64,000 bases of DNA, from the NCBI GenBank assembly GCA_965218795.1, contig OZ244653.1:800001-864000 (forward strand), in the 5' to 3' direction. This stretch comes from a bacterium (GTDB taxonomy: Bacteria; UBA8248; JACPRG01; G963555815). A program made the translations under genes and the position numbers. Below are positions 1 through 64,000 of the stretch, piece after piece (position 1 is the first letter of the stretch; the number at the start of each line of letters is the position of its first letter). The notes beneath the pieces are model-generated. The model searched no databases and was not told the DNA's origin. It saw only the letters and a program-made list of their open reading frames with translations.

Positions 1-1207
1 CGTGCGCGCGTCCACCAAAGTCGGGTTGATCAGGTATTCGTCTCTCACGCCGTCGAGCAGCGAATAGCGGAAGGTGGGCTCTCCGCTCTCGCAGCCGAAG
101 GTGCGATAGGTATCGAGGAGGAGGCGGCGTTCGGCCTCGCGCGGGTCATGCGTCGCGGCGCCGTTCTTTCCGGTGCCCTTCAAATAGTCGCGGGGCGTCG
201 CGGTCAGGCCGAGCTTGCAGCCCACGAAGAAGTCGAATACCGCGCGGGCGTTGCCGCCAATCGAACGGTGCGCTTCGTCGGAGATCACCAGGTCGAAATC
301 GGTCGGCGAGAAAAGCTGCTGATACTTGTTGTTGAACAAGAGCGATTGAACGGTGGTGACGACGATCTCGGCGCGCCGCCAGTCGTCGCGGTTCTCCTTG
401 TAGATAACCGTCTGGAAGTCCGCCGAAAGCAACGCGGTGAAAACCTTCCGTGCCTGCTCCTCCAGTTCCAGTCGATCCACCAGGAAGAGGGCGCGGCGGG
501 CGTTGCCCGAACGCAGAAACAGCTTGATGACGGCGGCGGCGGTGAGCGTCTTCCCCGTGCCGGTGGCCATCTCGAACAGAAAGCGGTCGCCGCCTTCCTT
601 CACCACCCTTTGCAGCGCGCGGATCGCTCCCAGTTGATAGTCGCGCAGAAAGCGCAGTTTATTCGTCTGGATGAAGCCGGGGCGTTCGTCTTCGTTCTTC
701 CAGGCGGCTTCGGAGGCGTAGTTTGGCCGCTGGGTGAGGACGATGTAGTCGTCGCCGACTCGTTCATCGATCAGGCGCCGCGGGTCGGGCGCGACCTTTT
801 GGTAACCGGATACCGATTCCGACGTCGGGAAGGAGGTGATGACATAGGAGTTGCCGCGCTCCAGATCCCAGAAGTAGTGCAGGTTGCCGTTCGACAGGAT
901 GACGAAGCGGCAGTTCTGCGATCGGGCGTATTTGCGGGCCTGCTCCTTGCCGACGAGGGGGTTCTTGTCCTCCTGACTTGGCTTCCAGAACGACGAGCGG
1001 GAATCCCTTGTCGTCGAGAAGCAGGAAGTCGATGTAGCCCGTAGCAGTCTTCTCGAAATCGTTGCCCAGGGCGTCGAGGTCGGACGTCTTGATGGTAACG
1101 CTCGGCTCCAGGCGGATGTTGGCAGGCTTGCCCTTCTCGGCGAAGAAGCGCCATCCGGCCGCCTCAAGCAGCTTGTTGATTTTTACGCGGGCGGCGGCTT
1201 CGTTCAT
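1..1207 (-). pseudogene. hsdR: Type I restriction enzyme R subunit (HsdR-like nuclease/DEAH helicase), frameshifted near 972; runs off the window start
   Basis: ORF 764..1207 encodes ...IDFLLLDDKGFPLVVLEAKS. Removing one G at ~972 continues EDKNPLVGKEQARKYA...ILSNG...EMATGTGKT (Walker A)...LFLVDR...ISDEAHR...GLTATP, open to position 1. Confidence 0.85.
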
Positions 1208-1748
1208 TTATCCAATTCTCCACAGGGTTCACCATCTCTCCTCCTTTTAGAGCCTTCTCTTGATGAGAGCAAACCTGATCGACCTTCCCGGCAGCGATTC
1301 CGGGACACCCTGCTTCATGAACGGCTTTCGGATTGGTGCGCCGCACCGTCGAATCCGCGGCCTGGCCTGGCTTGCGGGCATCGGCTGGAACGTCGCTCAC
1401 AGGCCGGACATTGGCCCCGACGCGCCCGTCGCGGAGCAGGAATATGGTCTGGACCATAGCGCTTTGGACCGACAGGGCCGCACATGGATTGATATTTCCC
1501 CATCGGCCCATCCAGATCGCTTGAAGGCAGTTCCCCTAAGTACGACCTCTCGACCAGGCGCCTCCCGCACGCGAAAACGTTTCGTGCAAGACCGGAGCAA
1601 GATTCTGACGTTGCCGGATGGGTTCTCCCGCCGGGTTTTCCGGGAAAAGCTGTATGATTCGGTGGAGGCGCGCTGCCGGAGGAATCGGAAGGGGGCCTGA
1701 CGAAGGCTGTCCGTTGATCCCGGGATATCCTGCGGGTTGATTCACACG

Positions 1749-2366
1749 TCAACGCGCCGCGACGGCGCTGATCACTTCCCCCGCCTTGGATACCCAGCCG
1801 AACTTCATCGCAAAGTTCTTCAACGCGGCCTCGTGCAGGTCCTCCGCGTAGGACGAGACCGCATCGGAGACCAATGTTGTCCTGAAACCGCGGTGGAAGG
1901 CCTCTCGGGCGGTTTCTTCAACGCAGATCTGCGTCACCGTCCCGGTCACGAACAGGGATTCCACGTGACGGGCCTTGAGGATATCTTCGAGGTTGGTGTT
2001 GTGAAAGGCCCCGTATCCGAACTTCTCTACAATTGGGTCTTCAGGTTCAGGATAGATCTCCTCGATGATGTCCGAGCAGTCCAGGTCCTTCTCGACATCC
2101 TCATAATGACGGGGATGTCCCTTCCAGCAGCAGCAGACAGGCGGAGCCAGCATGGGCGACCACTCCCAAACAAGCGTGGGCTCAGGGCCGGCCAGAAATT
2201 TCGTGTAGATGACAGGAAGGTTTTTCGCCCGGCAAAAGGCGATGAGCTCCTGGTGGGTGGAGATGGTTTCCCGGGCCTGGGGAACCTCCAAAGGGGCCCC
2301 GACCCGAACGAAATCGTTCTGCATGTCGACAATGACCAAGGCCGGCTGGGCCAGATGGTCAACCAT
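1749..2366 (-). CDS. Isochorismatase-family cysteine hydrolase
   Basis: ALVIVDMQNDF, VEKFGYGAF, GTVTQICVEETAREAF (D-K-C triad); ATG at 2366 with GGGGGAAG upstream. Confidence 0.9.
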   Translation of the reverse strand: MVDHLAQPALVIVDMQNDFVRVGAPLEVPQARETISTHQELIAFCRAKNLPVIYTKFLAGPEPTLVWEWSPMLAPPVCCCWKGHPRHYEDVEKDLDCSDIIEEIYPEPEDPIVEKFGYGAFHNTNLEDILKARHVESLFVTGTVTQICVEETAREAFHRGFRTTLVSDAVSSYAEDLHEAALKNFAMKFGWVSKAGEVISAVAAR

Positions 2367-2895
2367 ATCGGCTTCCCCCAAACGCAAATGCCGGAATCAT
2401 GCGTGACCGTAGAGTCTCGCGGCGTTTTGGCCAGGAGTGAATCCAGCGCGTCATCCGGAATCATCGTTTCCCGTTTCGACGCGGTGTCTTCCCCTTCGTT
2501 TACACGTGCGGATGACGGCCATTAGAATTGCCTACACTCGCCTTGTCAAGAATTCTACAGCTCCCGCCCCATGCTCAAGGACTTCATGTTCGAATGATAT
2601 CTCCTGAGAAATCCGGTTTTGGTGGAATTCTAAAACTTTCGTATTGTATTCGTTGAAAGGCTTGTGAGTGGAAAGGGAGAGGGAGAGAGTGGCGCATGTG
2701 CGGTCAATCAATCGAAAAAACCGATGGGTTGTCTGTTTGGGCGCTTGTGGAATATTAAAAAAGGACCAAACAAAGCCAAATAACTATTGTCGAATAAGGA
2801 AAAGTGATTTGTGTTCGGACCATGAAAGCCAAATATTCGGGTTCAAGTTATCGGTAAAAACGATGGTAAGGCGAGTCCACAGACTCCGGCAGGCG

Positions 2896-2973
2896 CTCCG
2901 AGCGAAGGGAGGGATCTCCGCTGGTTTGATGGAGAACAAGAATGAAAGAACGGGATTCCCCGTCCGAAATGAC
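2896..2973. repeat. Degenerate REP-like (CGTC/GTCATTCC-type) bipartite element
   Basis: CTCCGAGCGAAGGGAGGGATCTC ... GGGATTCCCCGTCCGAAATGAC resembles the paired GTCATTCCGAGCGAAGCGAGGAATCT / AGATTCC...GGAATGAC intergenic repeats; heavily eroded. Confidence 0.35.
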
Positions 2974-3174
2974 AGAGAGGCGTTGCAGAGCAGCGCGAAA
3001 ACGCCGAGGCGCGTTGCCTCCTCCGCGAACAAACGGTTTTGATGCGAGGGGACATACCCGGAATGGGCGGGGGCAGTGACCCGCCCCGACATGCCGCGCG
3101 GAGGGACATCACCACTATGCGCGTGGTGAATGCGGTCCAGGTCGGAGATCCGGTACCGCGTCAGGGCGAAGCCC

Positions 3175-4086
3175 TCAACGCGGCGAATGCGATGCAACGG
3201 GACGTTGCCGGCCCGGGTCGATGCCCCGGCGGTGGGCTTCGAAGGTCCGGAGGACGATGGGGATGAGCCCTTCCTCGGGCAGGCCGAGCTCGGAGAAAAC
3301 CCGGCGGGCGATGTCTTCAACAGGGTTGGGAGAGGGGGCCAACTCCTTTTCCGCCAGGCGGACGAGGCGGTCGATGTCCCGGATATATTCCTCGCCCGCG
3401 TCGATGTGCGCCCGGACCTGGTCTCCGCGCGAGACCTTCAGGCTCATGGCGGACAACAAAAAGTCGGCGTTCACAGAGCGGAGTTTTTCGAGGCTGGCCA
3501 GGGTCTGACCGACGTCCTCATAAATGGGCAGCGTCCCCGGCTCGGGCAAAACGTCCCCGCTGATCAACACCCCATCCTTGGGGATGTACAGTGAAACGCT
3601 TCCCGCTGAATGGCCGGGGGTATGAAAGACGTGGACTTCCACACCATCGCCCAGATCGATCACATCGCCTTCGTTGATCTCCCGATGCACCAGCACGGGG
3701 CCGGAGCACAGGTCGATCATCTTCCCCACGGGCCGGACGCGCATCTGGCGCTCCAGGTCCTCGATGCATGGGATGTCCATCGGATGAGCGCAAAAACTCG
3801 GGTCCGCCAATTCCTGAAACACCCCGTTGCCGCCGATGTGGTCGAAGTGGCAGTGGGTGTTGATGACAACGTCCACGTCCTCCGGGTTCATGCCGATGGT
3901 TTCGATGAATCCGAAAATGCCCTCAGCCGCGGGCGCAACGGCCGTATCCACAACCGCGAGCTTCCCGCCCTCGATGACGTAGGACGTGACGAACCGGGGG
4001 ATCTTCTCCCCGCCCGGCAGTTCGATCTCGAACTCCGGCCAGAGGGCGTGAACGTGCGGGGAAATGAACATCGGCTCTCTGGACAT
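3175..4086 (-). CDS. Metallo-beta-lactamase-fold metallohydrolase
   Basis: THCHFDHIGG (HxHxDH), HTPGHS and SGD motifs. Confidence 0.9.
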   Translation of the reverse strand: MSREPMFISPHVHALWPEFEIELPGGEKIPRFVTSYVIEGGKLAVVDTAVAPAAEGIFGFIETIGMNPEDVDVVINTHCHFDHIGGNGVFQELADPSFCAHPMDIPCIEDLERQMRVRPVGKMIDLCSGPVLVHREINEGDVIDLGDGVEVHVFHTPGHSAGSVSLYIPKDGVLISGDVLPEPGTLPIYEDVGQTLASLEKLRSVNADFLLSAMSLKVSRGDQVRAHIDAGEEYIRDIDRLVRLAEKELAPSPNPVEDIARRVFSELGLPEEGLIPIVLRTFEAHRRGIDPGRQRPVASHSPR

Positions 4087-4232
4087 GAAAACCTATCAAC
4101 AGGTGGCAGCACGCCACAACCATCTTGCCGCGCCAGGGGTGGCGGTTTGGGCCGGAACAGTGGCCGTCCCCGACAAACGCCGCGGAGCAGCGCATATGTG
4201 AGCCAGGTCGATGACCTGGCGGCGCGGCGCCT

Positions 4233-4979
4233 CTAGCTCATGACCGAGCCGCCGTTCACCGAGATGGTTTGGCCCGTGATGAAATCGGAATCCGGGCTCA
4301 GCAGGAAGACGATCGTCCCGATCATGTCCTCCGGGACCTCGCGCCGCTGGATGGCCCGCGATTTGTTGATCATCTCGTCGTGCTCCGGGCGCTCCTTCAG
4401 GTCTCTCGCGTGAGGGATGTAATCCGGCGCAACGGAGTTGACGTTGATGCCGAATTCGCCGCACTCCCGGGCCAGAGCGCGCGAGAACCCAACCACCCCG
4501 GCCTTGGACGTTACGTAATGGATCAGACCCGGCGTGCCCTTGAAGATCGTGTTCGACGCGATGTTGATGATGCGGCCCTTTTTCTGCTCCTTCATGTAAG
4601 GCACGACCGCCCTGGAGCACAGAAAGATGCCCCGCAAGTTGACGGCCATGACGCGGTCCCACTCGTCCACAGGGATGTCGGAGAAGGGCTTGACCGAGAG
4701 GTCATGATAAACGGCGGCGTTGTTGAGCAGGCCGTCGATCCGCCCGTAGGTGTCGTGGGCCGTCTTCGCCATTTCCAGGGCCGCCTTCTCATCGGAAACG
4801 TCAACGGAGACGGCAATCGCCTCGCCCCCGGCCCCTTCGATCTCACTGACTGTCTCGGATGCGTCGAGGATATCCGCGGCGACCACTCTGGCGCCTTCGG
4901 CCGCCAGCGCCTTGGCGTACACGCGGCCGATGTTGCGGCTCGCGCCGGTGACAATCACAACCTCGTCTTTCAGTCTCAT
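4233..4979 (-). CDS. Short-chain dehydrogenase/reductase (SDR)
   Basis: TGASRNIG cofactor loop, LNNAA, catalytic YVTSK, ITGQTISVNGG. Confidence 0.92.
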   Translation of the reverse strand: MRLKDEVVIVTGASRNIGRVYAKALAAEGARVVAADILDASETVSEIEGAGGEAIAVSVDVSDEKAALEMAKTAHDTYGRIDGLLNNAAVYHDLSVKPFSDIPVDEWDRVMAVNLRGIFLCSRAVVPYMKEQKKGRIINIASNTIFKGTPGLIHYVTSKAGVVGFSRALARECGEFGINVNSVAPDYIPHARDLKERPEHDEMINKSRAIQRREVPEDMIGTIVFLLSPDSDFITGQTISVNGGSVMS

Positions 4980-5098
4980 GGTACCCCTCCCGGTTTCGGT
5001 TCAGATGGCGCGATGGGCAGCGTTCGGCGCCGCCCCCTGGTTGTCCGGTATTCGGGCAATGCCCGCCCCGTTGATCCACAGCTTCGGCGAATCGATCT

Positions 5099-5730
5099 TC
5101 AACGGCTGCCTTCCGGCCGTTCTTTCATGCGGCGCTTTCCCGGCGCGGGCTCTGCGGATGGCCCGGGCCAGGAGCGAATCCTCCGCGATACCGGCCGGCC
5201 GGTCAACTCGTCCCTCACGCGGCCGATAATCATCACCGCGCTCTGCATCCGGACGGGAGCGCGCTTCATCGAGCGGAGGCGGTAGAAGGTGGAGAGGGCG
5301 TCCTGCGCACCGTAACGGATGACATAACCCCAAGCGGGGTCGTTGTTCCGTTGACAGAAGGCGAATTTGTTCTCCCGGTCGAGGCCGATCCGCTTCCGGA
5401 TCCGGTAGAATCCCTCGCGCTGCCGGAGGCGGTAGAAGAGAGGGTGGCGCTCGACGGGATCCCAGAGGCTCTTGAACCGGTCGTCCACGGGATAGAAAAG
5501 CGAGAAGGTCTTGTTTGGACCGGACCGTAGAGATGAGGCGCAGGACGGGTGCCCCGATGTAAGTGGCGCGCCCGGCCGCGGCGATTTCAGATTCCCCGCC
5601 GGTATGCCGAACCAGGAGATTTGAAAGGTCAGCCGTACGCCAACCCGGAAGGGGAGGGCGGGTTCCTGCTCGACGGATGAAGCGGGGGCGGGGAGCAAGA
5701 GAGAAAGAATGCGGGCGGAACCAACCACCC
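5099..5730 (-). pseudogene. DUF3108-like exported protein, degraded (compensating frameshifts plus internal deletion)
   Basis: PFRVGVRLTFQISWFGIPAG, FSLFYPVDDRFKSLWD, QDALSTFYRLRS and PVRMQSAVMIIGRVRDELT are DUF3108-like blocks. The segment ~5515-5590 reads family-like (EIAAAGRATYIGAPVLRLISTVRS) only in another frame. Confidence 0.55.
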
Positions 5731-5843
5731 GGGGCCCCTTGACCCGGAGCCTGAACACCGGCCGAAGGCTTCCGGAACTTATCTCCGGCATAACCTCGGG
5801 ACGGGACGCCGACGGTAGCATGATCAGGGGTCGTGACATCAAC

Positions 5844-6782
5844 CTATCGGCTCTCTGCGACGAAGGGATAGACAGCCCCGAGCGGGCCGGCGTCATCGCC
5901 CAGCCGGCCCGTGACCACCTCCAAGGATTCCGTGTTGGCGGCGAAGGCCCTGCGCTTCATCTCGGCCTCGGCCGGTCCGAGAAGGATTTCTCCCGTCCGG
6001 GAAACCCCTCCGGTCAGGATGATCATAGCCGGATTGAAGAGGTTGGCGAAATTGGCCATGCCGACGCCGAGGGATCGGCCCGTCTCCCGCATGACCTCGA
6101 CGGCAAGAGGATCCCCGTCTTGGGCGGCCTCCGCAATGTCTTCCACCGTATGGTCCGAGCCGGCGGCCAGTCGGCCGGAACTGCCCCCATCGGCCAGCTT
6201 TTCACCGAGCCGGCGAAGGATTCCGCAAGCGCCGACAAAGGCTTCCAGGCAACCGCGGTTTCCACATCGACAGGGAGGTCCGTTGATGTCGATCGTGGTG
6301 TGGCCGCCCTCGGCGCCGAATCCGTCCCCGCCGCGCCAGAGACTGCCGCGCAGGATATACCCTGTGCCGATGCCGGTCCCCAGGGTGATGGCCACGAGCG
6401 TTTCGGCTCCCTTCCCTGCGCCGCGCCAATGCTCTCCCAGGGCGATGGCGTTGGCGTCGTTCTCGAGGAGAGCGGTGACCCCGAATGTCTCTTCCAGGGC
6501 ATCGCAAAGGGGGAAGCCTTCGAAGGCCAGAAGATTCGGGGAGGACCGAATCGAGCGGCGGTCCGGCGCGAGGACACCCGCGCAACCGACGCCGATCCCC
6601 TCGATCCTCCGTCCGTCCGCCGCGGATTCCACCAGGCCGCCAAGGGTCCGGCGTATCGCCTCACCCCCTCCCCCGGGGGAGGGCCTGTGGACGCGGGCCG
6701 TAATTTCTCCGGACGAGGATACGGCGGAGGCCTTGACGTTGGTGCCGCCGATATCCAGCCCGATATACGTCGATTCGTCCAT
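5844..6782 (-). CDS. ROK-family sugar kinase (glucokinase-like)
   Basis: GLDIGGT, LENDANA, LGTGIG, EGGH, CRCGNRGCLE zinc motif. Confidence 0.93.
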   Translation of the reverse strand: MDESTYIGLDIGGTNVKASAVSSSGEITARVHRPSPGGGGEAIRRTLGGLVESAADGRRIEGIGVGCAGVLAPDRRSIRSSPNLLAFEGFPLCDALEETFGVTALLENDANAIALGEHWRGAGKGAETLVAITLGTGIGTGYILRGSLWRGGDGFGAEGGHTTIDINGPPCRCGNRGCLEAFVGACGILRRLGEKLADGGSSGRLAAGSDHTVEDIAEAAQDGDPLAVEVMRETGRSLGVGMANFANLFNPAMIILTGGVSRTGEILLGPAEAEMKRRAFAANTESLEVVTGRLGDDAGPLGAVYPFVAESR

Positions 6783-6887
6783 GGTATTCGTACCCGCGGA
6801 ATGGGATCCGGCACCCCGGGTGCGCCGCCGCGTCCGGTTTGCCCATTGACCGGAGCTCCTTCGTGTATAATACCCTCTGCCTCATGT

Positions 6888-7511
6888 GTGGAGAATCCCG
6901 CTTTGGAATACCTTCTGAACTTTTTCACCAGTTATTCAGGCTGGCTCGTTTACGTCCTCCTGTTCGCCGTTCTTTTCCTCTCGGGATTGGGTTTGCCGGT
7001 GCCGGAGGACGCGGTGCTTCTATCCGGAGGGTTTCTCCTCTACTTCGGATACGCTGAATTTGCGCCGACGCTCGCCGTGATGTTTCTGGGCGTTCTGTCG
7101 GGGGATCTCCTCATCTTCACCATTGGGCGGAAATGGGGAAGCGAGGCGATCCAGCATAAAAGCGTTGCTCACCTCATGACGCCCAAGCGGCGGGTGCGGG
7201 TTCAGCGGTATTTCGAGCGGTACGGGACGATGACAATCCTGCTTGCGCGATTCCTGGCGGGCTTGCGCGCGGCGACTTATCTGTTGGCAGGCACCTCCGG
7301 GATGCGGTTTCGGCAGTTCTTCTGGCTGGATTCCCTTGCCGTCCTCGTGAGCGTGCCCCTGGTCACCTACCTGGGCTTTATCTTTGCGCCTCAATTGGAA
7401 CAGCTGCTGAAACTGCTTCGGCGGGCCGAGGGAATCGTGCTGCTCGTCGTGATCATAATGGGTATCGCGATCATCTGGTATCGCCGGTCAAGAAAGCGGC
7501 AGGAAGCCTGA
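6888..7511 (+). CDS. DedA/SNARE-associated membrane protein
   Basis: C-terminal part of ORF 5709..7511: GLPVPEDAVL, GDLLIFTIGR, ARFLAGLR. GTG start at 6888 chosen because the upstream part overlaps the ROK gene. Confidence 0.88.
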   Translation: MENPALEYLLNFFTSYSGWLVYVLLFAVLFLSGLGLPVPEDAVLLSGGFLLYFGYAEFAPTLAVMFLGVLSGDLLIFTIGRKWGSEAIQHKSVAHLMTPKRRVRVQRYFERYGTMTILLARFLAGLRAATYLLAGTSGMRFRQFFWLDSLAVLVSVPLVTYLGFIFAPQLEQLLKLLRRAEGIVLLVVIIMGIAIIWYRRSRKRQEA

Positions 7512-7582
7512 ACAGAAAGCCTGAAGCTGGAAACAGGAGAATCGAATCCTCATCCGTTTCCTGAAGTTGCAACTCAATCCCT

Positions 7583-7598
7583 CCGAAAAACTTTTCGG
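7583..7598. terminator. Short hairpin between convergent genes (possible terminator)
   Basis: CCGAAAA-AC-TTTTCGG inverted repeat; weak stem. Confidence 0.25.
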
Positions 7599-7605
7599 GG
7601 TTGGC

Positions 7606-8391
7606 TCAGGAATCCTTTTTTAAGGATTTGCAAGGGGATTTTCTGGCGCCGGGTTCGTTTTCCGGTTTATCGGACAATCGGATGAAGCCGACCCAGCTCT
7701 GACCCGAGCCGCCGAGTGTGGACGTGTCGATCTGCACGGCGATGGAGTGAACGTCGGGCGCGTAGTCCGTTCCGAAGATCTGCTTATAGTCCTCGGCCAG
7801 ATTTCTTGATTCCGTGAACCAGATATGCACCGGTGACTCGCCGTTTTGCAGGATGACGTACCAAGTAATGGGGACGCCCGCAATGCGGAGTGCTTTTCTC
7901 GACCACCAGGGTCGTTCCGCGGGGGCGATGAGGTACGAGCAGCGCGGCGCCTTATTGTCCCACAGATACCCGATCGCCCGTAGATTCCCCTTTCCCCCTT
8001 TTTTGAACGTTACGTAGATATTAATGGGCTGATCATCGGTGTAAAAATCGCGGGCATCGGCATCGGCAAGCACAGCCTGAATTTTCCATCGCCAGGTGAG
8101 GATGGGCGATTTCTCCATAGAGACCGAGAGCTTCCGCCTTCCGAGAAAGAAGGATTTTTGCTCGGCCCGGAGTTGGAGGATTTTTTTGGAACCCTCGGTC
8201 AGAATTGTAATGTCACCGGGCTCGACCTTGCCCTGGTACTCTTTCAGTTCCCACCCTTCCGGAACGCCCTTCTCCCCTTGTGGGGCGGGCCAGTTGTCCA
8301 CGATGACCTCGACCGCTTCCTGTCCCCAGGCAGGCGTGAAAACCCCCAGGAGGGAGACCGCGACGATCAGGTTCCGCCAGAACTTTCTCAT
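7606..8391 (-). CDS. DUF3047-like exported protein
   Basis: Signal peptide (MRKFWRNLIVAVSLLGVFTPAWG), PILTWRWK, IGYLWD, WFTESRNLAEDYKQIFG, QIDT motifs. Confidence 0.75.
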   Translation of the reverse strand: MRKFWRNLIVAVSLLGVFTPAWGQEAVEVIVDNWPAPQGEKGVPEGWELKEYQGKVEPGDITILTEGSKKILQLRAEQKSFFLGRRKLSVSMEKSPILTWRWKIQAVLADADARDFYTDDQPINIYVTFKKGGKGNLRAIGYLWDNKAPRCSYLIAPAERPWWSRKALRIAGVPITWYVILQNGESPVHIWFTESRNLAEDYKQIFGTDYAPDVHSIAVQIDTSTLGGSGQSWVGFIRLSDKPENEPGARKSPCKSLKKDS

Positions 8392-8441
8392 GGCGCCGTT
8401 CCCTTTTTGATTCCTCCCCATGGGCTGATGCTTCATCGCGT

Positions 8442-9116
8442 TTACCGGACTTCGACCTCGAGTATTTCTTCCAGTTCCTTGAGGGCGACGGTCAAGGCGA
8501 CCCCTTCCGCTTCGGACGAAGTTTCCAGGATGCCTCTGATTTCAATGCGGTCCGGGGATGCGTCCCGCCGGAACTCCAAACTGACCAGGGGTGTGCCCGT
8601 ATTCTGCAAGACCTCCTCCATCTTCTTCAGGATGTCGGGCGCGTCTCTCGCCGTCACGAGAATGCTTTTCCTCGTTTTTTCGCGGGAAAAGTGAGATTCG
8701 TACCGGCGCAGAATGACCAAACCGACCATCAGAAAAGCCGTCGTGACGAACGCCGCCCAGTAGATCCCGGCCCCGACGGCCATCCCGATGGCGGCCGTCG
8801 TCCAGATGTTTGCGGCCGTTGTCAAACCCCGGATACTGATGCCCAGGCGAAGGATCGCACCTGCGCCGAGAAATCCGATGCCCGTTACGATGTTCGACGC
8901 GATCCGGGTAGGATCTCCTCCCATCTCATTTGCGACCTGGACGGAGACGATCATGACAAGGGCGGACCCCAGACTCAGGATCAAGTGCGTTCGCAGACCA
9001 GCGGGCTGGTTCCTCCATTCGCGTTCTGCACCGATGATCCCGCCCAGCAGCGTGGCCAGGAGAAGCCGAAAAAAGATAACACCCGCGTCTATGGCCATTC
9101 GTTCTACTCGCTCCAC
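8442..9116 (-). CDS. MgtC/SapB family membrane protein
   Basis: IGAERE...AGLRTH, DPTRIASNIVTGIGFLGAGAI, GLTTAANIW; C-terminal ACT-like domain. Confidence 0.92.
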   Translation of the reverse strand: MERVERMAIDAGVIFFRLLLATLLGGIIGAEREWRNQPAGLRTHLILSLGSALVMIVSVQVANEMGGDPTRIASNIVTGIGFLGAGAILRLGISIRGLTTAANIWTTAAIGMAVGAGIYWAAFVTTAFLMVGLVILRRYESHFSREKTRKSILVTARDAPDILKKMEEVLQNTGTPLVSLEFRRDASPDRIEIRGILETSSEAEGVALTVALKELEEILEVEVR

Positions 9117-9518
9117 AACCCGGCCAGACGGCGGCGGTTCGGGTTCAGGAGCGCCTCGTCTGCCTTAACGCCAAGCTCGATGACGCTTTCGAGTCCCTTC
9201 CTCGATTGCACTTTCCCTGAAATTGATCGCTCAGTCCCGGCACGCGCACTCACTTTCGTGCTGCGCCGCTTGGTGACCGTGGAAGGTTTGGAGCGTTTCG
9301 TGGATTTGGGAAATGCAGCCTTTCCAGGCGCTGTTGCATTGCTTCCAGGTCGTCGCCCGATCGTTGAGCCACAACTCAGTGCCTTTCAGTCCCAAGGCCG
9401 TTCAATCATTGACACGTACTTTCACGATATCATACGCCAAGTTGACAAACCCGGCGATACAAATCCAGTCTTTTCCCTTTTGGCTCCCATCCACCCGATT
9501 TCTCTTTTCCGAGGCCAT

Positions 9519-10526
9519 ATGCGGCGGGTCGGGCTGATCGTCAATCCTCAATCGGGCAAGGACATCCGGCGGAGCGTTAGAGGGGCGACCACCGCCTCTT
9601 ATCAGGATAAGGTGGACCTGATCCGGCGAATCATCACCGGCCTTGTGAATGGCGGCGTCGAAGAAGCCCTGATGATGTCCGATCCGACCGGAATGGCCCG
9701 GCGCGCCCGCAACGGCCTGGACGGCGAGTTTGCGGAGGCTGCCCGTGTTCTCGAGATGTGGTCGGACGGCACGGCGGAGGATACGGACCGGGCCGTGGAG
9801 GCAATGGTGGAGCAGGCCTGCGGCTGCATCATCACCGTGGGCGGGGACGGAACCCATCGGCGCGTGAGCCGGCGCTGCGGGGAAATCCCTCTCCTTCCCC
9901 TGCCGGGTGGAACCAACAACGTTTTCAGCGAGCCCCTGGACGGCCTCGTGGTCGGATTGGCGGCCGGCGCGTTTCTCTCGTTCGGCGATCCAGAAGGACG
10001 TTCTGCCTGAGGAGCAAACGGCTTGTGGTCGAGCGGGACGGCGAACCGATGGATGAGGCCCTGATCGACGTTGCCGTCTCCGATCACCTGGAGGTGGGGG
10101 CGCGGGCCCTTTGGGAGCCGGAAAGGCTCAATGCGCTGGTATTGTCACAGGGGCTCCCGACGAGGATTGGACTCTCCGCCATCGGCGCGCGGGATGCTTG
10201 AGCCCATCGGACCCCGCGAGAAGGCGGGGCTCCACGTCCAATTCAAGGCTCAGGGAAAAGGGGGGCGGTCCATTCGGGCGGGAATCCTGCCCGGCGTCCT
10301 GGCCGAGGTCAACGTCAAGAAATTCAGCAGGCTGAATATCGGCGAGGCGGTCTCCATCCCGGCCGGGACCGGCGCCCTGGCTATGGACGGAGAGCGCGAG
10401 ACTGTCATGCGCAAGGGCCGTCATTGGGCTGTACGCTTGCAGAAGGATGGCCCCTGGCGGCTGGATGCAGACCGCACAATGCGCGGGGCCGTGAAGCGAA
10501 ATTGGCTGAACGGGGCCGATGGATAA
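9519..10526 (+). pseudogene. ATP-NAD kinase-fold / AcoX-like protein, split by two frameshifts
   Basis: VGLIVNPQSGKDIRR, VGGDGTHR, GGTNNVF (stop 10010); continues in another frame (CLRSKRL...ALIDVAVSD...GARALWEP...IGLSAIG) and returns to the first frame (GMLEP...AMDGERE...GPWRLD). Confidence 0.8.
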
Positions 10527-10619
10527 GTCGTGACCGGGCGAGCTGTATCTCCTGCGGATACGCCGACTCCCCCTGCGCCATGCGAAGAGCGCCGTCGAGC
10601 AGACAATTTCCGCCTCGCC

Positions 10620-10648
10620 TTGACAGCCTTCAGCCCCCCTCTTATATT
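10620..10648 (+). promoter_or_regulatory. Sigma70-type promoter for miaB
   Basis: TTGACA (10620-10625), 17 bp, TATATT (10643-10648), 54 bp upstream of the miaB ATG. Confidence 0.7.
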
Positions 10649-10702
10649 TGAATTTAGTTCTTCCCAGGCCCTCAATGGGTCTGATTTTCTTGGGATTTCT
10701 CG

Positions 10703-12016
10703 ATGAGCAGAAAATTTTCGATCCTGACATACGGCTGCCAGATGAACGAGAACGATTCCGAATGGATCTCGGGGATCCTGGACCGGCAGGGTTATGAGCG
10801 GGCCGATGACCCCGGCGATGCCGACCTCATCCTCCTCAACACATGCAGCATTCGCGATAAGGCCGAGCAGAAGATGTTCAGCAAACTCGGCCAACTCTCG
10901 ATCCTCAAGGATAAGAAGCCCAACCTGAAAATCGGGGTCTGCGGTTGCGTGGCTCAACGGATAAGCTCGACCATCGTCAGACGCGCGCCCTCGGTGGATC
11001 TCGTATTCGGAACTCAAAATATCGGAAAGCTGCCGGAATTTCTCGACCGAATGGAGGCCCGCGGTTCAAGCGTGGTGGATGTGGAACCGGTTCCTTTCGA
11101 TTGGGACGCCGATACCCCGGTCATCCGTCAATCTACGGTCAAGGCCTACGTGACGGTGTCCGTGGGTTGCAACAAGAATTGCTCCTTCTGCATCGTCCCC
11201 ACCACCCGGGGACGCGAGATCAGCAAACCCAAGGAGGTGATCCTTCAGGAAGTCAGGAATTTGGGGGGCAAAGGATACAAGGAGGTCACGCTGTTGGGGC
11301 AGAACGTGAATTCGTACGGACGAGACCTTGGAAGGCAGTCAACCTTCCCGGATCTGCTGCGAAGCGTAGCCGGCATCGATGGAATCGATCGGGTGCGGTT
11401 CACCACCTCGCATCCCCGGGATCTGTCGCCCGAACTGATGGAGGTGATGGCGTCCGAGTCGAAGGTCTGTGAATACTTCCACTTGCCGCTTCAGTCAGGA
11501 TCAGACCGAATATTAAGAAGGATGTTTAGAGGTTATACTTCAAATGGTTATATTGAACAAGTTGTGAAATTACGTGAGATCGTGAAGGACCTTGCCGTAA
11601 CCACGGATATCATAACCGGATTCCCCGGGGAAACGGAAGAAGATCATAAAGAATCCATGAAAGCGCTTGCGAAAGTTGAATTCGATAATATTTTTCTCTT
11701 TAAGTATTCGATTCGTCCGGGGACGCCTGCGGCCGAATTCAAGGACCAAGTGGCCGAAGAAGTGAAGTCCAGACGGTTCGATGAACTCATGAGTCTTCAG
11801 AAAGGGATCACCGAGAGAAAGAACCAGGCGCTCATGGGTGCGACTCTGGAAGTTTTGGTGGAAGGCCCCAGCCCCAAGAACCTCGGGAAGCTCACAGGGC
11901 GGACGAGAACCAACAAGGTGGTTAACTTTTACGGGCCATACAGACTGGTCGGGCAAACGGTGCCTATCGCCATCGAGCGCTGCGGACTATATAGTCTGGA
12001 AGGGAAGGCGGCTTAA
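10703..12016 (+). CDS. miaB: tRNA i6A37 methylthiotransferase MiaB
   Basis: TYGCQMN, NTCSIR, GCVAQ, radical-SAM CNKNCSFC, LLGQNVNSY, HLPLQSGSD, C-terminal TRAM (GRTRTNKVV). Confidence 0.96.
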   Translation: MSRKFSILTYGCQMNENDSEWISGILDRQGYERADDPGDADLILLNTCSIRDKAEQKMFSKLGQLSILKDKKPNLKIGVCGCVAQRISSTIVRRAPSVDLVFGTQNIGKLPEFLDRMEARGSSVVDVEPVPFDWDADTPVIRQSTVKAYVTVSVGCNKNCSFCIVPTTRGREISKPKEVILQEVRNLGGKGYKEVTLLGQNVNSYGRDLGRQSTFPDLLRSVAGIDGIDRVRFTTSHPRDLSPELMEVMASESKVCEYFHLPLQSGSDRILRRMFRGYTSNGYIEQVVKLREIVKDLAVTTDIITGFPGETEEDHKESMKALAKVEFDNIFLFKYSIRPGTPAAEFKDQVAEEVKSRRFDELMSLQKGITERKNQALMGATLEVLVEGPSPKNLGKLTGRTRTNKVVNFYGPYRLVGQTVPIAIERCGLYSLEGKAA

Positions 12017-12031
12017 GGGCGGGGAGAGTCC

Positions 12032-12553
12032 ATGAGTATGCTAGAGATGAAGGTGAAGGGCCTGACGCTGGATCCCCTCACCAATATGCCGATTGTCATA
12101 CTGAAAGACACCGAAGAGAAGAAGGTCCTGCCCATATGGGTCGGAATCTTCGAGGCCAATGCCATCGCTCTGGAGATGGAGCAGGTCAGCACCCCCCGCC
12201 CGATGACTCACGATCTGATCAAGAATATCATTGAAGGTTTCCAGGCCCAGGTCACCCGTATCGTCGTGAATGACTTGAAGGACAACACCTTCTACGCTGT
12301 GATCACCATCAGCCTGAACGGCACGGAAGTGGCGATCGATTCCCGCCCCTCGGATGCCATTGCGGTGGCGTTGCGTGTCAATGCCCCGATCTTTGTCGCG
12401 GAAAAGGTGATCGAGGAAGCCAAGAGCATCGAGTTCACCGAGCAGCAAGCCGCGGCGGCGGAGAAGGAAGGGGAAACCATGCCCGAGGGGGACGATTGGA
12501 AACAGTGGCTGGAAAACCTGAAACCCGAGGATTTCGGCAAATACGAAATGTAA
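12032..12553 (+). CDS. Bifunctional nuclease family protein (DUF151)
   Basis: [34 protein letters not shown]. Confidence 0.93.
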
Positions 12554-12559
12554 GACCCA

Positions 12560-12857
12560 TGAGCCGGGCCTCTCTCCCCAGGTCAGACGCACTTTACCTC
12601 CTGCTTTATACCTTTTTTGCTACCTATCCACCCGATCAGACCCGGTGCCCTCATTTCCGATCTGCGTGGTGTATTCGATAACGGATGAATGGGTGCAGAG
12701 CCTGATTCCCGAGCGCATCTCGCCGGGCGGGGATCCGATCGCGGACGGGACCGGAGCGGCTGCGGGCATCGCTCTTGCGCAGGGGGTATGGCGGAGGCGC
12801 TCTGCCCAATGGGCCGATGAGCGAGCTTTTTCCCCCAAGGGGGATGTGACATACTGA
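12560..12857 (+). pseudogene. VanZ-like membrane protein remnant
   Basis: YSITDEWVQSLIPERISPGGDPIADGTGAAAG resembles the VanZ C-terminal Y..DE..Q...PGR....D..AD..G pattern; N-terminal part missing or out of frame. Confidence 0.5.
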
Positions 12858-12914
12858 ATCTCATCGGGAGCTTCTCCCGCTGAACAGGTTGACTTGATCA
12901 GAAAGGACTGTCGG

Positions 12915-13925
12915 ATGGAGCACGTCACCCGGGTTGTTGGAGAGCTTTCGCTGGTTCACCGGCCGAGGCGACTTCGAGAGACATCCGCGCTCCGGCATAT
13001 GCTTCAGGAAACGCAGCTCAATCCGTCGGATTTCATCTTCCCGATGTTTGTCGTTCCCGGGAGCGGGGTGAAGAGGGAAATTCCACCAATGCCGGGAAAC
13101 TATCATGTTTCTCTGGATTTGCTCGCGGATGAGGCGGCGGAAGTCCTGGATGCGGGCGTTCCCGCCGTCATGCTTTTCGGTATTCCCGAATCAAAGGACG
13201 AAGAAGCCACCGGCGCCTGGGCGGACGACGGGATCGTTCAGCAGGCCACCCGGAGATTGAAAGAATCCCACTCCGATCTGGTCGTCATCACGGATACCTG
13301 TCTCTGTGAATACATGAGTCACGGCCACTGCGGTGTCGTGAATGAGGACGGGCACATCGAAAACGATCTCTCGGTTGAGGTCCTGGCCCGGACCGCAGTG
13401 TCCCAGGCGCAGGCAGGAGCGGACATGGTCGCGCCTTCCGACATGATGGACGGCCGGATCGGGGCCATTCGGAGGGCGCTGGACGGGGCGGGGATGTCCC
13501 GCATCCCTATCATGAGCTATGCTGCGAAATATGCGACGTGTTTTTATGGGCCTTTCCGCGTCGCGGCGGAATCCGCGCCGGCCTTCGGAGACCGGAGGTC
13601 GTACCAGATGGATCCAGCCAACGTCAGGGAAGCCCTGCGGGAGGTCGAGCTGGACGTCACCGAAGGCGCCGACATTCTGATGGTCAAACCCGCCTTGCCG
13701 TACCTGGACGTGATCTACCGCGTCCGCGAGGCCTTCGATGTACCTGTCGCCGCCTACAACGTGAGCGGCGAGTTCGCCATGATCAAGGCGGCGGCGCAGA
13801 ATGGCTGGATAGACGGCGAAGCGGCGATGATGGAGGTTCTGACCTCCATCAAGCGAGCGGGAGCCGGCGTGATCCTGACTTATTTCGCGAAGGATGCCGC
13901 CCGCCTCTTGAACAAGGGACAATGA
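12915..13925 (+). CDS. hemB: Porphobilinogen synthase (delta-aminolevulinate dehydratase)
   Basis: [18 protein letters not shown] zinc site, [27 protein letters not shown]. Confidence 0.97.
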
Positions 13926-13967
13926 AGTCGGGGTCTGGATGCATCTGGAGCGGAGTGCTGAGAAGAC

Positions 13968-14341
13968 GTGGAAGCTGTCAAGCCTGTCGTGGTGGAACGG
14001 GAATTTGAGGGGCATTCGATCTGCCTGGAGGCTCAGTGGCGGGGCACGGACTTGGCGGTACGAGGCCGAGGCCGAAGGATCCGAAGCGGATGTCCGCAAC
14101 GTCGAGCGTATTGAGCCGGCCGGCGCATCAGGATGAATGGCCTGCCCGGCGGATCGCCGAATCGTTCGCCTCCCGCCTGGAATCGAATGTTGCCGTTCTT
14201 TCCGGGATTCATTTTGACGACTTGAATGATTCTCAGATTCAGGAAGTCAACCGGCTCTGTCAGGTCCTGGCCGATGAGGTCCTTCCGGTTCTGGAAAACC
14301 CGGCAAGTGACAGACCCAGGCCGAAGGACATCCTGGAGTAG
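13968..14341 (+). pseudogene. LpdD/PAC4-like small protein (prenylated-flavin chaperone-like), internally deleted and frameshifted
   Basis: GTG 13968 reads VEAVKPVVVEREFEGHSICLEAQWRGTDLAV. A second frame gives RPRPKDPKRMSATSSVLSRPAHQDEWPARRIAE...VAVLSGIHFDD. The family's GG..PHIGAVA segment is absent at the junction. Confidence 0.5.
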
Positions 14342-14352
14342 CCGAATGGAAG

Positions 14353-15582
14353 GTGGATGACATTTCGGGGTTGGAGGTCCAGACGTTGAAGCGCAAAGAA
14401 ATCGTATTTCTCAGCGGAGCCCGAACACCCATCGGCACCTACGGAAGGACCTTAAAGGATTTCACGGCGACGGAACTCGCGACCGTTGCGGCCAAGGGGG
14501 CGTTGGCGCGGTCGGGAGTCTCTCCGGAAGACATCGACCATGTCGTCTTCGGAAACGTCATGCAGACCAGCCGGGACGCTCCCTATCTGGCCCGTCATGT
14601 GGGTCTCAACGCCGGGGTTCCGGTGGAAACGCCCGCACTGACGGTCAACCGGCTTTGCGCGTCGGGTTTTCAGGCCGTCATCGAGGGCGCTTATCAACTC
14701 CTTCTGGGCGAAGCCGAGTTTGTCCTGGTGGGCGGGGCCGAGTCCATGAGCCAAGCGCCCCACGCCATGTACGGGGCCCGCTGGGGCTTCAACCTGGGTG
14801 AGGGAAACCTGGTGGATACGTTGAACGTGGGGCTGACGGATTTACGCTGCGGTTGCTCGATGGGGCAGACCGCCGAGAACCTGGCCAAGCGTTACCAAAT
14901 CACCCGCGAGGAGACCGACCTGTTCGCTTATGAGAGCCAGCAGCGGACCCGGAAAGCCATGGAGTCCGGGCGGCTGGCGAAGGAGATCGTCCCGGTCATC
15001 GTGAAGGGACGAAAGGGCGAGGAAGTCGCTTTCAATGAGGATGAGCACCCCCGGCCGGACGTCACGGTTGAGAAGTTGTCGAGCCTCCGGCCGGTGTTCG
15101 ATGAGAACGGAATTGTCACGGCCGGAAATTCAAGCGGAATCAACGACGCCGCGGTCGCCATGGTGATGACCACGGCCGATGCCGCCCAAAAGCGGGTACT
15201 CACGCCGCTGGGACGGCTTGTCTCCTGGGGTGTTTCGGGCGTGGAACCGGAGGTCATGGGGATCGGGCCGGTCCCGGCCTCGAAGACCGCATTGGACCGC
15301 GCGGGGATGAAGTTCGGGGATATGGAGATCATCGAAGTCAACGAGGCCTTCGCTGCCCAGTACCTGGCGGTGGAGAAAGACCTCGGTCTCGACCGGTCGA
15401 TCGTCAACGTCAACGGCGGCGCCGTCGCGCTGGGCCATCCGATTGGGGCGACCGGCGCACGATTGACCTACAGCCTGCTGCTGGAGTTGAGCCTGACGGG
15501 CAAGAAGTTCGGATTGGCGACAGCCTGTGTCGGCGGCGGCCAAGGGATGGCCCTCATCCTGGCCGCGGCGAATGGGCAGTAA
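14353..15582 (+). CDS. Acetyl-CoA C-acyltransferase (thiolase)
   Basis: NRLCASG, GGAESMS, EVNEAFA, GHPIGATG, ACVGGGQG. Confidence 0.95.
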   Translation: MDDISGLEVQTLKRKEIVFLSGARTPIGTYGRTLKDFTATELATVAAKGALARSGVSPEDIDHVVFGNVMQTSRDAPYLARHVGLNAGVPVETPALTVNRLCASGFQAVIEGAYQLLLGEAEFVLVGGAESMSQAPHAMYGARWGFNLGEGNLVDTLNVGLTDLRCGCSMGQTAENLAKRYQITREETDLFAYESQQRTRKAMESGRLAKEIVPVIVKGRKGEEVAFNEDEHPRPDVTVEKLSSLRPVFDENGIVTAGNSSGINDAAVAMVMTTADAAQKRVLTPLGRLVSWGVSGVEPEVMGIGPVPASKTALDRAGMKFGDMEIIEVNEAFAAQYLAVEKDLGLDRSIVNVNGGAVALGHPIGATGARLTYSLLLELSLTGKKFGLATACVGGGQGMALILAAANGQ

Positions 15583-15629
15583 GCTTCAAGCTCTCGGCCA
15601 ATCGATACGCTCCCGGCTGAGCCGGACAC

Positions 15630-16010
15630 ATGGATAAAGGTCCGTTTCTCTCTCTTGTTGAAGAGGTCGTCGAGGAAGTTCTTTATCTGCTGGAATCCGA
15701 GTTGGGCGTCCGTCTCGAAAACGTCGGGATCGCTGTCGAGGATGTCCCCTCGGACGAGGTTCTGGAGGCGGTGGGCGTCGGACCGGGAGGAACGCTCTAC
15801 GGCCTGTACCAGGGAATTCCGAGAACGGAGCGGTCCGTTTTTCAGGTGTCGGCGTTTCCTGACCGTATAACGATTTACCGGGTGCCCATTGAATCAGATG
15901 CGAGGGATGCCGCCGATCTCCGGGAGAAGATCCGCCGCACAGTCCTTCACGAGATTGCTCACCATTTCGGAATCAGTGACGACCGGTTGATGGATTTGGA
16001 CGCCTACTGA
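15630..16010 (+). CDS. Minimal zincin-like metallopeptidase family protein
   Basis: LYGLYQG, PDRITIYR, TVLHEIAHHFGISDD (HExxH). Confidence 0.88.
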   Translation: MDKGPFLSLVEEVVEEVLYLLESELGVRLENVGIAVEDVPSDEVLEAVGVGPGGTLYGLYQGIPRTERSVFQVSAFPDRITIYRVPIESDARDAADLREKIRRTVLHEIAHHFGISDDRLMDLDAY

Positions 16011-16043
16011 CCGTTGGCCAGCCACCACAAGCCGCGCGGCTGA

Positions 16044-19000
16044 TCAGGTTCCCGCCGTTTCAGACGATTCAGTCATGCCCGTCGGTTGAGGCGAGAGGCC
16101 GATCATCCTCCGGCCGGCCCGCACGATGTCGTCGACAATCGCGTACAGGCAGGGGATCAGGATCAGCGTCAGGATGGTGGCGAAGCTCAACCCCCAGACG
16201 ATGGCGATCGCCATGGGCGACAGGAACTTGGCCTGGCCTGTGGCGAAGAAGGCCAGGGGGGTCAAACCGCCCACGGTCGTTGCCGTGGTGAGCAGGATCG
16301 GACGCAGGCGCGCGATTCCCGATTCCAGTATCGCCCGGTCTCTCGGGATCCCTCCCTGCCGCGACCGGTTGATGAAATCCACCATGATGAGCGAATCGTT
16401 GACGACCACGCCGATCAGGGCGACCAGCCCGATCACCGAAAGGAAGGCCATTGGCTCACCCATGACAAGGTGTCCGATCACCACACCATCCAGGGCAAAG
16501 GGAATGGCCGCCATGACCACCAGCGGCTGAATGAACGACCGGAACAGGGACCCCAGAACAAAATAAATCAGGAGGATCGCGATGACCGAGATCCGAGGGA
16601 TCGCGGAAAGGGAAGCTTCCGCCTCTTGCCGTTCCCCTTTGACCAGAACGCGGTACCCGGAGAGCCTCCGGCCGACGTCGCCAAAACGGCTCCGAAGGCT
16701 GTTGGACACCTGAACGGCGTTGGCCTCGGCGCTGTTCACATCCGCGTAAACGGTGATGGTCCGCTTTTGGTTGTGGCGGCGCACCTTGCTGGTGCCGATT
16801 GCGGTCGTCAGACGCGCTACGTCCCGGAGAAACACCTGCTCGCCCGACGCCAGCGTGATCTTGAGGTTGTTCAAGGCGTCGGCCTGCTGGCGCGTCTCCT
16901 CGGGGAAACGGACCACGATGGGGACATCTTCATCCCTCCGCTGAATCTTGGAGGCCTCCACACCCTGAAAGCCGTTTCGAACCTGACGCGCGACCTGTCG
17001 CAGATCCAGCCCCAAGGCCCGCGCCTCCGGGCGAAGGGTGATCTGCAACTCCTCTTTTCCCTCGGTGAAATCGTCGCGTACATCCCGGACCCCGCGAGTG
17101 GCGTTCAGGAACTCGATCACCTCATCCGCCAGACCCCGCAGGGTGGATAGCTGTTCCCCCGCAATCCGAACTTCAATATCGGGTCCACCGGGTCCGGATT
17201 GCGTCTTCAGGAACTGGAGTTTCAGGATGCCGGGGATCTTGCCGATGCCTTCCCGAAGCTGCGCGATCACCTCGTCAACGCCCCGCTTGCGGTCTTCCGA
17301 CAGCTCGACAAGCAGCTGGGCCAGGTTGGGACCGCGCTCGATCCGGATGACATCGAGAACGGTGAAGCCGGCGTTGGTAGCGACTGATGCCAATTCGGAC
17401 GGAGGAAGCTTGAACACCACCTCCTCCGCCTGTTTGGCGATCTCCAGTGTGTCCTCGATCCGGTTGGACGGGGAGGTCTCAAGGTTGATGAAAAACAGGG
17501 ACGATTCAAATTCACGGAACACAACGAACGGCATCCGGTAGTAAGCGACGGCCGCCAGCAGGACGCTCACACCCAGGAACGCCGCCCCGGCCACGTATCT
17601 CCACCGCAGGGCCAGATCGAGCAATGCGCCGTACCCCTTCCGCAGCCAGGAGATGAAACGGTTCTCTTTGGACCGGACCCTCGTGGCGTAGGAGGAGGTG
17701 ACGACGTCCCCCAGGTGCGACGGCAGAACAATGAGGGCCTCGAAGAGGGAAGCGATCAACGCAAAAGACACCACCAGAGGAATGGGTGAAAGGAAGGTTC
17801 CCATCTCTCCCGGGACGAGCAGCAAGGGGAGGAAGGCCACGATGGTGGTCACGACCGTTGCGACGACAGGCCAGCCGACCTCGGTGGTTCCCCGGATGGC
17901 CGCCTCCTTGGGACTCATGCCCGCTTCGACGTGCCGGTAGACGTTTTCCGAAACGACGATTGCGTCATCCACCAGCAGACCCAGGACCAGGATCAGACCG
18001 AACATCGAGAGCATGTTCAGGCTGATCCCCCAGATCTGCATGAGGACGATCCCGCCCAGCATGGCGACCGAGATGCCGATCCCCGTCAGGAGGGCCACCC
18101 GGAATCGGAGGAAAATGCACAGCAGGATGAAGACGATGATCAGACCGATAATCCCGCTGGTCCGGAGCGTATTGAGACGGTTTCGGACGAATATGGAGAA
18201 GTCATTGTAGACGCCAATCCGGACGGTTTCCGGAAACCGGGCTCGAATGTCCTTGACCATCTCCCGCACGGCAGCGGCGATATGAATCGCATCCCCCCCA
18301 CGCTCCTTCACGATGACCAGGTTGAGAGAAGGCTCTCCCCCCCAGCGGCTCAGGGTGACGGGTTCTTCGAATGTCTCCCGGACTTCGGCCAGATCTCCAA
18401 CCGTGAGGGGCGTACCCATCTGCAGGCTGCGTACGATGATCCGCCGGACATCGCCGGCGCCCGCCGCCTCGCCGAGACTTCGGATCAGAATCTCTCCCCG
18501 GCCGGTCTTCAGTGAGCCGCCGGGAACGTTCCGGTTCTGAGCGGCAATGGCCTCACGGATGTCGTCCAGGGTGAGCTCGTACTGCTCGAGGCGGGAAGGG
18601 TCCACCTCAACCCAGATCTGCCGCTCTCGATCGCCGAGGAGCCGGACGGCGGCGACCCCGGGGATCCGCCGAAAATCCTCCTTAAGGTCACGGGCCATCC
18701 GCCGAAGCGTCGCCTCGTCGATCTCTCCGGCCAGCGAAACCGTGATGACCGGCCAGGCGTATTTGACTTCCTGGATCAGAGGCTGTTCAGCTTCATCGGG
18801 CAGATTGGTCACATTGTCCAACGCACCGCGGACGTCCGAAAGCGCACGGCTCATATCGGTATCGGGCTGGAAGCGGAGCATCATCTCGGAGATTCCCTCA
18901 TGGGAGACCGAGATAAGCTCATCCAGTCCGCCCAGTTCGGCCACCTCCTCCTCGATCTTGGCCGTGATGAGCTTTTCGACCTCTTCCGGGGACGCCCCGG

Positions 19001-19157
19001 CGTAGAGGGTCTCGACGCGGATCGCCTTCCGGGAGAACTCAGGGAAGATCTCCCGATGCATGGCGCCGTAGGTCAACAGGCCCGCACCCACGACAAACAG
19101 TGTGAGCAGGTTGACGATGACACGGTTCCTGACTGAAAAAGCTGCGAGGGCTTTCAC
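16044..19157 (-). CDS. RND efflux transporter permease (AcrB-like family)
   Basis: About 1040 aa with two large periplasmic loops; GASPEEVE, GLLVDDAIVVSEN, GVVVNDSLI, RLRPILLT. GTG at 19157 chosen as start (just after the adaptor gene). Confidence 0.93.
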   Translation of the reverse strand: MKALAAFSVRNRVIVNLLTLFVVGAGLLTYGAMHREIFPEFSRKAIRVETLYAGASPEEVEKLITAKIEEEVAELGGLDELISVSHEGISEMMLRFQPDTDMSRALSDVRGALDNVTNLPDEAEQPLIQEVKYAWPVITVSLAGEIDEATLRRMARDLKEDFRRIPGVAAVRLLGDRERQIWVEVDPSRLEQYELTLDDIREAIAAQNRNVPGGSLKTGRGEILIRSLGEAAGAGDVRRIIVRSLQMGTPLTVGDLAEVRETFEEPVTLSRWGGEPSLNLVIVKERGGDAIHIAAAVREMVKDIRARFPETVRIGVYNDFSIFVRNRLNTLRTSGIIGLIIVFILLCIFLRFRVALLTGIGISVAMLGGIVLMQIWGISLNMLSMFGLILVLGLLVDDAIVVSENVYRHVEAGMSPKEAAIRGTTEVGWPVVATVVTTIVAFLPLLLVPGEMGTFLSPIPLVVSFALIASLFEALIVLPSHLGDVVTSSYATRVRSKENRFISWLRKGYGALLDLALRWRYVAGAAFLGVSVLLAAVAYYRMPFVVFREFESSLFFINLETSPSNRIEDTLEIAKQAEEVVFKLPPSELASVATNAGFTVLDVIRIERGPNLAQLLVELSEDRKRGVDEVIAQLREGIGKIPGILKLQFLKTQSGPGGPDIEVRIAGEQLSTLRGLADEVIEFLNATRGVRDVRDDFTEGKEELQITLRPEARALGLDLRQVARQVRNGFQGVEASKIQRRDEDVPIVVRFPEETRQQADALNNLKITLASGEQVFLRDVARLTTAIGTSKVRRHNQKRTITVYADVNSAEANAVQVSNSLRSRFGDVGRRLSGYRVLVKGERQEAEASLSAIPRISVIAILLIYFVLGSLFRSFIQPLVVMAAIPFALDGVVIGHLVMGEPMAFLSVIGLVALIGVVVNDSLIMVDFINRSRQGGIPRDRAILESGIARLRPILLTTATTVGGLTPLAFFATGQAKFLSPMAIAIVWGLSFATILTLILIPCLYAIVDDIVRAGRRMIGLSPQPTGMTESSETAGT

Positions 19158-19167
19158 GGAAGCTGCG

Positions 19168-20628
19168 TTACTCTCCGGGAGGCTTGTCTCCGTCCGATCG
19201 GCTTTGAATGACGCGGACTTTTGCACCCTCCTCCAGGAGATGCTGGCCCGACGTGACCAGGCGGTCACCCGCACGGAGGCCTTCCGCAATCAGCAGGCGG
19301 GAGCCGAACGCTCTGGAGATCCGGAGGGTTCTCCTGCGAGCCGTTCCGGACGAGGGGTCGACGACAAATACGAAGGGGTCTTTCCCCCGATGGCGCACGG
19401 CGGCGCGAGGCACCAGGATCGCCGATGGATAGGATTTGAAGGGAACCGTGACACGCGCGAACATCCCCGGGAGCAGACGTTCTACGCCCCGGTTGTCGAC
19501 CAGGACCTCTATTGGGAACGTGCGGGTGCGGGTATCGGCAAGGGGGCCGATGTAAGCCACGCGTCCCTGAAAGGGCTTCTCAAACCCTTCGACCCGAACC
19601 GTGGCGGGCAACCCGGAACGAATCAGCCCGATATCGGCCGCCGGCGCGCGGATCTGAACACGGACGACTTCGTGGTCCACGACACGGAACAGGACCGTAC
19701 CGGGTGAGACCACTTCGCCGACTGTCACCGATTTTTCGGAGATGACCCCTTTGAAGGGGGCCCGGAGCCGGGTGTCGCTGAGCGCTTGGCGCGCCCTGGA
19801 GAGCTCGGCCTCGGCGGCAGAGACGTTCGAGACACTGATGGCCGATTGGCCCTCCGCCTCCTCGAGCGCCTGTTCGGCTCGCTGGAGGTCCTCCTGTGTC
19901 CGGCGGACCAGAAGCTCGGAGCGTTCCATTTCCTGCTCGGGGGTCAGCTTGCTCTTGAACAACCCTTTCAGACGCGACCATTCGGCCCGGGCCAGCCGCA
20001 GTTTTTCCTGATTGATGCTGATGAGCGTTTTTTGACGCTTGGCGACGGCCTCGGCCCGGTTCTGTTCAGCCTTGGCGCGAGCGAGCAAGGCCAGACGATA
20101 GGCGACCTCGATGCGGAAAGGGGCGGGATCGATTTCAGCCAGCAGATCATTCCTTTGAAGGCGGGTCCCCAATTCAATCCCCTCCGGCACGCCCGAAACA
20201 GGACCCGATACCTTGGCGCTCAGGGCGGCCTCCTGAAAGGCCTTCACTGTACCCAGCGCAGGAAGCTGATGGACAAAGGGACGAGGCGTGACATGAACGG
20301 TCGTAACGGGAACGGCGGAGGGGACGGGGACAGGGGCGGGCGGTTCTTCAATGGCCTGAATCCAATAAATCCCTGCCAGCGTCACCGCTATGATGACGAG
20401 AACCATGAAAATGCTCAGGGTCCATCTCGCCGAATTCCTCCGGGACCGTTGCATGCGTGGACCCTTACCATCGCCGGATTGGGTGAGAATTTCTCCAATC
20501 GTTTCCGAATCAGTGGGTGGCGAAATTTCAGCATCCCCCAAGGCGCCCGGGCCAGCCCCTCCGTTGACCTCGGTCCCTGGCCGGGCGCGGGAGATTTCAA
20601 GCTCTTGACGTCTGGGGTCTTCTGCCAT
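19168..20628 (-). CDS. RND efflux periplasmic adaptor (membrane fusion protein)
   Basis: N-terminal TM helix, lipoyl-like SAKVSG / LRAPFKGVI, coiled hairpin, TRTFPIEV, LLPGMFA. Confidence 0.9.
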   Translation of the reverse strand: MAEDPRRQELEISRARPGTEVNGGAGPGALGDAEISPPTDSETIGEILTQSGDGKGPRMQRSRRNSARWTLSIFMVLVIIAVTLAGIYWIQAIEEPPAPVPVPSAVPVTTVHVTPRPFVHQLPALGTVKAFQEAALSAKVSGPVSGVPEGIELGTRLQRNDLLAEIDPAPFRIEVAYRLALLARAKAEQNRAEAVAKRQKTLISINQEKLRLARAEWSRLKGLFKSKLTPEQEMERSELLVRRTQEDLQRAEQALEEAEGQSAISVSNVSAAEAELSRARQALSDTRLRAPFKGVISEKSVTVGEVVSPGTVLFRVVDHEVVRVQIRAPAADIGLIRSGLPATVRVEGFEKPFQGRVAYIGPLADTRTRTFPIEVLVDNRGVERLLPGMFARVTVPFKSYPSAILVPRAAVRHRGKDPFVFVVDPSSGTARRRTLRISRAFGSRLLIAEGLRAGDRLVTSGQHLLEEGAKVRVIQSRSDGDKPPGE

Positions 20629-20896
20629 GTTCCATAACTATCGCCGATTTGAGCGAATCATGGATTGACAAGATTCCGTGTCTACGCCGCCTCAAGACGG
20701 AAAACGCCCTCTTCTGAAAAGTAGTCCGAATCGGTAGGCGCCGCAAGGCGAACGTGGAGATGGACAGTCAAGGTTCTCGTCTATGGTAGGATGATCCAAC
20801 AAGCCGTTTCCAATTGAGTCGAGAGACCGCTGGCACAGCACACCTCGCCATCACGGCGGTCCCGGTTTTGTTTGATCTCGAATTCACGGGTTTTCC

Positions 20897-21823
20897 ATGG
20901 TTTCCATCTCGACTGCGTATTGGCCCTCGGAGGGGGAGGGCGACAAAATACTCGATGAGGCCGACCGCCTGGGTTTTGGATCGCTCGAGTTGTCCAGCTA
21001 CACGGGGCGAAAACCGCTGGAAGAGATGCTTCCGGCCCTGCGGCGGAAGCGTCTTCAGGTCGTCAGCCTGCACAATCCGTGCCCCAAATATGAGCCGCGG
21101 CTGTTTCCGTGGGAGGTCGCTCGGCCCGAGCCTTTGCTGACGGCCTCCGATCGGGAAGAGCGCGAAGCCGCTTTGGACCTGGCCGAGAAGACCCTGGAAC
21201 TGGCAGCCGACCTGGAGGCCCGGGCCCTCGTCCTTCACCTGGGGCAAACGGACATCCCTCCGCAAGAGGAATGGTTACGGGAGTTCCATGATCGGGAACG
21301 GACGGAAACGGACGAGGGCCGCGAGCGTATTACCGCAATGCTGGACGAGCGCGCGAAGGCGGGAGAGGCCGTGTGGGATGCCCTGCGATTCAGTCTCGAG
21401 GAGCTGACCCGCAAAGGGGAACGCCTCGATTTGTTTCTGGGTGTGGAGAACCGCATCTATATTCACGAAGTGCCCACGTATGATGAAATTGAAAATATCC
21501 TGGCCGCTTTCGCTGGAGGCAACTTTCGATACTGGCATGACGTAGGTCATGCCACGGTTCATCAAAACCTTGGGCTTGCGGACATCGATGGAGTACTGGA
21601 TCGCCTGAGCGAACATCTCATCGGCCTTCACATCCACGATGCGAAGGGTTACGACGATCACCTCGCTCCGGGCCAGGGGGATGCCGACTTCGCCTCGCTT
21701 CCGTCTTATTTGAATTCAGAAACCATACGGGTCATCGAGACCCATCCGCAGGCAAGCGAGGAGGCGCTTCTGGAGGGGGTGGCGATGCTGAAAAACCTCG
21801 GAATCATAGGACCGACAGGATGA
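20897..21823 (+). CDS. Sugar phosphate isomerase/epimerase (xylose-isomerase-like TIM barrel)
   Basis: SLHN, LVLHLG, GVENR, WHDVGHA, HIHDA, DHLAPGQG. Confidence 0.85.
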   Translation: MVSISTAYWPSEGEGDKILDEADRLGFGSLELSSYTGRKPLEEMLPALRRKRLQVVSLHNPCPKYEPRLFPWEVARPEPLLTASDREEREAALDLAEKTLELAADLEARALVLHLGQTDIPPQEEWLREFHDRERTETDEGRERITAMLDERAKAGEAVWDALRFSLEELTRKGERLDLFLGVENRIYIHEVPTYDEIENILAAFAGGNFRYWHDVGHATVHQNLGLADIDGVLDRLSEHLIGLHIHDAKGYDDHLAPGQGDADFASLPSYLNSETIRVIETHPQASEEALLEGVAMLKNLGIIGPTG

Positions 21824-21927
21824 TTTCCACCGGGTCGTGGGAGGCGGGAGCGTCCGGCTTGGAACCAGGCGCCCCGCCATCGCCGGAGGAAGGCTTCTCA
21901 GTATGACGTTTCGCCGGAGAAGGGGCC

Positions 21928-22704
21928 ATGCCAGCTGAGTTCGAAAACATTCTTTATGAAGAGGGCGCCGGGCGCGTCACGATCACTATCAATCGTCCCC
22001 CCCTGAACCTGATCGATCTGGAAACCCTCGAGGAGATGCAGCAGGCCCTCCGCCAAGCCCGATCGGTTTCCGGACTCAAGGCCCTGGTGCTGACAGGAAG
22101 CGGCGACCAGGCCTTCTCGGCCGGCATTACGATCGAAAGCTTTACGCGCGAACGGATCCGGCGCTTCATGGAGATTGCCCGCAGCACCATCGGGATCATG
22201 GAGGAATTGGATATCGTGACCATTGCCGCTATCCGCGGAATGGCCCTGGGGGGAGGATGCGAACTGGCCTGCTGTTGCGACATCATTCTGGCGGACGATA
22301 CGGCCCAATTTGGGTTCCCTGAGGTCAAGGCGGGCCTGTTTCCGCCCGTGGGCGTAGTCGTTCTTCCGCGGTTGGCGGGGATGAAGAAGGCGATGGAGAT
22401 GATCCTGACCGGTGAAGCGCTGAGCGCCCATGAAGCGAAAGAGGCTGGAATCGTCAATTCCGTTTTTCCCCGGGAGGAATTCGATCAAGCGGTCACCCGT
22501 TTTGTCGGGCGTATCAATCGGTCCAGTGCGGCCGTGATGCGAATCACGCGCAGGGCGCTTTACGCTTCCGTCGATACCAATCTAAGGACCGCGCTCGAAC
22601 GAAGTGGATTCCTCTATCTCAACGACTTGATGAACACTGAGGATGCCCACGAAGGCCTGGCTGCGTTTCAGGAGCACCGAAGGCCCCGTTGGAAGAATCG
22701 CTAG
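21928..22704 (+). CDS. Enoyl-CoA hydratase/isomerase family protein
   Basis: AFSAG, ALGGGCEL, FGFPEVKAG, EDAHEGL. Confidence 0.92.
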   Translation: MPAEFENILYEEGAGRVTITINRPPLNLIDLETLEEMQQALRQARSVSGLKALVLTGSGDQAFSAGITIESFTRERIRRFMEIARSTIGIMEELDIVTIAAIRGMALGGGCELACCCDIILADDTAQFGFPEVKAGLFPPVGVVVLPRLAGMKKAMEMILTGEALSAHEAKEAGIVNSVFPREEFDQAVTRFVGRINRSSAAVMRITRRALYASVDTNLRTALERSGFLYLNDLMNTEDAHEGLAAFQEHRRPRWKNR

Positions 22705-22882
22705 GCCCCGCAGGCCGGACTCGGGACTGCCAACCCCTTCCGGCGGTTTCCCCCCACGTCCGTTTGCGTACGTTCCTTTTTGGTTGCGTTGGCGGTTCCT
22801 GCCGGATGCGGGGACGCGCGCCGCTGAAAAACCTCGTGCTAAGGTACCGTCGTTTTGTCGGGCAAATCGCCGGGTGGATGGA

Positions 22883-23953
22883 ATGAAAGATCTCGTACCA
22901 CGGATTCAGCGGGGCGACATCGGGGCGGCGTCGCGGCTGATCTCTCTCGTCGAGGACCGCCGGCTCGAAGGCCGCGAAGCCATGAAGACCGTATTCAAGC
23001 TGACGGGAGGGGCCATGGTGATCGGGATCACCGGCCCCCCGGGCGCGGGCAAGAGCACGCTGGTGGACCGTCTCACGCGGCTCTACCGAGAACAAAAGAA
23101 AACCGTCGGAATCCTCGCCATCGATCCCACCAGCCCGTTTAGCGGAGGAGCCTTTCTGGGCGATCGAGTCCGTATGGGACGCCATGGAACGGACGAAGGC
23201 GTGTTCATCCGATCCATGGCCTCGCGCGGAACGCATGGGGGGGTCGCCCGCACGACAGCCGACGCGGTGTATGTCCTGGATGCATTGGGGCGGGACGTGA
23301 TTCTGATCGAGACCCTCGGCGTGGGGCAGGATGAAGTCGCTGTAGCATCCATGTCGGATCTCATCCTGATTGTCCTCCAACCCGCGACCGGGGACGAAGT
23401 CCAGATGTTGAAGGCGGGCATGATGGAAGCGGGCAATGTCTATGTGGTGAACAAGGCCGATCTCCCGGGAGCCGGTGAAACCGCCAGGCACATCCGGGAG
23501 ATGCTGCTTCGTTCCGAATCCACTGCGGCCTCGGCGTCGATCCGGGGAAAAGAGCGCCAGGTTTTCCTGACCATCGCCAATACGGGGCTGGGGGTTCAGT
23601 TGTTGCATCAGGCGATCGAAGACGGCTTGGCGGCGCTCAAGGAGCAGCCCGATGCCCTGGCGAACCGGCGTAGAGTCAGGCTCACGGAAAATCTTCGCTC
23701 CCTGCTTCAGGAAGAAGCCGGCGACAGAATGTGGAATCGTCTTCGGGAGTCAGCCGAATTCGATGCCTGGGTCGACGGCCTGATGGGCAGGACGATGGAT
23801 CCTTATACGCTTATCGATCGGGCTCTCAAGGCACTCGACGGCTCGCCCCCCTTTCCCGGTTCCCCTCCGCGATCACAGAATGTTTCGGATGATCCCGTTG
23901 CGAAACCCCGAGCCGCCAAATCGGCTCAGGCGTCTCTCAGGCGCGATCGCTGA
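22883..23953 (+). CDS. meaB: MeaB/ArgK GTPase (chaperone of B12-dependent acyl-CoA mutases)
   Basis: GITGPPGAGKST, AIDPTSPFSGGAFLGDRVRM, RSMASRG, IETLGVGQDE, VNKAD. Confidence 0.93.
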   Translation: MKDLVPRIQRGDIGAASRLISLVEDRRLEGREAMKTVFKLTGGAMVIGITGPPGAGKSTLVDRLTRLYREQKKTVGILAIDPTSPFSGGAFLGDRVRMGRHGTDEGVFIRSMASRGTHGGVARTTADAVYVLDALGRDVILIETLGVGQDEVAVASMSDLILIVLQPATGDEVQMLKAGMMEAGNVYVVNKADLPGAGETARHIREMLLRSESTAASASIRGKERQVFLTIANTGLGVQLLHQAIEDGLAALKEQPDALANRRRVRLTENLRSLLQEEAGDRMWNRLRESAEFDAWVDGLMGRTMDPYTLIDRALKALDGSPPFPGSPPRSQNVSDDPVAKPRAAKSAQASLRRDR

Positions 23954-24059
23954 TAGTGACTCTTCTTGTTTCAGCCTGATTCACGAGGGCCGGACGATCA
24001 CGGGCATCCTCAAAATTAAGGAAGGTTGGCGGGCCGATGCAGGGAGATAACCAGCCCAA

Positions 24060-25277
24060 ATGACCTCGACTTCCCAGGAAGCCGCGCGCCTGGCGGACAC
24101 CCTGCGGCGTGAATCCAAGTCCCTCGGGTTCGACGCCCTGGCGATCACCGATGCCGGCCGGCTGGCTCGGGAGGACTTCTTCGATCGCTGGCTGAGCCGG
24201 GGGTTCGGCGGAAAGATGTCCTATCTTTATCGAAATCGGGACCCCCGGATCGATCCGCGCCGCGCGTGGCCGGAAGTGAAATCCGTTGTGACGCTCGCAA
24301 TGAGCTACCATACGGGCATCGGGCCTGTTGCGGAAAAAAGCCGTAAAGGTAAAAATGGACGCCCTATCGGGGCCGTTTCCCGGTATGCCTGGGGCCGGGA
24401 TTACCACAAGGTCATCCGGAAGCGTCTCATCAAGCTCGCTCGGACCGTCGAAGAATCGGGTCTGGGCCGCGCCGTCAAGTGTTACGTGGACACGGGACCG
24501 GTGATCGAGCGGGAATGGGCTGCCCGATCTGGACTGGGGTGGATCGGCAAGAATACGCTGGTTCTCAATTCGGAATTGGGCTCCTGGTTCTTTCTCGGAA
24601 TTCTGCTCCTGAACGTCGAGCTTCCCCCGGATAGTCCGCAGTCGGACCTCTGCGGCACGTGCACCCGCTGTATTCAGGCGTGTCCGACCGGCGCCCTCAC
24701 CCAGCCTTATGTCATGGACTCGAGCCGGTGCATCTCATACCTGAACATTGAGCTGCGGGGATGGATTCCCCGCGAATTGCGGGCCCTGATGGGCAGCTGG
24801 GTATTCGGGTGTGACGACTGCCAGACCGTATGCCCGTACAATGGCGATCCTCCGGTCTCGGGCAATCGGGATTTTTACCACCGGGAAAGGCTGGACGCGC
24901 CGGACTTGATCGAACTCCTTGAAATGGATGAGGGGTCATTTCAAGACCGTTTTCAGGGTTCTCCCCTCAAGCGCGCCCGGTGGGTTGGGATCGTTCGGAA
25001 CGCGGCGGTCGCTCTGGGCAACTCGGGGGAGGGGAGCGCCATTGCGCCGCTTGGCCGGGCGCTGGATCATGTGGAGCCGATCATCCGCGGGCATTCGGCC
25101 TGGGCGCTCGGGAGACTGGGCGGTCCAACGGCCAAGAAGTTTTTGAAAGAACGATTGGCCGCGGAATCCGATGCCGAGGTCAGGGTGGAAATCAAGGCCG
25201 CTCTCGACGATTGGGGAAAGCGAGGTCGGACTGCCGGAAGGAGCGCCGTCGTCCGAGTTTCTCCAGAGGAAACGTAA
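24060..25277 (+). CDS. queG: tRNA epoxyqueuosine reductase QueG
   Basis: SRYAWGRDYH, VDTGPVIER, GWIGKN, CGTCTRCIQACPT, RCISY, GCDDCQTVCP; HEAT repeats at the C-terminus. Confidence 0.95.
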   Translation: MTSTSQEAARLADTLRRESKSLGFDALAITDAGRLAREDFFDRWLSRGFGGKMSYLYRNRDPRIDPRRAWPEVKSVVTLAMSYHTGIGPVAEKSRKGKNGRPIGAVSRYAWGRDYHKVIRKRLIKLARTVEESGLGRAVKCYVDTGPVIEREWAARSGLGWIGKNTLVLNSELGSWFFLGILLLNVELPPDSPQSDLCGTCTRCIQACPTGALTQPYVMDSSRCISYLNIELRGWIPRELRALMGSWVFGCDDCQTVCPYNGDPPVSGNRDFYHRERLDAPDLIELLEMDEGSFQDRFQGSPLKRARWVGIVRNAAVALGNSGEGSAIAPLGRALDHVEPIIRGHSAWALGRLGGPTAKKFLKERLAAESDAEVRVEIKAALDDWGKRGRTAGRSAVVRVSPEET

Positions 25278-25309
25278 CATATTCAATCTAAACGTAATTT
25301 ATTCAATAT
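25270..25309 (+). repeat. 20-bp imperfect tandem direct repeat in an AT-rich promoter region
   Basis: AAACGTAACATATTCAATCT / AAACGTAATTTATTCAATAT (17/20 identical), about 45 bp upstream of the aldolase ATG. Confidence 0.6.
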
Positions 25310-25353
25310 ATTAACATGATTATATGAATGTATCAGTTTAGGAGACGAAAGTC

Positions 25354-26067
25354 ATGAATGCGTTGTCTGACACCAAGGAAAAGCTGATTCTGGCTCACAG
25401 GATCCTATCAGCCTACGGCGCTTTCGAGCTCAATCTCGGGCACGTCAGCGTACGGCTTCCGGAATCGGATCGATACATGATCATCGGTCACATTCACCAC
25501 CTCGGGAAGACCTTCGATGACCTCGAACCGGAGCACCTGACCATCATGGACGGCGAAGGTGAAGTGGTGGAAGGGGAGCTCAAGCCCCCCGGAGAGCGCT
25601 TCATTCATACGGAAATCTACAAAATGCGTCCGGACGTGCAGTCCATTGCCCATGCGCACCCGCACACCTCGGTCGCATTCAGTGTCTCGGGGACGGACAT
25701 CCTGCCGATTGGCCATCGGGGCACCATCTTCGCGCCCAAGGTCCGCATGCTGGACAACCCCGGACAGATCGACAGTCCGGAGTTGGGGCAGGAAGTGGCG
25801 GAGGCAATAGGGGGGGCGCCCGCCGTCATTCTGGCCGGACACGGTGTGGTTTGCGTGGGTGGCTCCATTGAGGAATCGGTCACCGTGATGATCGCCCTGG
25901 AAGACACGGCCAAGCTCCAGCTTACGGCCAGCCAGGTGGGGACGCCGCTGCCGATCGGGGACGAGCAGCTGGAAGATGGAATGACCCACGGGATTGAGTT
26001 CAGCGAGTTTATCGAGTGCACGTGGGCGGCCTATACTGCACGTGTTCGCCGAGCGGGCAAATCCTGA
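25354..26067 (+). CDS. Class II aldolase/adducin family protein
   Basis: GHVSVR, PGERFIHTEIY, RPDV.SIAHAHP, LAGHG; RBS AGGAG. Confidence 0.9.
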   Translation: MNALSDTKEKLILAHRILSAYGAFELNLGHVSVRLPESDRYMIIGHIHHLGKTFDDLEPEHLTIMDGEGEVVEGELKPPGERFIHTEIYKMRPDVQSIAHAHPHTSVAFSVSGTDILPIGHRGTIFAPKVRMLDNPGQIDSPELGQEVAEAIGGAPAVILAGHGVVCVGGSIEESVTVMIALEDTAKLQLTASQVGTPLPIGDEQLEDGMTHGIEFSEFIECTWAAYTARVRRAGKS

Positions 26068-26175
26068 TCATTGCAGCCGCGATGATGATCCATTGATCCA
26101 AACTGCCCCGTTGCGACGTCAATTGGACTGCGCAGGAATGATAGGGACACGCTCCCTCTCAGGAGGATTTGACCC

Positions 26176-27198
26176 ATGCGAGCCATGGTTCTGCATGAAT
26201 TCAACGGTCCGTTAACGGAGGAAACCGTCCCCGATCCGAAACCAGGCCGCGGCGAGGCCGTCATCCGCGTACGCGGATGCGCCGTCGATCAGTTCGACCT
26301 GACGATTCGAAAGGGAGAGGTCGAAGGGACAAAACTGCCCCTCATCCTGGGACACGAAATCGCGGGAGAGGTCACGGAACTGGGGGAGGGGGTGGATGAC
26401 CTGACGGCCGGAGACCGGGTGGCTTCTACGCTCTATGTAACGTGCGGCCGGTGCCGGCCGTGCCGGACTGGGGCCGAGACCGTTTGCGAAAATTTCCTGG
26501 GGTACATCGGGGCGCAGTTCGACGGCGGCTACGCCGATCTCATGAAGGTGCCCGCGGGCAACCTGGTCCGGATAGGGGATACGATCTCGTATGAGGAGGG
26601 TTCGGTCCTGGCCAACGCCATCGGTACGCCTTATCACGGAATCGTCAGGCGGGCCCAGGTCCGGCCGGGCGAAACCGTCCTCATCACGGGCGCGGGCGGC
26701 GGGGTCGGTCTCCACGCAGTCCAGTTGGCCTCGCTCGCCGGCGGGCGCGTCATGGGGGCGGATATCAGCGACGACAAATGCCGGGGAATCCTGGAGATGG
26801 GCGCGGAGCGGGCGGTGGATCCAACCCGGGATTCGCTGGTGGAGACCGCCATGGACTGGACGGACGGCCACGGCGTAGACGTTGTCATCGAGTTGGTGGG
26901 AACGGCGACGATCGGCGAAACGATCCGCTGTCTGGCGATTCGGGGACGAATGGCCATCATCGGGTCGCATACGGGCCGAACGATGAAGACCGATCCGCTT
27001 TACCTCATGCGCAGGGAGTTGACCGTCATGGGCTCCCGGAACTGCTCCAAGCAGGATTTAAGGGAGGTCGTCGCCCTGGTGGAAGAGAAGAAGATCAAGG
27101 CGATTTTCTCGAAGACCTATCCATTGCAGCAGGCCGAGGCGGTTCTGGAGCGAATGGCTAAAGGAGAATATGTGGGCCGGCCCGTGTTGATTCCGTAG
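26176..27198 (+). CDS. Zn-dependent medium-chain alcohol dehydrogenase
   Basis: LGHEIAG, CGRCRPCRTGAETVC, ITGAGGGVG; RBS AGGAGG. Confidence 0.92.
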   Translation: MRAMVLHEFNGPLTEETVPDPKPGRGEAVIRVRGCAVDQFDLTIRKGEVEGTKLPLILGHEIAGEVTELGEGVDDLTAGDRVASTLYVTCGRCRPCRTGAETVCENFLGYIGAQFDGGYADLMKVPAGNLVRIGDTISYEEGSVLANAIGTPYHGIVRRAQVRPGETVLITGAGGGVGLHAVQLASLAGGRVMGADISDDKCRGILEMGAERAVDPTRDSLVETAMDWTDGHGVDVVIELVGTATIGETIRCLAIRGRMAIIGSHTGRTMKTDPLYLMRRELTVMGSRNCSKQDLREVVALVEEKKIKAIFSKTYPLQQAEAVLERMAKGEYVGRPVLIP

Positions 27199-27322
27199 CG
27201 GAGGTCGTGACTTGCCCGGAGGCGATGGTGGCCCGCAAGGCGTTCGGGCGGGCCGCTTACTGGATCTGCGCTCTTCAATAGGTGAGGATTCGGTTTTGGG
27301 GGTTCAGGAAGTCCCGGTGGTG

Positions 27323-27348
27323 TGGATTCCTGCTTGTGCAGGAATGAC
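27323..27348. repeat. REP-like palindrome (GTCATTCC...GGAATCC family)
   Basis: TGGATTCCTGCTTGTGCAGGAATGAC: stem ATTCCTGC/GCAGGAAT flanked by GG and GAC, between convergent genes. Confidence 0.6.
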
Positions 27349-27581
27349 AAACTGGGGGCATGGCCTATGGCGGAATGCAAGCCGGGGACCTGGAAGAGAA
27401 AAACGAGTAGGGGCGAGGAAAAGGAGGGATGGAAGGAGCAGGATCTATCGCATTCAGGACTGCGAAACAAACCACGGTTCTTTCTCTGTTTTGATTTCGG
27501 AGATCCGCCGCCGAGCGTGCTTGGCTGTCGGGAAAGGCAAGAGAACCCGCACGGTCGAAAAGCGGAGAGCGGGGGCAAGGG

Positions 27582-28790
27582 TCAACCCTCGTTCAACAAC
27601 GACTCAACCGACCGTGTGAGCATCTCGATCCCGATTCCCATCGCGCCCTCGTCAAAGTCGAAGCGGGAGTTGTGGTGGGGATGGTTCAAGCCTTTTTCCT
27701 CATTGGCCGACCCGATGAAAAAGAAGCAGCCCGGGACCTTTCGGAGGAAGAAGGACATGTCCTCACCTCCCAGCGTGGTCTGGTGGCGGATGACCTCCCC
27801 GGGACCCACCAGCTCCTGGGCCAATCCCTCGATTCGGCCCACGACCCCCGGGTCGTTGCGCGTCACCGGGTACATCTTGCAATAGTCCACCTCGGCGGTG
27901 GCGCCGAATCCCGCGGCCACGCCTTCGGCCATTCGCTGAATCCGTCCCGGCATCACCTCCCACAATTCATCCGAAAGCGTGCGGACCGTCCCGAGCAGCT
28001 TGACTTCGTCGGGGATGACATTGAACGTGCTCCCCCCGTGAATCGAGCCGATCGTCAGAATGGCCGGATCGAGCGGATTTCGCTCCCGGCTCATCAGGGT
28101 CTGGAGCGCTGAGATCAGCTGAGCCGAGACGACTATGGGATCAACGCCGTCATGGGGCTTGGCCGCATGGGACCCTTTGCCGCGAACGGTGATTTCCAGA
28201 CGGTCCATGCTCGCCATGATCGGACCCGACTGGATTCCTATCTGCCCCACCGGCAGGTCATTCCACAGGTGGATGCCCACGGCGAGGTCGACGTCCGGGT
28301 CCTTGAGCGCTCCGGCTTCGATCATGGGCTGGGCCCCTCCGGGCCCCTCCTCGGCGGGCTGAAAGATGAACTTCACGTTGCCGTGCAGGCGGTCCCGGCG
28401 GTCGTTCAGGACCCGGGCCGCCATCAGCGCCATGGCCGTATGTCCGTCGTGACCGCAGGCGTGCATGACGCCGTCGTTTTGGGACCGATAAGGAACATCG
28501 CCTGCCTCCTGGATTGGGAGGGCGTCCATATCGGCGCGGACCATGACGGTCTTGCCCGAATGGCCGCCCCGCAGCAGGCCGACCACGCCTGTCTTGGCCA
28601 CGCCGCCGGTCGTCTTCAACCCAAGGGCCTTCAATCTGTCGGCTACGACGGAAGCCGTCCGATCCTCCTGGAAACCCAGCTCCGGCCGGGCGTGCAGGTC
28701 CCGGCGGATTTCAACGGCCTCTTCATACGCGGCGGCCACATCTTCGGAAAGGTCCGGAATGTTCGGGGGTTTGGATGGCTGTGCTGTCAT
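27582..28790 (-). CDS. M20D-family amidohydrolase
   Basis: RRDLHARPELG, RADMDAL, MHACGHDGH, FQPAEE, GGEDMS, HHNSRFD; RBS GGAGGA before ATG 28790. Confidence 0.93.
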   Translation of the reverse strand: MTAQPSKPPNIPDLSEDVAAAYEEAVEIRRDLHARPELGFQEDRTASVVADRLKALGLKTTGGVAKTGVVGLLRGGHSGKTVMVRADMDALPIQEAGDVPYRSQNDGVMHACGHDGHTAMALMAARVLNDRRDRLHGNVKFIFQPAEEGPGGAQPMIEAGALKDPDVDLAVGIHLWNDLPVGQIGIQSGPIMASMDRLEITVRGKGSHAAKPHDGVDPIVVSAQLISALQTLMSRERNPLDPAILTIGSIHGGSTFNVIPDEVKLLGTVRTLSDELWEVMPGRIQRMAEGVAAGFGATAEVDYCKMYPVTRNDPGVVGRIEGLAQELVGPGEVIRHQTTLGGEDMSFFLRKVPGCFFFIGSANEEKGLNHPHHNSRFDFDEGAMGIGIEMLTRSVESLLNEG

Positions 28791-28889
28791 GAATCCTCCT
28801 TCAGGGCTCGCAGGCGGACGAACTCCTTCCACATTAGATTATCACATCCTTCCCCGTCCACCCCGTCCCGTATCGATGAGTCGGGGTTC

Positions 28890-28946
28890 CTCCATGCACG
28901 CATGGAGAAGCACGGCGTTGAATTACCGCCGCAAGCCGGATATCAT
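28890..28946 (+). promoter_or_regulatory. Sigma70-type promoter for the cyclase gene, with an upstream palindrome
   Basis: TTGAAT (28918-28923), 17 bp, TATCAT (28941-28946); inverted repeat CTCCATGC-AC-GCATGGAG at 28890-28907. Confidence 0.55.
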
Positions 28947-29060
28947 CTGCCTTCGTGCGGGTATGTTTTCAGCGAACGGGTTAAAGCGGGGCGCGGGGAG
29001 AGCAGGTCTCTCCCCCGATGCCCCCGGCGTCATCAAACCATAGAAGAGGAGAATGAGAGT

Positions 29061-29816
29061 ATGCGTCTGGTCGATTTGAGCCACCCCTGGAACATGCACA
29101 CGCCCGCGTGGGTCGGATACGTGCCGCCGAAGATCTATTACTGGCAGACCATCAGCTCTGCGGGGATCAATGCCCAGGCCATCGAAACCACTTTGCATAT
29201 CGGGACTCACCTGGATTCCCAAATGCACGCCGTGCCCGGCGGGCAGAGCATCGGCGATTACGACGTCAATTGGCTCTACGGGGACGCCGCCATCGTGGAC
29301 ATCAGCAATGATGTCGAGGAGTGGGGAATCATCACGCCGGAGATGCTCACCAGCCAGGGCGTGGAGATCAGGAAGGGCGACATCCTCGTCTACCACACCG
29401 GCTACCATCATCATTACGTCGGGGGAGACAAGCCCGACGACTTCAAGTACATGTGCAGGCACCCGGGCGGTTACGTCGAGCTCGCCGAGTGGCTGCTGGA
29501 GATGGAAATCCGCTACACGGTGTTTGACTGCGGCTCGGGCGACCACCCCATGAATACGCACATCGCCGAGCGGGTGCCGCATCTCGTCCCGGAATTTGAA
29601 GATATGATGGGGAAGAAGCTCCACGAGGTGTTCCCCCGTGAAAATTGGTACGTCATGCACAAGATTCCCTTCGCGGCGGGCTGCATACACGTGGAGAACA
29701 TGGGCGGCGACATCGATCAGGTCCTCAACCGCCGGTGCCGGGTCGGCTGTTTCCCCTGGCGTTTCGACGGCGGCGAAGGGGCCATGTGCCGGATGGTGGC
29801 GTTCATCGAGGACTAG
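29061..29816 (+). CDS. Cyclase family metal hydrolase (kynurenine formamidase-like)
   Basis: VDLSH, HIGTHLDSQMH (HxGTHxD), GDILVYHTG, HVENM, FPWRF.GG. Confidence 0.9.
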   Translation: MRLVDLSHPWNMHTPAWVGYVPPKIYYWQTISSAGINAQAIETTLHIGTHLDSQMHAVPGGQSIGDYDVNWLYGDAAIVDISNDVEEWGIITPEMLTSQGVEIRKGDILVYHTGYHHHYVGGDKPDDFKYMCRHPGGYVELAEWLLEMEIRYTVFDCGSGDHPMNTHIAERVPHLVPEFEDMMGKKLHEVFPRENWYVMHKIPFAAGCIHVENMGGDIDQVLNRRCRVGCFPWRFDGGEGAMCRMVAFIED

Positions 29817-29890
29817 GATCCCCGGAGAAGAAGGGCAGGGGGATTCGGGACCACGGTCTTTATTTCCCGGGTCATGTTCAAGATCACGAT

Positions 29891-29965
29891 GCAGGGGAGG
29901 ACCCTGTGCCCTCCCTCCCTCCCGATTCCAAGAGTGGGTGGGGCAACAAGGATCCGTGCCTCCAT
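29891..29965. repeat. Degenerate GTAG-type REP dimer
   Basis: GCAGGGGAGGACCCTGTGCCCTCCC ... GGGCAACAAGGATCCGTGCCTCCAT resembles inverted GTAGGGGC...GCCC / GGGC...CCCCTAC REP pairs. Confidence 0.35.
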
Positions 29966-29977
29966 AAATAGCGTGCA

Positions 29978-30763
29978 TTGATGGAACTCTTTAGTCTGTT
30001 CGGCGTCGAGAAACCCCTCATCGGTATGGTCCATCTTGGCCCCCTGCCGGGGAGCCCCCTGGATACGGGCGATTGGGAGGGGACCCTCGAAAACGCTGTT
30101 GCGGACGCCCGGGCTATCGCCAAGGGGGGCATGCATGGCTGCATCATCGAGAATTTCCACGACATGCCCTATTATCCTCATCGCGTCCCCCCGGCGACGG
30201 TCGCGGCGATGACAGAGGCCGGGCGGCGCATCCGGAAGGAAGTCGATCTTCCCATGGGGGTCAACGTACTGCGGAACGACGCCAGGGCCGCCCTCGCCGT
30301 CGCGTACGCCATAGACGCTCAATTCATCCGCATCAACATCTTTGTCGGGGCGCGCCTCACCGATCAGGGGCTCATCGAAGCCACGGCCTGGGAGGTTCAG
30401 CGAGACCGGAAGCGCTACATGCCCGGTTTGGCCATCTTCGCCGACGTCGGCGTGAAGCATTCCACCGCCCTCGGGGCTTCCAGTTTGGCGAACGAGGCTT
30501 CCGATGCCGCTTCCAGGGGGTTTGCCGACGCCCTCATCGTCTCCGGCGGCGAGACGGGCGAGAGCGCATCGGCCTCCGACCTCCGGCTCGTCCGGAATGC
30601 CGTCCCCTCGCTTCCCGTCCTGGTCGGCAGCGGCCTGACCCCTGAGAACGCCGCGGAAATGCTCTCTTCTTCGGATGGGGCGATTGTCGGAAGCGGTATC
30701 AAGGAAGAAGGGCGAGTGGAGAGGCCAGTGGATATCCAGAGAGTTCAAAAAATAATCAACTAA
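29978..30763 (+). CDS. BtpA/SgcQ family TIM-barrel protein
   Basis: IGMVHLGPLPGSP, IENFHDMP, GVNVLRND, ADVGVKH, DALIVSG, GSG, DGAIVGS. Confidence 0.93.
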   Translation: MMELFSLFGVEKPLIGMVHLGPLPGSPLDTGDWEGTLENAVADARAIAKGGMHGCIIENFHDMPYYPHRVPPATVAAMTEAGRRIRKEVDLPMGVNVLRNDARAALAVAYAIDAQFIRINIFVGARLTDQGLIEATAWEVQRDRKRYMPGLAIFADVGVKHSTALGASSLANEASDAASRGFADALIVSGGETGESASASDLRLVRNAVPSLPVLVGSGLTPENAAEMLSSSDGAIVGSGIKEEGRVERPVDIQRVQKIIN

Positions 30764-30838
30764 AAACTTAAGTATTTATATTTCAGTAAGTTATAATAAT
30801 ATCATTAACTTTAAAAATTAACTAAATCGATAACTTTT

Positions 30839-30866
30839 GGTTAACATAATATATCTTATCAAAAGT
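30839..30866 (-). other. dif: dif-like XerCD chromosome dimer resolution site
   Basis: Minus strand ACTTTTGATAA-GATATA-TTATGTTAACC (11-6-11). Right arm is 9/11 identical to the E. coli XerD arm TTATGTTAAAT; inner ATAA/TTAT palindrome; intergenic and AT-rich, at the point of gene convergence. Confidence 0.85.
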
Positions 30867-30942
30867 TTTAAAACCGCCAAATGGCAGAACATCTAGGAAT
30901 AGAAAACGGTTCTCGAACGTCCCGCTGATTTCGGCTAAAGGA

Positions 30943-31164
30943 TTAGGGGTTCCGATCGATCCAGTTTTGAGCGACGTATCGGGCCATCTCCGCGCACTCT
31001 TCTCTGGTCGAGAACGGTTGCTCGGAGTGAAAATCCTGCGTGAACATCTTCCGGCCCTCGAGGCGCATGATGCTCACTTCCCACTTGAAGACACCGGGTT
31101 GAGCGTCGTCGATGGTGATCTTGACTTGGTATTTGTCGTCAACGATGTACTTTTCTTCGGACAA
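30943..31164 (-). CDS. Small hypothetical protein (73 aa)
   Basis: Non-overlapping ORF with TTG start, AGGGAAG upstream and globular-looking composition; no family recognised. Confidence 0.6.
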   Translation of the reverse strand: MSEEKYIVDDKYQVKITIDDAQPGVFKWEVSIMRLEGRKMFTQDFHSEQPFSTREECAEMARYVAQNWIDRNP

Positions 31165-31276
31165 TTGACTTCCCTAACGAAACGAATACAGTGGAACCTT
31201 AAGATAAATCATGGCAATAAGAATATTGAAATTACGATTGGCTGGTGGGGATATTTTTCTGTTGGTTAGATGAAAC

Positions 31277-31948
31277 CTACTTTTTCGGCGATTCCTGAAT
31301 CCTTGCTCGCAGGGCCGGCGTCAAAAACGACGATTGGGGATACTTTCCGGCAAATTCCCGATACTTCTCGATCGCGGCCGCCTTGTCACCCTTCAATTCA
31401 TAACATTGGCCAATGGCGAGTAATGCCTGTTGCTTCGGGATATCGGCTTTTGACGAAAGCCTGCCAAAAGCGATTTGGGCTTCCTGACACTTTTTGAGGT
31501 CAACCAGAGAATAGCCCTGGCCGAGGATGGCCCCGGTCCGAACGGATTCCTGCGCGCTGGAATCAGCCGCGAGCACGCCGTAAGCCCCTGAAGCCTTATC
31601 CAGCTCGCCTTTCCGGTACAAGGTATGCCCCAGATACAGTCGGGCCAAGCGCGCGCCCTTCGTTCCGCCGTACACCCTCAATACCCGCTCGAACGGTTTC
31701 GAATCGGTCGGATTCTGCTCAAACCCGGCGATCGCCTCCGAGATCATGCCCGAGGCCGCGGCCTCGACGCCCGCTCGGTAAAATCGGTAAGCAAAAACCA
31801 GGACGATCACCACAAGCACGCAAGCGGCCGCCGTGGAGACCCACTTCCAGTTGGCTCGGACGTACTCTATCGTCCGGACCGACAAGGTGATGAACTCGTC
31901 GGGCTCCTTGAGTTGACGCCTGTCGATTTTTCCCTTGGCTCTGGCCAT
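31277..31948 (-). CDS. YfgM-like membrane-anchored TPR protein
   Basis: LKEPDEFI N-terminal motif, single TM helix, TPR-like helices (LARLYLG..., ALLAIGQCYE). Confidence 0.8.
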   Translation of the reverse strand: MARAKGKIDRRQLKEPDEFITLSVRTIEYVRANWKWVSTAAACVLVVIVLVFAYRFYRAGVEAAASGMISEAIAGFEQNPTDSKPFERVLRVYGGTKGARLARLYLGHTLYRKGELDKASGAYGVLAADSSAQESVRTGAILGQGYSLVDLKKCQEAQIAFGRLSSKADIPKQQALLAIGQCYELKGDKAAAIEKYREFAGKYPQSSFLTPALRARIQESPKK

Positions 31949-31959
31949 TTTTCCCTTGA

Positions 31960-32640
31960 TCAATCCGTCCAAACGGCCGCGGCTGCGCCGTCGGCCAGAG
32001 ATTTCATTTTCGAAAAAACCGCGTCCAGGCGATCCTCCGGGATTCCGGCTCCGAGGAGGACCGTTTGCGCCATTTTGTCGCCGATCAGGTCGCCGGGGTC
32101 GTGCGCGTCCGTATTGAGGACCAGCTCCGCGCCCAGGTCGAGCGCAAGCCGGGCAACGTGTCCGTTGGTGAGGCTGTGGCCCCTTCTGGCCGTGATCTCC
32201 AGTGCGATCCCCCTGTCCCGAGCCAGCTCGACTTCCTCCGGCGTGATAAGCCCTGGATGCGCCAGAAAGTCGATGGGCGCGTCCAGCGCCGCCCGGTTGG
32301 TCCCTGGCAGGACGGGTTCCACGGGGGTCTCGCCGTGTACGATCACGATGGCCGCCCCCAAGTCCCTCGCGCGTTGGGCCAGTCCCGGAATGGTTTCCGG
32401 CGGCGCGTGAGTAATCTCGGCGCCGGGGATCGGGTGGATTTCCATATGCGGCGCACAGGCGCGGCAGACCTCGACCAGTCGGGTGACGACCAAGTCCAGA
32501 TTGGAGGCGTCCACATGGTCCGTGACGGCCAGAGCCTCACTGCCCTTGTCCTCGGCCCTCCGCAACAGTTCCGAAGGGATCAGGGCCCCGTCACTGAGAA
32601 ACGAGTGGGTGTGAAGGTCAATCACGGTAAAGTTCGTCAT
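31960..32640 (-). CDS. PHP-domain phosphoesterase (histidinol-phosphatase-like)
   Basis: DLHTHS, TDH, GAEITH, VHGET, LAHP, NTDAH. Confidence 0.9.
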
Positions 32641-33140
32641 TCATCCGGTCAGCGGCCAGACCAGGATTATATAACACGCCGGCGCGGGGCCCGCATTCCC
32701 CCCTGCTCTTTTCCTTTCGCTCGCTCAGATCCGTGATGATCCGTGAGATGCGATCCGGAAAATGCGGTTTGTTCGAGCGCCTCGCCGGGAGACATCCGGT
32801 ACCTTTCTACACAATATGCTTGGGGGCAGTGCGTGGCCAGGATTTATGTCTACGAGTTCGAGAAACCCGGAACCCGGATCGAAAACGTCCGGGGACTCAT
32901 TCCCTGCAAAGATCGCCCGGAAGTCTCCCTTTGGGTCGATTTGACCTCTGGGAATGAAACGCTCCTTCGGAAACGCCACAACAGCATTCTCCAGGGCCAC
33001 TACGCGCGCGGCCTCCTTGCTCGAAACCTTCTCTGAAGAGATGGATTTGACAAGACGGGGGTCGGGGAAGTTCTGTTGTAGCTGCGGGGTTTCATCAAGC
33101 AGTCCTCGACCTTGCAGGGTTGCAGGATACAGCAACAGCG

Positions 33141-33177
33141 AAAAAAAGTGGACAGGGCCACCGGCCCAATCCACTTT
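33141..33177 (-). terminator. Intrinsic terminator after pnp
   Basis: Minus strand AAAGTGGA-TT-GGGCC-GGT-GGCCC-TG-TCCACTTT followed by TTTT, about 40 nt after the pnp stop. Confidence 0.8.
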
Positions 33178-33215
33178 CAAACCGCCTTTCGTTCGGGGGA
33201 CTCGCCCCCCCTGGC

Positions 33216-35309
33216 TTACTTACCGTCGGATGCGGCGCCCTGGAGGGCTTCCTTTCGGCTCAGTCGAATTCGACCCTGATTGTCGATTTCCAGGACCTTG
33301 ACCATGACTTCGTCGCCCTCTTTGACGATGTCCGTGACGGTTTTGACTCGAGTATGGTCGAGTTGGGAAATGTGCACCAATCCGTCGGTGCCGGGGAATA
33401 TCTCCACAAACGCGCCGAAGTCCATGATCTTTTTCACAATGCCTCGGTAGATCCTCCCGATTTCGGCTTCCTGGGTCAGGTCTTGAATCATGGCGATGGC
33501 CGCTTTGGCGGAGGGCTCATCGACCGACGCCACGTAGATCGTCCCGTCGTCTTCGATGTCGATGCTGACACCCGTCTTCTCGATGATGCCGCGCACCACC
33601 TTCCCGCCCGGTCCGATGACGTCGCGCACCTTGTCGGGGCGAATCTTGACCGTGAAGATCCGCGGCGCGTGGACGGAGAGATTAGGCCGAGGCCCGTCGA
33701 TGATGGTCGTCATTCGATCCAGGACGTGAAAACGGGCCTCTTTGGCCTGATTCAGCGCCGTTTTCATGATGTCCATCGACAGGCCGCCGATCTTGATGTC
33801 CATCTGAATGGCCGTGATACCATCCCGCGTTCCGGCAACCTTGAAGTCCATGTCACCGAGATGGTCTTCCAGCCCGAGGATATCAGTGAGGATATACGGG
33901 CGATCCCCTTCCATAATCAGGCCCATGGCGATGCCCGCCACCGGCGCCTTGATGGGGACGCCCGCGTCCATCAGGGACAGACTCCCTCCGCAAACCGACG
34001 CCATGGAGGACGAGCCGTTCGATTCCAGGATGTCGGACACAATGCGGACGGTGTAGGGAAAGTCCTCGTGGTCGGGCAGGATGGGGCGGACCGCCCGTTC
34101 CGCCAACGCGCCGTGCCCGATTTCCCTCCGGGCGGGCCCCCGAATGGGCTTCGTTTCCCCGGTGCAAAACGGCGGGAAGTTGTAATGGAGCATGAAGGTC
34201 TTGCGGTCCCGGGACTCCAGGTTGTCGAGCTGTTGCTCGTCATCGCCGGTCCCGAGAGTGGTGGCCACCAGGGCCTGGGTTTCCCCGCGCGTGAAGACGC
34301 ACGATCCATGAGCCCGGGGGAGGACCGAGACCCGGCCCGAAATGGGGCGGACGGTGGTCAAGTCCCGACCGTCGGCGCGAACGCTGTCTTCGATGATGGA
34401 CCGCCGGACCTCTTCGTACTCCAGGCTGTGGAACTCCTCGGCCACACGCTTGCGGAGATCGTCATCCTCCCCGCCGATGGCTGCCACCATCTCAGAGTGG
34501 ATTTCATCGATCGCTTCCTGACGCTTGTGTTTCTCCGGAATTTGGCTGGCTTCCTGCAGACGGTTCCCTACCCGGTCCCGGAGGTCCCGGGCGAGGGTTT
34601 CATCGGCTGGCGGGGACTCGAATGGCCGCTTGGGACGGCCCGCGGCGGCTTCCAGCTCCTTTTGGATCCGGACCGTTTCACGAATTACCCGGTGGCCTTC
34701 CTCAAAGGCCTTGACCATGAGTTCTTCGGAGAGCTGATTGGCTCCTCCTTCCACCATGACGATGGAATCCTCGCGGCCGGCCAGAACCAGGTTCAGCTCG
34801 CTGGATTTCAGTTCCTCATAGGTGGGATTGACTTTGAGCGCACCGTCGATATACCCCATCCGGACGGCCCCCACGGGACCGTCGAATGGGATATCGGAGA
34901 CGGTCAAAGCGGCGGAGGCTCCGATCAGCGCCAGGATATCCGGATCGTTTTCGCCGTCGTGCGACATGGTGCTGATCATGATCTGCGTGTCTTCGACGAA
35001 CTCGTCCGGAAACAGAGGACGCATGGGCCGGTCGATCAGGCGGCACGTGAGTGTCTCCTTCTCGCTCGGCCGGCCCTCGCGCTTGAAGAACCCGCCAGGA
35101 ATTTTCCCGCCGGCGTAGAACTTCTCGCGGTAGTCCACGGTGAGGGGAAAGAAGTCGAGCCCCGGCCGGATGCCGCCGGCCACGACCGTTGCCAAGATCA
35201 TGGTTTCCCCGTACCCCACGACAACGGCGCCATCGGCCTGCCTGGCCAGTTCGCCGGTTTCGATGGACAGCGTTTTGCCCCCAACGTCGCATTCAGTCTT
35301 GTGATGCAT
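33216..35309 (-). CDS. pnp: Polyribonucleotide nucleotidyltransferase
   Basis: [45 protein letters not shown] and S1 domains. Confidence 0.98.
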
Positions 35310-35331
35310 TCAGTTGTTCCTCCGTTCCCGG

Positions 35332-35598
35332 CTACCGGCGGATATTCAGTTTCTGAATAATGGTTCGGTAGCGGTCGATGTCCTTTTCCTTGAGATAGTC
35401 CAACAATCTTCGCCGTTGCCCGACGAGCTTCAACAGGCCCCGGCGTGTGTTGAAATCCTTCTGATGGACCTTCATGTGCTCGGTCAGGTAGCCGATCCGG
35501 TTGGTCAATATTGCCACCTGCACCTCGGGCGAGCCCGTGTCAGAATCGTGATGACGATATTCCTGGATCAAACCCTGCTTTTCGTCTTTGGTTATCAT
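35332..35598 (-). CDS. rpsO: 30S ribosomal protein S15
   Basis: [31 protein letters not shown]. Confidence 0.98.
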
Positions 35599-35632
35599 GC
35601 TGCGAGTTCCTCAAATTTGTATCAGCGTGGAT

Positions 35633-36556
35633 CTAGTCCCGGTTCGCCGGGTGCACCTCGGCCACCTTTCGAACCTGCAGGCGCGGAGGTTCGCCCGACG
35701 TGATGCGGGCAATGGCCAGCAATTTCCCGAATCCGTCGGTCAGGCGCACGTGGGATCCGGGCGGTCCCTCCGGGACCCGGCGCACAAAGACGCCTTCCAG
35801 CACCCAAAGACCCCTGCGTAGCCCTCCGGAAGGAGTTCGAATGAGACTGACCTCCGGCAGAAAAGACAATCCCTCCTCAACGGGGAGCAGCATGTCCTCC
35901 AATCGGCCGCCGCAGATCGCCTCCTCGGCCTTCTCCAGAGGCTTGGCGTCCTCGACGCGAAACGCGCCCACCGCCTGGCGCGTCAGCTTCGACAAGTAAC
36001 CGCCCGTCCCCCAGGCCTCGCCGATATCATGGCATAGTGTACGGACATAAGTCCCACGCCCGCACTCTACCTCGAAGTCCACTTCTGGTCCATTGACGGA
36101 CACCAGGCGGATCCAATAGACCCGCCCCTTTTGAGGGGACCGTTCCACTTCGATACCCGCTCGTGCGAGTTCATAGAGCCTCTTGCCCTGGTGACGACGG
36201 GCCGAAAACATCGGTGGAATCTGTTCGATTTCCCCCTCGAACTTCGACAGGAGGGAGGCAAACGCCTCCGAACCCACCGGGGCGACGGGGCGCTCCTCGA
36301 TGACCTCGCCGTCCCGGTCCTGCGTGGACGTCTGTATGCCCAGGCGCACGGTGGCCCGATAGACCTTTCGGGACTCCAGGAGGTAATCAAAATACTTGGT
36401 CGCCGGGCCCAGGCAGATGGGCAGAACCCCCTCCGCCGCAGGGTCGAGCGTGCCGCCGTGTCCGACCCGCAGGCCGGGAAGGACTTTCCGGAGACGCGCC
36501 ACCACGTCGTGGGACGTCGGTCCCGGAACTTTATGGATGTTCAGGAACCCCTGCAC
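35633..36556 (-). CDS. truB: tRNA pseudouridine(55) synthase
   Basis: GHGGTLDP, QIPPMFSA, GKRLYELAR, CGRGTYVRTL; GTG start at 36556 assumed. Confidence 0.95.
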   Translation of the reverse strand: MQGFLNIHKVPGPTSHDVVARLRKVLPGLRVGHGGTLDPAAEGVLPICLGPATKYFDYLLESRKVYRATVRLGIQTSTQDRDGEVIEERPVAPVGSEAFASLLSKFEGEIEQIPPMFSARRHQGKRLYELARAGIEVERSPQKGRVYWIRLVSVNGPEVDFEVECGRGTYVRTLCHDIGEAWGTGGYLSKLTRQAVGAFRVEDAKPLEKAEEAICGGRLEDMLLPVEEGLSFLPEVSLIRTPSGGLRRGLWVLEGVFVRRVPEGPPGSHVRLTDGFGKLLAIARITSGEPPRLQVRKVAEVHPANRD

Positions 36557-36575
36557 GTTCCGGTGGCGACTGCGC

Positions 36576-36929
36576 TTAGACTTCGAGGTCTGCAAGAGCT
36601 GCATTGATTTTGGCGCCTCGTTCAATGGAATCATCCCGGTGAAACTGGAGTTCGGGGATCCTTTTCAGATGCAACCGACGCTTCAGTTGGGCCCGCAAAT
36701 AACCGGACGCGCTCTCCAGTCCCTGCAAGGTGCCGGATTGATCCGATTCGGTTCCGTAGATGCTGACATATACCCTGGCCAAGCCCAAATCAGGGCTGAC
36801 CTCGACCCCGGTCACCGACAAAAACCCGATACGGGGATCTTTGACACCTCTCAGGAACAGGTCGGCCAGTTCCCGCTGGATTTGATCGCCAACCCGGTCG
36901 GTCCGCTGATAAGGGTTTCGGTGGGACAT
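36576..36929 (-). CDS. rbfA: Ribosome-binding factor A
   Basis: VKDPRI, VSPDL..ARVY, IPELQFHRDDS. Confidence 0.95.
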   Translation of the reverse strand: MSHRNPYQRTDRVGDQIQRELADLFLRGVKDPRIGFLSVTGVEVSPDLGLARVYVSIYGTESDQSGTLQGLESASGYLRAQLKRRLHLKRIPELQFHRDDSIERGAKINAALADLEV

Positions 36930-37211
36930 TCAATAAAACCCGATCTCGGTGTCGACCACCTCGGCCACCCCCATGCCTTCTACGGCGGAGATCAGACGCT
37001 CTATGGTGCGGGACACATGCCCCTGGTCGTTGCTGACAGCGGAGAACCCGAGCACAGCCACCTGCCACTTGTCCTGACAGTCCACTTCAGCGATGGAGAC
37101 GTTGAAGCGGTTGCGAATCCGATCTTTGATGCTCCTGAGAACCCGCCGCTTTTCCTTGAGAGAGCCACACCCGTGTAATCTCAACTCGATCGTGCAGACA
37201 CCAACCCTCAT
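36930..37211 (-). CDS. DUF503 (YlxP) protein
   Basis: SLKEKRRV, FNVSIAEVD.QD; typical position between infB and rbfA. Confidence 0.9.
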   Translation of the reverse strand: MRVGVCTIELRLHGCGSLKEKRRVLRSIKDRIRNRFNVSIAEVDCQDKWQVAVLGFSAVSNDQGHVSRTIERLISAVEGMGVAEVVDTEIGFY

Positions 37212-37217
37212 CGCGAA

Positions 37218-39506
37218 TTATGTTGTCCGTTCCACTTCTTCCACGGCGTAAGGTTCAATCACGTCACCTTGCTTGACGTCCTGGAAGTTCTCGATTGCGA
37301 TGCCGCACTCATAACCATTCTGGACCTCGCCGACGTCATCCTTGAACCGCCTGAGTGACCCGATTCGTCCTTCGTAGACCACGATGTTGTCCCGGATCAC
37401 ACGGGCGAGACTGTTTCGCTGGACGACACCGTCAGTCACGTAACAACCCGCAACCGGGCCCACACGCGGGATTTGGAATATCTCCCGAACCTCAACACGC
37501 CCGCGCGTCACTTCCCGGGTGACAGGATCCAGCAGTCCGGTCATGGCCGACTGAATTTCTTTGATGGCATCGTAGATCACGTTGTAAAGACGGATCTCCA
37601 CTTCTTCTCGCTGGGCCGCCGTGACCGCCTGCGGGATGGGCCGCACATGAAAACCCACGATGACCGCGTTGGAAGCAGCGGCCAGCATGACATCGGATTC
37701 GGTAATCCCGCCGACCGAACTGTGGATGACGCGGATGCGCACCTCATCGCCGCTCAGCTTTCTCAGCGCTTCCACCAGCGCCTCGATGGACCCTTGGGCG
37801 TCGGCTTTCAGGACGATGGCCAGTTCCTTGATGGTCCCTTCCTTGACACTTTCGTACAGCTCCTCAAGCGTGACCCTGGCCGACTTGGCGCGCTCGTCCT
37901 GCCGCAGGCGCTGCATACGCTGTGATGCCACTTGGCGGGCCTTTCGCTCGTCTTCCAACACGACCATCGGATCACCCGCCTGAGGGACTCCCGAGATGCC
38001 CAGAACTTCAACAGGCATCGAGGGTCCTGCATCCTGAACCTTCCGTCCTTCGTCGTTGATTAAGGCCCGGACGCGTCCGTGATGCGGGCCAACCACGAAG
38101 GGATCCCCCGCTTTCAAGGTTCCCTTTTGAACGAGGACACGGGCCACCGGCCCCCGGCCCTTATCCAATTCCGCCTCCAGGACCACACACTTGGCCCTCC
38201 GGTTCGGGTTGGCCCGCAACTCCAGAATTTCGGCCTGAAGGAGGAGCATTTCGAGGAGGTCATTGATATTCAGACGTTGCTTGGCGGAGACTTCCACGAA
38301 AATCGTGTCTCCTCCCCAGGCTTCCGGGACCAGCCCCACCTCGGTCAGCTCGCGGCGGACCTTGTCGAGGTCGGCATTGGGAAGGTCGATCTTATTCACA
38401 GCCACCACGATCGGAACCTCGGCGGCCTTCGCATGGGCGATGGCCTCTCGGGTCTGCGGCATCACACCGTCGTCCGCCGCCACCAGCAGGATCACGATAT
38501 CGGTCACCTCAGCCCCCCGGGCGCGCATGGCGGTGAAAGCCTCATGTCCCGGCGTATCGAGGAAAACGATGGTCCCGTTCTCCAGGGTGACGTGATAGGC
38601 CCCAATGTGTTGGGTGATGCTGCCCGCCTCGGTCAGCGTGACATTGGTCTTCCGGATGGCGTCCAGCAGGGAAGTCTTCCCGTGGTCAACGTGACCCATG
38701 ACAGTCACGACCGGCGGCCGTGCGACCAGATCTTCAGGGCGTTCCTCTTCTTCCTCCTGCGCGGTCTCGGTGTCCCCTTCTTCCACGACCTCCGGGTCAA
38801 ACCCGTAATCGATGGAAATCATTATCGCCGTTTCGGAGTCTATGAGCGTGTTCACGTTGGACACCCGCCCCATTCCCATCAGCTTCAACAACAGGTTCGC
38901 GGTCGTCGTCTCCAGCAGCTCCGCGAGGTCCTTGACGGTGACGGTCTCTGGAAGCTCGACTTTCTTCGGCTCTCCGGGGGGCGCCTCCCCCTCCGCCTCT
39001 ACGGACTCTGTCTCGGCCTCAGTCGCCTCGGGCGTTTCTTCGGGTTCAACGGCTTCAGCAGGTTCTGGGATTTCGGGCTCCGCTTCGGCTACGGGTTCGG
39101 AGACCGCTGGTTCCTCTTCTTCATGCTCTTCCCCAGCCTGAAGTACGGGTTCTTCCGGTGCGGGCGTTGACTCTTCAGATTCTGCTATCGCAGATTCGGG
39201 CTCGGTCGGCGAGGGTTCGGGCTCGGGCTCGGCAGCGGCTTGGTCGGCTTGATCCTGAAGCGCACGTTCGAGCGCTTCCAACTCGTCGATGGCTTCGGGG
39301 GCCTCGGCTTCCTTAGCCTCTTTCCCCTTTGCCGAGGGGATAAGTCCGTCCTTTTTCAAGCCCTTCCGAATCTCTTCTGCCGTCTTTTCATCCACTGAGC
39401 TCATGTGGGTCTTGACGGCGAAACCGGCATCCTTGGCCCAGGAAGCGACTTCCTTGCTGGGTATCCCGAATTCCCTTGCCAGTTCGTAAATCTTCGTACC
39501 AGCCAT
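37218..39506 (-). CDS. infB: Translation initiation factor IF-2
   Basis: [40 protein letters not shown]. Confidence 0.98.
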
Positions 39507-39624
39507 TCAACCTTCCACCTAAAACCGTTTTCAATCGTTTTACGAAAATTATATCATAGTGAACCCGATGCTCTTGAATTCGTAACCTATTGAAGTCAAT
39601 CGCCTTCGAGTTTTCAAACCTTCT

Positions 39625-41214
39625 TCAGGAAGCAGAACCTCCAGACGGGACCTCATCCGCTTCCCCGGCCGCCACTTCCGTCTCATTCAGGTCTTCCGGG
39701 GCGGGTGTTTCTACGTTTTCCTCATCACCGGAGGATGGTTCCTCGTTCATGGACGTCGAGGCCACCGCAGATGCCTCCTCCGTCTCCTCGTCTGAAAAAG
39801 CCTCATCGGCTGCATTTTCAAGCGCGGGCGCCTCTTCTGCCTCCGCGTCCTCGACTTCGGCCTCATCCTGTGCCGATTCGGGCTGGCCTTCAGACTCCGC
39901 CTTCTCTTCTTCAGGAACCTCTTCCGGTTCCGCCGGGGTGTGCTCTTGGACGTACTGTTGGGCGCGCAGGATCAGCGCCTCGGCACTTTTCTCCCCGATG
40001 CCCGGTATGGATATCATTTGATCGACCGAGGCATTGCCCAGGCTCTCGATGCTGTCGATCCCGTGCTCGTCGAGCAGTTCCTCAGTCCTCGGACCGAGGC
40101 CTCCCAACTCGGTGAGGGGAGTCTTCGCCGAGTCCCTGGAGGTTCCGGAAAGAACCAAGGAGGCCTTCTCGAGCTGTTCCGCCTGATACTCCGTCTCGCT
40201 TTTAATGTCGATTCGCCACTTGAGCAGTTTGGCGGCGAGCCGGACGTTTTGACCCCCCTTGCCGATGGCGAGAGAAAGCTGATCATCCGGGGCGACCACC
40301 ATCATTGCGTTTTCGCTTTCATTCAGAATGATCCGCGAAATCTTGGCCGGACTCAGGGCGTTTGCGGCCAGAGTTTGAATGTCGTCCGACCAGGAGATGA
40401 TATCGATCTTCTCGCCCCGGAGCTCCTGGACGATGGCCTGGACGCGGGATCCCCTCATTCCGACGCAGGCGCCGACAGGGTCGATATCCCGATCATGGGA
40501 AAGAACGGCAATCTTCGTCCGTCCGCTCGGCTCGCGGACCGCGGCCCTGATTTCCACGATGCCTTCATAAATTTCAGGCACTTCGATCTCGAAAAGCCGG
40601 ATGACGAGCCTCGGATGCGTGCGGGACAGGATGACCTGCGGGCCCCGGACCGCTTGGCGGACCTCCAATAAGTAGGCCCGGATGCGGTCTCCACGCCGGT
40701 ACACCTCCCGGTAGACCTGCTCTCTTCGGGGCAGAACACCCTCCCCCTTACCCATGTCGATATAGATGGTTCCCTTTTCCACGCGGGACACCGTCCCGTT
40801 GATCAATTCGCCTTCGCGGTCTTTGTACTCTTTGAAGATCATCTCTCGCTCGCCCTCGCGGACGCGCTGGAGGATGACTTGCTTGGCCGTCTGGGCCGCG
40901 ATACGCCCAAAGTCCTCATAAGGGATGGGGATATCGACGATCTCGCCCACGGCAGGCGTATCTTTGTATTCGGCGGCCTCTTCCAGGGAGATTTCCAGTT
41001 CTGGGTCGAACACCTCGTCGACGATCGTCTTGTGGCAGACGAGGTCCATGGCGCCGCTTGAGGGGTCGAAATTCGCCTCGATTTCAGCGGACAGGCCATA
41101 GTACTTGCGCGAGGCGGAGACCACCGCGGATTTCACGGCCTCGATCAGGACATCCTGCTCGATTCCCTTTTCACGCTGAATCTGACCCAAGACCAGCATG
41201 AGCTCCTGGTTCAC
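39625..41214 (-). CDS. nusA: Transcription termination/antitermination factor NusA
   Basis: FGRIAAQTAKQV, S1/KH domains, GACVGMRGSRV, LAIGKGGQNVRLA; HhH domain and acidic tail. Confidence 0.97.
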   Translation of the reverse strand: MNQELMLVLGQIQREKGIEQDVLIEAVKSAVVSASRKYYGLSAEIEANFDPSSGAMDLVCHKTIVDEVFDPELEISLEEAAEYKDTPAVGEIVDIPIPYEDFGRIAAQTAKQVILQRVREGEREMIFKEYKDREGELINGTVSRVEKGTIYIDMGKGEGVLPRREQVYREVYRRGDRIRAYLLEVRQAVRGPQVILSRTHPRLVIRLFEIEVPEIYEGIVEIRAAVREPSGRTKIAVLSHDRDIDPVGACVGMRGSRVQAIVQELRGEKIDIISWSDDIQTLAANALSPAKISRIILNESENAMMVVAPDDQLSLAIGKGGQNVRLAAKLLKWRIDIKSETEYQAEQLEKASLVLSGTSRDSAKTPLTELGGLGPRTEELLDEHGIDSIESLGNASVDQMISIPGIGEKSAEALILRAQQYVQEHTPAEPEEVPEEEKAESEGQPESAQDEAEVEDAEAEEAPALENAADEAFSDEETEEASAVASTSMNEEPSSGDEENVETPAPEDLNETEVAAGEADEVPSGGSAS

Positions 41215-41254
41215 CGAATTCCTCTCCCCCAAAAATGATAGAGCCTGCCGCCTC

Positions 41255-41743
41255 TCAGCGGTGGGCACCCTGTACTTCTTCTGCGAGTCGCGCCCGCCTG
41301 ATATCGGTTACGGGCAGACGGACGGTTTCTCCTCCATCCAGCTTCAGAGCCACCTCCCCTTCTTCTCCTTCCGAAACGCCGGCCAACTCACCCGTAAACC
41401 GCTTCCGGCCGTTACAGGGGGAGGCCATCTCGATCCGGGCCATTTCGCCGGAAAACCGCTCGAAGTCCTGCGCCTTCCTCAGCGGCCGGGGAATGCCCGG
41501 TGAAGAGACTTCCAGGGTATAAGAGTGCGGAATCACATCTTCCACATCGAGAACGGGGCTCAGCCTTCGGCTGACACGTTCACAATCTTCCACACGGATG
41601 CCCTCCGGCCCGTCCATGTAGATTCTCAGTATCCAGGACCCGCTCTGCCGGACGAATTCCAATTCCACCAGAGCAAGTCCTTCGTCTTCGACAATCGGCT
41701 CGACGATGGGCCAAAGCCGGTTTCTCAACTCACCGAATGACAA
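41255..41743 (-). CDS. rimP: Ribosome maturation factor RimP
   Basis: LRIYMD, DCERVSR, YTLEVSSPGIPRPL; TTG at 41743 assumed (downstream of the leader hairpin). Confidence 0.93.
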   Translation of the reverse strand: MSFGELRNRLWPIVEPIVEDEGLALVELEFVRQSGSWILRIYMDGPEGIRVEDCERVSRRLSPVLDVEDVIPHSYTLEVSSPGIPRPLRKAQDFERFSGEMARIEMASPCNGRKRFTGELAGVSEGEEGEVALKLDGGETVRLPVTDIRRARLAEEVQGAHR

Positions 41744-41794
41744 GCTTACTGGTCCCCAAACCTCGAAACAGAGCCCGAAAAGGCTCGATCGCGC

Positions 41795-41824
41795 AAAAAA
41801 AAGAGTGGGTGACTTGACCCACTC
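41795..41824 (-). terminator. Terminator/attenuator in the rimP-nusA-infB leader
   Basis: Minus strand GAGTGGGT-CAAGTC-ACCCACTC followed by TTTTTTTT, between the promoter and rimP. Confidence 0.8.
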
Positions 41825-41850
41825 GTTCGAAGGCAAACCAAGTTCATTTT

Positions 41851-41878
41851 AATGTAACACCCGGGGAGAGAATTTCAA
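41851..41878 (-). promoter_or_regulatory. Sigma70-type promoter for the rimP-nusA-infB operon
   Basis: TTGAAA (41878-41873), 16 bp, TACATT (41856-41851) with extended -10 TGn. Confidence 0.6.
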
Positions 41879-41916
41879 GGAAAATTTCGAGGAGCGGATG
41901 GCCCTGAGATTTTCCA

Positions 41917-43674
41917 TTATTCGCCCGGACCACCGAGCTTTGCGGCCTCCAGCGCCTCTCGGACTCTGCCCCGGACAAACTCCCCCGCCCCATCGCGAGC
42001 AACCCAATCCGTTGTGCCGTCTCGTCGGGTCTTGAATTCCACTTTGTCATCGGCCAGGCCTTTGGGACCGATAACCACCTGGAACGGGACTCCCATCAGG
42101 TCGGCATCCTTGAATTTGACACCCGGACGTTCATCCCGGTCGTCCAGAAGGGCTTCAACCGAATTCTCACTCAGCGTCTGATAGAGCGATTCGGACGCTT
42201 CACGGGTAGCAGAATCCTTGTAATTGATCGGAATCACGACGACTTGGAAGGGAGCGATGGGCACGGGCCAGATGATCCCGTTTTCATCATTGTTTTGCTC
42301 GATAGCGGCCGCAATGGTTCGTCCGATACCGATCCCATAGCATCCCATCACAATCGTCCGGGATTCTCCAGCCTCATCAAGATAATCGGCGTCCATGGCC
42401 TCGCTGTACTTCGTGCCGAGCTTGAACACGTGACCGACTTCGATCCCGCGCATGATCCGAAGCCTCGTTCCGCACTTGGGACAGGGATCGCCTTCGGCCG
42501 CCACTCGGATATCCGCGAACTCGGGGATCCCGAAGTCCTTCCCGATCGTTGCGCCCGCAAAATGGTGGTCGTCTTCATTGGCGCCTAGAATCAGATCGGT
42601 TTGGCCCTGCACACTGAAGTCTCCGATCAACCGCATCTCTTCCCGAAAGCCGATGGGGCCGGCAAATCCGGTCCGGGCGCCCGTGACGCGCCGGGTTGTC
42701 TCCTCCCCCGCCAGGACCAGTTCCGTCGTATTCAGATAGTGCTTGAGCTTGGCTTCATTGATGTAGCAATCGCCTCGTACCATGGCTGCCACCGGCGAGC
42801 CGTCGGCTTCATAGATCAGGGTTTTGGTGATATCGGTCAGGTCCCGCTCGAAGAATTCGGCCACCTGCTCCGCGGTGGTGATTTCCGGCGTGTGGACCTT
42901 TCGGAGCGCGCTTTCCCCTTCGTTATTCACCGAGGCGGGACAGGCTTCAGGACGCCCGGACAGCGGTGTCCGCTCCACATTGGCCGCGTACCCGCATTTG
43001 TCACAAACGGTGATTGCCTCTTCGCCGGTCTCGGCATGGACCATGAATTCGTGAGAGAAAGAACCGCCGATCAGGCCCGACTCGGCCTCGACGGCCGAGA
43101 ACTGGAGCCCGCACCGGGCGAAAGTGCGGCAGTATGCGTCGAACATGGCCCGGTAACTGGCCTCGGCCCCCTCTTCGTCCCGATCGAAGCTGTAGGCGTC
43201 CTTCATGATGAACTCGCGGCCCCGCATGACACCGAACCGGGGCCGGATCTCGTCACGGAACTTCGTCTGTATCTGATACAGATTCAGTGGCAGGTCCCGG
43301 TAGGAACGTACATCCCGGCGGACCATATCGGTGATGATCTCTTCGTGGGTGGGACCGAGGCAGAAGTCCCTGTCGTGGCGGTCCCGGAGGCGAATCAGTT
43401 CCTTGCCATAAGCCTGCCAGCGGCCAGTCTCCTCCCACAACTCGGACGGCAGCATCACCGGGAGAAGGACTTCCTGGGCTCCGGCCCGGTCCATCTCCTC
43501 GCGAACGATGGCTTCGACCTTCTTCTGGACCCGCAGCCCCAGGGGGAGGAGGTTGTAAACTCCGGCCGCCAGCCTCCGGATGAGACCGGCACGGACCATG
43601 AGCGAGTGGCTGATCACCTCCGCGTCAGCGGGGTCTTCCTTCAGCGTGGGCAGAAAGCCACGGGAATGCCGCAT
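41917..43674 (-). CDS. proS: Proline--tRNA ligase (bacterial type with editing domain)
   Basis: LGPTHEE, KFRDEIRPRFG.MRGREF.MKDAYSF, IEVGHVFKLGTKYS, MGCYGIG, GVKFKDADL. Confidence 0.98.
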   Translation of the reverse strand: MRHSRGFLPTLKEDPADAEVISHSLMVRAGLIRRLAAGVYNLLPLGLRVQKKVEAIVREEMDRAGAQEVLLPVMLPSELWEETGRWQAYGKELIRLRDRHDRDFCLGPTHEEIITDMVRRDVRSYRDLPLNLYQIQTKFRDEIRPRFGVMRGREFIMKDAYSFDRDEEGAEASYRAMFDAYCRTFARCGLQFSAVEAESGLIGGSFSHEFMVHAETGEEAITVCDKCGYAANVERTPLSGRPEACPASVNNEGESALRKVHTPEITTAEQVAEFFERDLTDITKTLIYEADGSPVAAMVRGDCYINEAKLKHYLNTTELVLAGEETTRRVTGARTGFAGPIGFREEMRLIGDFSVQGQTDLILGANEDDHHFAGATIGKDFGIPEFADIRVAAEGDPCPKCGTRLRIMRGIEVGHVFKLGTKYSEAMDADYLDEAGESRTIVMGCYGIGIGRTIAAAIEQNNDENGIIWPVPIAPFQVVVIPINYKDSATREASESLYQTLSENSVEALLDDRDERPGVKFKDADLMGVPFQVVIGPKGLADDKVEFKTRRDGTTDWVARDGAGEFVRGRVREALEAAKLGGPGE

Positions 43675-43784
43675 CGAGCTCTCCGAATTGAATCGCTATT
43701 TCAAGGGAGCCCGGTGCAGAAGGCTCCCATGGGCAAACGTGAATTCACAATGAAAGAGGAATTACGCAAAAATGGGGTGATCCA

Positions 43785-44969
43785 TCAGGGAATGACGGGC
43801 AACTTGACCCTGAGCCCTTCGGGCAGAGGGGGCTCCCAGACATCTTCTTCCTGTTCATCTGACTCCGCCTGGGCGGCCAAGGCGCCTTCCGCGGCCATTT
43901 TCTCGACTTCTTCGATCACGACATCATAAAAGTCGGGTTCGCTGACCTTCCGGTACTTCTCCCCTTTTTTGAAGATCATGCCTTCACCCTTCCCGCCCGC
44001 GATTCCGATGTCCGCGTCCTTGGCCTCGCCCGGTCCGTTGACCTCGCACCCCATCACGGCCACGGTGACGGGATATTTGATGTGCGCGAGCCCCCTCTCC
44101 AGCCGGTTGGCCAAGTCTTCTACATCGATCTGAATTCGACCGCAGGTTGGGCAGGCCACGACGTTCACTCCATGGTGGCGGAGTTCCAGCGACTTGAGAA
44201 TCTCGTAACCGACCTTCACTTCCTCCAGCGGGCTGGCGGCGAGGGAAACGCGGATCGTGTCGCCGACCCCTTCGGTCAGCAGAAGCGTAAAGGCCGCCGT
44301 GGTCTTAATGGCTCCGGTGACGTGAGCCCCCGCTTCGGTCACTCCCAGATGGAGCGGATAGTCGACCTTCTCGGAGATCAGCCGATAGGCCTCGACCGTT
44401 CGCCAGACGTCTGAAGCCTTGAGGGAAATCTTGAGCATGTCGAAGTTGTGTTTCTCGGCCAGCCCCACGTGTCGAAGAGCGCTCTCCACCATGGCTTCCG
44501 GAGTGGGACCGCCATATTTGTCGACCAGCTCGACCTCCAGAGAACCTGAATTGACGCCGATCCTGATCGGAACGCCCAAGTCGCGGCACGCCCGCGTCAG
44601 TTCCTCGACCTTGTGCTCCCCACCGCCCATCGCGCGAACGTTTCCCGGGTTGATGCGGATGCAGTCGATCCCGCCCTTGAGGGCCTCCAACGCCAGCCGG
44701 TAGTCGAAGTGGATGTCCGCGACCAACGGAATATTGGTTCCCGCCTTGATGGTTCGGATGCAACGGGCCGCGTCGATATCCGGGACGGCGATCCTCGCGA
44801 TCTCGCAGCCGACCTCTTCCAGGTCGTTGATCTGACGCATCGTCGCCATGGTGTCCCGGGTGTCGGTATCGCACATCGACTGCACAACCACCGGGGCCCC
44901 TCCGCCCACTTGGACGCTGCCGACATAGACCGGCCGGGTCAGCTTTTTGTTTTCAGCAGTTCGGGTCAC
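43785..44969 (-). CDS. ispG: HMBPP synthase IspG (GcpE)
   Basis: VQSM, LVADIHF, RINPGN, RIGVNSGSL, GDTIRVSL, CPTCGR, MGCEVNGPGEA. Confidence 0.97.
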   Translation of the reverse strand: MTRTAENKKLTRPVYVGSVQVGGGAPVVVQSMCDTDTRDTMATMRQINDLEEVGCEIARIAVPDIDAARCIRTIKAGTNIPLVADIHFDYRLALEALKGGIDCIRINPGNVRAMGGGEHKVEELTRACRDLGVPIRIGVNSGSLEVELVDKYGGPTPEAMVESALRHVGLAEKHNFDMLKISLKASDVWRTVEAYRLISEKVDYPLHLGVTEAGAHVTGAIKTTAAFTLLLTEGVGDTIRVSLAASPLEEVKVGYEILKSLELRHHGVNVVACPTCGRIQIDVEDLANRLERGLAHIKYPVTVAVMGCEVNGPGEAKDADIGIAGGKGEGMIFKKGEKYRKVSEPDFYDVVIEEVEKMAAEGALAAQAESDEQEEDVWEPPLPEGLRVKLPVIP

Positions 44970-44978
44970 GCTGTTCCC

Positions 44979-46121
44979 TCAGGGACTGGGCGCGATGAAG
45001 CGCATGATGTCGTTGTAAAAGGCGAAGATCATCAGCAGGATGATAAACAGAAAACCTACCTGCTGGGCAATTTCGCGGGTCCTCAAATTCAGCGGTCTCC
45101 GCCTCAACCCCTCAATAAGGTAAAAGAAAATGTGCCCGCCGTCCAGCACCGGAATCGGCAGAAGGTTCAGCAGGGCGAGGTTGATGCTGAGGAAGGAAGC
45201 GAAGTAGAGGCAGTTCACTCCGCCCGCCTTGCAATGCCAGCCGGCCCGCTCGCCGATGAGAATCGGGCCGCCCAGTGACTCCCGCACGGGCACGGCTCCG
45301 CGGAAGATCAGGCCGATGGCCTGGCCCGTCTGCGAAATGATGCTCCAGGTCTGTAGAAATGAACGTCCCATGGAGGAAATCGGGTCGGGCGCCTTCCCTT
45401 CCGGATAAGGACCCAACCGGAGAACCCCTTCGGTCTGCACTCCGATCATGACCCGTTTTATCTTTTTGCCTGTGATGGATGACGTCTCGGTTATTTCCGG
45501 ACGAATGCGGACCTGTATCTCCCGCCCCTCTCGCAGAACCTTGAAGTCCAGCGCACGGCCTTCGCTGGCGCGCACGGCACGGACCAGCTCGTCCCATCGG
45601 TTCACCGGCACGCCGTCAATCCCGGTGACTTCATCGCGGGGCTGGATGCCGGCTTTTGCAGCGGGAGATTTTTCGACTACCTTCGCGATGGTCGGTGCCA
45701 GGAAGGGGGTCCCCGCCAGGGTAACTCCCCAGAAAACCAGGACGGCAAAAATGAGATTAAAGACCGGTCCCGCGAGCACCACCCACAAGCGCTGGTATAC
45801 GGGTCGTAAAGCAAACGATTTTTCCGGCGGGGGTTCCAGTTCCTCCGGCCCATCCTCTTCGCGGCCTTCCTCATCATGATGGCGGTGGACGGGGAAGTCG
45901 CTCACCTCCTGGCCCATCAGCTTCACGTATCCGCCCAGAGGGATGGCGGAGAGCATATATTCGGTCTCGCCGATCCTTTTTCCGACGAGTCTCGGGCCGA
46001 AGCCGAGGGAGAACTTCTCCACTCCAATGCCGAACTGTTTGGCCGCCAGGAAATGGCCCAATTCGTGGACGAGCACCAGGACGCCCAGAATCAGGATGGC
46101 GACAACCACGGTTGCAATCAA
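44979..46121 (-). CDS. rseP: RIP metalloprotease RseP
   Basis: HELGH, PLGGYVK, AGPVFN, PDZ domain, NLLPIPVLDGG. Confidence 0.95.
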   Translation of the reverse strand: MIATVVVAILILGVLVLVHELGHFLAAKQFGIGVEKFSLGFGPRLVGKRIGETEYMLSAIPLGGYVKLMGQEVSDFPVHRHHDEEGREEDGPEELEPPPEKSFALRPVYQRLWVVLAGPVFNLIFAVLVFWGVTLAGTPFLAPTIAKVVEKSPAAKAGIQPRDEVTGIDGVPVNRWDELVRAVRASEGRALDFKVLREGREIQVRIRPEITETSSITGKKIKRVMIGVQTEGVLRLGPYPEGKAPDPISSMGRSFLQTWSIISQTGQAIGLIFRGAVPVRESLGGPILIGERAGWHCKAGGVNCLYFASFLSINLALLNLLPIPVLDGGHIFFYLIEGLRRRPLNLRTREIAQQVGFLFIILLMIFAFYNDIMRFIAPSP

Positions 46122-46149
46122 ATTTTCCTCTCCGAACCAAGGCTGCGAG

Positions 46150-46857
46150 TCATCCGGAACTTCCGGGCACTCCAGGCGGCTTGACCACCTCTATCCCCGG
46201 AGGAATCGTAAAGGTAAATATCGCCATTGGGGGTACTTGGTCAACCCGAATTTTCTCGAAGCGAATATCGGTAATGTTGCCGAATGGGTCCACGATCGTG
46301 CTTCGGACAATCAGAAAGTCATCCTTTCGCACTTCCAGGCGCAGCTCCCGCAGGCCGGAATGAGTCGTCTTGGGGACCAGAGAGAGCCGGTAGACGTCCG
46401 CGTTTGATGTGTCGTCCCCTTTCGCCGGCTCCCGCAAGCGGACCGTAAACTCCGAACGGATGTCCCCATAGCCGGCCAGAAACGCCAGGGGCGTCTTGGA
46501 GCGAAAGGCTTCGCCGAATCGAGACACCACGACCTGCTTCAGTTCCGGCGTATAGACCCAAAAGCTAACGCCGTCGCTGACCAGGAGCTGTCTTTCCGGC
46601 GACTCGTATTCCCACCGCATCATCCCAGGCTTGCGGATGAAAACCCGGCCGGTGGATTGACGCGTTTCATCGAGAGACGCCAGAAAGGAGTCTTGGCGGA
46701 AACGGGCCTGGAAAAAATGAGTCTTCTCATAGCGGGACTGGACGCTTTCGACGATGGACGCCAGGTCGGAGGTCTCACCCCGGACGGTCCGCCCAATCCC
46801 GGCGAACAGAATCATTATCGCTGCTGAGACTAGGACCAGCCTCTGTATGCATTCCAC
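46150..46857 (-). CDS. lolA: Outer-membrane lipoprotein carrier LolA-like protein
   Basis: Signal peptide, ARFRQ, KPGMMRWEY, LVSDG..FWVY, FTFTIPPG. Confidence 0.85.
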   Translation of the reverse strand: MECIQRLVLVSAAIMILFAGIGRTVRGETSDLASIVESVQSRYEKTHFFQARFRQDSFLASLDETRQSTGRVFIRKPGMMRWEYESPERQLLVSDGVSFWVYTPELKQVVVSRFGEAFRSKTPLAFLAGYGDIRSEFTVRLREPAKGDDTSNADVYRLSLVPKTTHSGLRELRLEVRKDDFLIVRSTIVDPFGNITDIRFEKIRVDQVPPMAIFTFTIPPGIEVVKPPGVPGSSG

Positions 46858-47528
46858 CCGAATTGCCTCGCCATGCGAATCAACAAAAAGCCCGCCAGGA
46901 AGCCGCCCACATGGGCGAACCAGGCGACGCTATCGGATCCCGCGCCCCCCAGTGAGAGCGTGCCCTGAAACAACTGGATGACGAACCAAAACCCCAAAAC
47001 CCAGAGAGCGGGCAGCTTGGCCATCTGAATGAAAAAGAACAAGAACAACAGGCAAAGCACCTGATGCCGCGGATAGAGAACCAAGTAGGCTCCCAAGACG
47101 CCCGCAATCGCCCCGCTCGCTCCGATCAAGGGAATTTGCGAGGACTGATTCAACAGCATGTGCCCCCAGGTTGCCGCGATTCCGGAGAGAAGATAGAAAA
47201 CCGCGAAGCGCGCGTGCCCCAGGTATTCTTCAATATTGTTTCCGAATATCCAAAGATACAGCATGTTGGAACCGAGATGGAGCCAGCCCGCGTGAAGGAA
47301 TAGGCAGGTAAAAATCGTCATCCAAGGCGGCAGGAAATAATCGGGAACCCTGGTTTCATAGAAAAAACGGACCGGAATCGCCCCCATCGACATGATCAGT
47401 TTTCTCTGCACCTCCGCACTCGGTGTCTGGAGCTCCATGAAGAATCCGATCAGATTGAGACCGATCAGCACAAAAGTGACGTAAGGGATGATCCGGGTGG
47501 GGTTGTCATCCTTCAGGGGCAGTAACAT
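46830..47528 (-). CDS. Rhomboid family intramembrane serine protease
   Basis: HAGWLHLGSNMLYLWIFG, GASGAIAG, AWFAHVGG. Confidence 0.93.
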   Translation of the reverse strand: MLLPLKDDNPTRIIPYVTFVLIGLNLIGFFMELQTPSAEVQRKLIMSMGAIPVRFFYETRVPDYFLPPWMTIFTCLFLHAGWLHLGSNMLYLWIFGNNIEEYLGHARFAVFYLLSGIAATWGHMLLNQSSQIPLIGASGAIAGVLGAYLVLYPRHQVLCLLFLFFFIQMAKLPALWVLGFWFVIQLFQGTLSLGGAGSDSVAWFAHVGGFLAGFLLIRMARQFGWNAYRGWS

Positions 47529-47673
47529 CGCAGTCTCTCAGAATACGTGCCAAAGCATGCGGGGCGGGTCTTACGGCAACTGCCTGGACGAGGTTTTCGC
47601 GCCTTCCGTTCTTTCTCCAATGTATGCCGACGACTTCCGCCGTGCCATGTCAACCAGTGATTCTCAGAGAATT

Positions 47674-48297
47674 CTAATCTGCCGCGAGATTGCCGCGGTT
47701 CGTCTCGGACGGGAGGTCATCCATGAGGACACGATCGCCTTCGATTCGGATGCGTCCCTCCGCAAACCACCGTACGGCCATCGGATAGATCCGGTGCTCT
47801 TCCCGCAGGATTCGCTCCGACAGGGATTCCTCGTCATCCTTCTCGAACACAGGAACAGGAGCCTGCGCGAGGATCGGCCCGTGGTCCACCCATTCGTCGA
47901 CAAGGTGCACGGTGGCGCCCGATACCCGCACGCCGCGCTCCAGGGCCTGCTTCTGCGCATTCAGGCCGGGAAAAGCGGGGAGCAGCGAAGGGTGAACGTT
48001 CAGGATGGGAACGCTCGCGGCCCGAATGAAGTCACCACTGAGGATCCGCATAAACCCGGCGAGGCAAACGAGATCAACCGAGGCTTCTCGCAGCGCCGGC
48101 AAGGCCTCCCGCTCGAAGGACTTTTGTGGGATATATCGACTCGGAATCTTGTTCCGTTGAGACCGAACGAGAGCCGCAGCGTCCGCCACGTTGCTCAGGA
48201 CCAGGGCAATCCTCGATTTGAGGTATCCCGAATCGGCTGCATCCATCAGCGCCTTAAGGTTGGAACCCCGCCCGGAAACGAAAACCGATATGTTCAT
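47674..48297 (-). CDS. purN: Phosphoribosylglycinamide formyltransferase
   Basis: SGRGSNL, LAGFMRIL, NVHPSLLP, GATVHLV, DHGPI, EH. Confidence 0.96.
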   Translation of the reverse strand: MNISVFVSGRGSNLKALMDAADSGYLKSRIALVLSNVADAAALVRSQRNKIPSRYIPQKSFEREALPALREASVDLVCLAGFMRILSGDFIRAASVPILNVHPSLLPAFPGLNAQKQALERGVRVSGATVHLVDEWVDHGPILAQAPVPVFEKDDEESLSERILREEHRIYPMAVRWFAEGRIRIEGDRVLMDDLPSETNRGNLAAD

Positions 48298-49376
48298 GAC
48301 TCTACGGGTTCCAGGGTGACGCGGGCCCCGGATCCGGAGGCCGCATCGATTCCTCCAATTTTGTAGACCTCTTCCCCGGCCGACTGCAGAACCGTTATGG
48401 CTTCGTCGGCGTTGGATGAGGCAACCACCAAAATCAGCCCGATGCCTAGATTGAACACGTCGGCCATTTCTTCCGGAGAGATCGAACCCGCCGACCGAAG
48501 ATAATCGAACACGGGAGGTTCGGGCCAGGCACTCGGATCCACGACCGCCCGGCAGTCATCGCTCAGTATTCGGGAAAGATTTCCAGGTATTCCCCCGCCG
48601 GTGATGTGGGCGATGCCCTTGATGGGCGTTGTCGTCAGGGTTGCGCGAACGGCCCGGACGTACAGACGCGTGGGCGCCAGAAGCGCATTTGCCAGGGATT
48701 GCCCTCCCTCCCCGCCGGGAAGCGGAGAATCCAAACCCCTTCCCTCCTGATCCAGGATCCGGCGGATGAGGGAGAACCCATTACTGTGAGGGCCACTCGA
48801 AGACAGGCCAAGAAGCGTATCTCCCGGCCGAATTGCCCGTCCGTCAATCACGTGGTTCCGGTCCACGATGCCGACAGCGCAACCAGCCAGGTCATAACGG
48901 CCATTCGGGTAATAATCGGGCATCTCGGCCGTCTCCCCCCCCAGCAGCGCACAGCCCGCCTCCATGCAGGCATCCGCAATTCCGGCCACTACGTCGACCG
49001 CAAGCTCCGGATCGAGTCTGCCCATAGCCAGATAATCCAGGAAAAATAAGGGCTCTGCACCTTGCGCCAGCACATCATTGACACACATGGCGACCAGGTC
49101 CCAGCCGGCAACGGAATGCCGGCCGGCTCGGATGAGCAGATCCAGCTTTGTACCGACCCCATCCATCCCCGCGATCAGGACCGGCTCCCGGAACCCCCCA
49201 GGGATCCGCATGCACCCGCCGAAACCGCCGATCCCTCCTTCCACCTCCGACCGTCGCGTCCGATCGGCCAGTGCGCGCAGGCGCGGCACAATCGCGTCAG
49301 CCAGACGCAGGTCGACACCGGCTTCCCGGTACGCCGGCCTGTTCTTATCCGATTGGGGGGGATTGGATCGCGTCAC
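48294..49376 (-). CDS. purM: Phosphoribosylformylglycinamidine cyclo-ligase
   Basis: YREAGVD, GGFGG, DGVGTK, AMCVND, GGETAEMP, SSGPHSNG, AHITGGG. Confidence 0.97.
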   Translation of the reverse strand: MTRSNPPQSDKNRPAYREAGVDLRLADAIVPRLRALADRTRRSEVEGGIGGFGGCMRIPGGFREPVLIAGMDGVGTKLDLLIRAGRHSVAGWDLVAMCVNDVLAQGAEPLFFLDYLAMGRLDPELAVDVVAGIADACMEAGCALLGGETAEMPDYYPNGRYDLAGCAVGIVDRNHVIDGRAIRPGDTLLGLSSSGPHSNGFSLIRRILDQEGRGLDSPLPGGEGGQSLANALLAPTRLYVRAVRATLTTTPIKGIAHITGGGIPGNLSRILSDDCRAVVDPSAWPEPPVFDYLRSAGSISPEEMADVFNLGIGLILVVASSNADEAITVLQSAGEEVYKIGGIDAASGSGARVTLEPVES

Positions 49377-51571
49377 GCAGACTGGAGCTTGCGGAGCAGT
49401 TTGATGTTTTCGGTATGCCCGCTCATGCGGGCTGTCACCTTGCCCCGGATGGGACGGCCGAGGAGAAACAGATCGCCGATGACGTCCAGAATCTTGTGGC
49501 GGACAAACTCATCAGGGAAGCGGAGTTTGGTGTTGAGCACTTTCCCTTCGTCCAACAGGACAACGTTGTCCAGCCTGCCCCCTTCAACCAGCCCCCGCCT
49601 GCCCTGTAGCTCGACATCCTTGATTCGCCCGAAGGTTCGCGCCGGCGCAATGATATCCCGGAAGGTTTCCGGAGCGGTGAGCATAAATGTGAATTCCTGC
49701 GTACCGATAGGTTCGGGCAATACAAGGTGAAATTCAACGACAAAGTCGTTATGAGGCTCGATTTGAAGAATCGAAGGCACTCCATTGGTCCGATCGGACA
49801 CGACCTCTACAGCGGTCGCGGCCTTCAGCGGCTCCAGGACTGATTCCTGATCCACCACCCCGGCCTCTTCAATCAACCGGCAAAACTCCAGCGCCGACCC
49901 GTCCATGATGGGGATTTCTTCTTCCACCTTGATGAGCGCGTTGCTGATACCGTAAGCATGCAGGGTCGCCATGAGGTGCTCGATAGTACGGATCGTGATG
50001 TTTCCCTGGCGGAGGGTTGTTGCGAAAGCGGTGGATACGACGTTGTCGAGGTGTGCGGGAACCGTTTCTTCGGACGTAATATTGCCAAACAGAATCCCGC
50101 TGTCGGGAGGAAGAGGCGACAGGATCAGACCGGTCTTCAGGCCGGAGTGCAGGCCCTGACCGCTCAGGAGGATGCTCTTGCCCAAGGAGCGCTGATACAG
50201 CCCGGGCGGGCGCACAGGCAGCGCGGCGGCCAATCCGTATGTCTTCATCTTGGTCCGCAGGGCGCCTTCCGAGATACCCAGTTGCGATGCGGTCTTCCTC
50301 AGATTTCCGTCATGTTTTTGGAGGAGTTTATAGAGGTAACTTCGCTCCCAATCAACGTTTTCATTGACATGGATCGGTAGCGGTTGCAACCCGTTGGTTG
50401 GGCCGCCGCGCAACTCGGCGGGCAACTGGGACAGACCAATCGCCTCGTCTGATCTCTCCCGGGCAGCAAGGTCCTCCACAACGTTCTTCAGAGACTTGAT
50501 ATTCTCAGGCCAACCGTAGCTCTCCATGGCTTGGAGCGCCTCTTCGTCGAATACCGGCCGTCGGAGTCCATGCTTGCTGCAGTATCGGGTGAGGAAGTGT
50601 TCGACCAGGCCCCGGATGTCCTCCCAGCGCTCCCGCAGAGGCGGCACCCGGATGGGCTTGGTCTGAATCAGCCCGGCGAGTTCCTCTCCGAACACCGATG
50701 AGAATGACTTCGTCCGAAGGTCCGCCTGGGTTGAAAAAATGACCCGCGCAGCGACCGGAACCGGTTCTCGGCCGTTTTTCCGGAGAAATTCTCCGCTCTT
50801 GAGGGTATCCGCTAGTCGCGACGCCAATTGCGGGTCAATCCGTTCCGATGCGAACAGGTACAGGGTTCCTTCCCCTACGGCTTCCATCAGTCCCCGATAA
50901 ATTTCACCTGCCGGGTCCTCGACGCCGAAGACCATTGTCATCAGCGGGATCCCCGATGGATTGCCGACTTGTCGGTCGCAATTCACTCGGGCGAAGGCAT
51001 GTCCGATTCCGGAGCGGCGAACCTGTAGCAAGTGAGCGACCAGCTCCCTCCCCGTGCCGGATTCTCCGTAAATCACTATGGAGCCCGATTCGAATGAGGT
51101 CGATTCAATCTCCCGCCATAATTCAAAGACCGCCTGGCTTCGCCCGATCAACTCAGGCAACTTGTCCAGGCGGTCCCTGACATTCTCGTTGCCGCGCAAG
51201 AGCTCTTGCTGGCGGAGGGCCAGTTCCACGGTGTGAACAACCTGGTCCAGTGAGAAGGGCTTCTCAATGAAGTCGAAGGCGCCGAGTTTTGTCGCCTTGA
51301 CGGCTGTCTCGATGTTGGCGTGACCGGACATCATGATGACTCCCAAATCGGCACGCTGATTCCGGACCGCCTGGAGAACCTGAATCCCATCCAACCCGGG
51401 GAGCCACACATCCAGCAGAACGATGTCAGGGGACTCGCGATTCATGATCGTCAGGGCCTCATCTCCGTCCGATGCCTGTACCGTCGTGAACCCTTCGTCC
51501 TGCAAAATTCCCTGGAGGGAGTGTCGGATGCTCTCTTCATCGTCGACGATCAGGATGTGGCCCCGACTCAA
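49373..51571 (-). CDS. lpxC: Fusion protein: NtrX-like response regulator (REC, degenerate AAA+, Fis HTH) plus LpxC (UDP-3-O-acyl-GlcNAc deacetylase)
   Basis: Single ORF. REC: ILIVDDE, LLDVWLPG, MMSGH, FIEKP. AAA+-like: GESGTGRE, PPLRER. HTH: GNLRKTASQLGIS. From ~50197 LpxC: QRSL, GQGLHSG, TIEHL, EIPIMDGSA, ARTFG, HKILDVIGDL, SGH. TTG at 51571 follows GGGAGA. Confidence 0.92.
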   Translation of the reverse strand: MSRGHILIVDDEESIRHSLQGILQDEGFTTVQASDGDEALTIMNRESPDIVLLDVWLPGLDGIQVLQAVRNQRADLGVIMMSGHANIETAVKATKLGAFDFIEKPFSLDQVVHTVELALRQQELLRGNENVRDRLDKLPELIGRSQAVFELWREIESTSFESGSIVIYGESGTGRELVAHLLQVRRSGIGHAFARVNCDRQVGNPSGIPLMTMVFGVEDPAGEIYRGLMEAVGEGTLYLFASERIDPQLASRLADTLKSGEFLRKNGREPVPVAARVIFSTQADLRTKSFSSVFGEELAGLIQTKPIRVPPLRERWEDIRGLVEHFLTRYCSKHGLRRPVFDEEALQAMESYGWPENIKSLKNVVEDLAARERSDEAIGLSQLPAELRGGPTNGLQPLPIHVNENVDWERSYLYKLLQKHDGNLRKTASQLGISEGALRTKMKTYGLAAALPVRPPGLYQRSLGKSILLSGQGLHSGLKTGLILSPLPPDSGILFGNITSEETVPAHLDNVVSTAFATTLRQGNITIRTIEHLMATLHAYGISNALIKVEEEIPIMDGSALEFCRLIEEAGVVDQESVLEPLKAATAVEVVSDRTNGVPSILQIEPHNDFVVEFHLVLPEPIGTQEFTFMLTAPETFRDIIAPARTFGRIKDVELQGRRGLVEGGRLDNVVLLDEGKVLNTKLRFPDEFVRHKILDVIGDLFLLGRPIRGKVTARMSGHTENIKLLRKLQSA

Positions 51572-51593
51572 AACGGTCTCTCCCAAAGTCTGC

Positions 51594-53819
51594 TCATACC
51601 GCAAGCCGTGTACGCGCCGCCTCTCTGTTCAGCGGGAGACGGATTTCAAACGTCGCTCCCTGTGGCACCGAATCCCGGACCTCGATGGTGCCGTCGTGGT
51701 CGGCGATGATCCGGTGGACGATGGCCAGTCCCAGGCCGGTCCCGCGCCGCTTCGTTGTAAAGTACGGGAGAAATAGCCTGTTGCGATCCTCCTCGGAGAT
51801 TCCCGGACCGTCGTCACTCACTTCGATCTTGACCATCTCCTGGAAATTGTCGCAGAAGGTCCGGATGTTCAATCGGCCCGCGTCCGGCGTGACATCGATG
51901 GCATTGTCGATCAGGTTGATAAAGACTCGCTTGAGTTGTTCCTCATCCGCCTGGATCGGGCCCAGTCGGTCGTCTAATTCGGTTTCAAACCGCACCACCC
52001 TCGAATGGCCGCTGTACAGCGAGATCGTCTCCTGAATGATCTTGTGGAGATCGCATGCACCGGGTCTGGGCTCAGGCATGCGGGCGAACCCTGAAAACTC
52101 GTTGAGCAATTCCATGAGTCCTTTGACCTGGTTAATGATAACAGAGGTGCATTCCTGAAATACGGCGTGGAAGTCCGGTGCCTTTTCCAGGTATTTTTTC
52201 CGCAACCGCTGTGTCGCCAGCTGAATGGGTGTCAGCGGGTTCTTGATTTCGTGTGCGATCCCCTGCGCCACCTCCCGCCAGGCCGCCAATTTTTGCGCTT
52301 TCACCAGTTCGGTCAAATCCTCGAACACGAGGACCATGCCAGATCCTTTTCCCTCCCAGTCGGTCAACACACTGACGCTGATCAGCAGGGTCAACAGACG
52401 GCCTCCCACGGTCACCGAACGCTGCGCCTCCAGGCGATCCAGCCGGCTTCGGGCGATCTCCCGGAATAACTCGCGGGCTGGTTCGATCAACGCCGGGCTG
52501 AAGACCCGGCGGTAATGGGAGTCTAAGACCTCCACCCCCTGAATGCCCAGCATCGCCTCCGCCGCCCGATTGATCGTGGTGACCCGTCCTCGACGATCCA
52601 GGGAGACCACGCCGGCGCCAATCCGCTCCAGCACCCTTTCCATATACACCCGCCGGCTCTCCAGCTCGGTATTAGATTGTTCCAGCCATTCCTTTCCGCG
52701 CTTCAGATCGGCCGTCATGGCGTTGAAGGCGTCCACCAGATAACCGATTTCGTCGTCACCTTCCCGGGCGACATGGATATCCAGATTTCCTCCGGAGACG
52801 GCGCGGGTACCCTCGACCAAGGCTTTGATGGGTTCGGTGATTCCCCGAGCAAGGTAGAAACCAAACCAGATGGCCGAGAAGATGATCAACAAGGTAATCA
52901 ACAAGAAAGTGATCAGGTAGCTGACTTTGAGGGGGTCCCCGAACATCTCGAGCTGTTTGTACTCGCGGTAAGCCCCGATGACGCTTTCCATCTTCTTCGT
53001 GAGGTCGTTTGGCACATATCGGGAAACGACGAGCAAACCCAGCTTCCGGTCCTTTCCGGTTCCCGACTCCAACGCGCTCACAGCCCGAACGACACGTCCA
53101 GACCCCACCTGCTGCCGCTCCACGACAATTTTCCCGCTCATCGCGCGGTCCACCTGATCGGGTGTTTTTTTCTCAATCAGAAGGTCTTTTGACAAACTTT
53201 CATTGCGGACATTCAGGAAGGATTTTTGATCGGCGGTCAGGATCTGCAGGGCGTCCACCTGATGCTCGTGAAGCTTTTCTTCAAGATAAACCTTCAGGGC
53301 AAAGTTATCCGCCGGACGAGTTAAGTCCGAAACATCGATTTGCCTCGCGAGCGTGGAGGTCAGCCTGGACAGCCGCCGGTCGGTTTCATCGCCGATCTTT
53401 TTCACCACCTCTTGGGAGTCCTTGAGGGTGCTCTCAACCTGCGAGTTGAACCAACTCTCGATACTCCGGTTGATCAATCCGTTCGCCACGACGAAGAGCA
53501 AGACGGAAGGAGTCAGCGCAAGGCCGACGAAGGCGGTGACCAGCTTCGCCCGAAACTTTGTGCCAATCGCGCCGCGGCGGCGCTCGTAATAGAGTTTCAG
53601 CAGATTGCGCAGGACGAGCAGAACCAGCGCCAGCAGCAAGATGACGTTGACATTGACCAGGGCATAGACGATGACGTTGTTCGCCATCAAATGAGCGGGA
53701 TTGAACTCGAAATAGATCCCGGTGATCGTCAGGATGAGGATGATGCAGACCGCGCCTGTAACGATGCGGCGGACCCTTCGTCTTGCATGCCCGTTCTCAT
53801 TTTTCGGTGCGTTCGACAT
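51594..53819 (-). CDS. ntrY: NtrY-like membrane sensor histidine kinase (TM, periplasmic, HAMP, PAS, HisKA, HATPase)
   Basis: N-terminal TMs with ...SIESWF, HAMP (DEIGYLVDAFNAM), AWREVAQGIAHEIKNPLTPIQL, NLIDNA, DDGPGI, PYFTTK, GTGLGLAI; start could extend to 53903. Confidence 0.9.
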   Translation of the reverse strand: MSNAPKNENGHARRRVRRIVTGAVCIILILTITGIYFEFNPAHLMANNVIVYALVNVNVILLLALVLLVLRNLLKLYYERRRGAIGTKFRAKLVTAFVGLALTPSVLLFVVANGLINRSIESWFNSQVESTLKDSQEVVKKIGDETDRRLSRLTSTLARQIDVSDLTRPADNFALKVYLEEKLHEHQVDALQILTADQKSFLNVRNESLSKDLLIEKKTPDQVDRAMSGKIVVERQQVGSGRVVRAVSALESGTGKDRKLGLLVVSRYVPNDLTKKMESVIGAYREYKQLEMFGDPLKVSYLITFLLITLLIIFSAIWFGFYLARGITEPIKALVEGTRAVSGGNLDIHVAREGDDEIGYLVDAFNAMTADLKRGKEWLEQSNTELESRRVYMERVLERIGAGVVSLDRRGRVTTINRAAEAMLGIQGVEVLDSHYRRVFSPALIEPARELFREIARSRLDRLEAQRSVTVGGRLLTLLISVSVLTDWEGKGSGMVLVFEDLTELVKAQKLAAWREVAQGIAHEIKNPLTPIQLATQRLRKKYLEKAPDFHAVFQECTSVIINQVKGLMELLNEFSGFARMPEPRPGACDLHKIIQETISLYSGHSRVVRFETELDDRLGPIQADEEQLKRVFINLIDNAIDVTPDAGRLNIRTFCDNFQEMVKIEVSDDGPGISEEDRNRLFLPYFTTKRRGTGLGLAIVHRIIADHDGTIEVRDSVPQGATFEIRLPLNREAARTRLAV

Positions 53820-53992
53820 GTCCAACCGTGGCTGCGCCTTGTGAAGCGAACGGTCAATCGATCTGGGCGTTGTCTCAATTCGCCCTGATGCCCCATGATT
53901 CAAATCCGGCGGTTCTTCTTTCCCGGGGCTTCGCTATCTTATCCTTAAAATGCATTATCTAACGAAAATGGAGCCCCCCGGGCAAGGCAAAT

Positions 53993-56704
53993 TCATTTCT
54001 CCGGCTCCAGTTCCAATTCCCGCTTCAGTTCGTGAAGAAAATTGAGCGCCTCGATGGGTGTCATTTGATCCGGTTCGGCGTCCCTGATTTTTTGTATCAA
54101 CTCCGGCGAATGGCCATGAAACAGAGGCAACTGACCGGGGTCGCTCGGCGGGTGCGCGAGGGACCTCGCCCATTGATTTTCGTCCTCAAAGGTTGCCAGC
54201 ATCTGTTCGGCACGTTTCAGCGTAGGACCGGGAAATCCCGCCAGCCGGGCGACATGAATCCCGTAACTCCGGTCGGATGTTCCCTCGACGACCTGGCGCA
54301 AAAAAACAACATTTCCCCTATATTCCCTAGCCAGCATCGCAAGATTCTGGACTCGCGCAAGGCGGTTCGCCAATTCGGCCAACTCATGATAGTGGGTTGC
54401 AAAAAGGGTGCGGGGACCGATGTCCCCTTCGCCGTGGAGGTGCTCGGCAACGGCCCAGGCGATGCTGATGCCGTCAAAGGTCGAGGTGCCGCGTCCGATC
54501 TCATCGAGGATCACCAGGCTTCTCGGTGTCGCGTGATGGAGGATGTAGGCGGTTTCCACCATTTCCACCATGAAAGTGCTCTGCCCGCGCTGGAGTCGGT
54601 CGTGCGCGCCGACCCTGGTGAAGACCCGGTCGATCAGCCCGATCCGGGCCGCTTCGGCGGGGACAAAACTCCCCACTTGCGCAAGAAGCACAATCAAGGC
54701 GACCTGGCGGATATAAGTCGACTTGCCGGCCATGTTGGGTCCGGTGACAACGAGGACCTGGCGCTCGGAGGCGCTGAGGTCGGCATGATTCGGCACGAAG
54801 CGTTCTTCCAGGGCCGCCGGAGACTGCTCCAGAACCGGGTGCCGCCCTTCCCGGATCATGATGTCACCGGATTCATCCACCTCCGGCTCGACATATTGGA
54901 GGCGGGATGCGTTTTCGGCGAAGGTCGAGAGCACATCCAGCGAGGCCAATCGCCGGGCGGCACTCTGAATCCTGTCCGTTTCCGTCAGGACGGCGGTCCG
55001 GATCTCTTGGAATATCTCATATTCCATGTCCCGGGCCCGAGAGTCCGCCTCGAGGACCTCTTCCTCGGTTTTCTTCAGTTCGGGCGTGACATACCGCTCG
55101 GCGTTGGTCAGAGTCTGGCGACGCGTATATTCTGGGGGCACGTGGGTTTCCTCGCGCTTGCTGACCTCCAGGCAGTAGCCAAAAACTTTGTTGTAGACGA
55201 TCTTCAAATTCCTGATGCCCGTCCGAGCCCGCTCTTCCTCCTCATAAGAGCGGAGCCATGACTTGGCGTCCTGACTCATCCGGCGCAAACGGTCCAATTC
55301 GTCCCGGTAGCCGAGATTGATGAGACCGCCGTCTCGAAGAGTGATGGGCGGCGCATCGACCACGGCGGCGTCAATGCCTTCGACGACGTCGGCCATGTCA
55401 TCCCATGCCGAGAGCTGTTCACGGATGAGGACGGTATCCATTTCCGAAATCACTTTGCGCACCGCTGGAAGCGTCTGAAGGGACCGACAGAGATTTCGAA
55501 GGTCCCGCGCGTTTCCCGGCCCCAGATGGAGCCTGGCCAGCAACCTTTCGATGTCGCCTATCGTTCCCAAGGCCCCCCGCAATCCATCCTGGGCCGCGGC
55601 GTTCTCCTTCAAGGCACGGACCGTTTCGAGTCGGGCCCGAATCGGCTCCTTCCGGACGAGCGGATGGAGCAGCCAGTTTCTGAGCATGCGCCCGCCCATG
55701 GGCGTTACGGTTCGGTCCAGAACCTGAAGCAGCGTCCCGCTCCTTTCCCCCTCGGGTCCGGCGCGGAGGATTTCCAGATTGCGCAGAGTGGCAGCGTCCA
55801 GCAGCATCGTTTCGCCACGGGTGACCGCGCGCGGCGCGCGAAGATGTCCCAGGCGGTCTCCCTGGGTGTCCCGCAGGAAGGTGTAGAGCGCCCCCGCGGC
55901 CCCGGTCCCTAACGGCATGTCATCCAGGCCCAGCCCTTGCAAGGAACCGAGGCCGAAACCCGAGCGGAGAACGCGGGCGCCTTCTTCCGGTTCAAATGTC
56001 CAGGAGGGCTGTCGGCTGATCAATATGTTTCCCCTCTCCCGTAATGCCGGAGATTGCCGGTGCGGGTGGAAACCGTCTTCCGCGTCCTCGGGCAGAAGGA
56101 GCTCCTTGGGTTCCAGATCGGCCCATTCATCAGCGAGGAGAGACCACCGCTCCCTGCCCTCCAATTCCAGGACACCGAATTCTCCAGTCGAGAGATCGGC
56201 GAACGCAAACCCCACGGAATCCACGCCTTCAGTCATGGCGGCCAGGTAGTTACCGGACTTGGATTCGAGGACTTGGGGCTGGGTGGCTGTACCCGGCGAG
56301 ACCACCTGAATCACCTCACGTTTGACCAGTCCCTTCGCCTTCTTCGGGTCCTCGACCTGGTCGCAGACGGCCACGCGGTATCCGGCCTTGACCAGGCGCG
56401 CCACATAGCCTTCCGCGGCGTGATGGGGAAATCCGCACATCGGCACCCTCCCCTGGGCGTCGTCGTGCCGCGAGGTGAGCGCGAGGTCGAGCACCGGCGC
56501 CGCAGTCTCGGCGTCTTCATAGAACATTTCGTAAAAGTCGCCCATCCGGAAAAACAGGATGGCATCCGGATGCCCCCGCTTGATGCTTCTGTACTGCCGC
56601 ATCATGGGGGTCAGCGCGGTTTCCTTTGCAGCTTGGGTCTTGGGAGAAACCGGGGCCGTTTTTCGGGAGGCGTCGTCAGTCGGAAGGGATGGGGTTTTCG
56701 TCAA
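53993..56704 (-). CDS. mutS: DNA mismatch repair protein MutS
   Basis: TPMMRQY, FRMGDFYEMF, GPNMAGKST, STFMVEM, DEIGRGTST, ATHYHEL, SYGIHVA; start at 56704 assumed. Confidence 0.97.
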   Translation of the reverse strand: MTKTPSLPTDDASRKTAPVSPKTQAAKETALTPMMRQYRSIKRGHPDAILFFRMGDFYEMFYEDAETAAPVLDLALTSRHDDAQGRVPMCGFPHHAAEGYVARLVKAGYRVAVCDQVEDPKKAKGLVKREVIQVVSPGTATQPQVLESKSGNYLAAMTEGVDSVGFAFADLSTGEFGVLELEGRERWSLLADEWADLEPKELLLPEDAEDGFHPHRQSPALRERGNILISRQPSWTFEPEEGARVLRSGFGLGSLQGLGLDDMPLGTGAAGALYTFLRDTQGDRLGHLRAPRAVTRGETMLLDAATLRNLEILRAGPEGERSGTLLQVLDRTVTPMGGRMLRNWLLHPLVRKEPIRARLETVRALKENAAAQDGLRGALGTIGDIERLLARLHLGPGNARDLRNLCRSLQTLPAVRKVISEMDTVLIREQLSAWDDMADVVEGIDAAVVDAPPITLRDGGLINLGYRDELDRLRRMSQDAKSWLRSYEEEERARTGIRNLKIVYNKVFGYCLEVSKREETHVPPEYTRRQTLTNAERYVTPELKKTEEEVLEADSRARDMEYEIFQEIRTAVLTETDRIQSAARRLASLDVLSTFAENASRLQYVEPEVDESGDIMIREGRHPVLEQSPAALEERFVPNHADLSASERQVLVVTGPNMAGKSTYIRQVALIVLLAQVGSFVPAEAARIGLIDRVFTRVGAHDRLQRGQSTFMVEMVETAYILHHATPRSLVILDEIGRGTSTFDGISIAWAVAEHLHGEGDIGPRTLFATHYHELAELANRLARVQNLAMLAREYRGNVVFLRQVVEGTSDRSYGIHVARLAGFPGPTLKRAEQMLATFEDENQWARSLAHPPSDPGQLPLFHGHSPELIQKIRDAEPDQMTPIEALNFLHELKRELELEPEK

Positions 56705-56711
56705 GGCGTTT

Positions 56712-57077
56712 TCAATGGTCGGCCGAGGGCGCCCGGACGGGACCCACCTCGGACGAGTGCGCAGGTTCGATGTCCTCGCCTTCGGCCAAGACCGGAACCA
56801 GACTTCGCTCCTCCATCTCCTGAACGCGGTCACGGAGCTTACGCAGGTCTGCTTGATCCCGTCTCGATTTCCACCGGAGCCGGACTTTTTCCACGATATG
56901 GAAAACCCATGCCGAAACGGCCCCCAATGCGAAGGCCATCAACAGGAGATAGAACAAAGGCACGGTTCGGCTGGGCAGGCCGTAGAAGCCGACCGTCGCC
57001 AGGTGCATGTTCTTGACCCCAAACGTGACAAGGAGAAGAACGCCCGCCAGGGCGAGAATGAATCGGAAGGCGCCCAT
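56712..57077 (-). CDS. lapA: LPS assembly protein LapA-like (DUF1049)
   Basis: Two TM helices with F..KN and PL..LLL.AF..G pattern, followed by a basic coiled coil (RLRWKSRR...LRKLRDRVQEME). Confidence 0.7.
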   Translation of the reverse strand: MGAFRFILALAGVLLLVTFGVKNMHLATVGFYGLPSRTVPLFYLLLMAFALGAVSAWVFHIVEKVRLRWKSRRDQADLRKLRDRVQEMEERSLVPVLAEGEDIEPAHSSEVGPVRAPSADH

Positions 57078-57079
57078 GC

Positions 57080-57574
57080 CTACCCCACTGCCTTGTCGAA
57101 CAAAACTTTCAGCGTCCGAAACGTACTGTCCAAATGATCGGGAATCAGCTTGACGTCGGCCAGGACCGGCATGAAATTCGTGTCCCCGGTCCAGCGAGGA
57201 ACGATGTGGACATGCAGATGCTCCGCCACGCCCGCACCAGCGGCCTGTCCGAGGTTGATTCCAATGTTATAGCCGTGCGGGCCCATGGCCTCGCCGAGAA
57301 ACCCGACGGACAGTTGGGTCAGCCTCATCAGCTCGTTCCGCTCCTCCTCGGTCAGGTCCAGGAACTCTCCGATATGCCGGCGGGGCGAAACCATCAAGTG
57401 GCCGTTGCTGTACGGGAATAGGTTCATGATCACGAACACCAATGCCGTCCGGCAGAGGACATGGTTCTCTTCATCCTTTCCGTCCTCGTTCAGCTTTCGA
57501 CACAAGAAGCAGCCTTCCTCAGCGTCGTCCCCTTTGACGTACGCCATTCGCCAGGGGGCCCACAGATTCTTCAA
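57080..57574 (-). CDS. HIT-family nucleotide hydrolase/phosphorylase
   Basis: LWAPWR, CFLC, NLFPYSNGHLM, GINLG..AGAG, HLHVHIVPRW. Confidence 0.93.
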   Translation of the reverse strand: MKNLWAPWRMAYVKGDDAEEGCFLCRKLNEDGKDEENHVLCRTALVFVIMNLFPYSNGHLMVSPRRHIGEFLDLTEEERNELMRLTQLSVGFLGEAMGPHGYNIGINLGQAAGAGVAEHLHVHIVPRWTGDTNFMPVLADVKLIPDHLDSTFRTLKVLFDKAVG

Positions 57575-58086
57575 TACGCCTCCTTGGCAATCCGGGCCGA
57601 ATTCTCATCGACGGAAAGTTCCTGGAAACAACGTCCTTCCTCCTTCCGCATCCTGCGTCGCTGGGCCTCGGTCCCATGATCAAATCCGAGGAGGTGAAGA
57701 GTACCGTGAATCAGAAGGCGAAGGATCTCATCCCCCAGAGGGTTCCCTGCTTCCACCATCCGGGGGACGGCGCCGGAGGGGCTTCCGCTGCCCGATCTTC
57801 CGGTTCTTGATTGGCGCAAAGCCGTTTCCACCGAGATCACCACATCGCCCATGAGTGCGTCCGAGCGGTCCGTCCCTTCCTGCTGCGGAAAAGCCAGAAC
57901 GTCGGTGGCTTCCCGTTCAGAACGATAGCGGCCGTTGAGCGCTGCCATCTCTTCGTCGTCGACCAAGAGAACGCTGAGTTCATCCGACGGACGATTCAGA
58001 AGCCTTAACAGTTTCCGCGCTCGGTTCCCGAGCCATCTGCGGTTGATCTTCGCTGTCTTTTGCCTGGTCGTCAGTGTGGCTGGCAT
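57571..58086 (-). CDS. ybeY: rRNA maturation RNase YbeY
   Basis: LNGRYR, TDVLAF, GDVVIS, HGTLHLLGFDH; GGAGG RBS. Confidence 0.95.
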   Translation of the reverse strand: MPATLTTRQKTAKINRRWLGNRARKLLRLLNRPSDELSVLLVDDEEMAALNGRYRSEREATDVLAFPQQEGTDRSDALMGDVVISVETALRQSRTGRSGSGSPSGAVPRMVEAGNPLGDEILRLLIHGTLHLLGFDHGTEAQRRRMRKEEGRCFQELSVDENSARIAKEAY

Positions 58087-60448
58087 TCAGGCGCGCCTCC
58101 AGTTCAAGCTGACGCGTTTGGTCCATTTCGGGATAGTCGATTCGGTGGTGGAATCTTCCGGTCAAAATCCGGATGAACGCCGTGGAGATAAGATTCAGGC
58201 CACGGAGCGTCAACTCGCAATCATCGAGCTGCCCCTCGGCAAAGACCCGCGCGACATTGTTCCGCACCATGGTTTGAACTCGCGCAGGGGTGGGGTTTTG
58301 AAGACTGCGGGACGCAGCTTCTACGACGTCGGCCAGCATGAGGATGCCCGCCTCGCGGCTCTGGGGCTTAGGCCCGGTGTAACGAAAATCCTCCTCATAC
58401 ACGTCCTGCTGGGCTGGGTCCTCCAACTCCTTCGCTTTATTATAGAAATAGCTGATCAGGCTCGTTCCATGGTGCTGCGGGATGAAGTCGATGAGCTGCT
58501 CGGGCAGGTTGTGTTTGCGGGCCATCTCGATTCCCTCTTTGACGTGGGAGATCAGAATCAGCGCGCTCATCCGCGGTGTCAGTCGATCGTGCCGGTTTTC
58601 GGGGCCCAATTGATTTTCGATGAAATACTCCCGCTTCCGGATCTTCCCGATGTCATGGTAATAGGCGGCCACGCGCACCAGGAGCGCGTTGGCCCCGATC
58701 ATCTCCGCCGCCTCTTCCGATAGATTGCTCACGACGACGCTGTGGTGATACGTTCCCGGCGCGCTCATCACGAGCCGGCGCATGAGGGGATGGTTCAGGT
58801 CGCTCAGCTCGAGCAGCTTGATGTCGGACGCAATATTGAACATGGACTCCAGGACCGGAAGGACCGCGGACACCACGATGCCCGAAAGGACGCCTCCCGC
58901 GAGGCCCATCAGTACGGTGAACCAGCCCTCCGAGGAGAACAGCCGGCCTTCCATCAAGTAGAGCGCAACGACAATGACCGCATTGGTCAACCCGACCAAC
59001 AATGCCGTCAGCAGGATGCTCGAGCGCCGTCTGTAGTGGCGAACCCGGAAACTGGCCACCAGGCCGCCAACCAACGCGGTCAGCGGAAAACCGAATGTCT
59101 GAGGAAGCAGCAGGCCGGAGAGGAACGCCGTCACCGCCGTGACCAAAAGCGCCACCTCAAAGTCCAAAAGGATGGCGGCGAGCATGGCTCCCGTCGCAAA
59201 GGGGACGGCGTAGAAATAGCTGGTCGCTTCCACGTTCCCGATGGCCTCGGAGAAAGTCGCTCCCACCTGCATGGAGCCCTGAACGAGGACCATGGCGCCC
59301 AGCAGGATCACGCCGATCAGGACCACCCGCCGCGGGGAGCGCATGATCTTCGACTTGAACCGGAGAAGGTAGACCGCCACCAGCGCCAGAGCCAAGGCAA
59401 TCAGGATTACAATGCCGAAGAGAGTGCCGATGAATCCCCGTTTTTCTTCCCGCGCCTCCAGGTTGCGAAGCTTCGCGACCTGCTGGGGATTGAGACGTTC
59501 GCCCTCGCGGGCGATCATCTCCCCCTTCTTGATCTGGAAAAAGACCGGTTTGGCGGCCTTCCGCGCCTTTTCGCGAAGGCTTTCAGTGGCCTGCTTGTTC
59601 ACCGTCAGGTTGGGTTCCAGGAGCTGGGCCGCCAGCTCCGCCAGGGCTTGGCGCTCGTCGCGTCCGGTCGCAATATTGGATTCCGCGGACAGCTTTCGAA
59701 TGACGCCGGCGGCCTCCTTGACGTCCCGGAACCCGGTGATTTCCTTCTGTGCCTTAAGCCCTTTCTGACCGACCACTTGGATGGAGATTCCCTTTTTCGC
59801 ATGGGGCTCGAGGAGCTTTTTGTCGCTAACCACCCCGGTCTCCACCGAGGCCCGAAGGAGGAAGCCCACAGGGCCCGAGATTTTCGGGTCGAACCGCTTG
59901 GACCGTAAGTGCCTCACCAGACCGGAGGAGGGGCGTATGCGGAGATTCTTGAAAAATTCGGACTCCAGGGATCGAAATCTCTGTGTCTTCTCGAATTCCG
60001 GGACCGCTCCCGATGGCGCAGATTTGTCCAGGGCGGCATTGGCCGCCCGCTGCTTGGAATCCCGCTTGCGGACGGTCTCGGCGGCATGTTCGTCATACCC
60101 CTTCCGAACGGACGCGAGCGTAGTCCGAACGCGTTTTTTAATCGTCTCCGAAAGCCTCAGGTCCAGATCGAATACTTCTTTGACGGCTTCGGATGCCTTC
60201 TCCCTGATTTTCTTTGTTGATTCGACATCTTCCACCAGCATGTCGTTGGGAGCCTTGATATCCCGCGGGACGATATCGCTCTCCACCAGACGTCTGGACG
60301 GAAGGGTGCCGCGCGGGATCAACAAAAAGCTGAGCGCGACAAGCAGGACCACCCCGACGGTCCATTGAGCGACCCGGGGATTGAAGGACGGCTCCCGCCT
60401 TTGCCCAAACCGGAACCACCGCTGCGGTTCGGCGCTATTTTTGGCCAT
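57980..60448 (-). CDS. 7TM-HD family phosphohydrolase (PgpH-like c-di-AMP phosphodiesterase)
   Basis: Large extracytoplasmic domain, 7TM region, APGTYHHS, YYHDIGK, FIENQ, HHGT, YTGPKP, LADVVEAA. Confidence 0.9.
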   Translation of the reverse strand: MAKNSAEPQRWFRFGQRREPSFNPRVAQWTVGVVLLVALSFLLIPRGTLPSRRLVESDIVPRDIKAPNDMLVEDVESTKKIREKASEAVKEVFDLDLRLSETIKKRVRTTLASVRKGYDEHAAETVRKRDSKQRAANAALDKSAPSGAVPEFEKTQRFRSLESEFFKNLRIRPSSGLVRHLRSKRFDPKISGPVGFLLRASVETGVVSDKKLLEPHAKKGISIQVVGQKGLKAQKEITGFRDVKEAAGVIRKLSAESNIATGRDERQALAELAAQLLEPNLTVNKQATESLREKARKAAKPVFFQIKKGEMIAREGERLNPQQVAKLRNLEAREEKRGFIGTLFGIVILIALALALVAVYLLRFKSKIMRSPRRVVLIGVILLGAMVLVQGSMQVGATFSEAIGNVEATSYFYAVPFATGAMLAAILLDFEVALLVTAVTAFLSGLLLPQTFGFPLTALVGGLVASFRVRHYRRRSSILLTALLVGLTNAVIVVALYLMEGRLFSSEGWFTVLMGLAGGVLSGIVVSAVLPVLESMFNIASDIKLLELSDLNHPLMRRLVMSAPGTYHHSVVVSNLSEEAAEMIGANALLVRVAAYYHDIGKIRKREYFIENQLGPENRHDRLTPRMSALILISHVKEGIEMARKHNLPEQLIDFIPQHHGTSLISYFYNKAKELEDPAQQDVYEEDFRYTGPKPQSREAGILMLADVVEAASRSLQNPTPARVQTMVRNNVARVFAEGQLDDCELTLRGLNLISTAFIRILTGRFHHRIDYPEMDQTRQLELEARLNASHTDDQAKDSEDQPQMAREPSAETVKASESSVG

Positions 60449-61487
60449 CGGCTCTCTTTTCCTTCAAGCGGCTTCCTGTCGAAGCCATTTTCACCCTTCT
60501 CCGGCCGTACTGATCATAGGCCTTGATGATTTCCTGAACCAGCGGGTGTCGGACGACATCCTTTTCAGAAAAGTAGACGAAATCGATATCCGGGACTTCC
60601 CTCAATATCTCCTGGATCTGAATCAGTCCGGAGCCCTTATCATCCGACAGGTCGACCTGGGTGATGTCACCGGTGATGACGGACTTGGAGCCGAAGCCCA
60701 TCCGGGTGAGAAACATCTTCATCTGTTCGGGGGTTGAATTCTGCGCCTCGTCCATAATGATGAACGAATCATTGAGGGTCCTCCCCCGCATATAGGCGAG
60801 GGGCGCGATTTCGATGTTCCCGCGCTCAATCAACTGCTGGACCCGCTCGGTATCCATCAGTTCGTTCAAGGCATCGTACAGGGGGCGCAGGAAAGGGTGA
60901 AGTTTCTCAGCGATATCGCCCGGCAGGAATCCCAACCGCTCGCCCGCTTCCACCGCGGGGCGCGTCAGGACAATCCGGCTAAAGGACTTCTGCAAGAGCC
61001 CTTCCACAGCCAGTGCCACTGCGAGATAGGTCTTTCCGGTTCCGGCCGGCCCGATGCTCACCACAATGTCGCGGGTACGAATCGATTCGACGTACCGTTT
61101 CTGCCCCGCGCTCTTGGGAACGACGTAACGGCACTTCCCTCCCGTTTGAATGTTCCAGGCGAAGAGGTCTTTGAGGTTCAGCTCCGCGTCTTGTTGATAG
61201 GCCCTTGCGATGACTTGCAGATCCTGCGAGGACAACTCAAAGCCCTCTTCCATGACCGATTGGAGGGCGGACAAGAGCCGCTCGACGGATTCGACATGGT
61301 CAAGTTCGCCCAGGACTTCAATGTCGCCGTCCTCCACGATAAGTTGAACTCCGAACATGGACTCCAGCTTACGGAGGTGTTGGTCGTGGATTCCAAACAA
61401 GTCCCGAACCTTCGCCGGATTAACCAGCCGGATCCTTCTCGTTACCGAATCCTCCAATATTTTCCTCCAATGCTGCCTTCGACTCAC
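60435..61487 (-). CDS. phoH: PhoH family ATPase
   Basis: GPAGTGKTYLA, RPAVEAGERLGFLPG, MRGRTL, DEAQN, GDITQVDL, DVVRHPLV. Confidence 0.95.
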   Translation of the reverse strand: MSRRQHWRKILEDSVTRRIRLVNPAKVRDLFGIHDQHLRKLESMFGVQLIVEDGDIEVLGELDHVESVERLLSALQSVMEEGFELSSQDLQVIARAYQQDAELNLKDLFAWNIQTGGKCRYVVPKSAGQKRYVESIRTRDIVVSIGPAGTGKTYLAVALAVEGLLQKSFSRIVLTRPAVEAGERLGFLPGDIAEKLHPFLRPLYDALNELMDTERVQQLIERGNIEIAPLAYMRGRTLNDSFIIMDEAQNSTPEQMKMFLTRMGFGSKSVITGDITQVDLSDDKGSGLIQIQEILREVPDIDFVYFSEKDVVRHPLVQEIIKAYDQYGRRRVKMASTGSRLKEKRADGQK

Positions 61488-61593
61488 GGTATTCAGTCAC
61501 CATAGCAAACAGAATCGCGCCCCGCAAACCGAAATTCGGTTTTCTCCCGCTTGATCCGTTATTCAAAATTTATTAGAAATGTTCATCTATTTA

Positions 61594-61606
61594 AATCAAT
61601 ATCTTG
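61594..61606 (+). promoter_or_regulatory. Candidate IHF-binding site
   Basis: AATCAATATCTTG matches WATCAANNNNTTR exactly, with an AT-rich 5' flank, upstream of phoH. Confidence 0.4.
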
Positions 61607-62525
61607 GATGATATTCTTTAAGCATTACTTTAAGCCTCTCTCTTGTAACGTGCGTATAAATTTGGGTCGTAGAGATATCGGCGTGTCCCAGCATCATCTG
61701 AACCGAGCGGAGATCGGCTCCGTGAGTAATCAGGTGGGTCGCGAAAGAGTGGCGAAGCATATGAGGGCTGACTTTTTGCGAAATCCCGGCCTGGAGCGCG
61801 TATCCCCTCAGAATTTTCCAGAATCCGACGCGGGAGATGGGGCCTCCGCGATTGTTGAGAAAAAGATTTTCTGCACGGTCCCGCTCGCCGGACTTTTTCC
61901 ATCGTTTCTCCAAGATTGCTTCACGTGCCCAAGAAATGTACTCCTTCAATTTGTCCTTCGCTGAATCGCCCAAAGGCACCAGCCGCTCCTTGTTCCCTTT
62001 GCCCCAAGCTCTCAAGAATCCTACTTCGAGGTTGACATGGGGCAGATGCAGTCCCACGAGTTCGGAAACGCGGAGTCCCGTTGCGTAGAGGGTTTCAAGC
62101 ATGGCCGAGTCCCTGCACCCAAGAATTGTTTCCGAATCCGGTTGTGCGAGCAGCCGATCCACTTCCGTTGTCGAGAGAAACTTGGGGAGGGGCCGTCCGA
62201 TGGTCGGAGATTCCAGGTCCAGGGTGGGGTCTTCCTCCAACCTTCCTTCGGAGATCAGATAACGGCAGAATCCCCGAACGGCGGAAACTTTCCTCCGGAC
62301 CGTCCTCGGGGAAACCCCTTCCGCACAAAGCGCTTCCAAGAAATGAACGATATCCTCCCGCTGAATTGAGCTGACGCCCGATGGCTTTTCGGCTTGGGAT
62401 ACACGCAGAAAGGCTTCGACGTCTCTACGGTACGCCTGAACCGTGTTATTCGAGAGCCTAAGCTCCGCGGTCAGGTAATCCAGATAGCTTCGCAAGACAT
62501 CCGAGTCTGGTGACGATTCGTTCAT
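61596..62525 (-). CDS. xerD: Site-specific tyrosine recombinase XerD
   Basis: NTVQAYRRD, LPKFL, LYATGLRVSEL, GKGNKERLVP, SPHMLRHSFATHL, DLRSVQMMLGHADISTTQIYTHV, HPR. Confidence 0.93.
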   Translation of the reverse strand: MNESSPDSDVLRSYLDYLTAELRLSNNTVQAYRRDVEAFLRVSQAEKPSGVSSIQREDIVHFLEALCAEGVSPRTVRRKVSAVRGFCRYLISEGRLEEDPTLDLESPTIGRPLPKFLSTTEVDRLLAQPDSETILGCRDSAMLETLYATGLRVSELVGLHLPHVNLEVGFLRAWGKGNKERLVPLGDSAKDKLKEYISWAREAILEKRWKKSGERDRAENLFLNNRGGPISRVGFWKILRGYALQAGISQKVSPHMLRHSFATHLITHGADLRSVQMMLGHADISTTQIYTHVTRERLKVMLKEYHPRY

Positions 62526-62544
62526 GGGGTCGCGAATGGACTCC

Positions 62545-63999
62545 TCATGGAGAATCCATGTCGAGGGGGGAAGCGGGATCCGCGGGGCTGCGCCGTCTAA
62601 GGCTTTGCCGAAGCACGGAGATTTCACGACACCGAAATAGTCGCGCCGTCCCCAGGTAAACGAGCACCCCGGCAGCCAGGCAGGCTGCCAATGCGCCGAC
62701 TCTTGTACCCACCGGACCGGAAGCGGCGTACAACGTTCGATGCAACCCATATACAACAGCCGCCATCAGGATGGTGGGCATCACAAAGCGGAACAAGGAT
62801 GCGGCAATCACTCTTCCTTCCAGGGAGCCAAGTCTCTTGTGAAGATATCGCAGAAGAAGTCCCACGTTCAGGTAGGCGCACAATGCGCTCGCCAAGGCCA
62901 GCCCCGCATGCTTGAGAGGAATCATCAAAATAACGTTCAGGACAATGTTCACGGCAAGGACCCATGCGGCGATTTTGACCGGTGTCCTCGTATCCTGCAG
63001 GGAATAAAAAGCCGAGACGACGATTTTCACGGCCGCATAGCCGACCAGACCGAAGGCGTAGGCAAGCACGGCGCGGCTTGTCATCACCGTGTCCTGAGCA
63101 GAGAACGCCCCGCGCTGGAACAATACCTGAACGATCGGTTCAGCCAGCAAGGCCAACCCCACGGCCGAGGGCAGGCAGACGAAGAGAACGAGGCGGAGCC
63201 CCTCACCCAGCGTTTCGACAAAATCTCTTTTTTCTTCCCGGGCCGCGTGTCCTGAGAGCGTGGGGAAGATGGCAATGGTCAGGGCGATTCCGAAAATTCC
63301 GAGCGGAAACTGAAGCAGGCGGTTGGCGTAGTAGAGAGAGGAAATGCTGCCTTCGGCAAGGAAGGAGGCCAACAGCCTGTCCACCAGCGTACTGATCTGG
63401 GCGATGGAGAATCCGAAGAGGGCCGGAACCATCAGTTTGGCGATTCGGCGGGAACCGGCGTGTCCGGGCTCCCATCGCAAACGGGGCAGCTGCCCCCTCG
63501 CATGCAACGGTTTCAGCAGGGCCACCAGCTGAACGGCACCGCCGATGACGACTCCCCAGGCCAGTCCGGTAATCGGGATATTCAGCGCGGGGGCAAGCCA
63601 CAAGGCGCAGCCAATCATCGAGAAATTGAAGAAGACCGGGGTGAGCGCGGGGGTCAGAAAGTGTCCCAGGGAGTTCAGGATTCCGGCTGCAACGGCGGCC
63701 AACCCGACGAAAAAAAGGAAGGGGAACATCAACCGCGTGAGCGTCACCGTCAGCGTATACTTCGCTGAATCCTGGGTGAAGCCCGGCACGAGAACATTTA
63801 CGATGAAGGGCGCCGTCCAGATCCCGAGGGCGGTGACGACGCCGAGGATCAAAGCGAGGGAGATGATAAGCGCTCCGCTCAGACGGCGGGCCTCGTTGTC
63901 CCCTTCCGTGGTTCGAATCTGCGTGAAGACAGGGATGAAGGCAGCGGACAGTGCGCCCTCGGCAAATAACACCCGTAGGATGTTGGGGATTCCGAAAGC
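62545..63999 (-). CDS. murJ: Lipid II flippase MurJ (5' end outside the window)
   Basis: AFGIPNILRVLFAEGALSAAFIP, YYANRLLQFPLG, LFQRGAF, FYSLQDTRTP. Confidence 0.95.
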   Translation of the reverse strand, partial: AFGIPNILRVLFAEGALSAAFIPVFTQIRTTEGDNEARRLSGALIISLALILGVVTALGIWTAPFIVNVLVPGFTQDSAKYTLTVTLTRLMFPFLFFVGLAAVAAGILNSLGHFLTPALTPVFFNFSMIGCALWLAPALNIPITGLAWGVVIGGAVQLVALLKPLHARGQLPRLRWEPGHAGSRRIAKLMVPALFGFSIAQISTLVDRLLASFLAEGSISSLYYANRLLQFPLGIFGIALTIAIFPTLSGHAAREEKRDFVETLGEGLRLVLFVCLPSAVGLALLAEPIVQVLFQRGAFSAQDTVMTSRAVLAYAFGLVGYAAVKIVVSAFYSLQDTRTPVKIAAWVLAVNIVLNVILMIPLKHAGLALASALCAYLNVGLLLRYLHKRLGSLEGRVIAASLFRFVMPTILMAAVVYGLHRTLYAASGPVGTRVGALAACLAAGVLVYLGTARLFRCREISVLRQSLRRRSPADPASPLDMDSP

Positions 64000-64000
64000 C

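Follow-up and report, generated by a model that had tools for sequence, protein, structure and literature searches.

The locus described here raises the question of whether a two-component system can act on lipid A synthesis by carrying the key enzyme as its own output. LpxC catalyses the committed step in the synthesis of lipid A for the outer membrane. The setting of its activity is well understood only in Escherichia coli and a few relatives; for other bacteria a recent review treats regulation as largely open and names NtrYX just as a broad transcriptional influence (PMC12444477, 2025). In a 64,000-nucleotide stretch of bacterial DNA (contig OZ244653.1, positions 800,001 to 864,000; hereafter the window), an initial annotation had described an NtrY-type kinase gene next to a regulator labelled NtrX that continues in frame into LpxC, and had proposed that the kinase tunes the enzyme.

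The fusion is encoded by a single uninterrupted minus-strand open reading frame, whose longest possible form begins at 51604 (49373..51604) and gives 743 aa counted from the first TTG. The TTG at 51571-51569 is the best-supported start, because a Shine-Dalgarno-like GGGAGAG (51578..51584, minus strand) precedes it and the starts of relatives look alike, 3–5 residues ahead of an hhhhDDE motif and in several cases with a TTG after AAAGGA. With this probable start the gene spans 49373..51571, ends at the TGA at 49373-49375 and encodes 732 aa, the numbering used below unless stated otherwise. The gap to the ntrY stop (TGA 51596-51594) is then 22 nt, in keeping with the distance of about 20 bp first noted; with the first TTG (51604) as start the fusion ORF would overlap the ntrY ORF by 11 nt.

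Pfam and NCBIfam matches along this frame bear out the order of receiver, AAA+ domain, Fis-type helix-turn-helix (HTH), linker and LpxC that had been read from the letters. In the 743-residue numbering the Pfam matches are Response_reg 17–126, Sigma54_activat 152–310, AAA_lid_14 324–402, HTH_8 420–456 and LpxC 471–741. The receiver (REC; residues 6–115, 51227..51556, minus strand; 108.7 bits) has the intact residues claimed for it: all 116 aligned family members share D10, D11, D54 and K104, and position 82 is S in the window protein and T in the consensus. The codon of the phospho-acceptor D54 lies at 51410-51412 (minus strand). A receiver fold with an acidic pocket, a phospho-acceptor Asp, Ser/Thr and Lys is what a response regulator should have in its receiver domain, and the protein has it.

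The domain that had been called AAA+-like is present (residues 141–299, 50675..51151, minus strand) but more degenerate than that name conveys. Sigma54_activat scores 54 bits, against 198–252 bits in unfused relatives. The Walker A Lys is replaced by Arg, Walker B reads LYLFASERI and has lost its acidic DE pair, and the arginine-finger region, FRxDLYxRLNV in the unfused relatives, is replaced. GAFTGA or an accepted variant is absent from the window protein and from the consensus of the fused family. In the fused proteins the core lacks GAFTGA as well as Walker B and the arginine-finger region, the latter two of which are kept in unfused neighbors. A sigma54-dependent enhancer-binding protein (bEBP) was therefore rejected as a classification, the protein having neither GAFTGA nor the features of a working ATPase. 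The AAA+ lid follows (residues 313–391, 50399..50635, minus strand; 62.6 bits), and then the Fis-type HTH (residues 409–445, 50237..50347, minus strand), with an HTH_8 score of 26.2 bits (cut-off 22) and three helices in the AlphaFold2 model (406–419, 424–431 and 435–444).

The best NCBIfam model for the regulator is indeed NtrX (NF051870). The score of 306 bits lies under the equivalog cut-off of 600, so we call the regulator NtrX-like and not NtrX. The best PDB match to residues 5–446 is 5m7n (238 bits; labeled "Nitrogen assimilation regulatory protein" in the match table), which we take to be Brucella NtrX.

A short linker (residues 446–459, 50195..50236, minus strand) that is variable in the family alignment and has pLDDT below 50 at residues 450–456 connects the HTH to the LpxC domain (residues 460–730, 49382..50194, minus strand). 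This domain is complete, as had been claimed: the Pfam match (PF03331, 264 bits) covers profile positions 1–267 of 268, NCBIfam lpxC (TIGR00325) scores 232 bits against a cut-off of 187, and the protein ends two residues past the match. We take the E-H pair, the HKxxD...D motif, the T-F of ARTF and the C-terminal SGH histidine, by their E. coli numbering, to be the zinc and catalytic residues. All of the catalytic and zinc-binding positions are kept in the window protein, and E531, H532, T646, H692, K693, D696, D700 and H719 do not vary among the 116 family members.

Whether this is the only lpxC of the genome had been raised as a check, and it is the single LpxC match in the 5.17-Mb assembly (98.9% complete), with lpxA and lpxB about 3.45 Mb away. 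Since no other LpxC match exists and lpxA and lpxB are encoded elsewhere in the genome, the fused LpxC is, judged from its sole-copy status, very probably the working enzyme, which would deacetylate UDP-3-O-acyl-GlcNAc. In 9 of 9 fusion-bearing genomes from other lineages, too, no LpxC match besides the fused copy was found; one genome (G215) carries a stand-alone as well as a fused copy.

The kinase gene (51594..53903 on the minus strand as an ORF from the first TTG, or from an alternative ATG start at 53819) encodes NtrY_N, HAMP, PAS, HisKA and HATPase_c domains, all five above their Pfam cut-offs. The NtrY_N match (38.4 bits, cut-off 23.2) identifies it as an NtrY-type kinase and is the only one in the genome. 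Of 33 other fusion loci examined, 28 likewise have an NtrY-like kinase directly upstream; the remaining five (L015, L016, L017, L018 and L023) have no adjacent NtrY-type kinase.

The spread of the fusion, raised as a check with the initial annotation, extends well beyond this genome. The best 120 database matches all list LpxC and AAA_lid_14, and 103 of them are at least 700 aa long. Within the window's phylum an LpxC match was found in 50 of 51 genomes, and 34 of 45 full-length matches lie in open frames of 712–755 aa; among the shorter frames, eight were verified as receiver-LpxC proteins. Genome G001 of the same genus (93% complete) gave no LpxC match. The sampled class to which Syntrophobacteraceae belong gave 59 full-length LpxC matches, each of them in a frame of at least 411 aa, with an in-frame REC verified in 24 of the 24 checked. 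Long-size frames make up 21 of 41 LpxC matches in the class containing Desulfomonile, and in Thermodesulfovibrionia the fusion is sporadic. The fusion is thus conserved across the window's phylum, near-universal in the sampled Syntrophobacteraceae class and found in half of the Desulfomonile class. That whole classes have their sole LpxC joined to a receiver argues strongly, by "Rosetta stone" logic, for a functional coupling of NtrY-type signaling with LpxC.

In a 91-row tree a single branch, 0.52 long and with an SH-aLRT support of 100%, separates the 23 REC-fused LpxC domains as a whole from the other rows. Long and short forms of the fusion are interleaved, and the starred branches force at least three changes between them. 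The short forms, of roughly 430–450 aa, consist of REC, a linker of 24–70 aa and LpxC and nothing else; they occur in many lineages and still lie behind NtrY. One of them (L094), nested among long forms, retains a remnant of the last HTH helix and is therefore a deletion derivative. The tree is unrooted within the fused group and midpoint rooting places the short forms first, so an order of long forms first and deletions later is not proven. The short forms carry no other output, which leaves LpxC as the sole possible output of their receiver, and the earlier proposal that NtrY signaling acts on LpxC itself is thereby strongly favored. A second proposal, in which the ligand state of LpxC feeds back on DNA binding, is not supported as a conserved function: the HTH is missing in all 13 short forms scanned, and of 52 long forms only 8 gave an HTH_8 match.

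We therefore favor, with a probability of roughly 0.6, a reading in which one polypeptide is both a response regulator and the cell's only LpxC, and in which NtrY sets LpxC activity post-translationally by phosphorylating D54. The membrane kinase would sense an envelope, redox or membrane signal and pass phosphate to D54, and the phosphorylation state of the receiver would then determine, after translation, the amount of LpxC activity in the cell. The likeliest route, modeled on other response regulators with enzymatic outputs, would be a receiver-driven change of dimer or oligomer, or an altered conformation of the tethered LpxC. The central AAA+ domain, a degenerate pseudo-ATPase, would have lost the ability to activate sigma54; it and the HTH would be an accessory remnant of an ancestral NtrX/NtrC-type transcription factor, perhaps acting as a scaffold or, where the HTH is kept, in autoregulation. 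These parts would have been deleted repeatedly in evolution, leaving the kinase-receiver-LpxC unit unbroken. We infer from the sequences the phosphotransfer from NtrY, the effect of phosphorylation on LpxC with its sign, and the signal sensed. As the sole LpxC is fused to a regulator and the fusion is conserved in several lineages, outer-membrane synthesis in the carriers seems to be controlled directly by phosphorylation.

The AlphaFold2 models reveal no structural mechanism, since no fixed arrangement of domains is predicted. This applies to the long form (pTM 0.49, with low-confidence linkers at 128–136, 391–405 and 450–456) and to the short form (pTM 0.66), where the linker at residues 132–177 is disordered and REC and LpxC take no fixed arrangement. 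The models also fit a different and rather unlikely explanation, in which the receiver, alone or joined by the AAA+ remnant, is a phosphorylation-dependent degron or handle for a protease adaptor. NtrY would then set the level of LpxC by proteolysis in place of an FtsH/LapB route, and not its catalytic activity. LpxC is described as controlled mainly via protein level in E. coli and Pseudomonas (PMC3333781; reviewed in PMC12444477). The long disordered linkers predicted for both forms would suit engagement by a protease, and the lack of a predicted REC-LpxC arrangement is consistent with this. Against it, the sequence points to no particular protease, and within the window the locus has no linked gene for an adaptor or a protease. 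Most response regulators with enzymatic outputs, moreover, act by conformational or oligomeric change.

The flexible linkers and the lack of confident packing between domains might also mean that the two halves are independent, the fusion serving 1:1 production or being a neutral accident that became fixed, with a regulator that binds DNA and an unregulated LpxC. The detectable HTH_8 of the window protein would agree with this. We consider it less probable still. The short forms, which have no DNA-binding or other output domain, keep both the invariant phospho-acceptor set and the kinase, and a receiver that controls nothing would not stay conserved like this. The scarcity of HTH_8 among the long forms and the persistence of the fusion as the sole lpxC across whole classes also speak against mere co-expression.

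The long frame could also be a translationally overlapped gene pair whose LpxC is initiated internally, close to the domain boundary, which we regard as very improbable. The only in-frame start-like codons just ahead of the LpxC domain are TTG at codon 447 and GTG at codon 453. Neither has a purine-rich Shine-Dalgarno stretch, which agrees with the initial annotation that no Met or Shine-Dalgarno marks the boundary, and no promoter-like site was found near the HTH/LpxC junction. The family has no conserved Met or other start position there: any M within 12 residues upstream of LpxC occurs in 22 of 116 members, and very few have one within four residues. No stop between HTH and LpxC, the finding that would have refuted the fusion, turned up in contigs or relatives; the frame across the junction is open in every long and short homolog inspected. 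No RNA run was among those listed for this stretch. Single contigs from four runs of four studies span 49300-51700 with no gaps and with 0, 9, 10 and 14 substitutions, the run with 0 substitutions possibly being the source of this DNA. Inside the fusion CDS there are 16 substitutions, 7 synonymous and 9 non-synonymous, and none creates a stop. A sequencing or assembly artefact, in which a frameshift or the loss of a stop would have merged neighboring genes, found no support and is refuted by these gap-free contigs and by the same frame in more than 100 homologs from several lineages.

The reading of the protein as a phosphorylation-controlled LpxC can be set beside several known systems. Other response regulators with enzymatic outputs are CheB (methylesterase), PleD and WspR (GGDEF) and RpfG (HD-GYP), in which a receiver and a flexible linker likewise precede an enzyme whose activity is set by phosphorylation. 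Their outputs are signaling enzymes, whereas LpxC is biosynthetic, and the fusion thus adds a biosynthetic enzyme to the output domains of response regulators. REC-HD-GYP response regulators are discussed in a preprint (10.1101/2021.11.05.467447). The literature searched contained no account of LpxC serving as the output of a response regulator, nor of a receiver-LpxC fusion.

The other natural LpxC fusion, LpxC-FabZ (NF009667/PRK13188), has a metabolic enzyme C-terminal to LpxC, in contrast to the N-terminal signaling module here. Its model matches the window protein with 187 bits against a cut-off of 465, the alignment being confined to the LpxC part (residues 470–741 in the 743-residue numbering), and a bifunctional LpxC/FabZ was rejected. 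The E. coli FtsH/LapB(YciM)/YejM system also controls LpxC post-translationally and balances LPS against phospholipid synthesis (PMC12444477, PMC3333781). It relies on a degron at the C-terminus and on a protease complex in the membrane, while the controlling element here would be in LpxC's own N-terminus.

The NtrY/NtrX systems of alphaproteobacteria and Neisseria share the NtrY_N-HAMP-PAS-HisKA-HATPase_c kinase architecture and a regulator with REC, an AAA+ domain without GAFTGA and a Fis-type HTH. The window regulator differs by the C-terminal LpxC and by the additional loss of Walker B and the arginine-finger region. In Rhodobacter sphaeroides loss of ntrYX raised lpxC mRNA 8.8-fold and increased LPS (PMC7240162). 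The effect of alphaproteobacterial NtrX on lpxC is described there as transcriptional and indirect, with no NtrX ChIP peak at lpxC (PMC7240162), and it belongs to a regulon of dozens of genes (PMC12444477).

Another known system consists of the Desulfovibrio pairs DVU2931/DVU2934 and Dde_3000/Dde_3003, each made up of a kinase and an NtrC-family regulator, with lpxC as the only target mapped. Binding of DVU2934 from D. vulgaris was mapped solely upstream of lpxC and lpxC alone was up-regulated in the D. alaskensis kinase mutant Dde_3000 (PMC3333781, PMC4045070). The statement that no characterised example is known accordingly stands, within the literature searched, for the receiver-LpxC fusion but not for dedicated two-component control of lpxC transcription, which is already known from Desulfovibrio. 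The difference is that the Desulfovibrio genes are separate and that control is transcriptional, via a sigma54 promoter (PMC3333781, PMC4045070). We infer that DVU2931/DVU2934 are orthologous to the window's NtrY/NtrX-like pair, on the basis of a similar operon in another Desulfovibrionaceae genome and of a remark on S. fumaroxidans in the paper. That Desulfovibrionaceae genome encodes an NtrY_N kinase along with a sigma54-type regulator that shares 52% identity with its counterpart in the lpxC-DUF4390-ntrY-ntrX clusters; the regulator's AAA+ domain, unlike that of the window protein, is intact (Sigma54_activat 252 bits).

The fusion ties together the raised lpxC and LPS of NtrYX mutants, the lpxC-dedicated system of Desulfovibrio and the synteny of lpxC and ntrY. 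A wider reading, tentative and held at somewhat worse than even odds, is a switch from transcriptional to post-translational control, in which a regulator with lpxC as its single target was joined to the product of that target. NtrY-driven phosphorylation of the receiver would then gate the sole LpxC, as a lipid A homeostat that replaces an FtsH/LapB-type circuit in several lineages. If true, NtrY kinases in general would sense an envelope- or LPS-related signal. The receiver-LpxC protein of about 430–450 aa with its kinase is a minimal, tractable object for asking whether phosphorylation can gate a core enzyme of envelope biosynthesis, and what NtrY kinases actually sense.

Immediately downstream of the fusion gene, an ORF on the minus strand (48294..49376) starts with a GTG that overlaps the TGA stop (GTGA) and is probably purM, as read from its translation. 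Unfused relatives keep lpxC beside ntrY-ntrX, so that the linkage holds without fusion. The unfused order lpxC-DUF4390-ntrY-ntrX was seen at two loci; a third has lpxC followed by ntrY and ntrX at the same spacing, and a fourth has lpxC and ntrY up to the end of the stretch fetched. In the Desulfomonile class, ntrY lies about 230 nt after lpxC in all five genomes inspected.

The LpxC domain in the window belongs to the downstream member of two closely packed genes on the minus strand (49373–53903 in the ORF list). The upstream gene (51594–53903, minus strand) encodes an NtrY-type kinase with the Pfam order NtrY_N, HAMP, PAS, HisKA and HATPase_c, and holds the only NtrY_N match of the whole genome. 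The downstream gene (49373–51571, minus strand) is one frame without interruption, in which Pfam recognizes Response_reg, Sigma54_activat (weak, 54 bits), AAA_lid_14, HTH_8 (26 bits) and a complete LpxC domain (264 bits, profile positions 1–267 of 268). In NCBIfam, NtrX is the best model for the front part at 306 bits, which is under its equivalog cut-off of 600, and the rear part, at 232 bits, exceeds the lpxC equivalog cut-off of 187. The matches of both databases thus bear out the single uninterrupted ORF with receiver, Fis-type HTH and full LpxC proposed in the initial annotation.

The genome, a single contig of 5.17 Mb (98.9% complete), contains one LpxC match, the fusion. The lpxA gene (with an lpxD-like neighbor) and lpxB lie together, ∼3.45 Mb from the fusion gene. 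The LpxC positions E531, H532, T646, H692, K693, D696, D700, and H719 are invariant across 116 aligned family members, as are the receiver positions D10, D11, D54, and K104; we take the roles of these residues to be those assigned in the LpxC and receiver literature. The fused domain is predicted to be the working LpxC of the genome. A pseudo-enzyme or ligand sensor was considered and rejected in view of the invariant catalytic residues together with the status of the domain as the only LpxC. The fused copy was likewise the only LpxC match in all nine fusion-bearing genomes of other lineages that were queried. A single genome, G215, was seen to carry both a stand-alone LpxC (G215:C33:20147–20956, 369 bits) and a receiver-fused LpxC (G215:C11:39479–40309, 249 bits, locus L132). 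In a genome of ∼1.1 Mb (L018, on a contig of 1,094,362 bases labeled chromosome) the only LpxC match is a short receiver-LpxC gene, with a sigma70-family gene upstream and no kinase within 4 kb.

The central AAA+ part of the fusion is probably a relic. Set against unfused relatives encoded in lpxC-linked clusters, the fused proteins lack the acidic pair of Walker B, the arginine-finger region (FRxDLYxRLNV) and the arginine of sensor II, and in the window's protein the Walker A lysine is replaced by R. The Sigma54_activat score of the window's protein compares with 198–252 bits in the unfused relatives; the canonical GAFTGA is absent from the fused proteins and from the compared unfused relatives alike. 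Of the AAA+-like domain in the initial annotation the region itself therefore stands, but its Walker A lysine, Walker B and arginine-finger region are lost. Judged by these motifs, the fusion protein is without the parts required for sigma54 activation. Sigma54_DBD is encoded in the genome, its only match (G000:C1:600593–601069, 200 bits) lying in a frame only 187 aa long; sigma54 proteins are usually longer than this.

We scanned the domains of 65 members of the 116-protein alignment, namely the window's protein, 51 other long forms (receiver, AAA+, lid, with or without HTH, LpxC) and 13 short forms. LpxC and the receiver were found in 65/65, Sigma54_activat in all 52 long forms and in 0/13 short forms, and HTH_8 in 8 of the 52 long forms. 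Two Desulfomonile long forms gave no match in a scan for HTH families. The short forms consist of the receiver, a low-complexity linker of 24–70 residues and LpxC. Three proteins of 427–429 aa (P0051, P0093, and P0106) were considered as a third architecture and rejected; they start inside the AAA+ lid, and truncated gene calls are the simplest explanation for them.

The receiver of the short forms has no domain other than LpxC to act on, and with the phosphorylation residues and the kinase conserved, the conserved function of the fusion would have to be receiver-dependent control of LpxC. We favor, with a probability of about 60%, a control in which the receiver would drive a change in dimer or oligomer state, or a conformational change, that alters LpxC activity. 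AlphaFold2 predicted the individual domains with confidence, at a mean pLDDT of 87.1 (long form) and 78.2 (short form), joined by low-confidence linkers (pTM 0.49 and 0.66, respectively). Because the mutual arrangement of the domains is not confident, these models reveal no docking mechanism. A complex prediction of the receiver (1–125) with LpxC (458–732), both cut from the family alignment, scored 0.00 in both runs, which speaks neither for nor against binding. The main rival, in which phosphorylation of the receiver would set the stability of LpxC, is unlikely in our view. We give somewhat less credence again to a fusion that provides mere co-expression, as the conserved phosphorylation residues and kinase of the short forms argue for receiver-dependent control.

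The first in-frame TTG (51604) would give an 11-nt overlap with the kinase gene. The TTG at 51571 is preceded at a proper distance by GGGAGAG and yields an N-terminus resembling those of the relatives; because both features fit this start, we adopted a 732-aa product that begins 22 nt past the kinase stop, in agreement with the ∼20-bp gap noted initially. Internal initiation of LpxC within this frame is considered very improbable. The fusion gene lies in a tight run of minus-strand genes that includes 47674–49376 and 53993–56833. The next downstream ORF has a GTG start overlapping the TGA of the fusion gene and was read from its translation as a putative purM; the following ORF, read in the same way as a putative purN, overlaps it by 4 nt. 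A large ORF that stops ∼90 nt ahead of the listed start of ntrY was read as a putative mutS. Scans of 49200–54200 found one sigma70-like site (1.4 expected by chance) and nine terminator-like sites (5.1 ± 2.3 expected), which shed no light on the junction or on the region upstream of ntrY. With two mismatches allowed, the sigma54 promoter consensus matched the window 38 times, where 49 matches were expected, and never upstream of ntrY.

A sequencing or assembly artifact can be dismissed, since contigs of four runs from four different studies each span 49300–51700, including the HTH-LpxC junction, in one piece with 0 indels. They differ from the window by 0, 9, 10, and 14 substitutions, and the contig with none may be the source of this DNA. 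None of the sequencing runs listed as containing the stretch is an RNA run. Within the fusion CDS there are 16 substitutions (7 synonymous and 9 non-synonymous), none of which creates a stop.

A tree of LpxC domains was built from 91 rows with the IQ-TREE quick search under LG+G4, leaving out L003, L004, L006, L007, L009, L011, and L014 as near-duplicates of retained rows, and L005 because it and L095 are one locus. All 23 receiver-fused domains (9 long and 14 short) fall on one side of a branch of length 0.52 with 100% SH-aLRT support. Fifteen positions distinguish this fused clade from 68 stand-alone LpxC sequences, and six of them (G481, C564, G623, Q625, L672, and T681) are invariant within it. 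The long and short architectures are thereby predicted to share one origin. They are interleaved in the tree, where well-supported branches require at least three changes between them. The short form L094 is nested in a long-form clade and keeps a recognizable remnant of the last HTH helix right before LpxC; at least this one is therefore a deletion derivative. A long form that came first and underwent repeated deletions is the mechanistically simpler reading, not a proven one, because the tree is unrooted inside the fused group and midpoint rooting puts the short forms first.

The fusion was found across several lineages. Of 8000 candidates scored in a database search with residues 380–743 (numbered from TTG 51604), 5954 proteins reached E ≤ 0.001. 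Each of the best 120 contains LpxC together with, as a minimum, the AAA+ lid; 103 of the 120 have a length of at least 700 aa. The source names among the listed matches include Tectomicrobia, Nitrospinota, Deltaproteobacteria/Desulfobacterota and Schekmanbacteria, and the pipelines annotate these proteins as either 'LpxC' or 'NtrX'. Among the best 150 representatives, ∼38 (counted by eye and picked by match pattern and length) have at least 400 aa and match in two stretches or end to end; 15 of them are 650–736 aa and 23 are 400–505 aa long. In a scan with one genome per species, the best 80 of at least 600 stretches included fusions in MAGs labeled Thermodesulfobacteriota, Desulfomonile, Thermodesulfovibrionia, Binataceae, Syntrophobacter/Syntrophobacteraceae or 'Deltaproteobacteria'.

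In the window's phylum 50/51 genomes have an LpxC match, and 34 of 45 full-length matches lie in frames of 712–755 aa; the other 11 are in shorter frames, 8 of which were verified as receiver-LpxC. The phylum genome without a match is from the same genus as the window (93% complete, 120 contigs). The fusion is near-universal among the sampled frames of the class around a Syntrophobacteraceae genome (G053), where all 61 genomes have an LpxC match and 59/59 full-length matches lie in frames of at least 411 aa. There the receiver is in frame, 24–37 residues ahead of LpxC, in 20/20 fetched loci, and also in frame in four of four loci with very long frames. Frames of 953–1423 aa suggested a three-way fusion of kinase, receiver and LpxC, which was rejected: the kinase is in another frame at 4/4 loci, and the long frames reflect stop-poor, GC-rich DNA. 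Around a Desulfomonile genome (G052), with matches in 41/41 genomes of the class, 21 of 41 full-length matches are in frames of 692–764 aa and 20 in frames of 272–353 aa. The phylum-level sample around a Binataceae-labeled genome (G055) gave matches in 39/41 genomes, with 9 of 40 matches in frames of at least 424 aa. Around a Thermodesulfovibrionia genome (G054; 60/61 genomes with a match) only 2 of 58 full-length matches are of fused size and 56 lie in frames of 294–334 aa, a rarity in line with a fusion that was acquired sporadically and displaced the native gene. In a Thermodesulfobacteriota MAG (L017) the long-form gene shifts frame inside the AAA+ region at ∼4240–4267, with the receiver and first half in frame 2 and the remainder and LpxC in frame 1, either through a frameshift or an assembly error. 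LpxC matches split across frames at G098:C5:524273–525078 (four pieces) and G029:C19:33661–34399 (two pieces) may reflect frameshifted genes or errors in sequencing.

Two-component control of lpxC transcription is already known, whereas in the window the receiver is fused to LpxC itself. The D. vulgaris regulator DVU2934, encoded in an operon with the kinase DVU2931, is reported to have lpxC as its single target, and the authors add that the orthologous regulator operon of S. fumaroxidans has lpxC immediately upstream (PMC3333781). When the D. alaskensis kinase gene Dde_3000 carries a transposon insertion, lpxC alone is up-regulated, via the sigma54 activator Dde_3003 (PMC4045070). Loss of ntrYX in R. 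sphaeroides raises lpxC mRNA 8.8-fold and increases LPS, and lpxC has no NtrX ChIP peak (PMC7240162). A 2025 review of lipid A regulation credits NtrYX with a broad transcriptional influence, and word searches of it found none of the terms 'fusion', 'fused', 'response regulator' and 'Desulfovibrio' (PMC12444477). Response regulators with enzymatic outputs form an established class, to which the receiver-LpxC fusion can be likened. We found no description of an LpxC-receiver fusion in the full-text literature searched, whose reach leaves out most subscription journals, and a sequence search against PDB chains gave no solved structure spanning both halves. A receiver fused to an essential, sole LpxC and conserved across whole classes appears to be undescribed so far.

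In 28 of the 33 other fusion loci examined, the gene directly upstream encodes an NtrY-like kinase, the exceptions being L015, L016, L017, L018, and L023. In L016, a Desulfomonile long form, a hybrid kinase (1823–4384) with three receiver matches, PAS, HisKA and HATPase_c is found ∼700 nt upstream of the fusion and may be an alternative partner. Kinases also accompany stand-alone lpxC, with an NtrY-like gene starting ∼230 nt downstream in 5/5 genomes inspected from the Desulfomonile class. A Desulfovibrionaceae genome encodes an NtrY_N kinase and, close by, a sigma54 regulator sharing 52% identity with the regulator of the unfused clusters; judged from this genome rather than from the D. vulgaris proteins, the published Desulfovibrio system fits as one that would be of the same kind. 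The unfused order lpxC, DUF4390, ntrY-like kinase and sigma54-type regulator with intact AAA+ occurs in a Magnetococcales (L041) and a Desulfobacula (L091) MAG, with the DUF4390 gene at 1050–1757 and 1108–1707, respectively. A third locus, in a 'Deltaproteobacteria' MAG, has lpxC, kinase and regulator with the spacing of these two and an intervening ORF; a fourth has lpxC and kinase up to the end of the fetched stretch. DUF4390 had no match in the window's genome, which does not show its absence because control genomes gave none either. The unfused regulator is followed by a RelA_SpoT-domain gene (5391–6572) in the Magnetococcales locus and by a Cons_hypoth95-type methyltransferase gene in the Desulfobacula locus.
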